In this document: one piece after another, positions 1-32,000 of the stretch | Position numbering within the stretch: position 1 is the first letter of the stretch | How the letters are laid out: every line of letters begins with the position of its first letter | From: an uncultured bacterium | Lineage (GTDB): Bacteria > Margulisbacteria > WOR-1 > CAVSGV01 | NCBI GenBank assembly: GCA_963699255.1 | Contig: OY969425.1 | Span: 300,001 to 332,000 of the forward strand | Direction: 5' to 3' | Length of the DNA stretch: 32,000 nucleotides | The notes under the pieces: model-generated | What the model was told of the DNA's origin: nothing | The model's input: only the letters and a program-made list of their open reading frames with translations | Database searches by the model: none | Translations under genes and position numbers: made by a program

Positions 1-391
1 TTGCGGAGGGGGGTCCCCGAAGAACTTTCTTCTTCAGACCGAACCGCAGATACAGGAAGTCCTGATGATACCGGATGTAGGGCAGGACTACTTTTTGCAA
101 ATAACGGATGCGCGTCCCGATACCGGAGGACTTTCCGGCGCAACGCCGTCAGAAGCTGTGAGCTGGGGCAAAGTGGATCCCGACAACATTGGTGATGCGG
201 TCATTGTCTACAGCGACGCTACCATAGTGCTTCCGCTGGTGACCTCTTATCTTTTGCAGAACGTAAAGCCGAGGAAGTTGAAAAGACTGTACAAAGAAAA
301 AGGGGAGAGTCTCGATCTGCTCAAAAAAGCATTCCATAAGCACAATACTTATTTTAAGGAGATAAATGCCATCCTCGACAAAAATGCCTAA
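1..391 (+). CDS. deoxyhypusine synthase-like protein, C-terminal part (5' end lies outside the window)
   Basis: Frame 2 is open from the window edge. The translation ...[11 protein letters not shown]...[28 protein letters not shown]...[12 protein letters not shown] matches the conserved C-terminal core of the DHS family (recalled human DHS: DSGARPDEAVSWGKI...VYADASLVFPLL). Stop TAA at 389-391. Confidence 0.8.
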
Positions 392-1514
392 GAACCTGAA
401 GGTGCTGGCGAAAAAATACGGAACGCCCTTGCTTGTGATAGACCATGCAAGGATCAGGGATAAATACGCCCAATTCAGAAAACATCTGCCGAGGATAGGC
501 GTGTATTACGCCATAAAAGCAAATCCGGAACCGGATATAATCAAGACACTTCACGCCCTTAACAGCGGATTTGATGTCGCGAGCCAGGAAGAATTCGAGA
601 TGGTCATGGCCGCCGTGCCAAGGTCCGTGCTGAAAAAGAAGATCGATTTTGTTTACAACGACGTCATCCTCGCGAACACCATAAAGCCTGTCGAGACGCT
701 GAAGAAGATGATCCCGTACAGGACTTTGATGACCTTTGACAACCTCGATGAGTTGAAGAAGATAAAAAAGTATTGTCCCAATGCCGGGCTTATCATCAGG
801 CTGAGAGTCCCGAACATTGGTTCCGTTGTCGAGCTCTCTTCCAAATTCGGCATCGAGCCGTCCCAGGCCATGCCTCTTATAGACGCTGCGATAGGGATGG
901 GCGTGGACGTGGAGGGGATCAGCTTCCACGTTGGGAGCCAGTGTCTGAACATTGAAAATTACATGAATGCCTTTAATGCCGCCTCTGAACTCCTCAGATC
1001 CGCAAGAAGCAAAGGATATAATGTGAGGCTGATAAACATCGGCGGAGGTTTTCCGGCGAATTATGAGGGAGTGGACGTGTCGTTCCCCGCGTTCGCAAAA
1101 AAACTTTCGCAGGAGATCGACAGGCTTTTCTCGAAAGAGATCGAGATTGTGGCCGAGCCGGGCCGGTACCTTGTGGCGGAGTCGGCAAAACTGGTCGTAA
1201 AGATCATCGGCAAAGCTTACAGGGACGGCAAGACGTTCTATTACATCAATGACGGAGTATATAATACTCTGTCAGGCGTTATTTTTGACCACTGCGTATA
1301 CCATTTCCACGCTTTTAAGGGAGGCAAGGCATCGACAAGCGCCGTGGTCGGGCCGACCTGCGACGCGCTTGACACCGTTTCATTGAGCGAGAACCTGCCG
1401 GACATGGAGATCGGCGACCTATTATATGTAAATGACATCGGAGCCTACAGCAGCGCGTCGGCGACGAACTTCAATGGTTTTGCAAAGGCGAAGATAGTCC
1501 ATATCAACAAATAA
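366..1514 (+). CDS. PLP-dependent ornithine/lysine/arginine decarboxylase (alanine-racemase fold, Orn/DAP/Arg decarboxylase family 2)
   Basis: 382-aa ORF with family motifs YAIKANPEP (PLP lysine), [36 protein letters not shown] and IGAYSSA. An alternative in-frame ATG at 384 would cut the overlap with the upstream gene from 26 nt to 8 nt. Confidence 0.85.
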
Positions 1515-1532
1515 AAAAGGAGTGATGATAAA

Positions 1533-3125
1533 ATGAAGAACGGTCAATTTAACGGAAAAATCCTTGTTATCGGATGCGGCTCGGTCGCACAGTGCGCCAT
1601 TCCCCTGATACCAAGGATCCTCGGAGTTCCCCATCAGAACATAAGCATAATCGATTTCGTTGATAACAGGCACCGCATAAGAGATTCGTTAAAGATGGGC
1701 ATGTCGTACGATGTGGACAGGATAACGCCGGAAAATTACTCCGTACTCTTAAAAAAATATGTCGGCCCGGGAGACCTTATCATAGACCTTGCCTGGAACA
1801 TCGAGACGAAAACGATGCTGCAGTGGTGCAGGAAGAACGGGGTCCTGTACGTTAACACATCCGTTGAAGAATGGGACCCGTATAAAGACAAAGAGAGGAA
1901 AGATCCGACCAGATACACGCTTTACTTCAGGCAGATGCAGATTAAGGAAATGATAAATAGGTGGGGGGACAACGAGGGCCCGACCGCGATAGTGGACCAC
2001 GGGGCCAACCCCGGCCTTGTATCGCATTTCACCAAGTACGCGCTGATCGACATCGCCAAAAAGATAATCAAGGAAAAGCCGGGCGATAAGAGACGCGCGT
2101 CATTGGAAGCGGCTATCAGCAATAAAGATTTTCCGATGCTCGGCATGCTGACGGGGACCAAGGTGATCCATATTTCGGAACGCGACACGCAGGTGACCAA
2201 CAGACCGAAGGAAGTGAACGAGTTCGTCAATACATGGAGCATCGAAGGATTCTATGAAGAAGGAGTTGCTCCCGCCGAGCTCGGATGGGGAACGCACGAG
2301 CGCTGGATACCCGTTGACGCGCACTTTCACAAGACCGGTCCCAGGAACCAGATATGCCTTGAGAGCATGGGAATGAAGACGTGGGTAAGATCGTGGGTGC
2401 CCTGCGGGGAAATAACGGGAATGGTCATAAGGCACGGGGAGGCTTTCAGCATTTCCGACAGGCTCACGTTATGGAAGGACGGGGAAGCAGTTTACAGGCC
2501 TACGGTTCACTACGCGTATTGTCCAAGCGACAGCGCCATTAACTCTCTGCATGAGCTCGAAATGAGGGATTTCAAGATGCAGGGAAAGCAGAGGATAATG
2601 TCGGATGAGATAATCGACGGACGGGATGAACTCGGCGTGCTTCTTATGGGGCATGATTTTAAATCCTGGTGGACCGGAAGCCTGCTTGATATCCACACCA
2701 CAAGGAAACTGGTCCCGCACCAGCAGGCGACGGTCCTTCAGGTGGCTGTCTCCGCCGTTGCTGCGGCAAAGTGGATGATACAGAACCCGAGAAAAGGCTT
2801 CAACCTGCCCGATGACATAGATCACGAGTTCATTCTTAATGTCAGCATGCCGTACATAAAGCCGTTCGTTTCACAGCCCGTTGACTGGACGCCGCTTAAG
2901 AACATGAATAAAAGATTCGTGTTCTTCGACCATAAGAAGTTCAAGAATGACGATGTCTGGCAGTTCGTGACCTTCATGGTCGACCGGGAAAAGGCGGCTC
3001 TGGCCAGGAAGAAGACAGTACAGCGAAAAAAACCTAAACTCATGGCCTCAAAGCGCTCAAAGAACGGCCTGTTAAAAAAGATGTCCCACAAAGGGCAGGG
3101 GGCTCAATTAGAGGCCCGGGTTTAG
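1533..3125 (+). CDS. hss: homospermidine synthase (bacterial HSS type) with a ~45-aa K/R-rich C-terminal extension
   Basis: 530-aa ORF with RBS AAGGAG at 1517-1522. It aligns by eye over its whole length with recalled Blastochloris viridis HSS: GCGSVAQ Rossmann start, HGANPGLVSHF, HISERDTQ, VNTWSIEGF, PAELGWGTHERW, YRPTVHYAY, ELGVLLMGH. The usual C-terminus lies near DDVWQFVTFMV. The tail REKAALARKKTVQRKKPKLMASKRSKNGLLKKMSHKG... follows. Confidence 0.9.
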   Translation: MKNGQFNGKILVIGCGSVAQCAIPLIPRILGVPHQNISIIDFVDNRHRIRDSLKMGMSYDVDRITPENYSVLLKKYVGPGDLIIDLAWNIETKTMLQWCRKNGVLYVNTSVEEWDPYKDKERKDPTRYTLYFRQMQIKEMINRWGDNEGPTAIVDHGANPGLVSHFTKYALIDIAKKIIKEKPGDKRRASLEAAISNKDFPMLGMLTGTKVIHISERDTQVTNRPKEVNEFVNTWSIEGFYEEGVAPAELGWGTHERWIPVDAHFHKTGPRNQICLESMGMKTWVRSWVPCGEITGMVIRHGEAFSISDRLTLWKDGEAVYRPTVHYAYCPSDSAINSLHELEMRDFKMQGKQRIMSDEIIDGRDELGVLLMGHDFKSWWTGSLLDIHTTRKLVPHQQATVLQVAVSAVAAAKWMIQNPRKGFNLPDDIDHEFILNVSMPYIKPFVSQPVDWTPLKNMNKRFVFFDHKKFKNDDVWQFVTFMVDREKAALARKKTVQRKKPKLMASKRSKNGLLKKMSHKGQGAQLEARV

Positions 3126-3163
3126 CAGGCGTTTTTACTTATGATTGCAGGTTTATGTAACTT

Positions 3164-3940
3164 CTAGATAACGACCTTCGGATACATATACGCGCTGATA
3201 ATCGATATGACGAATGTGGTGAACAGGAGAACCGCGATATCCAGGGGAAGCATGGACATGTTCCCTGTTACCAGAAGAGCGCGAAGCCCGTCCACCATGT
3301 AGCTTAGCGGATTCGCGTATGCGAAGATCTGAAGCCACCTGGGCATGATGCTTATCGGGTATATCGCGTTCGAGGCGAAGAAGAGTGGAAGCGTTATTAC
3401 CTGGCCTATCCCCATGAACCGCTCCCTTGTTTTCACTATCGAAGCGATGATCATCGAGAGCCCCGTGAAGAAGCCGGCGCCTAGCATCGTGATGATGACG
3501 ACCCCTAGGATTGGGAAGGGCGTCAGATTGAGATGGACCTGCAGGAGTTCGGCAAAAAGGAAAACGATCACCACCTGGCTTAACCCGCGTATGCCTGCCG
3601 AGATCATCTTTCCCAGTACAAGCGCGAGGCGCGGTGTGGGGGTAACAAGCATCTTCTGGAGCAGTCCCATATCGCGCTCCCATATGATCGCTATCCCGTA
3701 GAAGATCGCAACGAACGTTACCGATTGTGTGAGTATGCCCGGAGTTATGAACTGGAGGTAAGTATATCCTTCGGTAGGTATCGCCCTTACCTTGCTCATC
3801 GCCTCTCCAAAAATGCCCAGCCAGAGTATCGGCTGCACTGCGCGCGTGATGAGCTCGGTCGGATCGTGGATGAGCTTTCGCACTTCCATTTCAACTATTA
3901 CGCTCGATTTCATGAATATCTGTAAAAAATATCTCATCAT
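3164..3940 (-). CDS. ABC-2 type transporter permease
   Basis: 258-aa polytopic membrane ORF with about 6 hydrophobic helices. It starts 4 nt after the stop of the upstream ABC ATPase. Size and layout are typical of ABC-2/DrrB-like permeases. Confidence 0.8.
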   Translation of the reverse strand: MMRYFLQIFMKSSVIVEMEVRKLIHDPTELITRAVQPILWLGIFGEAMSKVRAIPTEGYTYLQFITPGILTQSVTFVAIFYGIAIIWERDMGLLQKMLVTPTPRLALVLGKMISAGIRGLSQVVIVFLFAELLQVHLNLTPFPILGVVIITMLGAGFFTGLSMIIASIVKTRERFMGIGQVITLPLFFASNAIYPISIMPRWLQIFAYANPLSYMVDGLRALLVTGNMSMLPLDIAVLLFTTFVISIISAYMYPKVVI

Positions 3941-3944
3941 ACTT

Positions 3945-4742
3945 CTATCCTAATCGTTGTTGATTTCTCCTCGACCTGCGTATCTCGCGAAAGCTGCTCA
4001 CGTCGTTCTGTAAATTACCCGTGAAAAAGATGAATGCATCCTCAAGATCCGCGTCTTTCTTGCCGGTCATCTCTTTCAACTCACGCACGCTGCCGATCAC
4101 CGCGATCTTGCCGGCATCCATGATGGCGACACGGTCGCTTACTTCTTCGGCTTCCTCCATGTTGTGAGTTGAAAAGAATATCGTCGTTGAGAATTTGTCG
4201 CGAAGCTCAAGGAGATGTTCCCAGACATTCTGTTTTGCGACCGGATCGAGCCCCGATGTAGGTTCATCCAGAAAAAGGACGCGTGGACGGTGAAGCATCG
4301 CCTGTCCGATCTCAAGCTTTCTGATCATTCCTCCCGAGAACTCTCTGACGAGCGAGTTGGTTGACTTTTCAAGCCGCAGGAAGGCAAGTGTTTGTTTTAC
4401 GCGCTCGCCGCATTCACGGAAAGGGATATCATATAACTTTGCCATAAGCATCAGGTTTTCATATGCGCTAAGCGAGCCGTCAACGGAGATAAGCTGGGGT
4501 ACGTATCCGATGATCCTGCGCACCTCGGCCGGATCACGGACAACGTTGTGCCCGTCGATGACCGCCTTGCCTTCAGTGGGTGCGAGAAGGGTAATGAGCA
4601 TCTTTATCGTGGTCGTCTTGCCCGCCCCGTTCGGACCGAGGAATGCGAAGATCTCTCCCTTTTGTACGCTGAAAGATATCGAGTTGACAGCGGTAAAATG
4701 CTTGAACCGCTTGGTCAGGTTTTCAACGGTGACGATATTCAT
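3945..4742 (-). CDS. ABC transporter ATP-binding protein (DrrA-like exporter ATPase)
   Basis: Walker A GPNGAGKTT, signature FSGGMIRKLEIG, Walker B VLFLDEPTSGLD, H-loop STHNMEE. Confidence 0.9.
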   Translation of the reverse strand: MNIVTVENLTKRFKHFTAVNSISFSVQKGEIFAFLGPNGAGKTTTIKMLITLLAPTEGKAVIDGHNVVRDPAEVRRIIGYVPQLISVDGSLSAYENLMLMAKLYDIPFRECGERVKQTLAFLRLEKSTNSLVREFSGGMIRKLEIGQAMLHRPRVLFLDEPTSGLDPVAKQNVWEHLLELRDKFSTTIFFSTHNMEEAEEVSDRVAIMDAGKIAVIGSVRELKEMTGKKDADLEDAFIFFTGNLQNDVSSFREIRRSRRNQQRLG

Positions 4743-4793
4743 GTTCGGCCATTATACTGACGCCCGGCCACATTCTCAAATTCGGGGGCATCA

Positions 4794-4834
4794 TTGACAA
4801 TTCACCTCACATATAATAAGATTGATGTATCAAT
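4794..4834 (+). promoter_or_regulatory. candidate sigma70-type promoter plus palindromic operator upstream of the marR-like gene
   Basis: TTGACA at 4794-4799, a 17-nt spacer, then TAAGAT at 4817-4822. The palindrome ATTGAT-GT-ATCAAT (4821-4834) overlaps the -10, and a further TTGAT half-site follows at 4837-4841. Location is the divergent intergenic region between the ABC exporter and the MarR operon. Confidence 0.35.
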
Positions 4835-4867
4835 AGTTGATTATACATATATATATCGGAGGTGTCC

Positions 4868-5293
4868 ATGTCATATTATTTTCTTCTTGAGAAATTCTTC
4901 AGGCTGAAAAAAGCCCTGAACATGAGGGCTGTTCATGAGCTTAAAGATCTGGGCATACATCCGAAACAGGCGTCAATACTCTACTGCATAAACAAATTCG
5001 GGCCGATGTCGTCCGCAAAGCTGGCGGTGCATACTCTCAGCGATCCGGCAGCCATAACACGATCGCTGGACTTACTGGTGGTCAGCGGTCTGGTGGAGAA
5101 AAAAGATTCATCGAATGACCGCCGCGCATGGGAGCTCCATCTTACTTCGAAAGGCGAAAAAATGGCCAGGGAGATCGGTCATAAGCAGGAGATGCTCGCC
5201 ACCGAGATATTCAGCAAGTTGTCTGCCAAAGACAGGGCGGCTTTTTCAGGCCTGCTGGATATGGTCGCTGATGTCGTTGAGGAAAAGCCTTAA
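4868..5293 (+). CDS. MarR family transcriptional regulator
   Basis: Winged-helix MarR pattern: KQASILYCI..GPMSSAKLAVHTLSDPAAITRSLDLLVVSGLVEKKDSSNDRRAWELHLTSKGEK. ATG 4868 sits 5-6 nt after GGAGG (4858-4862). The ORF track begins 6 nt earlier at GTG 4862. Confidence 0.85.
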   Translation: MSYYFLLEKFFRLKKALNMRAVHELKDLGIHPKQASILYCINKFGPMSSAKLAVHTLSDPAAITRSLDLLVVSGLVEKKDSSNDRRAWELHLTSKGEKMAREIGHKQEMLATEIFSKLSAKDRAAFSGLLDMVADVVEEKP

Positions 5294-5312
5294 ATAGAAA
5301 AGGAGAGATAAG

Positions 5313-6155
5313 ATGGATGAAAATAAACCGGAGCATCACAATAAACCATGGCATAAGAGGGAAAGAGTAAAGTGGTTTGCGGCAGCACTTATAGTGCTTG
5401 TATTGATAGGATTTGTCGCCTGGTGGGTCCTTTTCAGGTCATATGTATCAACAAATGATTCAAGAATTGCCATGAATATCATAAGGGTGTCGCCGGTCGG
5501 GGTTGGCGGGACCATCGAAAAAGTCATGGCGGAAGAGGGAGATGCTGTAAAGGAAGGGCAGGTGATCGCTGAAATAGACCACAGAGTGCCTGAAGCGAAT
5601 TACCAGAAAGCGAAAGCTAAATTCGAGCTAGCAAACGCTGAGCTTAAACGCCTAAAAGGTCTTTACGGCAAAAATTTCGCCTCAAAAAGAGATCTCGACA
5701 ATGCCAAAATGAACTATGATATCGCGGAAGCCGAACTCAGACTGACGGAAGTGAACCTTCAGAACACGTACCTGAAAAGCCCTATGGACGGGATCGTCAT
5801 ACAAAAGCTCGCGTTTCCGGGCAATTTACTCGAGCCCGATCAGGTTGCGGTAATAATAGCCGATGTTGACCATGCCTGGGTCAGCGCTAACATAGAAGAG
5901 ACCCGTATCGCGCAGGTGAAACCCGGCCAGTTCGTAACGATACACATTGATGAAGGCGGGACGCTGACAGGAAGGGTGCAGGAGATAACATCCGCTACCG
6001 CGTCGCAGTTCTCGCTTCTCCCGACCGAGAACGCGTCTGGCAATTTCACAAAAGTCGTTCAGAAGATCCCGATAAAGATAGCACTTGATCCTCACCCTGG
6101 CATAAGGACCCTTCGAGCGGGCCAGTCGGTTACAATAAAGATCAGGGTCAGGTAA
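5313..6155 (+). CDS. HlyD/EmrA-type membrane fusion (periplasmic adaptor) protein
   Basis: N-terminal TM anchor, lipoyl-like hairpin GTIEKVMAEEGDAVKEGQVIAEID, coiled-coil segment, and beta-barrel segment VSANIEETRIAQVKPGQFVTIHID. RBS AAGGAGAG lies upstream. Its stop abuts the MFS gene start. Confidence 0.85.
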   Translation: MDENKPEHHNKPWHKRERVKWFAAALIVLVLIGFVAWWVLFRSYVSTNDSRIAMNIIRVSPVGVGGTIEKVMAEEGDAVKEGQVIAEIDHRVPEANYQKAKAKFELANAELKRLKGLYGKNFASKRDLDNAKMNYDIAEAELRLTEVNLQNTYLKSPMDGIVIQKLAFPGNLLEPDQVAVIIADVDHAWVSANIEETRIAQVKPGQFVTIHIDEGGTLTGRVQEITSATASQFSLLPTENASGNFTKVVQKIPIKIALDPHPGIRTLRAGQSVTIKIRVR

Positions 6156-6156
6156 A

Positions 6157-7724
6157 ATGACCCGGAAGCCTTTATCTCCGGACCCGAATTATAAATGGAG
6201 CGTCCTGATCATAGTCATGATCGGCATGGTAATGGCGATGCTTGATTCAAGCATCGTGAACGTTTCGATCCCGAAGATAATGGCTGATTTCGGTTCCAGC
6301 GTCGCGGACATCGAATGGGTCGTTACCGCGTACATGCTCGGGTTCGCCGTCCTCATGCCTCTTACCGCCTGGTTCAGGGACAGGGTAGGGCACAAACTCC
6401 TTTACTCGATGAGCCTTATCGTATTCACCGTGGGATCCCTTTTGTGCGGGCTTGCATGGAACCTTCCCTCGCTTATCGCGGCAAGGGTCATACAATCGTT
6501 CGGCGGAGGAGCCATGAATCCCACGGGCATGGCCATGATCGCCGAAGCGTTCGATGCAAGGGAGCGGGGAAAGGCCATGGGATATTTCGGGGTGGCGATA
6601 GTTCTCGGACCCGCGCTCGGACCCACACTGGGAGGATTCCTTACCGAGGTGTTCGGCTGGAGGTCCGTTTTTCTGGTGAATCTCCCCATAGGGATCATCA
6701 ACATGATTATGGCAATGGAAATGCTGGTCCCGGACAGGCCCGGGCCCGAATCGCATAAGCCTTTTGACATGTGGGGTTTTGTTTTTCTTACCATCTTCCT
6801 TATCTCTTTTCTTCTCGGGATGTCCAGGGGAGAGACGGAAGGCTGGACTTCTAGATATATAATGATCTGCGCGGCGCTTGCGGCGATCAGTTTTTCAAGT
6901 TTTATCATCACGGAAACTCTTGTCCGCGACAGGATAATGGACCTTGGTCTGTTCAGGCATCCTGTATTCAGCGTTGCCATGCTTATTTCCGCCATCAGGA
7001 GTGTCGCACTTTTTGGAGGAGTATTCCTTTTACCTTTATTTCTTCAACAGTTAAAAGGTCTGTCCGCGGTCCAGAGCGGCCTCATCCTTATGCCGGGCAC
7101 GCTGGTGATGGCGCTGGTAATGCCTGTTGTTGGATTTATTACCGGCAAGGTAAGTCCTCGTTTTTTGGCAATGGTTGGACTAACTATACTTGCTTACTCA
7201 ATGTTCATGTACAAGGATATCAGTATTTATATGAGCAACTGGGATATTGTTTTTCCAACGATGGTAAGGGGTGTGGGTATGTGCCTTCTTATGGCGCCGA
7301 TAATGACGCTGGCACTGAATTCGATCCCGCGTCATAAGGCGGGGATGGCTTCATCCATGATGAGCATCATCCAGCAGGTCGGGGGCGCGATCGGGATAGC
7401 GCTGCTGTCCACCGTCCTTGATAACAGGACCAAATTCCACACGAACAATATGGGGCCGATGATACAGTCCGGCACCCGAAATTCATCGAGACGATAAATG
7501 CGATAGCTTCCCGGGCCCATGTTATCGGCATGACGAATTTAAATTCGGTCCTGGCCGCGAAAACAGCCGTGATGAAATATTTTTATATGGCGATGATGGG
7601 ATATGGATTCCAGGATGCTTTTGTTTTCGCTACCGGGCTCATAGTTCTGTCGCTGATCCCAACACTGCTTCTTCCTAACAAGAACGTGATACATCACTCG
7701 CAGGATAGCGTCATAATGGAGTAA
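6157..7724 (+). pseudogene. DHA2 (EmrB/QacA-type) MFS efflux permease with a broken reading frame (parts 6157-7497 and 7425-7724)
   Basis: The N-terminal 446 aa carry the EmrB-like LDSSIVNVSIPKI motif and about 13 TM helices, then end in ...MIQSGTRNSSRR*. Frame 3 is open from 7425 and reads ...HPKFIETINAIASRAHVIGMTNLNSVLAAKTAVMKYFYMAMMGYGFQDAFVFATGLIVLSLIPTLLL. That is the expected periplasmic loop plus the last TM helix of a 14-TM DHA2 pump. One missing base near 7468-7476 would restore a single ORF. Confidence 0.8.
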
Positions 7725-7751
7725 GCTGGTTTTGGATTATTTACGCTTCTT

Positions 7752-8330
7752 TTACAAGTTTTCCGCCAGTACTTCGTAATAAGCCTGAGGGTGTTTACAG
7801 GCAGGGCATTGTTTGGGCGCTTCTTCTCCTTCATATATATAGCCGCAGTTGATGCAGTGCCATTTTACAGTTTTCTTTTTCTTGAAAACTTCGCCGTTCG
7901 CGATATTGCTGATAAGTTTCCTGTATCTTGACTCGTGGAATTTCTCGACCTTGGCGACCTGGTCGAAAGTGTTCGCGATGTCTGAAAAGCCTTCATCACG
8001 GGCGATCCTGCTGAAATCCGAATAAAGGGTCGTCCATTCCAGGTTTTCTCCGGCAGCCGCTTCTTCCAGATTGGACTTTGTGTCTTTGATCATTCCCGCG
8101 GGATAACTGGCTGTGATCTCTAAGTCCCCTCCCTCCAGGGCTTTAAAGAATAGCTTGGCATGTTCCTTTTCGTTCTCGGCCGTCTCGGTAAAGATATTGG
8201 CGATCTGCTCAAAACCTTCTTTCCTTGCCGCGCTCGCGAAATAGGTGTAACGGTTGCGCGCCTGCGATTCCCCCGCGAACGCCTTTAAAAGATTCTGCTC
8301 TGTCTTGGTTCCTTTCAGTGATTTTCCCAT
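7752..8330 (-). CDS. rbr: rubrerythrin
   Basis: Ferritin-like diiron domain (EQNLLKAFAGESQARNRY, ENEKEHAKLF, ...EKFHESRYRKL) plus a C-terminal rubredoxin-type CINCGY...CPACKHP. Strong RBS AAGGAGGG. Confidence 0.95.
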   Translation of the reverse strand: MGKSLKGTKTEQNLLKAFAGESQARNRYTYFASAARKEGFEQIANIFTETAENEKEHAKLFFKALEGGDLEITASYPAGMIKDTKSNLEEAAAGENLEWTTLYSDFSRIARDEGFSDIANTFDQVAKVEKFHESRYRKLISNIANGEVFKKKKTVKWHCINCGYIYEGEEAPKQCPACKHPQAYYEVLAENL

Positions 8331-8356
8331 ATAATTCCCTCCTTATTTCCGGATAT

Positions 8357-8566
8357 TCAGACAATGATCTTGGAAGCCTTCTGTTTATCAATAATTTCTA
8401 AAAGGCCCGCGTCAGGTTTATTTGATCCGTCACCAGGGACCTGGCTCCACTCCGCGCCCTCTTTCTTTGTGTCGAGGTTCCGGTTCTCTTGTCCAGCAAT
8501 ATCTTTTTGAGCGAGCCTAAAAGACCAGGTTCCAAGCTTGTTTCCGACCCTATTAATAATGGTCAT
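8357..8566 (-). CDS. hypothetical 69-aa protein upstream of rubrerythrin
   Basis: The ORF has RBS GGGGGTGAG 5-6 nt before its ATG and ends 26 nt before the rbr start on the same strand. I recognise no motif. Confidence 0.45.
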   Translation of the reverse strand: MTIINRVGNKLGTWSFRLAQKDIAGQENRNLDTKKEGAEWSQVPGDGSNKPDAGLLEIIDKQKASKIIV

Positions 8567-8778
8567 CTAACTCACCCCCGAATCATTCCGGTCATTATTT
8601 TATAGTAATTCCAAAAAAAAGCAAACTCACCGAAACTTACTCTTCCTAAAAGATATAAGCCCGTCAGAAAGTCGACTTTTCTAATGACATTCTAAGCTTT
8701 CTTTAATGGCGTTTTAATCCGGCCGTGATAACATTCTGCGCGGGAAGATCAAATATAAGAACCGAGGAGGTGATACAA

Positions 8779-9036
8779 GTGAAAAAGAGTTTTACAGCAT
8801 TATTCATGTTGCTATTGGTCCTAGGCTGTTTCTCGGCAAATGTCGTTTTTGCAGATCAGGTAGCGGTGAGTCAGGAAGCTCAAAAGGTAAAACAGGACAG
8901 AAAGCAGTTAAAACAGGATAAGAAAGCCCTCAAAGCAGCCAAAAAGGCGGCCAGAAAGGCAAAACGTGCGGCAAGGAAGCAGCAAAAGCAGGGAACAAGC
9001 GAGGCCACACCGGCTCCGGTCCAAACAAATCAGTGA
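8779..9036 (+). CDS. small exported (possibly lipo-) protein with a lysine/arginine-rich helical tail
   Basis: GTG 8779 sits 8 nt after GAGGAGG (8764-8770). Signal peptide KKSFTALFMLLLVLGCFSANVVFA contains a VLGC lipobox-like site. The mature part is K/R/Q/A-rich (KQLKQDKKALKAAKKAARKAKRAARKQQKQ). A terminator follows. Confidence 0.6.
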   Translation: MKKSFTALFMLLLVLGCFSANVVFADQVAVSQEAQKVKQDRKQLKQDKKALKAAKKAARKAKRAARKQQKQGTSEATPAPVQTNQ

Positions 9037-9055
9037 TCACTGAAACATAAATATA

Positions 9056-9090
9056 AAGCCGAGGGGACTTAAACCCTTCGGCTTTTGTTT
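9056..9090 (+). terminator. rho-independent terminator
   Basis: AAGCCGAGGGG-ACTTAAA-CCCTTCGGCTT stem-loop with one bulged T, followed by TTTGTTT. It lies directly after the stop at 9036. Confidence 0.6.
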
Positions 9091-9127
9091 GTAAAACCCC
9101 AATAGGAACGGATGGTGGGTTAGTCTG

Positions 9128-9137
9128 CGTATCAAGG
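9128..9137. repeat. left copy of the 10-bp direct repeat CGTATCAAGG
   Basis: Read directly from the sequence. Identical to 14545-14554. The flanking bases differ on both sides. Confidence 0.6.
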
Positions 9138-9151
9138 ATCCGAAATAATTT

Positions 9152-9197
9152 AATTTCCAATTCACAATTTACAATTTGACATTTATTATTGGAAATT
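9152..9197. repeat. 10-bp perfect inverted repeat enclosing three tandem heptamers (candidate origin or recombination site)
   Basis: AATTTCCAAT (9152-9161) and ATTGGAAATT (9188-9197) are exact reverse complements. The 26-bp spacer contains ACAATTT (9164-9170), ACAATTT (9171-9177) and GACATTT (9178-9184). Confidence 0.6.
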
Positions 9198-9326
9198 GGT
9201 CATTACCCGAAGGGTTGGCTCCCCCTAGTAGACATGTTCAGGAACCGACTTATTAAGGTTGAGCTTAGCCTTCAATACATTAAATCTATTTATTCTTGTC
9301 TTAGAATTGAACCCGTAATTGTTTAA

Positions 9327-9659
9327 CTAATGTGGTTTTGGCGAACTGAGAAAATCAAACAGAAATTTAAGAGCAACTCCAAGAACTACAAGAAAAATGG
9401 CCCAAAGAGCATCCCCCCATTGTTTGAGTCTAGAAAAGACCGCATTTCTATCAACTTCTTGGATTAGTTTTTTTATTTCATTTTTTATATTTTCATCCTT
9501 TTTTACCATAGAACAAAAGAGATCGCAAAATAATTTATCTAGTTTTTTTGAATCCTTTGACGCTTCTTCCAATGCAAGAGCAATTTGTTCTGGTTTTAAT
9601 CTATTTTCAAGTACCGTTACGCGGTCTTTTATGCTTGGTTTATCAACATTACCTGCCAT
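9327..9659 (-). CDS. hypothetical 110-aa protein: charged helical N-terminal part plus a single C-terminal TM helix
   Basis: The ORF starts 1 nt after the stop of the upstream 160-aa ORF. Its C-terminal segment WGDALWAIFLVVLGVALKFLFDFL is hydrophobic and the rest is K/E-rich. No family recognised. Confidence 0.6.
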   Translation of the reverse strand: MAGNVDKPSIKDRVTVLENRLKPEQIALALEEASKDSKKLDKLFCDLFCSMVKKDENIKNEIKKLIQEVDRNAVFSRLKQWGDALWAIFLVVLGVALKFLFDFLSSPKPH

Positions 9660-9660
9660 A

Positions 9661-10143
9661 TTATTGTCCTTTTAATTTACCTATCGCATTGTCGACTGCT
9701 AGAAAAAAATCATCAATCTTCTTATTTCCCGCACTATATCCTAAACTAAATTCGTCTTCAGGAAATTCAATTGATATTTCGGCTCTTTTTTCTCCGTTTT
9801 CCACATTAAGAGATCTTTTAACGCCCCCAATTATATCTCTTAAATAAGTGGAATCAGATTTAATGTCTTGACCAGTATCAGCAATGGTAACTTTAATCAA
9901 TTTTGCCTTTGTTAGGATATACACAAGAATTCCTTCTGCCCCTTGCGATAAGGTAGCGGGAATAACAAGACATTCTGTCACAGTATCCCCATTAACTATC
10001 TTTGTAATAAATTCAGGGAAGGTGGTTTTATCAAGCCGACTAAGTAGGGTGTCATCATCATAACTATATACTTTATCCAATATGATTTGAATTTTATCTG
10101 CGCCTTCGGCTAATGGTTGAACTTTGCTTACATTGTCGTCCAT
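9661..10143 (-). CDS. hypothetical 160-aa soluble protein (beta-rich core plus C-terminal helix, possibly PH-like)
   Basis: Clean ORF and first gene of a two-gene minus-strand operon. It has alternating beta-like segments (TECLVIPATL, GILVYILTKAKLIKVTIA, RAEISIEFPEDEFSLGY) and a terminal helix KKIDDFFLAVDNAIGKLK. The fold assignment is only an inference. Confidence 0.6.
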   Translation of the reverse strand: MDDNVSKVQPLAEGADKIQIILDKVYSYDDDTLLSRLDKTTFPEFITKIVNGDTVTECLVIPATLSQGAEGILVYILTKAKLIKVTIADTGQDIKSDSTYLRDIIGGVKRSLNVENGEKRAEISIEFPEDEFSLGYSAGNKKIDDFFLAVDNAIGKLKGQ

Positions 10144-10152
10144 ATATGTTTT

Positions 10153-10182
10153 ATATTACCTTTTTATAATATTGATGTCAAT
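10153..10182 (-). promoter_or_regulatory. candidate promoter with overlapping palindrome for the 10143-9327 operon
   Basis: On the minus strand: TTGACA (10181-10176), a 17-nt spacer, then TAATAT (10158-10153). The ATG at 10143 lies only 9 nt downstream of the -10. The palindrome ATTGA-TG-TCAAT (10171-10182) overlaps the -35. Confidence 0.45.
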
Positions 10183-10369
10183 ACTGCCTAGCCCTCATTT
10201 GTTGTGCCACTTAGACTTATTCTGTCCCTAATATACCTAAAATTATGTAGATCAGCGTTACCGCAATGGATAGCTCCATTTATACTCATTATAATGAATC
10301 GGACTAAACGGTATTTCAAGAATGCTTTGATCAATGATATAATAATAATTGATTTGAAGAAGTAATGAT

Positions 10370-11230
10370 ATGACAACACAAAAAAACCAGCAGTTGCGCG
10401 ATAAACTCGACAGCGTTGACAGCAGGGCAAACCAACCACGGCCAACTCAAGGACAAGCTAAGATGCTTCGCTATATAGAAGACCTTATCCGAAATAAACA
10501 ATTTAAGCGACTGATTAAAAGGTTAAGAAACCTGAGCAAACTTCGCACTATGCCTAAAGGTAACTATTATGACTGGACTCTTGAAGAACAAAAAAAACAT
10601 GATGGGATAAACAATGAGCTTCATTCAATCGCTCAAGGATATGAGGCTTTGCGTAAAAGATGCAAAAAGGTCTTGAGGAAAAAAGATTCTGTTGTGAGAG
10701 AAAAAATTGCGTCTGATTACGGGTTAGATAATGATTTAATAAACCACGCCTTGGCCTTACTTGGAAAGAATGAGGAAACCATAAAATGGTCAAAAAAGGA
10801 AATTGATCCTGATATGTGCAAATTGATTGATTTGTATGAAGAAGAAATGAGCCCTCTCAATAAAGGGGAAGAGATTATATATCTAAACCTTGTCCGACAG
10901 CTCCTAATTACAGCATATCCCGTTGCTATCGCCATTCACCCAAGAGCCTCAAAAAGAGATGTTTTAGATTATATTGAGAAGCGATGGAAATGGATTGACG
11001 CAAAACAATGGATGTTTAACCAAAAAGGTGCACTTAAAATCAAGAAAAGAAAGCATAGCCAAGAAATGATCGATTTTATATGGGCAAATCGTTCTTTGCC
11101 AGCAAAGCAAATTGAGAAAAAGCTCAATAAAAAGTTTCCAAATAATGAGCTTGTCTACTACGAAATAAGCAAGATAATCCAAATTGAAAAGCAAAGACGC
11201 TTCAAAGACTTAACTGCTACCGAAAAATAA
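10370..11230 (+). CDS. hypothetical 286-aa protein (basic, possible C-terminal helix-turn-helix)
   Basis: Long uninterrupted ORF in an AT-rich region where random ORFs are short. The C-terminal segment SQEMIDFIWANRSLPAKQIEKKLNKKFPNNELVYYEISKII looks HTH-like. No family recognised. Confidence 0.65.
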   Translation: MTTQKNQQLRDKLDSVDSRANQPRPTQGQAKMLRYIEDLIRNKQFKRLIKRLRNLSKLRTMPKGNYYDWTLEEQKKHDGINNELHSIAQGYEALRKRCKKVLRKKDSVVREKIASDYGLDNDLINHALALLGKNEETIKWSKKEIDPDMCKLIDLYEEEMSPLNKGEEIIYLNLVRQLLITAYPVAIAIHPRASKRDVLDYIEKRWKWIDAKQWMFNQKGALKIKKRKHSQEMIDFIWANRSLPAKQIEKKLNKKFPNNELVYYEISKIIQIEKQRRFKDLTATEK

Positions 11231-11306
11231 CGTGGGTCGGTAACTTCTTATCTAATTATTCTGCAAGCAGGTAACCTTATGGCATAACCATTAAAGGTTG
11301 CTTGTT

Positions 11307-11576
11307 ATGCAAGACACAAATAAAGATCAACAAAACAAGAATCTTCAAATAAAGGATTGCTCCTCCGAAGCCCGACGGAATCTTGTCGGCTTCTTTGGGT
11401 TGCCTATTACAGACGATAAACAAACGACACATGACATGGACATCAGTAATTTATCTTTTAGTGATGAAGAGATTAAAAGGATTGCTGATGTCCTCGCTAT
11501 TTTAATTAAAGTCGACCAAAGAATAAAGGGAACAAAAAGGGAGGTGAACATAAATGAAGGAAATATTAAAGCTTGA
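11307..11576 (+). CDS. hypothetical 89-aa protein
   Basis: ATG 11307 lies about 10 nt after AAAGG. The ORF track begins at TTG 11298. Same strand and tightly packed with downstream genes. No motif recognised. Confidence 0.4.
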   Translation: MQDTNKDQQNKNLQIKDCSSEARRNLVGFFGLPITDDKQTTHDMDISNLSFSDEEIKRIADVLAILIKVDQRIKGTKREVNINEGNIKA

Positions 11577-11688
11577 AAAAGCATTGCGTGAAATTTTTGC
11601 AAAGAATTATAAAGAAGAGTTATCTAGACGGGTTAAGAAAGGACTTGAAGAAGCAAAAAAGCGAAAAAATGAAACCAATAATAAGTGA
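11554..11688 (+). CDS. 44-aa basic helical ORF (below the ORF-track cutoff)
   Basis: ATG 11554 is preceded by a strong RBS GGGAGGTG (11539-11546, 7-nt spacing). Translation by hand: MKEILKLEKALREIFAKNYKEELSRRVKKGLEEAKKRKNETNNK, stop TGA 11686-11688. It overlaps both neighbours. Residues IFAKNYKEELSRRVKKGLEEAKKRK resemble the alpha-E helix of serine recombinases (FAEFERELISERTKAGLAAAKARGK pattern). Confidence 0.4.
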   Translation: MKEILKLEKALREIFAKNYKEELSRRVKKGLEEAKKRKNETNNK

Positions 11689-11965
11689 GATACAAATAAC
11701 GCCGATCAAGGCAAAAGACGGGCTGATTGCTATTGCCAGCTTTGTCTATAACGAGGATTTTTATATGGGGTCAATCGGGATATACACAAGGCCGCAGGCC
11801 GGATACCGATTGACCTACCCCACCCGTAAGACCGCTAACGGTAGTTTCAATCTTTTCCATCCGATTAACAAAACCATTGCGGATGAAATTGAGAAAGCAG
11901 TAATCAGCAAATTTGAAGAGGTAATGAATCTGTATGATAGACACAATAGTATTAACACTGAGTAA
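11669..11965 (+). CDS. SpoVG-fold nucleic-acid-binding protein homologue
   Basis: MKPIISEIQITPIKAKDGLIAIASFVYNEDFYMGSIGIYTRPQAGYRLTYPTRKTANGSFNLFHPINKTIADEIEKAVISKF aligns by eye with B. subtilis SpoVG ([34 protein letters not shown]...[34 protein letters not shown]). ATG 11669 fits the family N-terminus. The track ORF starts earlier at TTG 11573. Confidence 0.75.
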   Translation: MKPIISEIQITPIKAKDGLIAIASFVYNEDFYMGSIGIYTRPQAGYRLTYPTRKTANGSFNLFHPINKTIADEIEKAVISKFEEVMNLYDRHNSINTE

Positions 11966-13103
11966 AGATATGTTTTATATAACCGAACCGGATAAATTTA
12001 CGCCATCGGCTCGCTGGCTTGATGCTAACACAAGCCTATCGGGAAGCCGTGCCTATATCACTTCCAAGCAAAACCCGATAAAAACCGAATTGCTTGACGG
12101 CCTTTATAAGCCCCGCCTTACTTTAACCAACCGTTTTAACCATACTGGAAGCTTTGAAGCTTCATTAAAAATCGAGCTATCCTTACCCAAACTTCTATAT
12201 GGAAATAACTTTGATGAATTGAAAGATTCCGATTTTGAATCGGTCTCAAACAAATTACAGGAACGGCTACAAGAAATGGGCGTTCATGTTTTTAAGCATT
12301 TACTTATCAAAGCCCTTGTTTCAGCGGTGCATTATTCAAAAAACATACCGCTTACCGACGGGACAACACCTTATCACTTCATAAAGAAAATTCGAGAAGC
12401 CAATATCACTCAAGCCCTCGATGCTAACCAAACCGATTTCCGCAATGATGGCCATAGTTTTAAGTGGCATTGCAATTCTTATGAAGTCGCATTTTATGAC
12501 AAGATCAAAGACCTTGAATTTTCAAAGAAAAGCACAAAACGGGCAATAGAAAAAGATAATATTATGCAACTGGGGCTTTTTGATGCTTTGCAAAAAAGAA
12601 AACCCTTTGAGGTCTTGAGGATGGAAGTAAGGCTAAATAAACGGCAAAAAATAAGCCAGGTTTTCAAAAGGCTTGGGATTGACAGCGAGGTAACCTTTCA
12701 AAGTGTTTTTGATTCCAAAAAATCTCAATTAGTCTTATCGTATTATCTTGTCGAAGTCGAGAAGCAAAGGTCAGCCCTATTGGATCGGACATATAACGAT
12801 CCCCAAACATTATTAGCTGATATTGTCATAAGCAATCCAAAACTGAAAGCAAGACAGGCATTACAGGTGTTTGGATTAAAGCAGGCGTTTGATAAAATCG
12901 GGATGCGGGAGCTAAGGAAGATACTTAACAGATTAAGCGATCGATCTTGGTATCGTTTAGTTAATACTATCAAGCAAGTGAAGCTTGCGAAAAAGAATGA
13001 CACTTTCGGGGTTATCCGCAAACATCTATTATCTTTTGAACCCCTAAAGTTAGCTAATTTTCAAAATGCCATCGAAGATAGAAAGGGCTTGAACAGCGTA
13101 TGA
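11934..13103 (+). CDS. rolling-circle replication initiator-like protein (Rep_trans / phage gene II-CRI superfamily)
   Basis: 389 aa. The N-terminus MIDTIVLTLSKDMF resembles f1 gpII MIDMLVLRLPF. The central pair of motifs SYEVAFYDKIKDLE ... FEVLRMEVRLNKRQKI matches the pT181 RepC pattern RIYNKKQE ... WRVEIELKR and the gpII pattern LVRFEARIKTRYLK. RBS GAGGT lies 9 nt upstream. The gene overlaps the SpoVG-like gene by 32 nt. Confidence 0.6.
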   Translation: MIDTIVLTLSKDMFYITEPDKFTPSARWLDANTSLSGSRAYITSKQNPIKTELLDGLYKPRLTLTNRFNHTGSFEASLKIELSLPKLLYGNNFDELKDSDFESVSNKLQERLQEMGVHVFKHLLIKALVSAVHYSKNIPLTDGTTPYHFIKKIREANITQALDANQTDFRNDGHSFKWHCNSYEVAFYDKIKDLEFSKKSTKRAIEKDNIMQLGLFDALQKRKPFEVLRMEVRLNKRQKISQVFKRLGIDSEVTFQSVFDSKKSQLVLSYYLVEVEKQRSALLDRTYNDPQTLLADIVISNPKLKARQALQVFGLKQAFDKIGMRELRKILNRLSDRSWYRLVNTIKQVKLAKKNDTFGVIRKHLLSFEPLKLANFQNAIEDRKGLNSV

Positions 13104-13510
13104 ACAGCGAGAAAAGGCATAATGCCACAGACACAGGGCAAACGAGGCTCACAGGGGCTATTATCACGCATTATAGGCCCTTATGGCGGATTACTGATGA
13201 TGCCTATGACAGGTATTATCAATCCTTCAGGGATAAGATAGCCGAAATTGATGCGAGGTTAGCACTACTTCAAGATGCCGAAGATAATTACTATATCACT
13301 GTAAAATACTTGCTAGATGTGGCTAAACGGGCAAACGATCTATTTGTCCGTTCGGAAGTTGAGGAAAAACGACAGATCATCAAGCTTATACTTCCGAACC
13401 TTAGGATGGATGGCAATACTTTGCGATATGAAGCACAAAAACCGTTTGATTTTCTACTCGCTTATGCGGATAGTAAAGGAAAGCTCCCCCGAGAGGACTC
13501 GAACCTCTAA
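13100..13510 (+). pseudogene. large serine recombinase, C-terminal fragment only (coiled-coil / C-terminal region); no catalytic domain
   Basis: ITDDAYDRYYQSFRDKIAEIDARLALLQDAEDNYYITVKYLLDVAKRANDLFVRSEVEEKRQIIKLILPNLRMDGNTLRYEAQKPFDFLL matches the recalled C-terminal consensus of large serine recombinases (..AN..Y...G..LLELA..A..LF......EKRRLLNFVLSN......L....R.PFDLL). The ATG overlaps the Rep stop (ATGA at 13100). The last 27 nt run into the tRNA 3' end. Confidence 0.55.
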
Positions 13511-13793
13511 CCAATCGGTTACAAGAACCTCAAAATTACTTTTGAGCTTGGACTATCTCATCACCCTTATTAACGGTCTAAAGGGGTCGGGCGCTGATGA
13601 GGTTTATTGGTTGGGATCCTCACCCTCTAGTCTCTGCACGTTACCGCCTACTTTAAACCCTTCGGCGATCTTCGCTCAGGATTATCCTTAGACAACCTAA
13701 GGACTTCCCTGAATTCACCCGATTTTTCAACCCCGGTTACCCGGGGAAGCTGCCACTTGACAGCCGATTGCTCTACCATTGAGCTACAGGGGA
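13484..13793 (-). tRNA. tRNA-Asn (anticodon GUU) interrupted by a 238-nt group I intron; exons 13793-13760 and 13521-13484
   Basis: The spliced sequence is UCCCCUG UA GCUC AAUGGUA GAGC A AUCGG CUGU|UAA CCGAU UGGUU AGAGG UUCGAGU CCUCU CGGGGGA G (72 nt). It forms a full cloverleaf with a 7-bp acceptor stem (one G.U), U1-A72, discriminator G73 and anticodon loop CUGUUAA, as in E. coli tRNA-Asn. CCA is not encoded. Confidence 0.85.
13522..13759 (-). ncRNA. group I (self-splicing type) intron in the tRNA anticodon loop
   Basis: - P1: the 5' exon ends in U, and exon GCUGU pairs with intron GCAGC (13753-13749), giving a U.G pair at the splice site.
- P2: CCCCGG-GUAA-CCGGGG (13746-13731).
- P-like element GAAUUCAGGGAAG and Q-like element AAUCCUGAGC, forming P4 CAGGG/UCCUG.
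- P5: UCCUUAG-GUUGU-CUAAGGA.
- R-like element GUGCAGAGACUAGA (13639-13626) and S-like element GAGAUAGUCC (13559-13550), forming P7 GACUA/UAGUC.
- P9: CUCAAAA-GUAA-UUUUGAG (13546-13529).
- The last intron nucleotide is G (13522). Confidence 0.85.
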
Positions 13794-13811
13794 GCGCCAA
13801 TGGATATGGTC

Positions 13812-13839
13812 ATTCTATCAAGAAATGATTATTTGTCTA
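13812..13839 (-). promoter_or_regulatory. candidate promoter for the tRNA gene
   Basis: On the minus strand: TAGACA (13839-13834), a 16-nt spacer, then TAGAAT (13817-13812). This lies 18 nt upstream of tRNA position 1. Confidence 0.3.
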
Positions 13840-14142
13840 CTTTGAGATAAAGCCCGCATGTAATTCACGGTGACAGTTTGCGCACAACAATTTACACTTA
13901 TTAAGTTCATTTTTTACTTTTTCCTAACTACGAGTGTAACCTTTTGCTGATATCCCGAAATCCTTCTTCGTGTCATCAAGATGATGGAATTCCAATGCAT
14001 CAGGGCATTTAGAATATCCGCAGTTCTCGCAAAAGCCACCTTTTAACTCAATTGCTTTTACCCGCAAATTCCTTCTTTTCTTTTTGACCGCTTCTATCAG
14101 ATACTTGCGTCTGTCCTTATATGTTCTTGTATCTTTATTCAT
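13837..14142 (-). pseudogene. small HNH endonuclease with an in-frame TAG (13924-13926) at a conserved Trp position
   Basis: The track ORF ends ...FGISAKGYTRS*. Reading through the TAG in the same frame gives EKVKNELNKCKLLCANCHRELHAGFISK*. This restores the CxxC ... HH ... CxxCH architecture of about-100-aa HNH proteins, whose consensus as I recall it has RSWE at this point. TGG to TAG is a single transition. Confidence 0.8.
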
Positions 14143-14236
14143 ATAATGAAGTATATCAAATTAGCTCAAAGCTTTATAGGGTTCAGATAAACAGGTTGCG
14201 AAACTTGTCCAGCCGGGGAGGAATTTTTTTGTTTCT

Positions 14237-14515
14237 TTAGGTTATGCTCTTGGTCGGATCGTTGAAAATGAGGAATCTTTTCATCGCTTCCTCTTTGGGG
14301 TCGCTCAATATATTCGTGCTTTGAGCCATCATCGCCGTATCGAGAAGGTTCTTCGCCTTCTTTGTTTCACCTGATTTTGTCAATTGATCATTTTCGGCGA
14401 TTATTTCGCTGCTTTTGGTGTCCATCTTATTCTGCACAATCCTGTTTTTTCTCAGGCTGTCACTTACAGCATTATTAAGATTCTGAGCAAGCTTGTTTAT
14501 GTCTTGTATATCCAT
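14237..14515 (-). CDS. hypothetical 92-aa protein
   Basis: ATG at 14515 (MDIQDINKLAQNL...) lies about 8 nt after GGGGGT. The track ORF starts 8 codons earlier. Hydrophilic and Q/N/K-rich, with no motif recognised. Confidence 0.45.
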   Translation of the reverse strand: MDIQDINKLAQNLNNAVSDSLRKNRIVQNKMDTKSSEIIAENDQLTKSGETKKAKNLLDTAMMAQSTNILSDPKEEAMKRFLIFNDPTKSIT

Positions 14516-14544
14516 TTGATTATACCCCCATCCATACATATATT

Positions 14545-14554
14545 CGTATCAAGG
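14545..14554. repeat. right copy of the 10-bp direct repeat CGTATCAAGG
   Basis: Read directly from the sequence. Identical to 9128-9137. Confidence 0.6.
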
Positions 14555-14587
14555 CAAGGAATTCTTGCATCTATTTTCCAACTTTCA

Positions 14588-14607
14588 GGATGCTTCTTGA
14601 AGAATCC
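14588..14607. promoter_or_regulatory. 20-bp near-perfect palindrome upstream of the amino-acid permease (candidate operator)
   Basis: GGATGCTTC-TT-GAAGAATCC: 9-bp arms with one mismatch, 64 nt upstream of the 14671 start. Confidence 0.3.
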
Positions 14608-14670
14608 CGGGGTTATTGTTAAACTCTTCTGTGGGAAAGGGACTCTGACCTTTGAAAGGAAATATTTAGT

Positions 14671-16260
14671 TTGAGAGGATTGTTAGACCGGATATTAAGC
14701 GGCGACCTCTTTAAGATAAAGAAATTAAGCGCCATCATTAAGGACAGCGAGAACCCCGATAAAAAGCTGAAGAAAGTACTGGGCGCGTTCGACCTTATCA
14801 TACTCGGGATCGGCGTGATAATAGGCGCCGGCATTTTCGCAACGGTCGGAACGGCTGCGGCGGGGGATTCCATGAGGCCCGGAGCCGGGCCGGCGCTTAT
14901 CCTTTCATTCGCGATTACCGCGGTCGTGTGCGGGTTCGCCGCCCTGTGTTACGCGGAACTCGCTTCCATCGTTCCCATCTCCGGAAGCGCTTATACATAT
15001 TCATATGCCACGTTCGGCGAGATCATCGCCTGGGTGATCGGCTGGGACCTGATGCTGGAATATATCGTCGGCAGCATCGCCGTTTCAATAAGCTGGTCGG
15101 GATATTTTCAGAGCCTGCTAAGGGGCTTCGGCATGAATCTTCCCGCGTGGTTGTCCATAGATTTCAGGTCGGCAATGAACGGTTTCAACAAGGCGTCGTC
15201 GATACTGGCCGGCGGAAAAACCTTTGATAAATTGAACTCAGGCCTTCAATTCGCTTATAATGCCGTCTGTGGAGCTCCTCACATCTTCGGAGTGCCGGTC
15301 ATTTTCAACATGCCTGCTGTCGTTATCGTTCTGCTGCTCACGGCGCTACTTGTTAAAGGGATAAAGGAGAGCGCGCGTTTCAACACCGTCATAGTTCTGG
15401 TGAAACTCCTTGTGCTGGGATTTTTCATAGCTGTGGGCGCGTTCTTCGTTAAGCCGCACAACTGGATCCCGTTCGCCCCGAACGGTTTTGCCGGGATAAA
15501 GGCCGGCGCCGCGATCGCGTTCTTCGCTTACATCGGGTTTGACGCCGTCTCGACCGCGGCCGAGGAAACGAGGGAACCGGAGCGCAACATGCCGATAGGA
15601 ATAATCGGGTCACTTGTTATCTGCACCCTGATATACATGGCGGTTGCCGCTGTGTTCACCGGGATCATGCCTTTTTCAATGCTCACCGGCTCTATGGCGC
15701 ATCAGAAGGCGGAGCCGTTGGCGCTGGCTATGTCATACATCAATTTGGATTGGGCTGCCGGAATAGTGGCTGTGGGCGCGGTGCTTGCCCAGATAGCGGT
15801 CCTTCTTGTGCTTCTGATGGGGCAGGCGAGGATATTCTTTTCCATGGCGCGCGACGGACTTCTGCCTCCCGTTTTCTCAAGTGTCCACAAGATATTCAAG
15901 ACGCCTTACGTTACGACCATTCTGACCGGATCGATAGTTGCCCTGTTCGCCGCGTTCACAAACATTGAGGAGATGGTTGACCTGACGAATATCGGGACGC
16001 TTTTTGCTTTCGTGCTGGTCTGCCTTGGTGTCATAATTTTGCGCGCGAAAGAGCCGGACGTGAAAAGGGGCTTCACGGTGCCGCTCTGCCCCTGGATACC
16101 ACTGCTGGGCGCCGCGGCCTGCTTATTCCTTATGACAGGCCTTCCCCCTATAACGTGGTACAGATTCGTCATCTGGCTTATTATCGGCCTCGTCATCTAT
16201 TTCTCATACAGCTACAGTCACAGCCTTCTGCGTAAAAAAGCGAGCGTTGACCCGACTTAA
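14671..16260 (+). CDS. APC-superfamily amino acid permease (cationic amino acid transporter-like)
   Basis: 529 aa with about 12-14 TM helices. N-terminal motif LIILGIGVIIGAGIFATVGTAAA is typical of APC/CAT permeases. The start is taken as TTG 14671 because conserved N-terminal residues precede the first ATG. Confidence 0.88.
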   Translation: MRGLLDRILSGDLFKIKKLSAIIKDSENPDKKLKKVLGAFDLIILGIGVIIGAGIFATVGTAAAGDSMRPGAGPALILSFAITAVVCGFAALCYAELASIVPISGSAYTYSYATFGEIIAWVIGWDLMLEYIVGSIAVSISWSGYFQSLLRGFGMNLPAWLSIDFRSAMNGFNKASSILAGGKTFDKLNSGLQFAYNAVCGAPHIFGVPVIFNMPAVVIVLLLTALLVKGIKESARFNTVIVLVKLLVLGFFIAVGAFFVKPHNWIPFAPNGFAGIKAGAAIAFFAYIGFDAVSTAAEETREPERNMPIGIIGSLVICTLIYMAVAAVFTGIMPFSMLTGSMAHQKAEPLALAMSYINLDWAAGIVAVGAVLAQIAVLLVLLMGQARIFFSMARDGLLPPVFSSVHKIFKTPYVTTILTGSIVALFAAFTNIEEMVDLTNIGTLFAFVLVCLGVIILRAKEPDVKRGFTVPLCPWIPLLGAAACLFLMTGLPPITWYRFVIWLIIGLVIYFSYSYSHSLLRKKASVDPT

Positions 16261-16267
16261 ATTCAGG

Positions 16268-16295
16268 TTGCAGACGACCGGTTTTGTGCTATAAT
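16268..16295 (+). promoter_or_regulatory. candidate promoter with an extended -10
   Basis: TTGCAG (16268-16273), a 16-nt spacer, then TGTGCTATAAT (16285-16295). GAGG lies 6 nt before ATG 16317. Confidence 0.5.
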
Positions 16296-16316
16296 GAATT
16301 TGCTTTGAGGTTTACA

Positions 16317-16793
16317 ATGCGTTCAAGAATAACATTAGCTTGTGTATTATTGGCGTTTTCGCTCTTCCTGGTGGGTTGCCAGACCACTCTCGTGGTTCAT
16401 AAGGCGTCCGCTCCAAAGATCATACAGATATTCAAAGATTATGCGGGCATGCACGGGTACGCGATAACATTCCAGAACGATGATACGGGTTCGTATCATC
16501 TGAGCATGGGAAGTGTTTTCGTGCCGTATACCAGCTCCACGCAAAAATCCCAGTCGATCATCCAAAATAATCCTCCGGCGGGATCGAACCAGGCCATGAC
16601 CGCTTATGAGCAGACTTCATGGAACACCGTGGCAAATCCTTCGCATTATGAGGAAGCTACGGCGGCGGTCAGCATTATTCAGCAGGACAGCGACGTGCAG
16701 ATCCTTATCGATACGAACGATGCCGGCGGTTCGGCCCTTAATGACATGAAAGATTATCTCCAGAGCCTCGGCTACAGCGTCGATAACAAGTGA
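16317..16793 (+). CDS. lipoprotein, function unknown
   Basis: MRSRITLACVLLAFSLFLVGCQTT is a signal peptide with lipobox LVGC. ATG 16317 has a GAGG RBS. The track ORF begins 33 nt earlier. Confidence 0.7.
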   Translation: MRSRITLACVLLAFSLFLVGCQTTLVVHKASAPKIIQIFKDYAGMHGYAITFQNDDTGSYHLSMGSVFVPYTSSTQKSQSIIQNNPPAGSNQAMTAYEQTSWNTVANPSHYEEATAAVSIIQQDSDVQILIDTNDAGGSALNDMKDYLQSLGYSVDNK

Positions 16794-16808
16794 AAAGAGG
16801 GGAATCTT

Positions 16809-17273
16809 ATGAGATCTAGAACTGCTTTTATTATGATAGTTTGTTTCGCTATCGCATGCACAGCTGCGAGCGGCGAGGTCCGCCTGTATCGTCAGTTCAA
16901 GGATGTCTCGATCAAAGAGAACGGCAGGGTCGTTCAGTCCGTCGACGCAAAGAACCTATTTGAATGTACTTATGATCTGGACCTGCAGCACAACACCATC
17001 ACCCGTACGAAAATAAGGCGCCTTGATGACCCCGTCGGGCGCAAAGATGATGACGTTTACATAATAAAAGCAAAACAGCGCCTGCTGCCGAGCGAAGCGG
17101 GCAACGGCGGAAATGTGTATGTTGCCGTCGAAAAGGACGGGCACGAGATACTGGAGCTGGGCCATCGTTATGCTTTTACCACGCGGACCAGCCCGTTCTC
17201 ACAGGTGATCTCCGGGGTTTATAAGAGAGTGTACGATAAAGACCATGTCAGGCAGTGGCCCAGGAAAAAATAG
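16809..17273 (+). CDS. secreted hypothetical protein
   Basis: N-terminal signal peptide MRSRTAFIMIVCFAIACTAASGEV. RBS GAGGGGA upstream. No family recognised. Confidence 0.6.
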   Translation: MRSRTAFIMIVCFAIACTAASGEVRLYRQFKDVSIKENGRVVQSVDAKNLFECTYDLDLQHNTITRTKIRRLDDPVGRKDDDVYIIKAKQRLLPSEAGNGGNVYVAVEKDGHEILELGHRYAFTTRTSPFSQVISGVYKRVYDKDHVRQWPRKK

Positions 17274-17276
17274 TAG

Positions 17277-17621
17277 TCAGACAGCGCCGCACCGCTTTTT
17301 GAAATCCTCCAGCTGAGACTTGTTCAGACCGATGCTTGATATCCCGTCCAGGCGTTTATTTAGTTTCCCGTCCTTGAAATGCAGCACCGTCGGATAAACT
17401 TCGATCGAATATTCATCAACAAGGTCATCCTTATCGTCAACAAGGATGCGGACATGGCACTCTGAACTGGCTCCCGCGCTCTTGATGAATTCGGGAAGGA
17501 ATTTCTGCGAGTAGGGGCACCAAGAAGCATAGAAGAGGACGAACACGCTCTTTTTTTCTTTTATCGTTCTTGCAAAGTCTTTCGCGCTCCCGAGCAGTTG
17601 GCATATTTCTTTATTTGCCAT
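17277..17621 (-). CDS. thioredoxin-fold protein with monothiol CxxS motif
   Basis: VFVLFYASWCPYSQKFLPEF is a thioredoxin-like active-site context in which WCGPC is replaced by WCPYS. The later VYPTVLHFKDGK is the typical cis-Pro region. Confidence 0.8.
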   Translation of the reverse strand: MANKEICQLLGSAKDFARTIKEKKSVFVLFYASWCPYSQKFLPEFIKSAGASSECHVRILVDDKDDLVDEYSIEVYPTVLHFKDGKLNKRLDGISSIGLNKSQLEDFKKRCGAV

Positions 17622-17627
17622 AGCGCG

Positions 17628-18338
17628 CTACCTTTTTGTTCCTTTGAATGCGTGGCCGTCGGTGAATTTTGTGTCAATATGGGAGCCGTCGCAGAAAGGC
17701 TTGTTCGACGAAGCGCCGCAGCGGCAAAGGGTGACGCGGTTCCTTGCTTCATACTGGGACCCGTCAGCGGATACAATGGGAACGCATCCTTTAACCCATA
17801 AGGGGCCGCTGACATTTTTTTTCGTATCCTCAACAAGCCCTATGGAAGGTTCGAATGCGGGCTCGATCGGTTTGCCGGTCTGTTTGTCATATGCCACCAG
17901 CCGACCGGAAGGGCAATTGCAGGCTTCTTCTATCGCAGCCTTCTTGGATGCTGGATCGTCAGAATGTTCCGCAAGGTCCCAAGCGCTTCCCATCCTGTGG
18001 CAGAACATCGCGATTGAGCAGAAGCATTCGGAATCGTAAAGGTCCATTCCAGGCCCCTGGTTCTTTTCCGCTATATCCATGAAATTCTTTCTCTGGGCCG
18101 TTTCGGTCCCGTCAAAGCCGATCTTTATGTGCGTACTATCGCAGAAAGGCTTGTTGCCGGAGCGCCCGCATCTGCAGAGGGCGTAGCTTCCCTGGAGCGG
18201 ATATGTTTGTCCCTTTTCCCATTTTTCCGGTTCCCCGTCGCTCCCGATCACCTCTATGTCTTTTTCAAGAGGCAGGCTTCCGGAGACCATATACGGCCCG
18301 TTCTTTAATATCTTTATCTTCTTTTCATTGTTAGCCAT
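17628..18338 (-). CDS. CDGSH-type iron-sulfur protein with two CDGSH domains and a central Cys-rich domain
   Basis: Two CDGSH signatures, CRCGRSGNKPFCDSTH and CRCGASSNKPFCDGSH. They flank CFCSIAMFCH...ACNCPSGRL, which looks like a divergent 4Fe-4S mono-cluster domain. RBS GGAG. Confidence 0.85.
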   Translation of the reverse strand: MANNEKKIKILKNGPYMVSGSLPLEKDIEVIGSDGEPEKWEKGQTYPLQGSYALCRCGRSGNKPFCDSTHIKIGFDGTETAQRKNFMDIAEKNQGPGMDLYDSECFCSIAMFCHRMGSAWDLAEHSDDPASKKAAIEEACNCPSGRLVAYDKQTGKPIEPAFEPSIGLVEDTKKNVSGPLWVKGCVPIVSADGSQYEARNRVTLCRCGASSNKPFCDGSHIDTKFTDGHAFKGTKR

Positions 18339-18349
18339 GTCATCTCCGC

Positions 18350-18547
18350 TTATTTTTTCATCATTCTTATCTTTAAATTCTTGTAAGTTTGCAGACCGGC
18401 GTGGATCAAGGCAAATACGATAGTGATCATTGCCAGGTCCTTGTGCATCGCGAAGCCGAGCCTGAAGAATCCGTAGATAGCGGTCAGGAACAGGAAAAAG
18501 AATGTGGCGATACCCGAGTAGATGATCATGTTGTAAAGTTTGAACAT
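18350..18547 (-). CDS. small membrane protein (2 TM helices)
   Basis: 65-aa ORF with two hydrophobic helices. It ends 11 nt before the CDGSH gene start on the same strand. Confidence 0.5.
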   Translation of the reverse strand: MFKLYNMIIYSGIATFFFLFLTAIYGFFRLGFAMHKDLAMITIVFALIHAGLQTYKNLKIRMMKK

Positions 18548-18617
18548 TTGTCCACCTCCGATAAAAACGATCGATCCTGTTGGATATTATATACGCGAAC
18601 AGGTTTGTTTCAAGATG

Positions 18618-19952
18618 CTATTCCTTGTCCGCGATGACCTCGATATCGGATACTGTGTCTATGGCCTTCGCGATCTCGGGTATTATTCCCATCCTGATAT
18701 AGATCGGCCTGATATGTTTTCTTATTTCCGGGAGCCTGTAAGAAAAAGCAGCCGCGATAAACACGCAGCATATTCCGCTCAACGCGATGGCCGCCCTTGC
18801 TCCGAACAAGTGGGCGAATGACCCCGCATAGAGGCTTCCAAAGGGCGCCATGCCGAGAAAAGCCATCGAATAAAGGCTCATCACGCGCCCGCGCTTGTCC
18901 TCATCGACTATCGTCTGGAGTATCGTGTTGCTCGATGCCATCTGCATCACCATTCCGCATCCCGTCAGCAGAAGGAAGAAGCATGAGAGCCGGATATCGG
19001 ATGAAAGCGAAAGGGCTATGAGCGAGAAGCCGAATACCATCGAGGCGATGACTATGGTCCTTAGCAGCCCGACCACGTTATTTCTGGAGGCAAGGTAGAG
19101 AGCTCCGAGAAGCGCTCCGCATCCCGCCGAGGACATGAGCCAGCCCATGGTCTGCGGGCCTCCCCGCAGGATGTCCTTCGCTACCACCGGCATAAGGACC
19201 GTGTAGGGGGCGGCGATGAAGCTGATGCTGGCGAGCGCTAAAAGTATGTACTTTATCGGAGGGAAATGCGCCGCGTAGCTTATACCTTCTTTCAGCTCCC
19301 TGAACACGTGCGACTTGTGCGTGTGCGCCATCTTCGGCGTTATCTTCATCAGGAGGAGGGAAATTATCACCGCTATGTAGCTGATGCCGTTAAGGAAGAA
19401 ACATATGCCCTCGCCGAACGCCGCGATAAGCACTCCGGCGATGGACGGGCCGATAAGCCTGGCGGAATTCACCAGGGACGAATTAAGAGCGATGGCGTTG
19501 CCCATGTCCTCTTTTTTTTCTACCATCTCGATGACGAAAGACTGGCGGACGGGCGTATCGAACGAATTTATCATCCCCAGCAGGAGGCTGAGGACCATTA
19601 TGTGCCAGACCTGCGCTGTATGGGTCAGCACGATGAAGGCCAGCACGAAGGCCTGGATCATTGCGGCTGTCTGCGTTATGACCAGGATCCTGTGACGGTT
19701 CATCCTGTCAGCGATGACGCCGGCGATGGGCCCGAAGATGAACACCAAGATCTGGCTCAGGAACCCGACCAGCCCGAGCAGGAAAACGGAGCCGGTCATT
19801 TTATAAACAAGCCACGCCTGCGCCACGCTCTGTATCCACGTGCCGATGAGGGATATTCCCTGTCCGAAGAAGAACAATCGATAGTTGCCGGATGATAGTG
19901 CGCGGAAGAGATGCCTGAACCTTTTTGGTCTGTTGTTCATGAATTTCCGCAA
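18618..19952 (-). CDS. MFS transporter (EntS / MFS_3-like)
   Basis: 444 aa with about 12 TM helices. N-terminus FRALSSGNYRLFFFGQGISLIGTWIQSVAQAWLVY and loop motif GVIADRMNRHR are typical of this MFS subfamily. Confidence 0.85.
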   Translation of the reverse strand: MRKFMNNRPKRFRHLFRALSSGNYRLFFFGQGISLIGTWIQSVAQAWLVYKMTGSVFLLGLVGFLSQILVFIFGPIAGVIADRMNRHRILVITQTAAMIQAFVLAFIVLTHTAQVWHIMVLSLLLGMINSFDTPVRQSFVIEMVEKKEDMGNAIALNSSLVNSARLIGPSIAGVLIAAFGEGICFFLNGISYIAVIISLLLMKITPKMAHTHKSHVFRELKEGISYAAHFPPIKYILLALASISFIAAPYTVLMPVVAKDILRGGPQTMGWLMSSAGCGALLGALYLASRNNVVGLLRTIVIASMVFGFSLIALSLSSDIRLSCFFLLLTGCGMVMQMASSNTILQTIVDEDKRGRVMSLYSMAFLGMAPFGSLYAGSFAHLFGARAAIALSGICCVFIAAAFSYRLPEIRKHIRPIYIRMGIIPEIAKAIDTVSDIEVIADKE

Positions 19953-20016
19953 TTATAATGTAACCGCGGAGATAGTAAAGAGGGGAATACCCTTTTAGGG
20001 GCTAATACGGCGAAAG

Positions 20017-20027
20017 TGTGCTATAAT
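20017..20027 (+). promoter_or_regulatory. extended -10 promoter element TGTGCTATAAT placed 5 nt before the start codon
   Basis: This 11-mer is identical to 16285-16295. TATAAT ends at 20027 and the ATG is at 20033. No Shine-Dalgarno sequence fits in between. Confidence 0.4.
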
Positions 20028-20032
20028 AGCTT

Positions 20033-20254
20033 ATGCGTCTTAATGTGATAGTATTTCCTAATGCGAAACACGAAAGACTTGTCCAGGAAGAAGGCAGATC
20101 CAGGATTTACCTCGCTATCCCGACCAAAGATCCGCACCCAAATAAAGCGCTTATAAAGTTCCTTGCAGCGCATTTCTGCGTGCAGAAGAACAAGATCAGC
20201 ATAATAACCGGCGAGAATAGAAGGGAAAAACTGATAAGTATAATGAAAGGCTGA
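20033..20254 (+). CDS. DUF167 (YggU) family protein
   Basis: MRLNVIVFPNAKHERLV...IYLAIPTKDPHPNKALIKFLAAHFCVQKNKISIITGENRREKLISI fits the YggU pattern (V.P.AK......v....P..G.AN.ali.fLa....v....i.i..G..sR.K.i.i). Confidence 0.75.
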   Translation: MRLNVIVFPNAKHERLVQEEGRSRIYLAIPTKDPHPNKALIKFLAAHFCVQKNKISIITGENRREKLISIMKG

Positions 20255-20280
20255 GTTTTCCGAGAGGAGGGATGTAAGTG

Positions 20281-20469
20281 ATGAATGATCTTGATAAGAG
20301 AGTGAAGAACCTGGATACGCTCGATATCGCCCTGATAAAATGGTCCGCGCTCGTGGCGTGCGTTATAATCCTTAAGCTTTTTCCGCAGTTGCTGCACATC
20401 AGCTTCCTGCTGTTGATAGTGATACTTGTCGCGGTGGCGGCTAGGCCGGTATATAGATTCTGGAGTTAA
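20281..20469 (+). CDS. small membrane protein (2 TM helices)
   Basis: RBS GAGAGGAGGG upstream. ATG 20281 is immediately preceded by GTG 20278. Two hydrophobic helices. Confidence 0.5.
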   Translation: MNDLDKRVKNLDTLDIALIKWSALVACVIILKLFPQLLHISFLLLIVILVAVAARPVYRFWS

Positions 20470-20470
20470 A

Positions 20471-21037
20471 ATGAACCATGTAATGGATAACATTTTTGCC
20501 AGACGCAGCGTCCGCCTCTATAAGGATCAGGCGATCCCCGGAGAGATGATGGAGGAGATAATAAAAGCGGGGACGGCTGCTCCTTCCGGAAGTAACTCCC
20601 AGCCATGGAGATTTGTTGTGGTCACCGATAAGGGGATGAGGGAGAAGCTGGCAAAGCTCGCGGCCCCACGAGTGGAAAAATGGCTGGAGCAGTACGCGAA
20701 CGAGCAGTTCAAAATGCTCCGGAAACGCCTCGCTTCGAATAATGCCGACACGGTATATTATGGCGCTCCCGCAATAGTTTTCGTGATGGGGAAGGGGCGC
20801 ACCGCGCAGTTCGACTGCTCGATGGCCTGTGAGAACATGATGCTTGCCGCAAGGTCAATGGATATAGGAAGCTGCTGGGTGCTGTTCGGCCAGCTTGTCA
20901 TTGATGACGCGGAAGTAAAGAAAATGCTGGAACTGAAGGATGATGAAAAGGTTTACGGACCGATAATTTTCGGATATCCGAAAGGCGACTTTCCTCCGAC
21001 TCCGCCCAAAAATGAACCGGTGATCAAGTGGGTGTAG
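20471..21037 (+). CDS. nitroreductase family protein
   Basis: MNHVMDNIFARRSVRLYKDQAIP...GTAAPSGSNSQPWRFVVV is the standard nitroreductase N-terminal motif. ATG 20471 follows GGAG. The track ORF starts 45 nt upstream, inside the previous gene. Confidence 0.85.
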   Translation: MNHVMDNIFARRSVRLYKDQAIPGEMMEEIIKAGTAAPSGSNSQPWRFVVVTDKGMREKLAKLAAPRVEKWLEQYANEQFKMLRKRLASNNADTVYYGAPAIVFVMGKGRTAQFDCSMACENMMLAARSMDIGSCWVLFGQLVIDDAEVKKMLELKDDEKVYGPIIFGYPKGDFPPTPPKNEPVIKWV

Positions 21038-21059
21038 AAGGAGGATCCTATAGTAGGCC

Positions 21060-21530
21060 TTATTTTTTTATCGTGGCCTTTTCCTGAGCCTCTTTTGTAG
21101 CCGGCTTCCAGAACATCAGCTTTTCTTTAATAGTATTCCAAAATCCATATGATGTCGTCCCTGTTTTCACCGCTGTATCCTTCAATTTTTCCCCTACGTT
21201 TGACACCGTGTTGACGGGGATATCGATGATCCCGGAAGAGATGCCTTTGTTGACGCCGGAAGTGAAATCTTTTCCTGCATTTTCTGAGCCCTTAATCATT
21301 TTATTTACGGCAGCTATTTGTTTGTCTACTCTGTCCAGCTGTTTGTCAATCTTATATAAAGTCGGGGGCATATCCCTCCTGATGTTAGCAAGCTCGATCG
21401 AAAAGGTCGTCAGGGAAGCGGCGAGGTAAAACACGCCAATAGCGAGTAATATTAGTCCGATGGCTATGGGATTCAGGAAAAATTTGAATATATTGGTCAC
21501 GCGCTCCTTTAAACTTGGCATATCGAACAT
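21060..21530 (-). CDS. membrane-anchored hypothetical protein
   Basis: 156 aa with one N-terminal TM helix (PIAIGLILLAIGVFYLAASL) followed by a coiled-coil-like region. No family recognised. Confidence 0.55.
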   Translation of the reverse strand: MFDMPSLKERVTNIFKFFLNPIAIGLILLAIGVFYLAASLTTFSIELANIRRDMPPTLYKIDKQLDRVDKQIAAVNKMIKGSENAGKDFTSGVNKGISSGIIDIPVNTVSNVGEKLKDTAVKTGTTSYGFWNTIKEKLMFWKPATKEAQEKATIKK

Positions 21531-21548
21531 TATACCTCAGCCCGGCGA

Positions 21549-21824
21549 TTATTTCCGCTCAAAAAGGGTCCTCAGCTCGGTTTTAGCTTTATCAAGGATC
21601 TTTTTCCGCTTTACCGGAAGGTTCTTCCCGGCGCGGTTGATGTAGAAATTGAGCATCGACATCGCGGACCGGAATGGATCGGCTTTACGCCTCAAGCTAG
21701 TTTCTGCCGACCTCTTAAGCGACAGGGCTATCTGACGGGGAGATGCAAGAGTGAAGACGCCCTGCTCAAGGTCCAGTGCATTGCTTTCTCTTGTTACGCG
21801 CCCTGACCAGTATTTCTTTTTCAT
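21549..21824 (-). CDS. DUF3175 family protein
   Basis: KKKYWSGRVTRESNALDLEQGVFTL..PRQIALSLKRSAETSLRRKADPFRSAMSMLNFYINRAGKNLP matches the DUF3175 family as I recall it. The internal start MKKKYW (21824) is preferred over the track start at 21863. Confidence 0.7.
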   Translation of the reverse strand: MKKKYWSGRVTRESNALDLEQGVFTLASPRQIALSLKRSAETSLRRKADPFRSAMSMLNFYINRAGKNLPVKRKKILDKAKTELRTLFERK

Positions 21825-21970
21825 TGTAAGTAACCTCGCGTGGATGATCATATAATCAAGCAAAAATCAAATCAATCAGGAACTGTAAAATAATATGGAG
21901 CTGTGAAAAACTGTTGCGCGACTGGCCGACTGATATTAGAATTACGCCCTACTGAACAGGAGGTGAATTT

Positions 21971-22336
21971 ATGAAATTGAAAATTAAGGATTATATAGCG
22001 ATCTTCATCGGCGTGTTGGTCGCTTATTTCTATCTGGAGGTCCAGAAACTTTTTCTTCCGTATGTTATGTGGAGGCCGGCAATGGTCGCTGCCTATCTGG
22101 TCATTTTCGTCGTCCTTTTCTATATCATAAACCCTGAAAGACCTTATGACCTGAGCAAATGGATGAGCCTCTGGATGACCGTCGTGGCGCTGTGCATCAT
22201 AGTTGCCCTTGATATCATAATAAAGCATATCTCATTGGGCAGGCTCATGCACGGAGCACCTTATATACTGGCCACAACTTTGATCGCTCCGTTCATCGCG
22301 GGATATTTATACGGCTTGATGTCTAAAAAGAAATGA
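21971..22336 (+). CDS. integral membrane protein (4 TM helices), unknown function
   Basis: RBS AGGAGGTG 6 nt upstream. Four hydrophobic helices. Confidence 0.6.
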   Translation: MKLKIKDYIAIFIGVLVAYFYLEVQKLFLPYVMWRPAMVAAYLVIFVVLFYIINPERPYDLSKWMSLWMTVVALCIIVALDIIIKHISLGRLMHGAPYILATTLIAPFIAGYLYGLMSKKK

Positions 22337-22345
22337 GGTGGGACC

Positions 22346-22876
22346 ATGCTGCCGATAGGGCCGTTAATGATCGAGCACAGGCTGATTGAGAGAATGATCA
22401 GGCTGATGGATAAGGAACTACAGAAGATAGAGAAAAATAATACCGTTAATACCGGCTTTATCGATGTAGCTGTTGATTTTTTGCGGTCATACGCGGACAG
22501 GTGCCATCACGGGAAAGAAGAAGATATCCTTTTCAGGGACCTTTCAAAAAAGCAGATCTCGACCGAACACAACAACATAATGGAAGAGCTGCTGAAGGAG
22601 CACGCCGTAGGAAGGATAAAGGTCAAGAAACTGGCTGAGGCTAACGGAAAGTACGCCAGAGGGGACAAAAGCGCCGTACCGGACATAGTGTGCAACATGG
22701 AATTCCTTGTCGGTTTTTATCCGCAACACATTGAAAAGGAAGACAAGCATTTCTTCATCCCGTGCATGGAATATTTCAGCCACGCGGAAAAAGACGATAT
22801 GCTTGACGAAGAGCGGGAATTCGACAGGAAGTTGATCCATGAAAGATACGCGAAGATCGTTGAAGCGCTCGAATGA
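22346..22876 (+). CDS. hemerythrin-like domain protein
   Basis: His/Glu ligand pattern of hemerythrin-like cation-binding domains: MIEHRLIERM, CHHGKEEDILF, LKEHAVGR, YPQHIEKEDKHFF. Confidence 0.8.
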   Translation: MLPIGPLMIEHRLIERMIRLMDKELQKIEKNNTVNTGFIDVAVDFLRSYADRCHHGKEEDILFRDLSKKQISTEHNNIMEELLKEHAVGRIKVKKLAEANGKYARGDKSAVPDIVCNMEFLVGFYPQHIEKEDKHFFIPCMEYFSHAEKDDMLDEEREFDRKLIHERYAKIVEALE

Positions 22877-23133
22877 CAGGGAAATGGTTTGTTTACACCC
22901 TCAGATGCAACGATAAATCCCTGTATACCGGAGTCACCACCGACCTGAAAAGAAGGTTTGACGAACACAGGTCGGGGAGGGGCGGCGGATACACGCGCGC
23001 GCACAGACCGGAAAAGATTGTTCACTTTGAAAAGCTCAAAAGCAGAAGCGCGGCGCTGAAAAGGGAAGCGCAGATCAAGAAAATGTCGAGGAATGAAAAG
23101 ATAGCATTGATAAGAAAAAAGGAAGTTGGGTAG
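22873..23133 (+). CDS. GIY-YIG nuclease family protein (UPF0213-like)
   Basis: WFVYTLRCNDKSLYTGVTTDLKRRFDEHRSG...YTRAH.P..IVHFE is the GIY-YIG core. The start overlaps the hemerythrin stop (ATGA). Confidence 0.85.
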   Translation: MTGKWFVYTLRCNDKSLYTGVTTDLKRRFDEHRSGRGGGYTRAHRPEKIVHFEKLKSRSAALKREAQIKKMSRNEKIALIRKKEVG

Positions 23134-23236
23134 CGGGATGTAAGAGGTGTGTTTAGAGGTGAGAAGTGTGAAGATGGGGAAAACCCACATCCAACTTCAA
23201 ACATCTTAACTTACTTCTCATGTCCAATTACCCTAT
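23133..23236 (+). other. strand-asymmetric structured element between the GIY-YIG gene and mgtA
   Basis: 49 nt with no C (23135-23183) are followed by 38 nt with no G (23184-23221). The two halves are partly complementary: GAGAAGT 23161-23167 pairs with ACTTCTC 23213-23219, AAGATG 23171-23176 with CATCTT 23202-23207, and GGATGT 23136-23141 with ACATCC 23187-23192. AGAGGTG repeats at 23143-23149 and 23155-23161. Confidence 0.4.
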
Positions 23237-23265
23237 GTCTTATGTTTTGTCAGGCTTTCTCATCC

Positions 23266-23293
23266 TTGTGATTTCTTATCATAGGATTATAAT
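23266..23293 (+). promoter_or_regulatory. candidate promoter giving a near-leaderless mgtA transcript
   Basis: TTGTGA (23266-23271), a 16-nt spacer, then consensus TATAAT (23288-23293). The ATG at 23304 is only 10 nt downstream. The intervening TTAATTAATT has no Shine-Dalgarno sequence. Confidence 0.4.
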
Positions 23294-23303
23294 TTAATTA
23301 ATT

Positions 23304-25832
23304 ATGTCCGATTTCGATTACTCAAGCAGTTCCATAGATCTGGTCTATAATGAGCTCAAGACTTCGCTGATCGGTCTTTCCGACAAAGAGGCGAAGCGCC
23401 GCCTCGGGTTTTACGGTTATAACGAGCCCGCCAAAAAGAAAAGGATCCCTGTTGTTGTTCAGCTCCTCCTTAAATTCGCCAATCCCCTTATAGTTCTGCT
23501 CCTGATAATCGCCGGGTTCTCGCTGTTCTTTGGCGGGAGGATAAGCGCATTAATTGTCGTATCGATGGCCATTGTAAGCGTATTCCTTTCTTTCATCCAG
23601 GAATACCGCGCCGGAAGGGAAGTTGAACGGCTTAGCGAAATGGTCTATACGACCGCGACCGTGATACGCCACGGCAGATCAAAAGAGATCAATATCAGAG
23701 ATGTTGTTCCTGGAGATATTGTCGATCTTTTTGCCGGAGACATGATCCCTGCGGACCTAAGGATAATTTCCTGCAAAGACCTGAGTATAAATCAGTCGTC
23801 GCTGACGGGAGAATCGTTCCCAACGGAAAAGATCGCGGGCCCGATACACGGCAAGGCGCGTTCCACATCGGACCTGCAGAATATCGCTTTTATGGGTACA
23901 AGCGTCATAAGCGGTACCGGATTGGCGGTCGTGATAAAGACAGGCGTCAATACCCAGTTCGGTGAGCTGTCAAAACAACTGGCTGCCATCGGCGTGGAAA
24001 CAAGCTTTGACAAGGGTGTCAGGGAATTTACCTGGCTGATGATATACGCGATGTTGATCATGGTGCTATTCATCTTCGCCATAAATTCGTTCAGGCGCGG
24101 CAATTTTATAGAAGCGTTGCTGTTCTCCCTCGGGGTCGCCGTAGGGCTCACTCCTGAGATGCTGCCTGTGCTTGTCGCGGTGAACCTATCGAGAGGCGCG
24201 ATAGCCATGTCAAAAAAGGAAGTGATCGTGAAGAGATTGGATTCGATCCAGAATTTCGGAGCTATGGATGTTCTCTGCACCGATAAGACGGGCACTCTTA
24301 CCCTTAATCACATCATTCTGGAAAAACACTGCGATGTGGTGGGGAAGGAAAACGAAGATGTGCTGCTGTTCGCTTACATAAACAGTTTTAATCAGACCGG
24401 TCTTAAGAACCTTCTGGACAGGACGATCCTTAATCACGAGAAGTTCGCGGTCAAAAAGTTCAATAAGATCGACGAGATACCGTTCGATTTCTCAAGGAAA
24501 ATAATGTCGGTCATTGTCGAAATGGAAGGCCATCACAGCATCATTTCAAAAGGGGCGCCGGAAGAGATATTCAAGAGGTGCACGCGCTACGAACTTGACG
24601 GCCAGATGCATGACATGCATCTGGGCCTGCATGCCGACCTGAAGAAAGAATATGACAGCTTGAGCAGGGAAGGGTTCAGGGTGCTTGCGATAGCGTACAA
24701 GGAGACGGACGTTAACAGGGAATTTTATTCAAGGGAGGATGAAAAAGATCTCATACTGAAAGGATATATCGCGTTCCTGGACCCGCCGAAGCCGACGGCA
24801 AAAGCCGCGATACAGGCGTTGACGAAGCTGGGGATAACGGTAAAGGTCCTGACGGGCGACAATGAACTTGTGGCAGAAAAGATCTGCAGAGAAGTCGGAC
24901 TTGATGTTACGGGGCTTGTCAGCGGCGATCAGATCGAAAAGCTGAAAGAGAATGAGCTCAAGAAGATCGTGAACTCCAAGACCATTTTTGCGCGGACCTC
25001 GCCACTGCAAAAGGAAAGGATCATACGCGCGCTCCATGATATCGGGCATACGGTCGGATATCTGGGTGACGGCATAAACGATGCTCCCGCCCTGAAAACT
25101 TCTGATGTGGGCATTACCGTGAACAATGCCGTTGATATCGCAAAGGAATCCTCTGATCTCATCCTTCTCAGAAAAAGCCTGATGGTCCTTAAGGACGGCG
25201 TTATCGAGGGAAGGAGGACGTTCGGCAATATCGTTAAGTACATAAAAATGGGGGCGAGCTCGAATTTCGGTAATATGTTCAGCATGACGGGCGGCAGTCT
25301 GTTCCTTCCCTTCCTTCCTATGCTGCCGATACAGATACTTTTGAACAATTTTCTTTATGACATGTCCCAGCTTGCCATCCCGACGGACGAAGTGGACAAG
25401 GAATATATCTCAATGCCGCGCCCCTGGAACGTAAGCTCCATAAAGAAATTCATGGTCATCATCGGGCCGATCAGTTCCATCTTCGATTTCATCACGTTCG
25501 GCATGATGCTTGTCCTTTTCAAGGCATCCGCGGACCTTTTCCACACGGGATGGTTCATAGAGTCGCTGACCTCGCAGACGCTGGCTATATATGTAATAAG
25601 GACGGGGAAGATCCCCTTTATTCAAAGCCTCCCCAGCAGGCCGCTGATATTTACGACCCTTCTGATAGTTGCCGCGGGGATCATTATCCCGTTCACTCCA
25701 CTTGCCGGTCCTTTTGGTTTTGTGGTCCCGCCGGTTTCGTATTTTGGACTGCTATTTATCATAGTTCTTGCATATCTGATGCTGGTCCAGCTGATAAAAA
25801 GCTGGTTCGTTAAAAGGTTCGGTTTTGATTGA
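23304..25832 (+). CDS. mgtA: magnesium-importing P-type ATPase (MgtA/MgtB type)
   Basis: 842 aa with TGES, the phosphorylation site DKTGTLT, the hinge GDGINDAPAL, and the MgtA-type TM segment LLNNFLYDMSQLAIPTDEVD. Confidence 0.9.
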   Translation: MSDFDYSSSSIDLVYNELKTSLIGLSDKEAKRRLGFYGYNEPAKKKRIPVVVQLLLKFANPLIVLLLIIAGFSLFFGGRISALIVVSMAIVSVFLSFIQEYRAGREVERLSEMVYTTATVIRHGRSKEINIRDVVPGDIVDLFAGDMIPADLRIISCKDLSINQSSLTGESFPTEKIAGPIHGKARSTSDLQNIAFMGTSVISGTGLAVVIKTGVNTQFGELSKQLAAIGVETSFDKGVREFTWLMIYAMLIMVLFIFAINSFRRGNFIEALLFSLGVAVGLTPEMLPVLVAVNLSRGAIAMSKKEVIVKRLDSIQNFGAMDVLCTDKTGTLTLNHIILEKHCDVVGKENEDVLLFAYINSFNQTGLKNLLDRTILNHEKFAVKKFNKIDEIPFDFSRKIMSVIVEMEGHHSIISKGAPEEIFKRCTRYELDGQMHDMHLGLHADLKKEYDSLSREGFRVLAIAYKETDVNREFYSREDEKDLILKGYIAFLDPPKPTAKAAIQALTKLGITVKVLTGDNELVAEKICREVGLDVTGLVSGDQIEKLKENELKKIVNSKTIFARTSPLQKERIIRALHDIGHTVGYLGDGINDAPALKTSDVGITVNNAVDIAKESSDLILLRKSLMVLKDGVIEGRRTFGNIVKYIKMGASSNFGNMFSMTGGSLFLPFLPMLPIQILLNNFLYDMSQLAIPTDEVDKEYISMPRPWNVSSIKKFMVIIGPISSIFDFITFGMMLVLFKASADLFHTGWFIESLTSQTLAIYVIRTGKIPFIQSLPSRPLIFTTLLIVAAGIIIPFTPLAGPFGFVVPPVSYFGLLFIIVLAYLMLVQLIKSWFVKRFGFD

Positions 25833-25995
25833 CCTCACCCCTGTGAGAATGAGGCTGGAGTTGAGACGTGGGTCTGGGATGAGGAATTGGGAATGAGGAA
25901 CATTGCCAACCCATTTCCACCCAAATCCTCACCCTCGACCCACTGCTCATTCTAATCCCAATCCTCGACTTGACAGTATTCAAACCGGGGTGAGG
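25833..25995 (+). other. ~163-nt long imperfect hairpin immediately after the mgtA stop codon
   Basis: Nested complementary blocks:
- CCTCACCCC 25833-25841 with GGGGTGAGG 25987-25995 (9 bp).
- AGAATGAG 25846-25853 with CTCATTCT 25946-25953.
- GTGGGTC 25868-25874 with GACCCAC 25937-25943.
- GGGATGAGGAATTGGG 25876-25891 with CCCAAATCCTCACCC 25920-25934 (one bulge).
The left arm is C-poor and the right arm is G-poor. Confidence 0.55.
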
Positions 25996-26052
25996 AAATC
26001 TCCTCTTGAACGACGCAAATATATTTGATATATTTATCACTCGTTTAAAAAT

Positions 26053-27495
26053 ATGAACTACAACGCGGTAATTCTTAGCATTGTTTTTATTCCTGTTATA
26101 GGAGCTTTCATCCTTCCGCTGGTCGGGTGGAGCTCAAAAAACACCAGGAATTATCTGTCTTTCTTATTTATTTTATCCTCATTTGTTCTTTCAGCGGCGA
26201 TGATACCTCTGGTCATATCGGGAAAGACTGCAACATTCAGCATGCCTCTGGCTTTTGGCTTCAATATGGTCTTCACCGCGGACGGCCTGGCGGTTTTCAT
26301 GGCCTGCGTTTCATCTTTTATCAGCGCGATGATAATCCTTTATTCATTCGATTACATCAGCCACTACGAGAACCAGAACGAATATTATTCGATGGTCGTC
26401 CTCTTCTGCGGTTCGATGATGGGCCTTGTTTTTGCGGCTAACCTCATTTTCCTGTTCATGTTCTGGGAGCTTACGGCGATAACAAGCTGGCGGTTGATCG
26501 GATATTTCAGGGGAAAAGCGCACGTATTAAAGGCTGACAAGGCGTTCCTTGTCACGGTCTTCGGCGCGCTGATGATGCTGATAGGTTTTATCGGCGTCTA
26601 TCAGCTGACCGGCTCGTTCGATCTGGCGGTGATAAAGCAGGCGCTGTTGACGCATCCTCTCCCGAATATTCTGCTTGCCCTGATATTTGTAGGGCTTATT
26701 TCAAAATCCGCAACACTGCCGTTCCATACATGGCTGCCCGATGCCGGCGTCGCGCCTTCTCCCGTTACGGCGCTGCTGCACGCTGCGGTGCTCGTCAAGA
26801 TCGGCGTATATGTTTTCGCGAGGCTTTTCATCGCAACTTTCACGATAGGGCAGGTGTGGCATACGATAGTGCCTTCCGTCGCTCTTGCCAGCGCGCTGAT
26901 ATCCGCAGCGGCGGCGATGTTCGAAACCGACCTTAAGAGGCTTATCGCTTATTCAACCGTCAGCCAGATAGGATTTATTTTCTTCGGGCTTGCGACAGGA
27001 AATGTCATAGGGATCGCCGGCGGCCTTCTTTATATATTGATGCACGGACTGGCCAAGGCAGGACTCTTCCTCTGCGCCGGCATTATAGAGCAGAACACCA
27101 AGATTAGGGATATTACAAAACTCGGGGGGCTTATCACCACGATGCCAGTGACGGCGATATCATTCCTTTTCTGCGCTTTATCCGTCATGGGAGTTCCGCC
27201 TTTCGGAGGATTCTTCAGCAAGTACATGGTCTTCGCGGGCGCGATCCAGGCAAGGCAGTTCTTGATGGCAGGTCTGTTCTTATGTGCGGCATTCATGACG
27301 ATCATCTACCTTTTCAGGGTGTTCAATATGGTTTTCCTTGGTGAAGTGAAGGTGTCCGCAAAGGAAGGCTCGGCCGCCATGGTCCTTTGCGTGGCGGCGC
27401 TAGCGGCGCTTTCTCTCGCCGGCGGGATCTTTGTATGTTATCCGGCTTTCTTTGCCAGAGTGTCGGCTATGCAGATGCTGGGGGTAATTAAATGA
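26053..27495 (+). CDS. antiporter-like subunit (NuoN/MrpD/MbhH family, proton-conducting membrane transporter)
   Basis: 480 aa with about 14 TM helices and family motifs: SKSATLPFHTWLPDA, HAAVLVKIGVY, KRLIAYSTVSQIG. Confidence 0.85.
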   Translation: MNYNAVILSIVFIPVIGAFILPLVGWSSKNTRNYLSFLFILSSFVLSAAMIPLVISGKTATFSMPLAFGFNMVFTADGLAVFMACVSSFISAMIILYSFDYISHYENQNEYYSMVVLFCGSMMGLVFAANLIFLFMFWELTAITSWRLIGYFRGKAHVLKADKAFLVTVFGALMMLIGFIGVYQLTGSFDLAVIKQALLTHPLPNILLALIFVGLISKSATLPFHTWLPDAGVAPSPVTALLHAAVLVKIGVYVFARLFIATFTIGQVWHTIVPSVALASALISAAAAMFETDLKRLIAYSTVSQIGFIFFGLATGNVIGIAGGLLYILMHGLAKAGLFLCAGIIEQNTKIRDITKLGGLITTMPVTAISFLFCALSVMGVPPFGGFFSKYMVFAGAIQARQFLMAGLFLCAAFMTIIYLFRVFNMVFLGEVKVSAKEGSAAMVLCVAALAALSLAGGIFVCYPAFFARVSAMQMLGVIK

Positions 27496-29228
27496 CGGCT
27501 GTCACGCTGATACTGACATTCTTGAACTTTTTGCTTGCGGTGTTCCTGTTCAGGAGCAACGCGGGTTTTACTTTGCCGTGGCTCGGCTTCGGTCTCGATT
27601 TCTCCATGAGGATATACAGCTTCAACGCTTTCATAATCCTTGCCTCGTCGATATTCGGGTTCCTGACGGCCCTGTATTCGGCCGCGTTCATGAAAGGGAA
27701 GAAGAACTCGGGATTATTTTATGCTTTGCTTTTGCTGTCACTTCTTTTTGTGGACGGCGCGGTCGCGGCTGACAATCTTATAGTCATGCTTTTCTTCTGG
27801 GAAGGCCTTCTCGCGGCGATGTTCGGCATGATCGCGATAGGGAACAACAATGCGTTCAAGACCGCCACGAAGGCATTCATCATCCTGGGGATATGCGACC
27901 TTTGCATGATGTTCGGCATAATCCTTACGGGATATCTTGCGGGAACGATGACAATTTCAAATATCCATTTGCCTCTGAACACCCTGGGGAGCATCGCTTA
28001 CATATTCCTGATGATAGGCGCCATCTCGAAAGGCGGTTCGATGCCTTTCCACAGCTGGATACCGGATGCCGCCATAGACGCTCCGCTTCCTTTTATGGCG
28101 ATATTTCCTGCCGCCCTTGAAAAGCTGCTCGGGATATATTTCCTGACGAGGATCTCACTTGATATGTTCAAGCTGACCGCGGATTCCTGGGTAAGTATTT
28201 TGCTGATGACGATAGGTGCGCTGACAATAATCCTCGCGGTAATGATGGCTTTGATACAGAAGAACTATAAAAAGCTTTTGTCTTACCATGCCATAAGCCA
28301 GGTGGGTTACATGATACTCGGGATCGGGACCGCCACTCCGGCGGGTATCATCGGCGGGATATTCCACATGATAAACAACGCCATGTACAAAAGCTGCCTG
28401 TTCCTGACGGGGGGCTCGGTGGAGAAACAAACAGGAACATCAGATCTGGAAAAACTCGGCGGGATCGGCTGGAAAATGCCGATAACTTTCATATGCTTCA
28501 TCATAACAGCCGTTTCCATATCGGGTGTTCCTCCTTTCAACGGGTTCTTCTCAAAAGAGCTTGTCTATGACGGCGCGCTCGAGAGGGGGCTGATATTCTA
28601 TCTCGCCGCTGTTATCGGATCGTTCTTTACCGCCGCGTCTTTCCTTAAGCTTGGGCATGCGGCTTTTCTGGGAAAAGCGAGGGAAGAGAACAAAAATGTC
28701 AAGGAAGTTCCCTGGTCAATGCTCATACCTATGATAGTTATCGCGGCCGGCTGCGTTGTATTCGGATTATGGAACGCTTTGCCGATACATATCATCCAGC
28801 CGGTATTGGGCAAGGGACTTGAAGGCCGCAACTTCGCGGGGTTCCCGTCGAATGCCGTCCTTGTGATCATCACATTGGTTGTTCTGGCGGGAGCTATACT
28901 GAACCACCTGTACGGCGTTAAAGCGAAAGGCAGCGGACTGAAAGCCGTCGATCATATCCATTATGCTCCAGGATTATCATGGCTTTATGAAAGGGCGGAA
29001 AAAGGCAAATTCGATCCATATAATATCGGCATGTTCCTGGTCGGAGTTATAACAAGGATCGGCTGGTGGTTCGACAGGGGAATAGACTGGCTGTACGACG
29101 TTTTCATCACCAGGCTGACTTACGCTTTTACATATCAGATCAAAAAAGCTCACAACGGAAGTTACGTCGTGTATCTGGCGTGGTCGCTTGTCGGAGCGGC
29201 CCTGGCGATAGCATTCATGATAAGGTAG
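27492..29228 (+). CDS. NuoL/MrpA-like antiporter subunit with a C-terminal lateral-helix-like extension
   Basis: 578 aa with FFWEGLLAAMFG, SKGGSMPFHSWIPDA and KKLLSYHAISQVGYM. The C-terminal roughly 100 aa contain an amphipathic stretch plus a final TM helix, as in NuoL. The start overlaps the upstream stop (ATGA). Confidence 0.85.
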   Translation: MTAVTLILTFLNFLLAVFLFRSNAGFTLPWLGFGLDFSMRIYSFNAFIILASSIFGFLTALYSAAFMKGKKNSGLFYALLLLSLLFVDGAVAADNLIVMLFFWEGLLAAMFGMIAIGNNNAFKTATKAFIILGICDLCMMFGIILTGYLAGTMTISNIHLPLNTLGSIAYIFLMIGAISKGGSMPFHSWIPDAAIDAPLPFMAIFPAALEKLLGIYFLTRISLDMFKLTADSWVSILLMTIGALTIILAVMMALIQKNYKKLLSYHAISQVGYMILGIGTATPAGIIGGIFHMINNAMYKSCLFLTGGSVEKQTGTSDLEKLGGIGWKMPITFICFIITAVSISGVPPFNGFFSKELVYDGALERGLIFYLAAVIGSFFTAASFLKLGHAAFLGKAREENKNVKEVPWSMLIPMIVIAAGCVVFGLWNALPIHIIQPVLGKGLEGRNFAGFPSNAVLVIITLVVLAGAILNHLYGVKAKGSGLKAVDHIHYAPGLSWLYERAEKGKFDPYNIGMFLVGVITRIGWWFDRGIDWLYDVFITRLTYAFTYQIKKAHNGSYVVYLAWSLVGAALAIAFMIR

Positions 29229-29235
29229 GAAGAAA

Positions 29236-30645
29236 ATGTTCTCATTGTTGATATTGATGCCTCTGTTAAGCGCGATAATATTGAACCTGCCGTTCAGGAA
29301 GTTCATGGGCAGGGCGGCCTTCTGGGTCTGCCTGGCCCTGTTCGTCGCGCAGATCCTCTGGATCATTCTTCCGATATCCGCGGCTTTTGAACCGATATTT
29401 AAATTCAACCTCATCATAGACGACCTGAGCAGGGTCGTTCTTTTCTGCATAGGCATGGTCTCTATCGCATCTCTTTTCGTCGGGGAACACGTCATCAAAG
29501 ATGACGACCAGAAATTCAATTTCTTCAATCTCCTTATTTTGGCCCTCGCCGGGATGAACGGCGTCGTGATGGTCAAAGATGTTTTTTCTCTTTATGTTTT
29601 CCTTGAAATAACCGCGGTCGCGTCCTTTGTGCTTATTTCATTGTACAGGGACAGGGACGCGCTTGAAGCGGCGTTCAAGTATCTGCTCCTTTCTGCCATC
29701 GCGACGGTAATGATGCTTTCATCCATCGCTTTGCTTTTGCTTGTCGCGGGCGATACGAGCTTTTCGGCGATAAACGCTGCGATAATGACCTCCCCGCACA
29801 GTTCGGTGATCACATTGGCGATGGGGCTTTTCATATGCGGGCTTTTCATAAAAGGTGGCCTTATGCCTTTCCACGGATGGCTTCCCGACGCTTATTCCGC
29901 TGCGCCTGCCCCCGTTTCGGTGCTTCTTGCAGGGATCGTGACAAAGACGGTGGGCATTTATGCGCTGATAAGGATAGTCACTCTTGTTTTTGTTTTTGAC
30001 AACCCGCTCAAGCTCCTTCTGATGTTCGTCGGCGCGTTTTCGATCGTTTTCGGCGCTCTTGCCGCGCTGGGGCAGAGTGACATGAAGAGGATGTTCGCTT
30101 ATTCCAGCATCAGCCAGGTCGGCTATATAGTAATAGGGCTGGGCTGCGGCACGCCGCTTTCGGTCTTCGGCGCCATATTCCATCTGCTGAATCACGCGAT
30201 ATTTAAATCCCTTTTGTTCGTTAATGCCGCCGCCGTGGAATCCCAGACCGGATCGAGGGACATGGACAAGATGTCGGGTCTCGCGGAAAAAATGCCGGTG
30301 ACCGGCGTTACATCGCTTCTGGCGATGCTTTCAGCCTCGGGGATCCCTCCGCTTTCGGGTTTCTGGAGCAAACTCATCATTATCATGGCGCTCTGGATAT
30401 CGGGTTATCATGTTTATGCCGTTATCGCCGTGTCTGCCAGTATTATCACGCTCGCTTATTTTCTCTCGATGCAGAGGCGCGTTTTCTTCGGCAAGACCGG
30501 CGGTGAATTCGCCAATATAAAAGAAGCGGGAATTAAATTGCTAGTTCCTTCGCTCATGCTCGCATTATTGATAGTTCTCATAGGGATATTATTTCCTTTT
30601 CTTGCGGGTCTGTACGTGAACCCGGCAGGATTATTGGGAGGATGA
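29236..30645 (+). CDS. antiporter-like subunit (NuoM/MrpD family)
   Basis: 469 aa with IKGGLMPFHGWLPDAYSAAP and KRMFAYSSISQVGYI. Confidence 0.85.
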   Translation: MFSLLILMPLLSAIILNLPFRKFMGRAAFWVCLALFVAQILWIILPISAAFEPIFKFNLIIDDLSRVVLFCIGMVSIASLFVGEHVIKDDDQKFNFFNLLILALAGMNGVVMVKDVFSLYVFLEITAVASFVLISLYRDRDALEAAFKYLLLSAIATVMMLSSIALLLLVAGDTSFSAINAAIMTSPHSSVITLAMGLFICGLFIKGGLMPFHGWLPDAYSAAPAPVSVLLAGIVTKTVGIYALIRIVTLVFVFDNPLKLLLMFVGAFSIVFGALAALGQSDMKRMFAYSSISQVGYIVIGLGCGTPLSVFGAIFHLLNHAIFKSLLFVNAAAVESQTGSRDMDKMSGLAEKMPVTGVTSLLAMLSASGIPPLSGFWSKLIIIMALWISGYHVYAVIAVSASIITLAYFLSMQRRVFFGKTGGEFANIKEAGIKLLVPSLMLALLIVLIGILFPFLAGLYVNPAGLLGG

Positions 30646-30649
30646 CTTT

Positions 30650-31144
30650 GTGGTGATAAACGAGGTACTTCTTATAGCTCTGATCGCGGCCGCGCTATGC
30701 ACCGTTATGGCCAGAAGTCTGCTGCGATCCGCCATCTTTCTCGCGATTACGAGCGCGATACTTTCCGTGATCATGTTCAGGCTGGGCAGTCCTGTGGCCG
30801 CCGTTTTCGAACTTTCGGTTTGCGCCGGGCTGATATCCGCGTTGTTCTTCTGCATAATAACCATCACGGAACCTCTGACGCCGGAAAAAGTGCGCGAAGA
30901 AGCAAAGGCGAGATTCGAACGGTTCTGGTATTTGCCTCCTCTGGTCGTGCTGGCCGGGTTCATTCTGAGGTTCTTAAGCGTTACGATCGATGTTAAGCGG
31001 GCTGTTCCGATGGAGATCGCGGACGTCAGGAGCATTCTGTGGGGACAAAGGCAGCTTGACCTCATAGGGCAGATAATAATACTTCTCTGCGGGGTCTTCG
31101 GCATAGTCATATTATTGAAGGAGCTGAGGAAAAAACGTGGTTAG
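30650..31144 (+). CDS. MbhD (DUF4040) plus MnhB/MbhE-like fused membrane subunit
   Basis: GTG start 7 nt after GGGAGGA. The N-terminal half GSPVAAVFELSVCAGLISALFF resembles the DUF4040 motif GAPDVALTEAAVGAG. The C-terminal half QRQLDLIGQIIILLCGVFGIVILL resembles the MnhB motif RGFDTLGEV.VLF.A. Confidence 0.7.
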   Translation: MVINEVLLIALIAAALCTVMARSLLRSAIFLAITSAILSVIMFRLGSPVAAVFELSVCAGLISALFFCIITITEPLTPEKVREEAKARFERFWYLPPLVVLAGFILRFLSVTIDVKRAVPMEIADVRSILWGQRQLDLIGQIIILLCGVFGIVILLKELRKKRG

Positions 31145-31457
31145 CATGCCGTTAAATATATTCTGGATCTTCAGCGTTTACATCATAGTCCTTTTCGTGA
31201 TGGGTTTGTATTGCATCCTGGTCACGCTCAATCTTGTAAGGGCGCTTATCGGGATCGAGATATTGATGAAGGCCGTTACGCTCCTGATAATAATCTCCGG
31301 TCAGGCTTGCGGCAGCGCGGCGCTTTCCCAGGCGATGATCATAACACTTATAGTGATTGAAACGGTCTTCATTGCGGTAGCTATGGGGATAGTCCTCTGC
31401 TTTTACAAGTATACCGGGTCTCTTGACACAAAGAACATGACCAAGCTGAAAGGATAA
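31137..31457 (+). CDS. NuoK / MnhC / MbhG-like small membrane subunit
   Basis: 106 aa with 3 TM helices. LNLVRALIGIEILMKAVTLLII matches the ND4L/MnhC motif. The start is GTG 31137 or ATG 31146. Confidence 0.8.
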   Translation: MVSMPLNIFWIFSVYIIVLFVMGLYCILVTLNLVRALIGIEILMKAVTLLIIISGQACGSAALSQAMIITLIVIETVFIAVAMGIVLCFYKYTGSLDTKNMTKLKG

Positions 31458-31460
31458 TAA

Positions 31461-31793
31461 ATGAACGATTATTTACTTACGCCGCCGGTCAGTTTCATGA
31501 TCATATTGGCGGCATCATGGCTTCTTTCGTATGCGTCGTCATTTCTCTCGTTCAAGAATAAGGGAACGACGGAGGGAGAAAAGAAAGCTTACGCCTGCGG
31601 AGAAGACAATTATGACAATATGGCCCGTCCCGATTACAGCCAGTTCTTCATTTTCGCGTTCTTTTTCACGCTCGCGCATGTTACCACTCTCATAATCACA
31701 ACGATGCCGAAAGGCGCGCTGGATGTTTTCCTTATCGCGACCGCTTACATCGTGGTGGGCCTTGTGTCATTGCTTATATTGTTCAGGAGTTGA
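31461..31793 (+). CDS. NuoA (ND3)/MbhI-like small membrane subunit, divergent
   Basis: 110 aa with 3 TM helices. The loop motif YACGED corresponds to NuoA YE(C/S)G. The second helix FFIFAFFFTLAHV sits where NuoA has FLIFDVE. Confidence 0.55.
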   Translation: MNDYLLTPPVSFMIILAASWLLSYASSFLSFKNKGTTEGEKKAYACGEDNYDNMARPDYSQFFIFAFFFTLAHVTTLIITTMPKGALDVFLIATAYIVVGLVSLLILFRS

Positions 31794-31797
31794 GGGA

Positions 31798-32000
31798 ATG
31801 AAAGTCATCGATAAAATAGTGCTATGGTCAAGGCTAAAATCACCGTGGGTGCTGCATTTCAATACGGGAGCGTGCAACGCTTGCGACATAGAGATCGTTG
31901 CGGCGCTAACTCCAAAATTCGACCTGGAACGTTTCGGCATACTGCTTAAGGGCACGCCAAGGCATGCCGATATACTTCTGTGCTCGGGGCCGGTCACAAG
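31798..32000 (+). CDS. NuoB / group-4 [NiFe]-hydrogenase small-subunit-like protein (MbhJ/HycG type), 5' part only
   Basis: ATG 31798 follows GAGGGA. My translation is MKVIDKIVLWSRLKSPWVLHFNTGACNACDIEIVAALTPKFDLERFGILLKGTPRHADILLCSGPVT, which shows the pattern W..H..TG.CN.CDIE...ALTP.YD.ERFG......PRHAD.LL.TGPVT. The ORF runs off the window and is not in the ORF track. Confidence 0.85.
   Translation, partial: MKVIDKIVLWSRLKSPWVLHFNTGACNACDIEIVAALTPKFDLERFGILLKGTPRHADILLCSGPVT

Follow-up and report, generated by a model that had tools for sequence, protein, structure and literature searches.

The window analysed here is a 32,000-nucleotide stretch of DNA from an uncultured WOR-1 bacterium (Margulisbacteria; contig OY969425.1, positions 300,001 to 332,000). 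Between a lysine-rich protein gene and an APC permease gene it contains an AT-rich segment, the features of which are collected in Table 1. The GC content decreased from ~0.50 in the flanks to 0.31-0.42 between ~9100 and ~14650, and the tetranucleotide distance to the flanks was 0.47-0.63 inside the dip vs 0.34 +/- 0.03 (maximum 0.44) outside. The combined dip spanned ~9000-14600, confirming the AT-rich interior between roughly balanced flanks that had been noted in a preliminary description of this sequence. That description took the whole of 9128-14554 for a small replicon inserted at a duplicated 10-bp sequence, CGTATCAAGG, which indeed has just two copies in the window, at the positions reported, with 0.04 occurrences expected window-wide.

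Table 1. Features of the AT-rich segment (window coordinates)
Feature	Position	Strand	Remarks
Left CGTATCAAGG copy	9128-9137	+	AT-rich intergenic DNA between the lysine-rich gene terminator and attL; outside the element
Presumed native tRNA-Asn trailer, moved beyond the element by integration	9138-9217	-	GC 0.31
attL common core GCTCCCCC	9218-9225	+	Displaced tRNA-Asn 3' terminus (8 nt), antisense copy
Detached recombinase 3' exon-like tail, LPLVDMFRNRLIKVELSLQYIKSIYSCLRIEPVIV plus stop	9219-9326	+	Only circularisation after excision brings it in frame with the recombinase ORF
ORF, 110 aa, with C-terminal hydrophobic helix	9327-9659	-	No family; variable among elements
ORF, 160 aa	9661-10143	-	No family; variable among elements
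ORF, 286 aa	10370-11230	+	No family
ORF, 92 aa	11298-11576	+	C-terminal half conserved in related elements
SpoVG-like gene, 98 aa	11669-11965	+	Overlaps the start of the 389-aa gene, which follows directly in all contexts examined
389-aa hallmark protein gene	11934-13103	+	Candidate rolling-circle replication initiator
Fusion ORF, 136 aa	13100-13510	+	Spans the internal ~5.3-kb deletion, junction at ~13185
attR common core GCTCCCCC	13483-13490	+	3' terminus of the functional tRNA-Asn
Host tRNA-Asn(GUU) gene, attB target	13483-13793	-	ARAGORN, Rfam
tRNA-Asn parts	exon 2, 13483-13521; intron, 13522-13759; exon 1, 13760-13793	-	In-silico splicing
HNH endonuclease pseudogene, 101 codons	13837-14142	-	PHROG, 3.7e-14
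Host small gene, 100 aa	14237-14539	-	No family; L176 homologue, 42% aa identity
Right CGTATCAAGG copy	14545-14554	+	Inside host DNA collinear with L176 13504-13814

The SpoVG-like protein, already recognised in the preliminary description, scored above the gathering threshold (PF04026, 35.2 bits vs 29.6, 1.4e-8; NCBIfam, 2.4e-9), and the orphan ORFs matched no family in Pfam, PHROG, or NCBIfam, as had been stated. The 110-aa ORF gave no tblastn match in the related elements L083-L090. At the position of the 286-aa ORF, the relatives carried unrelated proteins of ~495-524 aa, and only the promoter/start region (10333-10384) was conserved. The 92-aa ORF, conserved in its C-terminal half, matched L084 and L086 there at 70-71% identity.

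Intact relatives of the element were found mostly in Patescibacteria and encoded the SpoVG-like protein, the 389-aa protein, an HTH protein, restriction-modification cargo, and a large serine recombinase (LSR) of ~495 aa. The gene order was SpoVG-like, 389-aa, HTH, cargo, and recombinase in four independent relatives (L083-85, L086, L087-90, and L171), with HTH_17/HTH_3 genes adjoining the 389-aa gene, restriction-modification cargo seen in L083-85 and L087-90, and the domains Resolvase, Recombinase, and Zn_ribbon in the recombinase. Full-length recombinase genes were present in L084, L086, L087, and L171-175. The 3' end of the recombinase gene overlapped an opposite-strand tRNA-Asn(GTT) gene in L083-84, L086, and L087-90; that of L171 ran into a tRNA-like 3' end at which ARAGORN made no call. 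Termini were as expected for tRNA-Asn integration in 93 of the 115 anchored homologues, and L086 and L172 showed arrays in tandem at a single tRNA. We found no published description of this widespread element family in the literature.

Alignment to these relatives verified the recombinase remnant reported earlier and revealed an internal deletion in the window copy. Window 11664-13185 aligned to L084 9731-11252 and window 13185-13505 to L084 16567-16887, the loss of ~5.3 kb between them having taken the HTH gene, the cargo, and ~380 N-terminal recombinase residues including the catalytic domain. Residues 1-31 of the 136-aa fusion ORF correspond to a small ORF downstream of the 389-aa gene and residues 30-135 to the C-terminal ~106 aa of the LSR (13185-13490), which is all that the window keeps of the recombinase up to attR; the final seven codons and the stop codon come from the antisense tRNA-Asn. 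Because ~5.3 kb including ~380 recombinase codons were lost, the window copy cannot move by itself, in agreement with the earlier statement that no intact integrase is present and that movement is possible at most in trans. A related recombinase could still act in trans, since both att sites in the window are intact. Considering the missing recombinase domains, the window copy is a remnant of an LSR element rather than a functional member.

The mobile element, a decayed copy that abuts the tRNA-Asn gene at its 3' terminus, is 4.3 kb long (9218-13490), and the island limits of 9128 and 14554 proposed previously have to be replaced. Homology with the relatives L084 and L086 began and ended exactly at the GCTCCCCC cores, and the junction order was flank-GCTCCCCC-TAGTAGACATGTTCAGGAAC at attL and GATAGTAAAGGAAA-GCTCCCCC-tRNA at attR. 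Two or more copies of the 8-bp core occurred in 27% of shuffled windows, indicating that the core alone is not statistically unusual; the meaning of the core rests on comparative evidence. Two occupied/empty comparisons confirmed the element ends. L176 was the closest element-free host relative, with 96, 90, 93, and 95% amino acid identity in four flanking proteins. It contained the HNH gene and an intron-bearing tRNA-Asn whose exons were identical; directly after GGGGGAGC, non-element DNA followed. At the second empty site, the L177 trailer was 81% identical to the attL flank of L083 over 445 bp, starting exactly from the core. An unoccupied attB was available in L176 for the window's lineage and in L177/L178 for the L083/84 lineage. 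The window and L176 carry the tRNA block in opposite orientations, so these two loci are rearranged and are not a plain pair with and without the element. For the strain of the window itself no empty site was detected, its sole other assembly (Logan ERR10755942) also carrying the element. The presumed trailer begins with CAACCCTTCGGG in the window vs CATCCTTCGCTCC in L176. Within the trailer and outside the element lies an inverted repeat, AATTTCCAAT/ATTGGAAATT (9152-9161/9188-9197), which is what the preliminary description listed as 'IR plus iterons'.

The DNA to the right of the element is native to the host. Its tRNA-Asn gene is split between anticodon nt 35 and 36 by a 238-nt group I intron, which scored 84.7 bits against RF00028 (Intron_gpI; gathering score 50), with homologues at 93 and 70.5 bits. 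In-silico splicing at the P1 U-G pair and the terminal G generated a 73-nt tRNA-Asn(gtt) in ARAGORN, and five other splice choices generated aberrant tRNAs, in keeping with the intron-bearing tRNA described earlier. Thirteen compensatory pairs among three intron homologues would be at most supportive of self-splicing. We found no paper in the literature that reports a group I intron in tRNA-Asn of a bacterium. The split gene was also present in the element-free L176, L177, and L178, and each intron-bearing tRNA-Asn encountered had the HNH gene immediately upstream. The HNH region was 84% identical in nucleotide sequence to L176 9043-9727, and the L176 gene was equally AT-rich (GC 0.40 vs 0.485 for the contig). 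The endonuclease assignment itself was supported by the PHROG match, but the gene is not the 72-aa ORF of the preliminary description; it has 101 codons with an in-frame TAG at 13924-13926, where the homologues have TGG. Relative to the permease, the 100-aa gene points the same way in the window and in L176. The intron-split tRNA-Asn, the HNH gene, and this small gene are conserved and syntenic in element-free relatives and were therefore rejected as element cargo; the claim that all island content is mobile or orphan fails for them.

The CGTATCAAGG repeat is not an insertion junction and is very probably a chance match. Its right copy corresponds in L176 to CGTATCGAGA (8/10 match) with unbroken homology on both sides, ~4 kb from the tRNA-Asn and distant from any lysine-rich-gene terminator. 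An att site or target-site duplication at CGTATCAAGG was rejected because the right copy lies within contiguous host DNA of the element-free L176. The empty site that the preliminary description envisaged, joined by a single CGTATCAAGG, is likewise contradicted by CGTATCGAGA in continuous host DNA. If all of 9128-14554 were one replicon, integrated at CGTATCAAGG between the genes for the lysine-rich protein and the permease, the uniqueness of the 10-mer to its two positions, the proximity of both copies to the compositional transitions (within ~100 bp), and the atypical composition of 13794-14554 (GC 0.38, tetranucleotide distance ~0.48-0.50) would be accounted for. However, such an insertion is highly improbable in view of the collinearity with L176, the synteny of the host genes in element-free relatives, the AT-richness of the L176 HNH gene, and the related elements, which stop at the tRNA core and not beyond it. 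Furthermore, similarity around the two copies stops at the 10 bases, no terminal inverted repeats adjoin them, and no transposase was detected in the window by Pfam and PHROG profile searches. The chance of a shared 10-mer was 1.4-1.8% for boundary zones of +/-50 bp, 4-6% for +/-100 bp, 8-13% for +/-150 bp, and 18-29% for +/-250 bp, with the GC transition placeable to ~100-150 bp at best; the ~1% estimated earlier is adequate only if the zones are fixed at +/-50 bp, but 4-13% applies to realistic zones.

Alternatively, the 10-mer might be a by-product of the HNH-tRNA inversion or of gene loss, for example, breakpoint microhomology, and mark no element boundary. Synteny breakpoints do occur near the right copy, where window-L176 homology stops at ~14570, 16 bp to its right, and restarts at window 14583 from an L176 site 1.5 kb further on; the left copy sits in a stretch (8347-9217) with no counterpart in L176. 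But since the 8/10 version is already present in unbroken L176 homology, the right copy is older than the rearrangement. An inversion is not expected to leave direct repeats, and chance alone suffices, so we regard this origin as unlikely.

The locus is thus very probably composite, consisting of a decayed LSR element (9218-13490), native AT-rich host DNA (13483-14554), and a chance 10-mer. A replicon-like mobile element is integrated here, as had been proposed, although its ends and contents differ from those described. The LSR would have inserted the element right at the 3' terminus of the host's tRNA-Asn(GUU) gene by recombination inside the 8-bp core GCTCCCCC common to attP and attB. Integration would keep the tRNA intact and place a copy of the core and the native trailer at the other end of the element, and excision would yield attP = GGAAAGCTCCCCCTAGTAGAC and attB = GGGGGAGCCAACCCTTCGGG. 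The attP would lie within the recombinase ORF, ~35 codons before its end, so that the excised circle would encode a full-length enzyme of ~516-518 aa with a conserved ~33-aa tail. Integration would detach this tail, leaving an enzyme of ~486-495 aa with its last residues encoded by the antisense tRNA. When the right end was joined to the left end, L084 and L086 each gave a 518-aa ORF, and the tail of the window copy fell in frame. The tail, with a pN/pS of ~0.3-0.45 across four elements, may have a role, as judged from these sequences. A circular form exists for an element using the same recombinase clade: a circle of 12,648 bp (L173-175) was recovered from three independent assemblies as 100% identical permutations, with terminal overlaps of 141 bp and 30 bp. 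It carries an uninterrupted 516-aa recombinase gene with a contiguous tail and no tRNA. Its replication module is a different one (DUF3987/Toprim) from SpoVG/389-aa, and no circular form of the SpoVG/389-aa element was recovered.

The excised element probably replicates by rolling circle via the 389-aa protein, possibly joined by the SpoVG-like DNA-binding protein. The 389-aa protein has no match in Pfam, NCBIfam, PHROG, or PDB, and its homologues, ~60% identical, number at least 1,880. It had been called Rep_trans-like, for which Pfam gave no support, PF02486 matching neither the window protein (E <= 0.1) nor 39 family members (E <= 10); what stands is a resemblance in fold to inovirus G2P. 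Its AF2 model (pLDDT 80, pTM 0.82) was compared by Foldseek with the predicted viral structures in BFVD, giving matches at E 2e-7 to 7e-6, probability 1.0, and TM 0.41-0.51. Among them was an Inoviridae 'Replication-associated protein G2P' (E 7e-6, probability 1.0, TM 0.47-0.50); four further viral proteins matched at E 2e-7 to 4.5e-5. The tyrosines Y58, Y134, Y183, Y188, and Y340 are invariant in the family. The protein is a candidate rolling-circle initiator with a predicted inovirus-G2P-like fold, an assignment drawn from a single Foldseek comparison with predicted viral models, at TM ~0.5.

With the same ends, the element could instead be a filamentous-phage-like virus, a satellite, or a helper-moved defence island whose 389-aa protein is not an initiator. 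The fold matches were solely viral, including the Inoviridae G2P, the relatives carry restriction-modification cargo, the left end encodes a small protein with a membrane helix, the 389-aa protein fits no plasmid Rep family, and blastn of the island against plasmids gave no match. However, there were no recognisable morphogenesis or coat genes in Pfam and PHROG searches, an IMG/VR scan with the 389-aa protein gave no viral contigs, and general blastn revealed nothing phage-like except the HNH gene. We consider such a nature possible but doubtful. For inovirus G2P/Rep_trans initiators, the likeness lies in the predicted fold and the several invariant tyrosines, and the difference in the missing sequence-profile match to Pfam, NCBIfam, PHROG, or PDB.

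Integration of myxophage Mx8 (intP/attP) alters the C-terminus of the integrase without destroying the enzyme (PMC6070905), and a passage of PMC4383910 describes the integrases of Mx8 and the fusellovirus SSV1 as ones that 'extend across attP'. The LSR element resembles these systems in having attP in the integrase ORF, a tRNA target, and a new integrase 3' end upon integration. However, theirs are tyrosine recombinases, and the SSV1 gene is split near the middle, whereas here just a tail of ~33 aa would be exchanged, according to the reconstructed ORFs. With LSR elements (phiC31, Bxb1, and SPbeta prophages; Tn4451-type elements and streptococcal IMEs), the family shares the Resolvase, Recombinase, and Zn_ribbon set in the relatives, a short common core, and site-specific integration. 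Serine-recombinase elements described to date insert into protein-coding genes or intergenic DNA and often disrupt the site (PMC5704250). In contrast, the tRNA-Asn 3' end is targeted here without disruption, and attP lies inside the element's own ORF.

Islander-type islands are similar in the intact tRNA (13483-13793) with a displaced 8-bp fragment (9218-9225), the integrase gene adjoining the tRNA, and the tandem arrays (L086 and L172), but the integrase family here is serine, not tyrosine. Tyrosine-integrase islands typically leave a displaced tRNA fragment longer than the 8 bp found here. As for the intron, group I introns in bacterial tRNAs occur in tRNA-Leu(UAA) and tRNA-fMet in cyanobacteria and in tRNA-Ile and tRNA-Arg in proteobacteria. 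The present intron resembles them in its length of ~240 nt, its place in the anticodon loop, the P1 U-G pair and terminal G, and exons that splice in silico to a canonical tRNA. It differs in that the host tRNA is Asn(GUU) and that a free-standing HNH gene lies just upstream of the tRNA, outside the intron.

The preliminary description had taken the perfect direct repeat of CGTATCAAGG, of which the window holds no third copy, as the boundary of an AT-rich island left by an insertion. GC content did drop, from ~0.50 to 0.31–0.42 between ~9100 and ~14650, and the tetranucleotide distance to the flanks was 0.47–0.63 inside versus 0.34 ± 0.03 (maximum 0.44) outside; therefore, the compositional island is real, with a GC transition that could be located no more finely than ~100–150 bp. 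The repeat is weaker evidence than its appearance implies. Its chance probability, put at about 1%, was nearly right for zones of ±50 bp (1.4–1.8%) but too low for wider ones (4–6% at ±100 bp), and two zones 5.4 kb apart had a 10-mer in common in 8–13% of trials at ±150 bp and in 18–29% at ±250 bp. The two copies shared no similarity past their ten bases, and no terminal inverted repeats adjoining them were found.

The repeat was then compared with L176, an element-free locus on a 116-kb contig that resembles the window in its Orn/Arg decarboxylase (96% identity), saccharopine dehydrogenase (90%), rubrerythrin (93%), and permease (95%). Window 14256–14570 was collinear with L176 13504–13814, and across the right repeat CCCCATACATATTATTCGTATCGAGAAGCAGAATTCTTGCAT of L176 aligned with CCCCATCCATACATATATTCGTATCAAGGCAAGGAATTCTTGCAT of the window. 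Thus, an 8/10 orthologue of the 10-mer already lies in unbroken host DNA, ~4 kb from the tRNA-Asn of a genome without the element, which rules out the repeat as an att site or target-site duplication. The left copy fell in a stretch with no counterpart in L176. We conclude that the repeat is coincidental: even where a real mobile element lies between the copies, a short perfect repeat at a GC boundary can be misleading.

The true ends could be obtained only by comparison with related elements and empty sites. In the related elements at L083/84, L086, and L087–L090, the 3' end of the recombinase gene overlapped an oppositely oriented tRNA-Asn(GTT) gene, as the 136-aa ORF of the window does its tRNA-Asn. 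The conserved left-end block started at 9218/9219. The left junction read flank-GCTCCCCC-TAGTAGACATGTTCAGGAAC and the right junction GATAGTAAAGGAAA-GCTCCCCC-GAGAGGACTCGAACC, that is, the tRNA in antisense. A longer degenerate tRNA fragment was first suspected at the left end, but only an 8-bp core, the last 8 nt of tRNA-Asn, was common to both ends. Excision would be expected to yield the empty attB junction ...TCCTCTCGGGGGAGCCAACCCTTCGGGTAATG and the attP junction ...GATAGTAAAGGAAAGCTCCCCCTAGTAGACATG.

Genome and metagenome scans based on the permease placed the lineage as Omnitrophota-like and detected no close relative and no empty site (best identity 76–83%, synteny not conserved); L176 was reached through the genomic context of an HNH homologue. 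There, the HNH gene was followed by a tRNA-Asn gene interrupted by a group I intron (93 bits), its exons identical to those of the window, with unrelated DNA directly after GGGGGAGC. The element-free loci L177 and L178 also carried the HNH and intron-tRNA module, and their tRNA trailer matched the attL flank of L083 (81% over 445 bp) starting exactly at the core. As judged from sequence, these two occupied/empty comparisons (window/L176 and L083/L177–L178) confirm the element ends. In a more distant relative (L005), orthologues of the genes that flank the element in the window enclosed a tRNA-Asn that was unoccupied and had no intron. The junctions show site-specific integration at the tRNA-Asn 3' end via the 8-bp core, with the tRNA preserved. 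An immobilised small element is therefore present, as first proposed, but with other limits, another att site, and other contents. In both window versus L176 and L083 versus L177, the tRNA-Asn block was inverted relative to saccharopine dehydrogenase; this inversion of the occupied locus in both host lineages could be a coincidence or be linked to recombinase activity.

Features of the window and related loci (coordinates of each locus; strand where given)
Feature	Locus	Coordinates	Strand
Stretch with no L176 counterpart	Window	8347–9217	
Lysine-rich 103-aa gene	Window	8725–9036	
10-mer copies	Window	9128–9137, 14545–14554	
Integrated element	Window	9218–13490	
Core copies	Window	9218–9225, 13483–13490	
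Tail-coding block (stop codon)	Window	9219–9326 (9324–9326)	
389-aa ORF	Window	11934–13103	
136-aa ORF	Window	13100–13510	
tRNA-Asn gene with intron	Window	13483–13793	
Segment removed by splicing	Window	13522–13759	
Group I intron (Rfam)	Window	13529–13769	minus
In-frame TAG of HNH gene	Window	13924–13926	minus
100-aa gene	Window	14237–14539	
HNH-intron-tRNA-Asn module	Window	13483–14142	minus
HNH-intron-tRNA-Asn module	L176	9061–9720	
HNH-intron-tRNA-Asn module	L177	2339–2993	
HNH-intron-tRNA-Asn module	L178	925–1579	
Copies of TCTCGGGGGAGC	L176	9709–9720, 10057–10068	
GIY-YIG ORF	L176	9774–10013	
Tandem array	L086	1896–10311	
Tandem array	L172	1904–11879	

Not everything between the repeats is mobile or orphan, as had been thought, since the tRNA-Asn, the HNH gene, and the 100-aa gene have counterparts in L176 without the element. 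Besides the collinearity, the 100-aa "orphan" had an L176 homologue (42% amino acid identity), the HNH-tRNA block was 84% identical in nucleotides, and the L176 HNH gene was equally AT-rich (GC 0.40 in a 0.485 contig). Therefore, the right-hand ~1.07 kb of the supposed island (13483–14554) is, on this comparative evidence, native host DNA. Import of the tRNA together with the island was ruled out by L176, which has identical exons and the HNH gene in the same chromosomal neighbourhood and no element. On the left, neither the lysine-rich protein nor the adjacent 69-aa ORF had a counterpart in L176, so this stretch may itself be a lineage-specific acquisition. The N-terminus of the lysine-rich protein resembles a signal peptide, and its PHROG match, to Rz-like spanins, was weak (E 4e-4).

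The proposed intron-bearing tRNA was recovered by Rfam as a group I intron (84.7 bits). Removal of 238 nt, cut at the P1 U–G pair and the terminal G, gave a canonical 73-nt tRNA-Asn(GUU), and five alternative splice choices gave aberrant tRNAs. A further intron-bearing tRNA was suspected in L171, but Rfam found none. The HNH ORF also proved to be a family member (PHROG, 3.7e-14). A 101-aa HNH gene lay directly upstream of the intron-bearing tRNA-Asn in 4/4 loci and was absent at the intronless loci L005 and L083/84, and alleles with the intron differed from those lacking it in their anticodon-stem and T-arm sequences. Such a pattern suggests a cassette made up of an intron and a free-standing homing endonuclease, with exon co-conversion. 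In the window, codon 73 of the HNH gene is an in-frame TAG, past which the same frame goes on to encode the latter half of the HNH motif (CKLLCANCHRELH). Recoding of TAG is disfavoured: homologues at 72–88% identity have TGG (Trp) there and the TAG occurs once, so a nonsense mutation explains it more simply and this copy is probably a pseudogene. The list of bacterial tRNA group I introns is short; the conserved module exposed here would extend it by a new host tRNA and, possibly, by a homing system of the free-standing type. A literature search found no description of a bacterial tRNA-Asn group I intron, although its coverage was incomplete and this is absence of evidence only. In L176, the tRNA-Asn 3' end TCTCGGGGGAGC was repeated 348 bp downstream, the copies bracketing a GIY-YIG ORF; the arrangement might represent an att-site remnant or a further small selfish element inserted at this hotspot. 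ORFs of the GIY-YIG type likewise lay next to tRNA-Asn in L005 (two copies), L083, and L178.

Among the island ORFs, only the SpoVG-like ORF, upheld by Pfam (35.2 bits versus a cut-off of 29.6), and the HNH ORF had family matches. The 389-aa ORF matched nothing in Pfam, PHROGs, NCBIfam, PADLOC, or PDB, and the other orphans gave nothing credible in Pfam, PHROG, NCBIfam, and PADLOC scans. For the 389-aa protein, an AF2 model (pLDDT 80, pTM 0.82) matched viral predicted structures (E 2e-7 to 7e-6, probability 1.0, TM 0.41–0.51), one of them annotated as an Inoviridae replication-associated protein G2P; thus the "Rep_trans-like" label was close in kind, but Pfam did not place the protein in that family. 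Several tyrosines were invariant across the family. On this basis, the excised circle probably replicates by rolling circle. At least 1,880 homologues were found at ~60% identity, mostly from Patescibacteria where the source names an organism, and none of the 120 matches listed had a precomputed Pfam domain.

Contexts of 389-aa members at 85%, 75%, 61%, and ~60% identity shared one architecture. Leftward genes and a ~500-aa protein, both variable, were followed by a small ORF, the SpoVG-like gene, the 389-aa gene, and a gene for an HTH_17 or HTH_3 protein; next came the cargo, which was restriction-modification of type III or type I or else an HNH protein, and last a ~486–520-aa Resolvase+Recombinase+Zn_ribbon protein. 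By blastn, the island gave only weak HNH matches in phage collections and nothing in plasmid collections, and the 389-aa protein had no relatives in an IMG/VR scan. Window 11664–13185 matched L084 9731–11252 (88%), and window 13185–13505 matched L084 16567–16887 (92.5%); therefore, ~5.3 kb was lost from the window copy, comprising the HTH gene, a methyltransferase, a helicase-type restriction subunit, and the first ~380 recombinase codons. On this alignment, the 136-aa ORF is a fusion spanning the deletion, and the window copy is shown to be a degraded family member, decayed by internal deletion. Both its att regions are intact, so mobilisation in trans by a related recombinase would be possible.

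When the right end was joined to the left end via the core, the recombinase ORF of each element was extended in frame by ~33 codons. The window tail read LPLVDMFRNRLIKVELSLQYIKSIYSCLRIEPVIV up to its stop codon, the joined ORFs of L084 and L086 were 518-aa proteins with near-identical tails, and the tail of the distant L087 read LPLVDAFKNREIEFGFSLQNIQTVF... Synonymous differences exceeded non-synonymous ones in every pair (e.g., pS 0.52 versus pN 0.17; pN/pS ~0.3–0.45). Among 1,937 homologues of the reconstructed 518-aa recombinase, most had 485–500 aa (query coverage 92–94%) and a few 513–526 aa (98–99%). One of the longer ones, P0216 (516 aa), was on three independently assembled contigs (ENA, Logan, and JGI; L173/L174/L175), whose sequences were circularly permuted but 100% identical copies of one 12,648-bp circle (terminal overlaps of 141 and 30 bp). 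The circle had no tRNA, and its recombinase ran uninterrupted through ...SPLVDAFRNGKVEFTISLSHIQSTF...; a free circle thus exists for this recombinase clade. Instead of the SpoVG/389-aa module it carried a DUF3987/Toprim primase-helicase and two large ankyrin-repeat genes; therefore, the clade serves several unrelated element backbones. Among 115 homologues with a KPF[D/N/E] anchor, the reading frame continued into the antisense T-arm (LPxxDSN...) in 47 and stopped ≤4 residues from the core in 46; a further 21 ended in different tails, many of which contained a D-x-x-R-[N/T] motif, and one had the canonical tail. The joined reading frames show that the recombinase C-terminus is exchanged on integration. 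Tandem arrays of two different serine-recombinase elements at a single tRNA-Asn were seen in L086, where the upstream recombinase frame continues across a hybrid att site and into the block that encodes the tail of the downstream element, and in L172, where the tail of the upstream recombinase is of a divergent type.

The repeat-bounded island dissolves, and a large tRNA-Asn-targeting serine-recombinase family with a split recombinase ORF is exposed. Tentatively, and with less than even confidence, we read the window copy as a decayed member of the first recognised tRNA-targeting large serine recombinase (LSR) clade, spread over Patescibacteria, Omnitrophota-like bacteria, and, by source names, Dependentiae, in which attP within the ORF would act as a switch that responds to the integration state. 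The enzyme with the conserved ~33-aa tail would be made from the excised circle alone. The tail would tune activity or directionality, by analogy with the C-terminal swap of Mx8 IntP, whose int gene gains a new 3' end on integration, with altered enzyme properties (PMC6070905). Tail exchange is a simple candidate form of integration-state sensing. In a review of integrative mobilizable elements, site-specific serine-recombinase elements are described as inserting inside genes, which are thereby disrupted (PMC5704250). The present family unites three known kinds, the LSR-type element, the tRNA island, and the attP-in-ORF design, and its recombinase contradicts the published general rule that tRNA genes are not targets of serine integrases. 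In literature of incomplete coverage, no published description of the family was found: nothing on serine recombinases at tRNA-Asn (absence of evidence only) and nothing relevant on Patescibacteria mobile elements with serine recombinases. With at least 1,880 hallmark and ~1,900 recombinase homologues, the family is apparently large and common in Patescibacteria, for which, to our knowledge, few mobile elements have been described and no genetic tools exist. With the conserved tRNA-Asn end as its attB, a serine integrase of this type could serve landing-pad-free integration in hard-to-engineer bacteria.

In a second assembly of the window's strain (L001/L002, Logan ERR10755942), the island was identical. 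The permease differed by one residue (99.8% identity), and the 154-aa gene to its right (16809–17273) showed an apparent frameshift or indel.

Follow-up and report, generated by a model that had tools for sequence, protein, structure and literature searches.

A SpoVG-like gene nested with the gene for a gpII-like protein in the probable replication core of a small integrative element

The window analyzed here, a stretch of 32,000 nucleotides from contig OY969425.1, contains four plus-strand ORFs at positions 11298-13103, each of which overlaps the next, as an earlier note on this DNA had described. The features of the locus are collected in Table 1. Along the chain the overlaps measure 23, 20 and 32 nt, and the stop codon of the last ORF, termed Rep here, is shared over 4 nt with the ATG of the ORF that follows. 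The surrounding island has a GC content of 36%, compared with 47.5% for the genome. The arrangement recurs in related loci. SpoVG and Rep genes overlap by 32 or 29 nt in 43 of 44 pairs (38 nt in the remaining pair), 30 of 32 related loci have a micro-ORF that runs up to or into the start of SpoVG (with an overlap of 20 nt in 14 loci and of 4 nt in eight), and the SpoVG gene overlaps the Rep start for all 34 Rep genes with upstream sequence in one grade of the Rep tree. Because the overlap lengths recur across the SpoVG-Rep pairs and the micro-ORF loci, the packing of the four ORFs is, by sequence comparison, conserved and not due to chance.

Table 1. Positions of the element features within the window.
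Feature	Position	Strand	Remark
Left junction, attL core CTCCCCC	9219..9225		Homology with L002 begins exactly here
Detached C-terminal tail of serine recombinase	9219..9326	+	33 codons after Leu-Pro
Two-gene cargo operon, 110 aa and 160 aa	9327..10143	-	From ORF listing
286-aa protein	10370..11230	+	Occupies place of conserved upstream protein
First ORF of chain	11298 (TTG) or 11307 (ATG) to 11576	+	92 aa
Second ORF of chain	11554-11688	+	44 aa
SpoVG-like ORF	11669-11965	+	98-aa ATG form; longest ORF starts at TTG 11573
Inverted repeat, 13 bp, 21-nt loop, inside SpoVG gene	11769..11815		Present in window and L002
Rep ORF	11934-13103	+	389 aa, intact
Deletion junction	13185..13186		From alignment with L002
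Recombinase remnant, last 109 codons	13187..13510	+	94% identical to L002
Target tRNA-Asn(GUU)	13483..13793	-	ARAGORN call after intron removal
Right junction, attR core CTCCCCC	13484..13490		Inside tRNA-Asn acceptor stem
Group I intron in tRNA-Asn, 238 nt	13522-13759	-	Rfam RF00028, 84.7 bits

The two small ORFs at the head of the chain had been regarded as orphans, a description that has to be withdrawn as both belong to recurrent micro-ORF families. The 92-aa ORF matches the 50-aa ORF preceding SpoVG in the related element L002 (E 2.8e-13), and its C-terminal half represents family A (motif L-I-x-[IV]-D-[QRK]-[RK]), which is present in 20 loci. The 44-aa ORF, whose stop lies in the 20-nt overlap with the SpoVG start, is one of the 11 members of family B (motif Y-K..L-S..[IV]-K.G-[ILF]). 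Further upstream, the 110-aa and 160-aa cargo ORFs gave no significant library match and have no relative in 88 related loci. The 286-aa protein was considered as a member of the conserved family of 237-524-aa proteins that is found at this place in other elements, and this was rejected as no relationship was detectable; near its gene, resemblance to L002 is limited to the 5' region at 10333-10384 (82%).

The third ORF had been called a SpoVG homologue, and this identification stands. The protein passes the Pfam profile PF04026 (35.2 bits versus a cut-off of 29.6; E 1.4e-8; profile positions 3-82 of 82), a match confirmed by a search of the genome, and the solved SpoVG structures 2i9z, 2i9x and 2ia9 align over residues 5-90. 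The H-P-I-N motif is kept. The basic doublet Arg53-Lys54 aligns, via P-S-K-R of 2i9z, with Lys50-Arg51 of Staphylococcus aureus SpoVG, which mutagenesis has shown to be needed for DNA binding (PMC3688583). Among the 37 element SpoVG copies listed, the doublet is R-K or K-K in 34 and K-R in one. By profile and structural alignment the protein is a genuine member of the SpoVG family. Nevertheless, it and the chromosomal septation regulator are not orthologues, because the protein scores 37.1 bits against the NCBIfam equivalog PRK13259, whose cut-off is 108. Compared with the chromosomal SpoVG proteins of Bacillus subtilis, S. aureus, Borrelia burgdorferi and Listeria, the protein described here belongs to a mobile element, its gene is translationally nested with Rep, and the sequence of its C-terminal tail is set by the Rep reading frame that overlaps it (the Rep N-terminus dictates the last 10 SpoVG codons). 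A genome search found SpoVG as a single-copy gene, the sole copy being that of the island. SpoVG proteins are known to bind double-stranded DNA, single-stranded DNA and RNA, and to act as site-specific DNA-binding regulators as well as RNA binders (PMC3688583, PMC4959528, PMC11086051).

Assignment of the 389-aa Rep protein was less direct. Sequence searches against Pfam, NCBIfam, PHROGs and the PDB returned nothing, and no match to PF05144 (Phage_CRI) was obtained at E<=1. The protein has 1,880 relatives, which form 1,298 clusters at 50% identity. Tyr188 (within F-Y-D-K), Lys190 and Glu231 (within R-M-E-V-R) are invariant in 51 relatives of 31-55% identity; both motifs, together with the M-I-D-T N-terminus, had been quoted in the earlier note and are present in the protein. 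PF05144 is matched by eight of the 51 divergent relatives at E<=10 (best E 5.1e-7), and three of ten tested relatives exceed its gathering score of 21.7 bits over residues 60-239, with 29.9, 25.9 and 24.3 bits; a PF05144 search of five related genomes gave no match. Membership of the window protein in PF05144 rests on transitive homology, because its relatives and not the protein itself pass the profile. Alignment of the 51-member family with seven inovirus gpII sequences by hhalign yielded an E-value of 3.4e-5 (probability 72%; 258 aligned columns) and placed Tyr188 on M13 Tyr-197 and R-x-E-x-R on R-F-E-A-R. This seven-member profile was required to detect the homology, as M13 gpII alone reached only E 0.07 against the family profile and single-sequence phmmer gave noise. 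In M13 gpII, Tyr-197 is the residue that becomes covalently attached to the nicked strand (PMC5405960).

The AlphaFold model of Rep (pLDDT 81) had six matches at probability 1.0 in a Foldseek search of viral models, comprising an Inoviridae G2P protein (E 9e-5; TM 0.50/0.54) and five unnamed viral proteins that reach down to E 1e-7. Among solved structures, neither the full model nor the separately modelled N-terminal domain had a match at E<=0.001, and no replication initiator was found among the top 50 for either, a comparison in which Foldseek may overlook distant folds. Taken together, profile alignments and the predicted structure support homology of the 389-aa protein to gpII of filamentous phages, and a tyrosine occupies the presumptive catalytic position. 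The earlier note had proposed a joint lineage of pT181 RepC and gpII, and only the gpII part of this proposal is retained, through the PF05144 matches of relatives, the hhalign result and the fold. A Y-D-K-type tyrosine motif with an R-x-E motif after it, at a similar position near residue 190, is also a feature of Rep_trans proteins (pT181 RepC, pC221 RepD) and of the MOB_T relaxases from integrative elements of Firmicutes. However, PF02486 (Rep_trans) was matched by one relative only, below threshold (E 0.026; 14.5 bits versus a cut-off of 29.6), the window protein gave no match to it, and no solved structure was matched, so that filing the protein under Rep_trans was rejected. The profile searches and fold comparison suggested with that proposal were answered in part: SpoVG passed its profile while the 389-aa protein itself matched neither Rep_trans nor Phage_CRI, and the model resembles the inovirus G2P model and offers Tyr188 as a candidate nucleophile but has no counterpart among solved structures.

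Rep and M13 gpII share a similar length (389 and about 410 aa), an M-[IL]-D start, the aligned tyrosine followed two residues on by a lysine, and an R-x-E-x-R motif about 43 residues downstream of the tyrosine. The homology reaches into the C-terminal helical (gene X) part, and the predicted fold matches the inovirus G2P model. On the other hand, identity is only about 14% and the Pfam model does not recognize the window protein. The Rep element is integrative, with a serine recombinase and restriction-modification cargo, and genes for coat or assembly proteins or for a gene V-like product were not recognized in it. The SpoVG gene overlaps the Rep start, and the hosts are Patescibacteria, Dependentiae and, in the present case, a third phylum.

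Intact relatives of the element are about 4.5-11 kb in size and consist of one tightly packed gene train. They start with a gene for a 237-524-aa protein of unknown function, followed by one or two micro-ORFs, SpoVG, Rep, an excisionase-type HTH gene, cargo that mostly consists of restriction-modification genes, and a large serine recombinase gene that extends past the attachment site into the 3'-terminal part of a tRNA gene. One half of the Rep tree, whose members are mostly labelled Patescibacteria, repeatedly shows the chain of micro-ORF, SpoVG and Rep with unchanged overlaps; here Rep is usually followed by the excisionase-like HTH gene, restriction-modification cargo and the recombinase gene, which usually ends inside tRNA-Asn. 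Among the fetched loci, 57 have a recombinase gene downstream of Rep, and its 3' end overlaps or lies near a convergent tRNA gene in about 40; tRNA-Asn overlaps the 3' end in 19 related loci. The recombinases of relatives possess catalytic, recombinase and zinc-ribbon domains. In a sister clade, mostly labelled Dependentiae, the SpoVG slot holds an unrelated small protein, and SpoVG is therefore not indispensable to this type of Rep. The possibility that this small protein is a hidden SpoVG was rejected, as the alignment is confined to the tail that the overlap with Rep dictates.

The boundaries of the window copy were obtained by comparison with L002, a 10.8-kb relative of 88% identity. Window positions 9219-9313 match L002 2053-2147 at 78%, and the sequence GCTCCCCCNAG, which contains the attachment core, occurs in the window only at 9218 and 13483, with 0.02 occurrences expected. 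Window positions 11664-13185 and 13185-13505 correspond to L002 5731-7252 and 12567-12887, respectively. Relative to L002, approximately 5.3 kb are absent at 13185, comprising the HTH gene, a methyltransferase gene, a helicase-like gene and recombinase codons 1-390; comparison with a second relative (G087) gave the same pattern. A tblastn search of the window with the L002 recombinase recovered residues 391-499 only, and the copy, which lacks the full domain set of large serine recombinases, is a remnant of such an element. The ORF at 13100-13510 is chimeric and consists of 29 codons of former intergenic DNA that the deletion fused to the recombinase remnant. Joining position 13490 to 9226 in silico continues the recombinase frame into the detached tail, and upon circularization of the element the tail would be in frame with the remnant. 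The left end of L002 encodes the same tail, conserved in protein sequence, and the 531-aa recombinase of the contig L061 has an uninterrupted counterpart. As it lacks the excisionase-like gene and the catalytic recombinase portion, the window copy cannot excise by itself, and it is most likely a stranded relic in which the Rep and SpoVG genes are intact. No second tRNA-Asn gene was found in the genome. To the left of attL lies host DNA that includes, on the minus strand, what appears to be the original 3' end of tRNA-Asn with an encoded CCA. Two other candidates for the element boundaries were discarded. A 14-nt direct repeat at 9069 and 13653 has one copy in a terminator hairpin and the other inside the intron, and a local alignment for a displaced tRNA fragment in the left flank scored no higher than random, the junction being located via L002.

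Rep was detected in two of 146 genomes of the host's phylum. In the second genome, the element is full length and Rep is split into five fragments, with stops in its frame. By its GC content of 36% and this sparse distribution, the element is foreign to its host. No relative was found in phage, plasmid and IMG/VR collections by tblastn and pattern scans, and no free replicon or virus is known among the family members apart from the circular-looking L061. The two ends of this 9.2-kb contig overlap by 75 nt, and it contains no tRNA but the uninterrupted recombinase gene, as expected of a circular element; a tandem array could also give these features. Literature searches returned no description of the family, which is widespread among ultra-small bacteria and has apparently gone undescribed. 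The claim that the module belongs to a mobile element is borne out by the conserved gene order, the att cores, the recombinase remnant and the tRNA target, and the four overlapping genes probably constitute the core of a small integrative element for its replication and control.

A life cycle can be proposed in which the recombinase would excise the element as a circle and Rep would nick one strand at an origin, with Tyr188 forming a covalent link as Tyr-197 does in M13 gpII. The circle would be copied by rolling-circle replication and then re-integrate or be lost. Nicking, rolling-circle replication and the binding targets of SpoVG are inferred in this proposal. The SpoVG-like protein would be made from the same message just before Rep, whose start lies 32 nt inside the SpoVG gene. 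It could plausibly be the nucleic-acid-binding partner of Rep, acting at the origin or on the displaced strand and possibly on the rep message. The Ff gene V protein, which is small and binds both the displaced strand and the gene II message, offers a functional analogy as a small nucleic-acid-binding protein beside an initiator. In all fetched inovirus loci a small gene follows gene II (gene V in M13 and IKe, a gene for a helix-destabilising protein in Dulem virus 52, and unnamed genes in three others). The likening of the present locus to gene V beside gene II does not extend to gene order, as SpoVG is located upstream of Rep and gene V downstream of gene II, and the folds are unrelated. A stronger version, in which SpoVG is an obligatory cofactor of a gpII-type initiator (in origin recognition or strand coating and in feedback on rep translation) and the elements are a major replicon class, is considered rather unlikely. 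If true, it would provide the first defined replication role for the SpoVG fold, and the elements would be major plasmid-like replicons of Patescibacteria that cross phyla.

CopG represses repB in plasmids of the pMV158 type, and, as the main alternative to a partner of Rep in replication, the SpoVG-like protein might in a similar manner be mainly an autorepressor, transcriptional or translational, that sets the dosage of Rep. In that case translational coupling would do no more than link the production of Rep to it. This reading is nearly as plausible, in line with the activity of SpoVG proteins as DNA-binding regulators and RNA binders and with the kept DNA-binding doublet, and a regulator can readily be imagined to have an unrelated small protein in its place, as in the sister clade. 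However, the one or two micro-ORFs upstream could themselves encode regulators, and a search for an operator-like repeat upstream of the operon found none. The function of the gpII-like protein can also be questioned. Rep_trans-type MOB_T relaxases serve transfer in integrative elements of Firmicutes, and the protein might be a transfer nickase that cuts at an origin of transfer, letting the element exit the cell in single-stranded form, and not a replication initiator. Rolling-circle initiators and relaxases share their chemistry, the elements span several phyla, and integrative mobilisable elements (IMEs) that pair a serine recombinase and a relaxase of the Rep type are known (PMC5357655, PMC5704250). 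Nevertheless, such a role appears improbable, as no coupling protein or conjugation gene was present in any element examined and the homology to gpII, a replication initiator, is full length and includes the gene X part while that to Rep_trans is weak.

A relic that cannot excise and still has intact Rep and SpoVG genes could also point to domestication, in which, once the integrase was gone, the host retained Rep and its single SpoVG gene for a role in the host itself. The dN/dS ratio of 0.18 between the window Rep and that of L002 and the status of the island SpoVG as the sole one of the genome would fit such a scenario. We regard it as very improbable, since the ratio was mostly shaped by evolution that preceded the deletion, Rep is shattered in the only other copy of the phylum, the island retains its foreign GC content and most genomes of the phylum are without the pair.

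Streptococcal IMEs and ICEBs1, integrative elements that undergo rolling-circle replication once excised, resemble the present family in their tRNA-targeted integration, small size and combination of a recombinase with a nicking initiator. They differ in that the initiator is gpII-like here and is partnered by SpoVG, that the recombinase gene spans its own attachment site, and that the hosts are without known conjugation machinery. Few replicating mobile elements are known to have been characterized in Patescibacteria and Dependentiae. The family represents a compact and widespread candidate replicon carrying restriction-modification genes, and its Rep proteins a very divergent branch of gpII outside the filamentous phages. 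It also offers a setting for testing the biochemistry of SpoVG, whose function is debated, and an intact relative could serve as a vector backbone for organisms without genetic tools. The window copy extends the reach of the element to a third phylum and exemplifies how such elements decay, 5.3 kb having been cleanly deleted and the replication pair spared.

Potential cis-acting sites were searched within the element. The repeat region at 9152-9197, which the earlier note had put forward as a candidate origin, was rejected as it lies outside the element on the host side of the left junction at 9219, placed by L002 homology, and nothing corresponding to it flanks L002. A comparison of 39 elements for shared 13-mers yielded coding blocks only and revealed no origin or nick site; one shared block at the 3' end of Rep is explicable by A+T-rich codon choice and is missing from the window. 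The inverted repeat inside the SpoVG gene, the sole hairpin with any conservation and restricted to a single clade, can form a hairpin with 9-12 of 13 Watson-Crick pairs (12-13 when G-U pairs are included) in ten close relatives and not in the rest. No clear compensatory changes were seen among these hairpins, and the repeat is a weak candidate for a cis-acting site.

The module under study consists of four consecutive, overlapping plus-strand ORFs, as the earlier note had claimed; in the ORF call the successive overlaps measure 23, 20 and 32 nt. The module falls within a block (approximately 9000-13000) of 36-39% GC with flanks of approximately 50% GC, in a genome that is a single 1.77-Mb contig with 47.5% GC. 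Related elements were compared at 80 genome loci and eight metagenome loci. In 30 of 32 related loci the stop of a micro-ORF, one of the small ORFs upstream of the SpoVG gene, overlaps or abuts the SpoVG start. The micro-ORFs form two families and the window holds one of each, so its two small ORFs are not the orphans they had been taken for. A 240-520-aa gene upstream of the micro-ORF (e.g. 4056-5543 in L002, the closest related locus) is the first gene in most elements and belongs to a 39-member family without a Pfam match; an unrelated 286-aa protein stands in its place in the window.

Features of the integrated element and its target site in the window
Feature	Position	Strand	Basis
Island (integrated element copy)	9219-13490		
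Recombinase tail, 33 residues	9219-9326		
92-aa ORF	11298/11307-11576	+	ORF call
44-aa ORF	11554-11688	+	ORF call
SpoVG-like protein, 98 aa counted from ATG	11669-11965	+	ORF call
13-bp inverted repeat	11769-11815		
Rep, 389 aa	11934-13103	+	ORF call
Chimeric ORF	13100-13510		
Last 109 recombinase codons, in the chimeric ORF	13187-13510		
tRNA-Asn(GUU)	13483-13793	-	
Group I intron, 238 nt	13522-13759		
HNH endonuclease fragment, 72 aa	13924-14142	-	

Rep, the putative rolling-circle initiator, had been placed in the pT181 RepC/filamentous-phage gpII lineage. By itself, it matched nothing in Pfam, the Phage_CRI profile (PF05144) included, nor in NCBIfam, PHROGs or PDB sequences. Its relatives number 1,880 in 90% clusters, with 1,298 representatives at 50% identity, which makes the family a large one, and it is well conserved; among the best 120 matches, every named one is annotated as hypothetical. 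Met1, Asp3, Thr4, Tyr188, Lys190 and Glu231 are among the residues invariant in 51 relatives (31-55% identity). PF05144 was matched by eight of 51 divergent family members (best E 5.1e-7), and three of ten members inspected passed its gathering score over residues 60-239. Comparison of the Rep family profile with a profile of seven inovirus gpII proteins, taken from a phage collection, gave E 3.4e-5 and a probability of 72% over 258 columns, and the alignment extends into the helical C-terminal region, the counterpart of gene X. Tyr188 falls on M13 Tyr-197, the residue that forms the covalent bond with the nicked strand (PMC5405960), and the R-x-E-x-R motif falls on R-F-E-A-R. The N-termini are similar (M-I-D-T-I-V-L in Rep, M-I-D-M-L-V-L in M13, M-I-D-T-L-E-I in Dulem virus 63). 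An AlphaFold model of Rep (pLDDT 81, pTM 0.83) was matched at Foldseek probability 1.0 by six viral models, one of them an Inoviridae G2P (TM 0.50-0.54). The profile matches, the alignment of tyrosine and N-terminus and the fold match thus link the family to filamentous-phage gpII, and this half of the assignment is supported. Membership in pT181/Rep_trans found no support: a single relative gave one sub-threshold match, and in Foldseek no solved structure was matched by the full model or by the N-terminal domain.

The protein encoded directly upstream is a SpoVG homolog, as had been proposed. It passed the Pfam SpoVG cut-off over the whole domain (35.2 versus 29.6 bits, E 1.4e-8), and its residues 5-90 align with three solved SpoVG structures. 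Its NCBIfam equivalog score of 37 bits is far under the cut-off of 108, so that it is a member of the SpoVG family and not an orthologue of the chromosomal regulator; a genome search found it to be encoded by the sole SpoVG gene. Arg53-Lys54 aligns with the basic doublet that mutagenesis found essential for DNA binding (Lys50-Arg51 in S. aureus, Arg53-Arg54 in Borrelia; PMC3688583), and of the 37 element copies listed, 34 have R-K or K-K at this position.

SpoVG runs over the Rep start in all 44 pairs, 43 of them with an overlap of 32 or 29 nt and one with 38 nt. In the Rep tree, SpoVG is present for all 34 Rep genes with upstream sequence in one grade, into which the window Rep falls. In the sister clade, mostly labelled Dependentiae, the slot holds an unrelated 27-member family of small proteins or nothing detectable. 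Members of that family (70-137 aa, no Pfam match) overlap the Rep start similarly (e.g. 7715-8053 in locus L037). The two partner families have only the last approximately 10 residues in common, and this tail is dictated by the out-of-frame Rep N-terminus, which shows that the overlap is old and that the partner protein was exchanged at least once. At the other end of Rep, a block spanning the last approximately 30 nt (M-L-N-N-D-K-Y-N, stop and next ATG; e.g. approximately 7135-7165 in locus L004) is nucleotide-identical in 16-23 of 39 elements that have diverged elsewhere and absent from the clade of the window, an identity that A+T-rich codon choice may explain.

Downstream of Rep, the relatives carry an excisionase-type HTH gene (HTH_17 or HTH_3), cargo, mostly restriction-modification genes, and a large serine recombinase of 480-530 aa, whose 3' end overlaps or is near a convergent tRNA in approximately 40 of 57 recombinase-bearing loci. 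In the SpoVG grade that tRNA is mostly tRNA-Asn(GUU); in the other clade it is tRNA-Asp, -Arg or -Glu. Tandem pairs of family elements occur at one tRNA in four loci (L008, L009, L062 and L076), where the upstream copy's recombinase continues into the left end of the element that follows. The window copy is a remnant of such an element. L002 carries an element of approximately 10.8 kb with a Rep 85% identical to that of the window (dN/dS 0.18), and blastn aligned window 11664-13185 with L002 5731-7252 (88%) and window 13185-13505 with L002 12567-12887 (92.5%). The two blocks meet at 13185 and thus mark a 5.3-kb deletion, in which the window copy lost its HTH gene, methyltransferase and helicase-like gene together with codons 1-390 of the recombinase. 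The chimeric ORF across this point fuses 29 formerly intergenic codons to the end of the recombinase.

Homology with L002 begins at 9219, and the core CTCCCCC is found both there and, within the acceptor stem of the tRNA, at 13484 (two matches versus 0.02 expected), which delimits an island of approximately 4.3 kb. The 9152-9197 repeat, the earlier candidate for the Rep origin, falls outside the island, in host DNA beyond the left junction. The recombinase tail is encoded in frame at the left end of the island and is conserved in L002; as also seen in locus L061 (6326-7921), the recombinase gene extends across its own attachment site. On integration its last approximately 33 codons are exchanged for tRNA-derived ones, and the conserved tail ends up at the opposite end of the element. 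L061 (9,230 nt) has a 75-nt terminal overlap, no tRNA and an uninterrupted recombinase of 531 aa, such a tail included, which suggests a circular 9.2-kb element, although it could instead be a collapsed tandem array. Its gene order is a 353-aa protein, micro-ORF, SpoVG, Rep, HTH_17, a 1,065-aa Eco57I/MmeI-type restriction-modification enzyme and the recombinase. Four other full-length large serine recombinases are encoded in the window's genome, near 887.5, 1095.3, 1106.3 and 1585.2 kb. Their identity to this family is approximately 25%; each adjoins a different tRNA gene, convergent with it, and ends near the tRNA 3' end (Gln, Glu, Met and Glu). They are unlikely to serve the window element.

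The target, the sole tRNA-Asn of the genome, is split in the anticodon loop by a group I intron and was missed by ARAGORN. The corresponding tRNA in L002 has no intron. Just past the split tRNA lies the HNH endonuclease fragment, which matches PHROG HNH families (E down to 4e-14).

The hosts named for the family belong to Patescibacteria and Dependentiae, and Rep is present in only two of 146 genomes of the window's own phylum. The other of these (G087) carries a full-length 10.6-kb element (C6, approximately 35275-45844; locus L096, 3275-13844), in which the Rep frame is in five pieces with in-frame stops and beside which ARAGORN found no tRNA. Relatives of the element were absent from the phage, plasmid and IMG/VR collections, and a literature search found no description of it. 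Integrative elements with a rolling-circle initiator are a known kind of system; what is new is a gpII-like family of initiators found outside inoviruses, a SpoVG partner nested with it and the range of hosts, to which the window contributes a decayed copy from a third phylum.

The homologies, the order and overlaps of the genes, the junctions, the deletion and the distribution were observed, whereas the mechanism is inferred. In an intact element, the recombinase would release a circle, Rep would use Tyr188 to nick an origin and drive rolling-circle copying, and SpoVG, synthesized in step with Rep from one message, would bind nucleic acids as its partner. SpoVG proteins bind dsDNA, ssDNA and RNA (PMC3688583, PMC4959528, PMC11086051), and the gene adjoining gene II in inoviruses encodes the gene V protein, which binds ssDNA and mRNA. 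By this analogy an accessory role like that of gene V is tentatively favored; that the protein is an autorepressor is only slightly less probable. A search for the origin of Rep nicking found none. The 13-bp inverted repeat within the SpoVG gene is common to close relatives only.

Follow-up and report, generated by a model that had tools for sequence, protein, structure and literature searches.

An intron-split tRNA-Asn(GUU) gene of the Asn.4Ug class beside an apparently decaying HNH endonuclease gene

Introduction

The classic group I introns of bacterial tRNA genes, which belong to subgroup IC3, interrupt tRNA-Leu(UAA) and tRNA-fMet in cyanobacteria, tRNA-Ile(CAU) in Azoarcus and tRNA-Arg(CCU) in Agrobacterium. 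They are compact (~200-250 nt), lie in the anticodon loop, carry a U.G pair at the 5' splice site and end in G, and their exons are presumably aligned by the anticodon stem, a role credited to that stem in the Anabaena intron by Zaug et al. (1993, as cited in PMC3984707). The intron described here shares the size range, the loop location, the splice-site U.G, the terminal G and the presumed alignment of the exons, and differs from the classic examples in its host tRNA and its position in the loop. A more recent survey (Williams KP, bioRxiv 2020, doi 10.1101/2020.01.27.920355) found 5292 interrupted tRNA genes, all types counted, in ~80,000 genomes and extended the known bacterial tRNA intron types from 4 to 21; its seed alignment includes an entry named Pam37.Asn.4Ug. 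In this nomenclature, an Asn.4Ug intron interrupts the anticodon loop of tRNA-Asn behind its fourth nucleotide, the base at -1 being U and that at omega G.

The tRNA-fMet intron of Synechocystis encodes the homing endonuclease I-Ssp6803I (Bonocora & Shub 2001, as cited in PMC3984707), whereas the HNH gene of the present locus lies outside the intron and is broken. Two further systems, collaborative homing (F-CphI with the cyanophage psbA intron) and trans homing (T4 mobE, I-TevIII; PMC2790892), share with our locus an ORF-less group I intron and an adjoining free-standing endonuclease gene. In all three settings related introns carry an internal gene and the endonuclease often decays. The two described systems reside in phage protein-coding genes, whereas ours occupies a bacterial chromosomal tRNA gene and is known from sequence.

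Here we report that, in a 32-kb stretch of DNA (hereafter the window), a tRNA-Asn(GUU) gene is split by a group I intron between positions 35 and 36 of its anticodon. Taken as a whole, the locus is, in our judgment, very probably a functional-looking intron-split tRNA-Asn of the Asn.4Ug class beside a decaying HNH gene that was probably once co-mobile with it.

Results

All genes, RNA elements and promoter-like sites given below lie on the minus strand of the window. Exon 1 of the tRNA-Asn(GUU) gene (13760..13793; 34 nt, tRNA positions 1-35) has the 3' end ...GGCUGU, and exon 2 (13484..13521; 38 nt, tRNA positions 36-73) has the 5' end UAACCG and the discriminator G73 at 13484, with the CCA not encoded. 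When the two exons were joined manually, ARAGORN called a 73-nt tRNA-Asn(GTT) with a standard cloverleaf, U1-A72 and G73, and the spliced molecule has the 7-nt anticodon loop, the anticodon GUU and the G73 of a tRNA-Asn(GUU). The anticodon and G73 are identity elements for asparagine. ARAGORN called no tRNA in the raw 32-kb window; with introns permitted, it typed the gene as Tyr or Asp, and several orthologues were similarly mis-typed as Thr, Asp or His. Default tRNA finders overlook this gene entirely, and because such intron-split genes are missed or mis-typed, a genome that carries one can seem to have no tRNA-Asn.

The 238-nt sequence between the exons (13522..13759) is an ORF-less group I intron, as judged from its Rfam match, covariation and fold, with omegaG at 13522. 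The Rfam model RF00028 (Intron_gpI) matches 13529-13769 over its full length (model positions 1-253) with 84.7 bits (E=2e-20) against a gathering score of 50 bits, and it is the sole Rfam match in the 32-kb window. Covariation was assessed on 27 orthologous introns without an ORF, from 27 species, aligned with MAFFT. Standard pairs occupy 91.2% of cells, compared to 76.6% in shuffles, and two-sided (compensatory) changes occur at 39 of the 62 pairs; none of 500 shuffles matched the observed values. As a control, sliding the 3' partners by 1-3 columns lowered pairing to 32-48%. An independent minimum-free-energy fold recovered P2, P3, P4, P5, P6/P6a, the extra hairpin described below, P8 and P9 (z = -2.5), and every helix is fully paired in the window copy.

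P1 is formed by the last 6 nt of exon 1, GGCUGU (13765-13760, with U-1 at 13760), and the guide GCAGCU (13753-13748), which constitutes its 3' strand; together with the 6-nt loop CAAGUG (13759-13754) the intronic part of P1 spans 13748..13759, and the U-1.G wobble is present in 27/27 orthologues. P2 follows as the hairpin CCCCGG-GUAA-CCGGGG (13731..13746), which is 98% paired and has compensatory changes at each of its six pairs. The core enclosed by P3 extends over 13587..13722. P3 itself joins UCGGGUG (13722-13716) to CGCCCGA (13593-13587) and is 100% paired, with 3 covarying pairs. Inside it lie P4 (13712-13708 with 13680-13676; 98.5% paired), P5 (13704-13684), P6/P6a (13675-13638; 99-100% paired, 7 covarying pairs between the two) and the 5' strand of P7, GAGACUA (13634-13628). 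The pocket helix P7, in which G, a bulged A and GACUA face UAGUCC, is invariant at all 6 pairs in the 27 sequences. P8, J8/7 and the 3' strand of P7 occupy 13550..13585, with P8 at 13585-13564 and UAGUCC at 13555-13550; P8 aligned poorly in MAFFT, where 61% of cells are paired, and the Rfam model aligned both P8 and the P7 3' strand. The 3' end of the intron (13522..13549) comprises P9.0, P9 and omegaG. P9.0 pairs AAG (13549-13547) with CUU (13525-13523), and all three of its pairs covary (AU/GC, CG/AU/GC); P9 is the hairpin CUCAAAA-GUAA-UUUUGAG (13546-13529), 96% paired with 6 covarying pairs. OmegaG precedes UAA in 60/60 mapped Asn introns, that is, the genome-scan loci among the matches listed plus the window.

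Between P7 and P3' the intron carries an additional 29-nt hairpin, GAGG...CCUC (13599..13627), in the region of P7.1, which encloses the conserved strings UGAGGA and CCAAUAA. Covariation is seen at all four of its pairs, which are formed in 73% of cells of the MAFFT alignment; some other orthologues carry two hairpins here. P7.1 and P7.2 are listed among the class-defining features of group I introns (PMC3984707), and a search of the literature for a formally defined subgroup comprising bacterial tRNA or tmRNA introns with P7.1 gave nothing usable. P7.1 and P7.2 mark subgroup IA, and the window intron may be IA-like or IC3. The Azoarcus-lineage tRNA-Ile seed Aol6.Ile2.5Ug has nothing between P7 and P3', in contrast to the 29-nt hairpin of the window. 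The same extra element recurs in the Williams seeds Dba165.Lys.2Ug and Mba55.Phe.2Ug.

These results agree closely with the original prediction, which had been drawn from the DNA letters. It had joined the blocks 13793-13760 and 13521-13484 into a tRNA-Asn(GUU), as ARAGORN now does for the spliced sequence, and had held that the intervening RNA obeys group I rules, with U.G at a GCAGC guide and a terminal G, a view upheld by the RF00028 search it had proposed and by the U.G pair of all 27 orthologues. The pairings that it named, including GUAA-capped P2 and P9, P3, P4, P7 and the extra P7-P3' hairpin, are all present, and the P3-P8 core is backed by the Rfam alignment and by conservation and covariation across the 27 species, with the qualification given above for P8.

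With its arrangement CUGU|...G|UAA, the window intron belongs to the Asn.4Ug class, catalogued in 2020. The Pam37.Asn.4Ug seed has the same host tRNA, insertion point (CUGU/UAA), U-1 and omegaG, shares the core strings UCGGGUGAAUUCA.GGAA, GCAGAGACUA, AGCGCCCGA and GAUGAGAUAGUCC, and possesses the same extra P7-P3' hairpin with ..CCAAUAA.. within it. Compared to this seed, the window copy is short, at 238 nt, has a P1 loop of 6 nt and is without extra P2.1-like hairpins; the cyanobacterial copies nearest the seed (L024, L083) measure ~273 nt. The class is both abundant and phylogenetically broad. A genome scan with one genome per species gave at least 120 loci, and in 59 of the 120 listed (hence at least 59 overall) the host is a tRNA-Asn gene, divided at CUGU|UAA by an intron that ends in omegaG. 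These 59 come from Acidobacteriota, Nitrospirota, Cyanobacteriota, Elusimicrobia, Patescibacteria, Bacteroidota, deltaproteobacterial groups and others. We found no report of experimental splicing of Asn.4Ug introns in the literature, and as far as we found the class is a predicted one.

Upstream of exon 1, at a distance of 43 nt and outside the tRNA gene, lies a free-standing HNH endonuclease gene of ~101 codons (13837..14142; final stop 13839-13837). We base the HNH assignment on PHROG profiles (phrog_2255, E=3.7e-14; another HNH family, E=1.6e-10) and on the motif CENCGY...EFHHL...CANCHRELH (CxxC...HH...CANCH), since Pfam PF01844 scores 14.6 bits, below its cut-off of 21.4. The Synechocystis enzyme I-Ssp6803I is, by comparison, of the PD-(D/E)XK family. 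An in-frame TAG at 13926-13924 breaks the HNH frame in place of a conserved Trp, at a position where nearly all closer homologues read TRSW. This TAG may stem from an error of assembly or sequencing. TAG is the commonest stop among the long ORFs of the window (9/22).

Homologues of this HNH protein, with 49-69% amino acid identity, are found within Asn introns of 536-578 nt at no fewer than 17 loci in other species among the genome-scan matches listed. The intron-borne frame comprises ~100-130 codons and occupies the P1 loop. In 15 of these 17 long introns, 15-18 nt separate the end of the coding sequence from the GCAGC guide, which is followed by P2-P4; the remaining two have no exact match to the GCAGC motif used. 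Internally deleted remnants of the frame occur at three loci (L059, L067, L076), and at L115 an ORF-less Asn intron is followed downstream by an intact homologue. The layout of the window is reproduced at L138, one of the 45 intron-bearing metagenome loci given below, with an intact HNH gene of 78% amino acid identity, and the homology block shared by the two loci runs exactly from the tRNA 3' end (13484) to 14218. In neighbour-joining bootstraps of the HNH proteins (about 100 residues), window and L138 are sisters in 59/60 replicates, and the sister group of this pair consists of intron-encoded HNHs only in 44/60 replicates (73%, a moderate value). A metagenome pattern consisting of the HNH motif, 60-90 nt and GTAGCTCA, with no intron required, retrieved 92 loci: 45 intron-bearing tRNA-Asn genes, 18 uninterrupted tRNA-Asn genes, and other sites that include tRNA-Thr(GGT), Pro, Gly, Met, Arg and Ile genes with the homologue upstream. 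Among the tRNA-Asn cases the intron is therefore present in 45/63 (71%). The occurrence of the HNH gene near so many tRNA types indicates that the family is tied to tRNA genes generally and not strictly to the intron. The Williams 2020 preprint does not mention an HNH gene inside or beside Asn introns.

Discussion

The 238-nt ribozyme must leave the transcript before the anticodon loop CUGUUAA exists, and the architecture described above suggests how this would be achieved by the standard group I mechanism. Exon-1 GGCUGU (tRNA positions 30-35) would pair with the guide GCAGCU to form P1, setting the U.G pair at the splice site, and a free guanosine held in the invariant P7 pocket would attack after U-1. 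OmegaG (13522), placed by the covarying P9.0, would then take over from the guanosine, and the 3'-OH of exon 1 would attack after omegaG, thereby joining U35 to U36. A P10 pairing is almost absent, so the anticodon stem (AUCGG/CCGAU) probably aligns the exons.

We consider the intron to be genuine and, on the strength of conservation and covariation, probably functional. An alternative is a decayed intron that no longer splices, leaving a disrupted tRNA pseudogene while tRNA-Asn comes from another gene; the adjoining HNH gene is already broken, and our view of the genome is the 32-kb window. The state of the locus nevertheless makes such a pseudogene very improbable. Both exons are intact and form a canonical cloverleaf in ARAGORN, all helices of the window copy are fully paired, its U-1.G, P7, J8/7 and omegaG match columns that are invariant across 27 species, and its 84.7 bits are among the highest Rfam scores of the Asn introns tested (54-77 bits). 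We can give next to no credence to another reading, that of the original prediction, in which the intron occupies a previously unknown host gene and insertion site on a mobile island. Reviews up to 2014 do give only Leu, fMet, Arg and Ile as hosts, and a low-GC stretch (~9000-13480, 36-39% GC) does abut the tRNA 3' end. The Asn(GUU) host and its site, however, are represented by Asn.4Ug in the Williams 2020 seed alignment, and the identical split recurs at the 59 or more genome loci and at 45 metagenome loci, which removes the claim of novelty. Of the island, only the low GC content fits. Searches with Pfam, PHROGs and NCBIfam found no integrase, recombinase or mobility gene in the ORFs of 9327-13510, where the sole profile match is a weak SpoVG-like one, and no phage-family match; a search that allowed up to 3 mismatches located the tRNA 3' end a single time in the window, leaving no att-type copy, and no informative direct repeat was found in the window. 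A BLAST search of the locus against annotated phages likewise gave no match. The functional-looking, intron-split tRNA-Asn thus stands as the preferred reading of the tRNA gene, and the intron is now effectively fixed in the window genome.

The relationship between the intron and the HNH gene is a separate matter. We read the window as an ORF-less intron accompanied by a decaying, free-standing homing-endonuclease gene, and the two probably shared their mobility at one time, because an enzyme that cuts intronless tRNA-Asn genes would spare an intron-bearing allele. The original prediction had the HNH endonuclease gene as a neighbour of the intron-split tRNA; the adjacency holds (phrog_2255, as above), while the notion of a mere neighbour does not, given a homologue of an intron-encoded endonuclease that is broken by a TAG. 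The gene might still belong to an endonuclease family found upstream of tRNAs of any kind, with its nearness to the intron incidental. In keeping with this, 18 uninterrupted tRNA-Asn genes have an HNH homologue 60-90 nt upstream, as do Thr(GGT), Pro, Gly, Met, Arg and Ile genes, and the homologues by uninterrupted tRNA-Asn and other tRNAs form basal branches of the HNH tree. We regard an incidental association as unlikely, however, as the intron is present in 45 of the 63 tRNA-Asn cases, far over any plausible background (5292 interrupted tRNAs in ~80,000 genomes), the nearest relatives of the window HNH after L138 are encoded within the same intron, and L115 has its intact homologue downstream of an ORF-less Asn intron. 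A possible, if tentative, extension of the co-mobility reading is that this HNH clade moved repeatedly between a free-standing position by tRNA-Asn and the P1 loop of the intron, sites 80-100 nt apart. In the free-standing position the gene would lie directly upstream of tRNA-Asn (downstream in L115), and in the intronic position its coding sequence would lead straight into the guide sequence. The loci could then be arranged as a series from an HNH gene by an uninterrupted tRNA, through one by an intron-bearing tRNA and one inside the intron, to deleted or nonsense remnants. If true, the series would trace the joining of a free-standing endonuclease and an ORF-less ribozyme into a mobile intron and their eventual separation, and the window would represent a late, decaying stage. 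We did not find such an in-and-out series around the tRNA-Asn intron described in the searchable literature. As a lead rather than a result, an HNH gene that is inside, beside or decayed across dozens of loci offers a tractable comparative system for the origin of the association between homing endonucleases and group I introns.

Several smaller features of the region were also considered. A remnant of exon 1 upstream of the HNH gene was sought because it would be expected if the HNH gene had been excised from the P1 loop by tandem duplication; the best candidate, CGGCTG-GACAAGT at ~14215, scores 16 against 17 +/- 2.8 in shuffled sequence and was rejected. A 14-nt exact repeat (9069-9082/13653-13666), one copy of which lies in the intron, was attributed to chance (BLAST E 0.12), and its copy at 9069-9082 forms the stem of a terminator-like hairpin. 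A promoter-like site (13812..13839; TAGACA-16 nt-TAGAAT, with TG upstream) between the HNH gene and the tRNA agrees with 10 of 12 consensus positions, and its first hexamer includes the HNH stop codon; such sites are as numerous in the region as expected from shuffled sequence, and this one is a consensus match only. Finally, the core pattern of the window intron matches at least 120 viral contigs, mostly outside tRNA genes, and the introns in all eight of those inspected lie among protein-coding ORFs.

A split tRNA-Asn gene and its catalogued intron class

The minus strand carries a tRNA-Asn(GUU) gene (13484-13793) interrupted in the anticodon loop at CUGU|UAA, in the order exon 1 ...GCAAUCGGCUGU, intron CAAGUGGCAGCUU ... 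GGUUCUUG and exon 2 UAACCGAUUGG... Run in default mode, ARAGORN found no tRNA across the whole 32-kb window; with 13793-13760 and 13521-13484 spliced, it returns a tRNA-Asn(GTT) of 73 nt that has U1-A72 and G73 and folds as a regular cloverleaf, bearing out the split gene of the original prediction. The sole Rfam match in the 32-kb window is the group I intron model, RF00028, which aligns over its full length with 13529-13769(-), scoring 84.7 bits (E=2e-20; gathering score, 50 bits). Together with the spliced tRNA, this full-length match places the intron at 13759-13522(-), 238 nt with a U before it, a terminal G and a P1 loop of six nucleotides. The RF00028 match and the support for P3-P8 presented below confirm that the element is a group I intron in a tRNA-Asn gene, as originally described.

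The host gene and insertion site had been proposed as new, which does not hold. The study by Williams (bioRxiv, doi 10.1101/2020.01.27.920355) describes a scan of ~80,000 genomes by which the tally of intron-interrupted tRNA types grew from 4 to 21, and its 2020 seed alignment already contains 'Pam37.Asn.4Ug', of the class of tRNA-Asn introns at CUGU|UAA, which shares its insertion point, core strings and ..CCAAUAA.. extra hairpin with the window intron. Two cyanobacterial loci from our scans (L024, L083) closely resemble this seed. When one genome per bacterial species was searched for the core pattern P7...P3'...P7', at least 120 loci were recovered; among the 120 matches listed, 59 are tRNA-Asn(GUU) genes split exactly at CUGU|UAA by re-mapped splice sites, every one with a 3'-terminal G in its intron, and these listed loci are spread over many phyla. 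The window intron adds to a class that is catalogued and, by our own counts, common. No experimental splicing test for this class was found in the literature searched.

Fold and affinities of the ribozyme

We projected the window's pairings onto a MAFFT alignment of the window intron and 26 ORF-less Asn introns. Standard pairs occupy 91.2% of cells against 76.6 +/- 0.6% in shuffles, and 39 of 62 pairs have changes on both sides against 26.8; none of 500 shuffles was as high as the observed values, and a control in which 3' partners were shifted by 1-3 columns gave 32-48% pairing. Covariation is found in P2, P3, P6, P6a, P9 and the three-pair P9.0 beside the intron-terminal G (omegaG); P1, including the pair of its last exon 1 base (U-1.G), and P7 are invariant. 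The window intron folded alone thermodynamically recovers the same hairpins (z = -2.5), and the core pairings originally proposed are upheld by this fold and by covariation or invariance across the 27 introns. All four pairs of the extra hairpin between P7 and P3' covary as well, and some orthologues have two hairpins in its place. The interior of this hairpin (13599-13627(-), columns 214-258 of alignment A1), UGAGGA ... CCAAUAA, is conserved across phyla within a covarying stem, and in the two-hairpin orthologues both hairpins are plain; the extra hairpin could be a docking site for the GNRA loop L2 or L9.

The classic bacterial tRNA introns belong to subgroup IC3. The window intron carries an element in what is termed, for tmRNA introns, the 'P7.1 region' (PMC11915505), and the core pattern P7/P7.1/P3'/P7' matches at least 120 viral contigs (L213-L332). 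Among the matches listed, 7 of 125 viral-contig core matches lie inside tRNA genes, and the eight inspected have long protein-coding ORFs in their flanks, at least one with a GIY-YIG-like motif. This suggests that the window intron is akin to phage-type introns and that one ribozyme lineage is common to phage genomes and bacterial tRNA genes.

An HNH gene inside or beside the intron

The original prediction of an HNH endonuclease gene adjoining the tRNA is borne out by a 72-codon ORF (14142-13924(-)) that matches HNH endonuclease PHROGs at E=3.7e-14. Past its TAG the same frame runs on as EKVKNELNKCKLLCANCHRELHAGFISK*, so that the gene comprises ~101 codons with one in-frame stop (13837-14142(-)), a pseudogene with a single nonsense change of TGG to TAG at 13926-13924, where nearly all closer homologues have Trp (TRSWEKVK). 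The TAG may be an assembly error; we read it as a true stop codon because TAG closes 9 of the 22 long ORFs in the window. A spacer of 43 nt separates the gene from exon 1 downstream. Within this spacer lies the tRNA's best promoter-like site (TAGACA, 16 nt, TG-n-TAGAAT; 13812-13839(-)), which overlaps the HNH stop codon; transcription of the tRNA may thus not depend on that of the HNH gene. A search for a second exon 1 relic upstream of the window HNH gene found none.

Of the 59 Asn loci among the matches listed, 17 encode homologues of the window HNH (49-69% identity) inside introns of 536-578 nt (genome contigs L075, L066, L089, L082, L054, L085, L058, L087, L010, L074, L102, L035, L018, L011, L022, L038 and L062). 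The HNH frame begins a few nucleotides past the 5' splice site, and in 15 of the 17 the conserved HNH end lies 15-18 nt ahead of GCAGC, the guide sequence that pairs with the end of exon 1 in P1, the motif used having no exact counterpart in the remaining two. From the HNH end the frame continues across the guide sequence and on through P2, P3 and P4, with tails such as ...LQLPQVTVVEKSGEFRE; from this position and read-through, the gene occupies the P1 loop. Homology to the window HNH ends just past ...CANCHRELHAG, which in the intron-encoded genes is 5-6 codons before the guide sequence. Three further introns of 304-361 nt (L059, L067, L076) hold internally deleted HNH remnants in their P1 loops, e.g. 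...CANCHREVHAGVLQL, and look like intermediate stages of ORF loss. The window's ribozyme core has 75-79% identity to ORF-less and ORF-containing introns alike. Several intron-encoded HNHs are degenerate, with two stops in L038 and a frameshift in L058. No account of an HNH gene within a tRNA-Asn intron turned up in the literature searched.

The outside position of the HNH gene is not a one-off. A metagenome search whose only requirement was GTAGCTCA at 60-90 nt past the CANCHRE codons matched 92 loci, in which the downstream gene is a tRNA-Asn with an intron at CUGU|UAA in 45 (163-350 nt, several ribozyme subtypes), an uninterrupted tRNA-Asn in 18, and tRNA-Thr(GGT), Pro, Gly, Met, Arg or Ile, or a truncated contig, in 29. 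The Rfam group I threshold was reached by 8 of 12 intron-containing loci tested. The closest relative of the window, metagenome locus L138, has an intact HNH (78% identical), the same exons and a 234-nt intron; 13484-14218 aligns with L138:5871-6602 at 76% nucleotide identity, the HNH and intron-bearing tRNA being conserved as a unit. The block ends abruptly at the tRNA 3' end (13484) and ~76 nt upstream of the HNH start, and its flanks are unrelated, a pattern compatible with a mobile cassette or with rearrangement around it. HNH gene and tRNA-Asn intron are arranged in a third way in a Candidatus Saccharicenans MAG: there the intron is ORF-less, and ~150 nt downstream of the tRNA-Asn comes an HNH homologue (L115:5385-5680) of 98 codons, which is intact and has its own ribosome-binding site.

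Proposed mechanism

Comparison and sequence show the exon/intron boundaries, all core pairings, the HNH homology and that the HNH gene is broken. By established group I chemistry, guanosine would attack after U-1 in P1, omegaG would dock with the help of P9.0, and the ligated exons would give CUGUUAA; because P10 offers two pairs at most, the anticodon stem would align the exons. Based on the comparative pattern and the analogy of known phage cases (PMC2790892; PMC3984707), the HNH would be a present or former homing endonuclease aimed at tRNA-Asn genes, the intron would protect the carrier allele, and the two would travel together with the gene inside or beside the intron. For the HNH gene, the main alternative is membership of a general family of free-standing endonuclease genes that sit beside tRNA genes, which the HNH genes upstream of the 18 uninterrupted tRNA-Asn and of other tRNAs support; against this, the intron is present in 71% of tRNA-Asn cases with an upstream HNH. 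A neighbour-joining tree of 82 HNH sequences places the forms beside uninterrupted tRNAs at its base and interleaves intron-encoded with free-standing HNHs; the window and L138 HNHs are sisters in 59/60 bootstraps, and their sister group is purely intron-encoded in 44/60. The series of HNH genes inside and outside the intron is a worthwhile lead. With the putative homing endonuclease dead in this genome, the intron would persist only because of its predicted splicing.

Surroundings and further observations

The mobile island of the original prediction is reduced to low GC, as the searches made found no recombinase in the low-GC stretch and no repeat of the tRNA 3' end in the window. GC drops to 36-39% from ~9000 to 13000, beside the tRNA 3' end, and this stretch is possibly an island. 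Searches of its seven ORFs (9000-13510) against Pfam, PHROGs and NCBIfam gave no recombinase and no match except a weak SpoVG-like one (11573-11965); the last ORF (13100-13510(+)) overlaps the tRNA 3' exon antisense by 27 nt. Outside this stretch the window has the genes of an ordinary bacterial chromosome, among them those for transporters, a decarboxylase and rubrerythrin.

More distant HNH family members (28-65% identity) lie 60-90 nt upstream of uninterrupted tRNA-Asn, Thr(GGT), Pro, Gly, Met, Arg and Ile (L126, L128, L146, L153, L157-L159, L163, L165, L166, L169, L174-L176, L183, L185, L190, L209; also L124, L125, L136, L137, L140 and others), in what looks like a general association of small HNH genes with tRNA genes.

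Very short tRNA-Asn introns occur in metagenome contigs L142, L197 and L198 (176, 185 and 163 nt, respectively); the first two still score 77 and 70 bits on RF00028, and the third falls below threshold. All three are shorter than the Azoarcus intron, which at ~205 nt is usually quoted as minimal.

With introns allowed, the splice site reported by ARAGORN shifts with flanking context; the window tRNA-Asn is mistyped as either Tyr(gta) or Asp(gtc), and Thr(tgt), Asp(gtc) or His(gtg) is reported for several orthologues, so that automated counts of interrupted tRNA types can be distorted.
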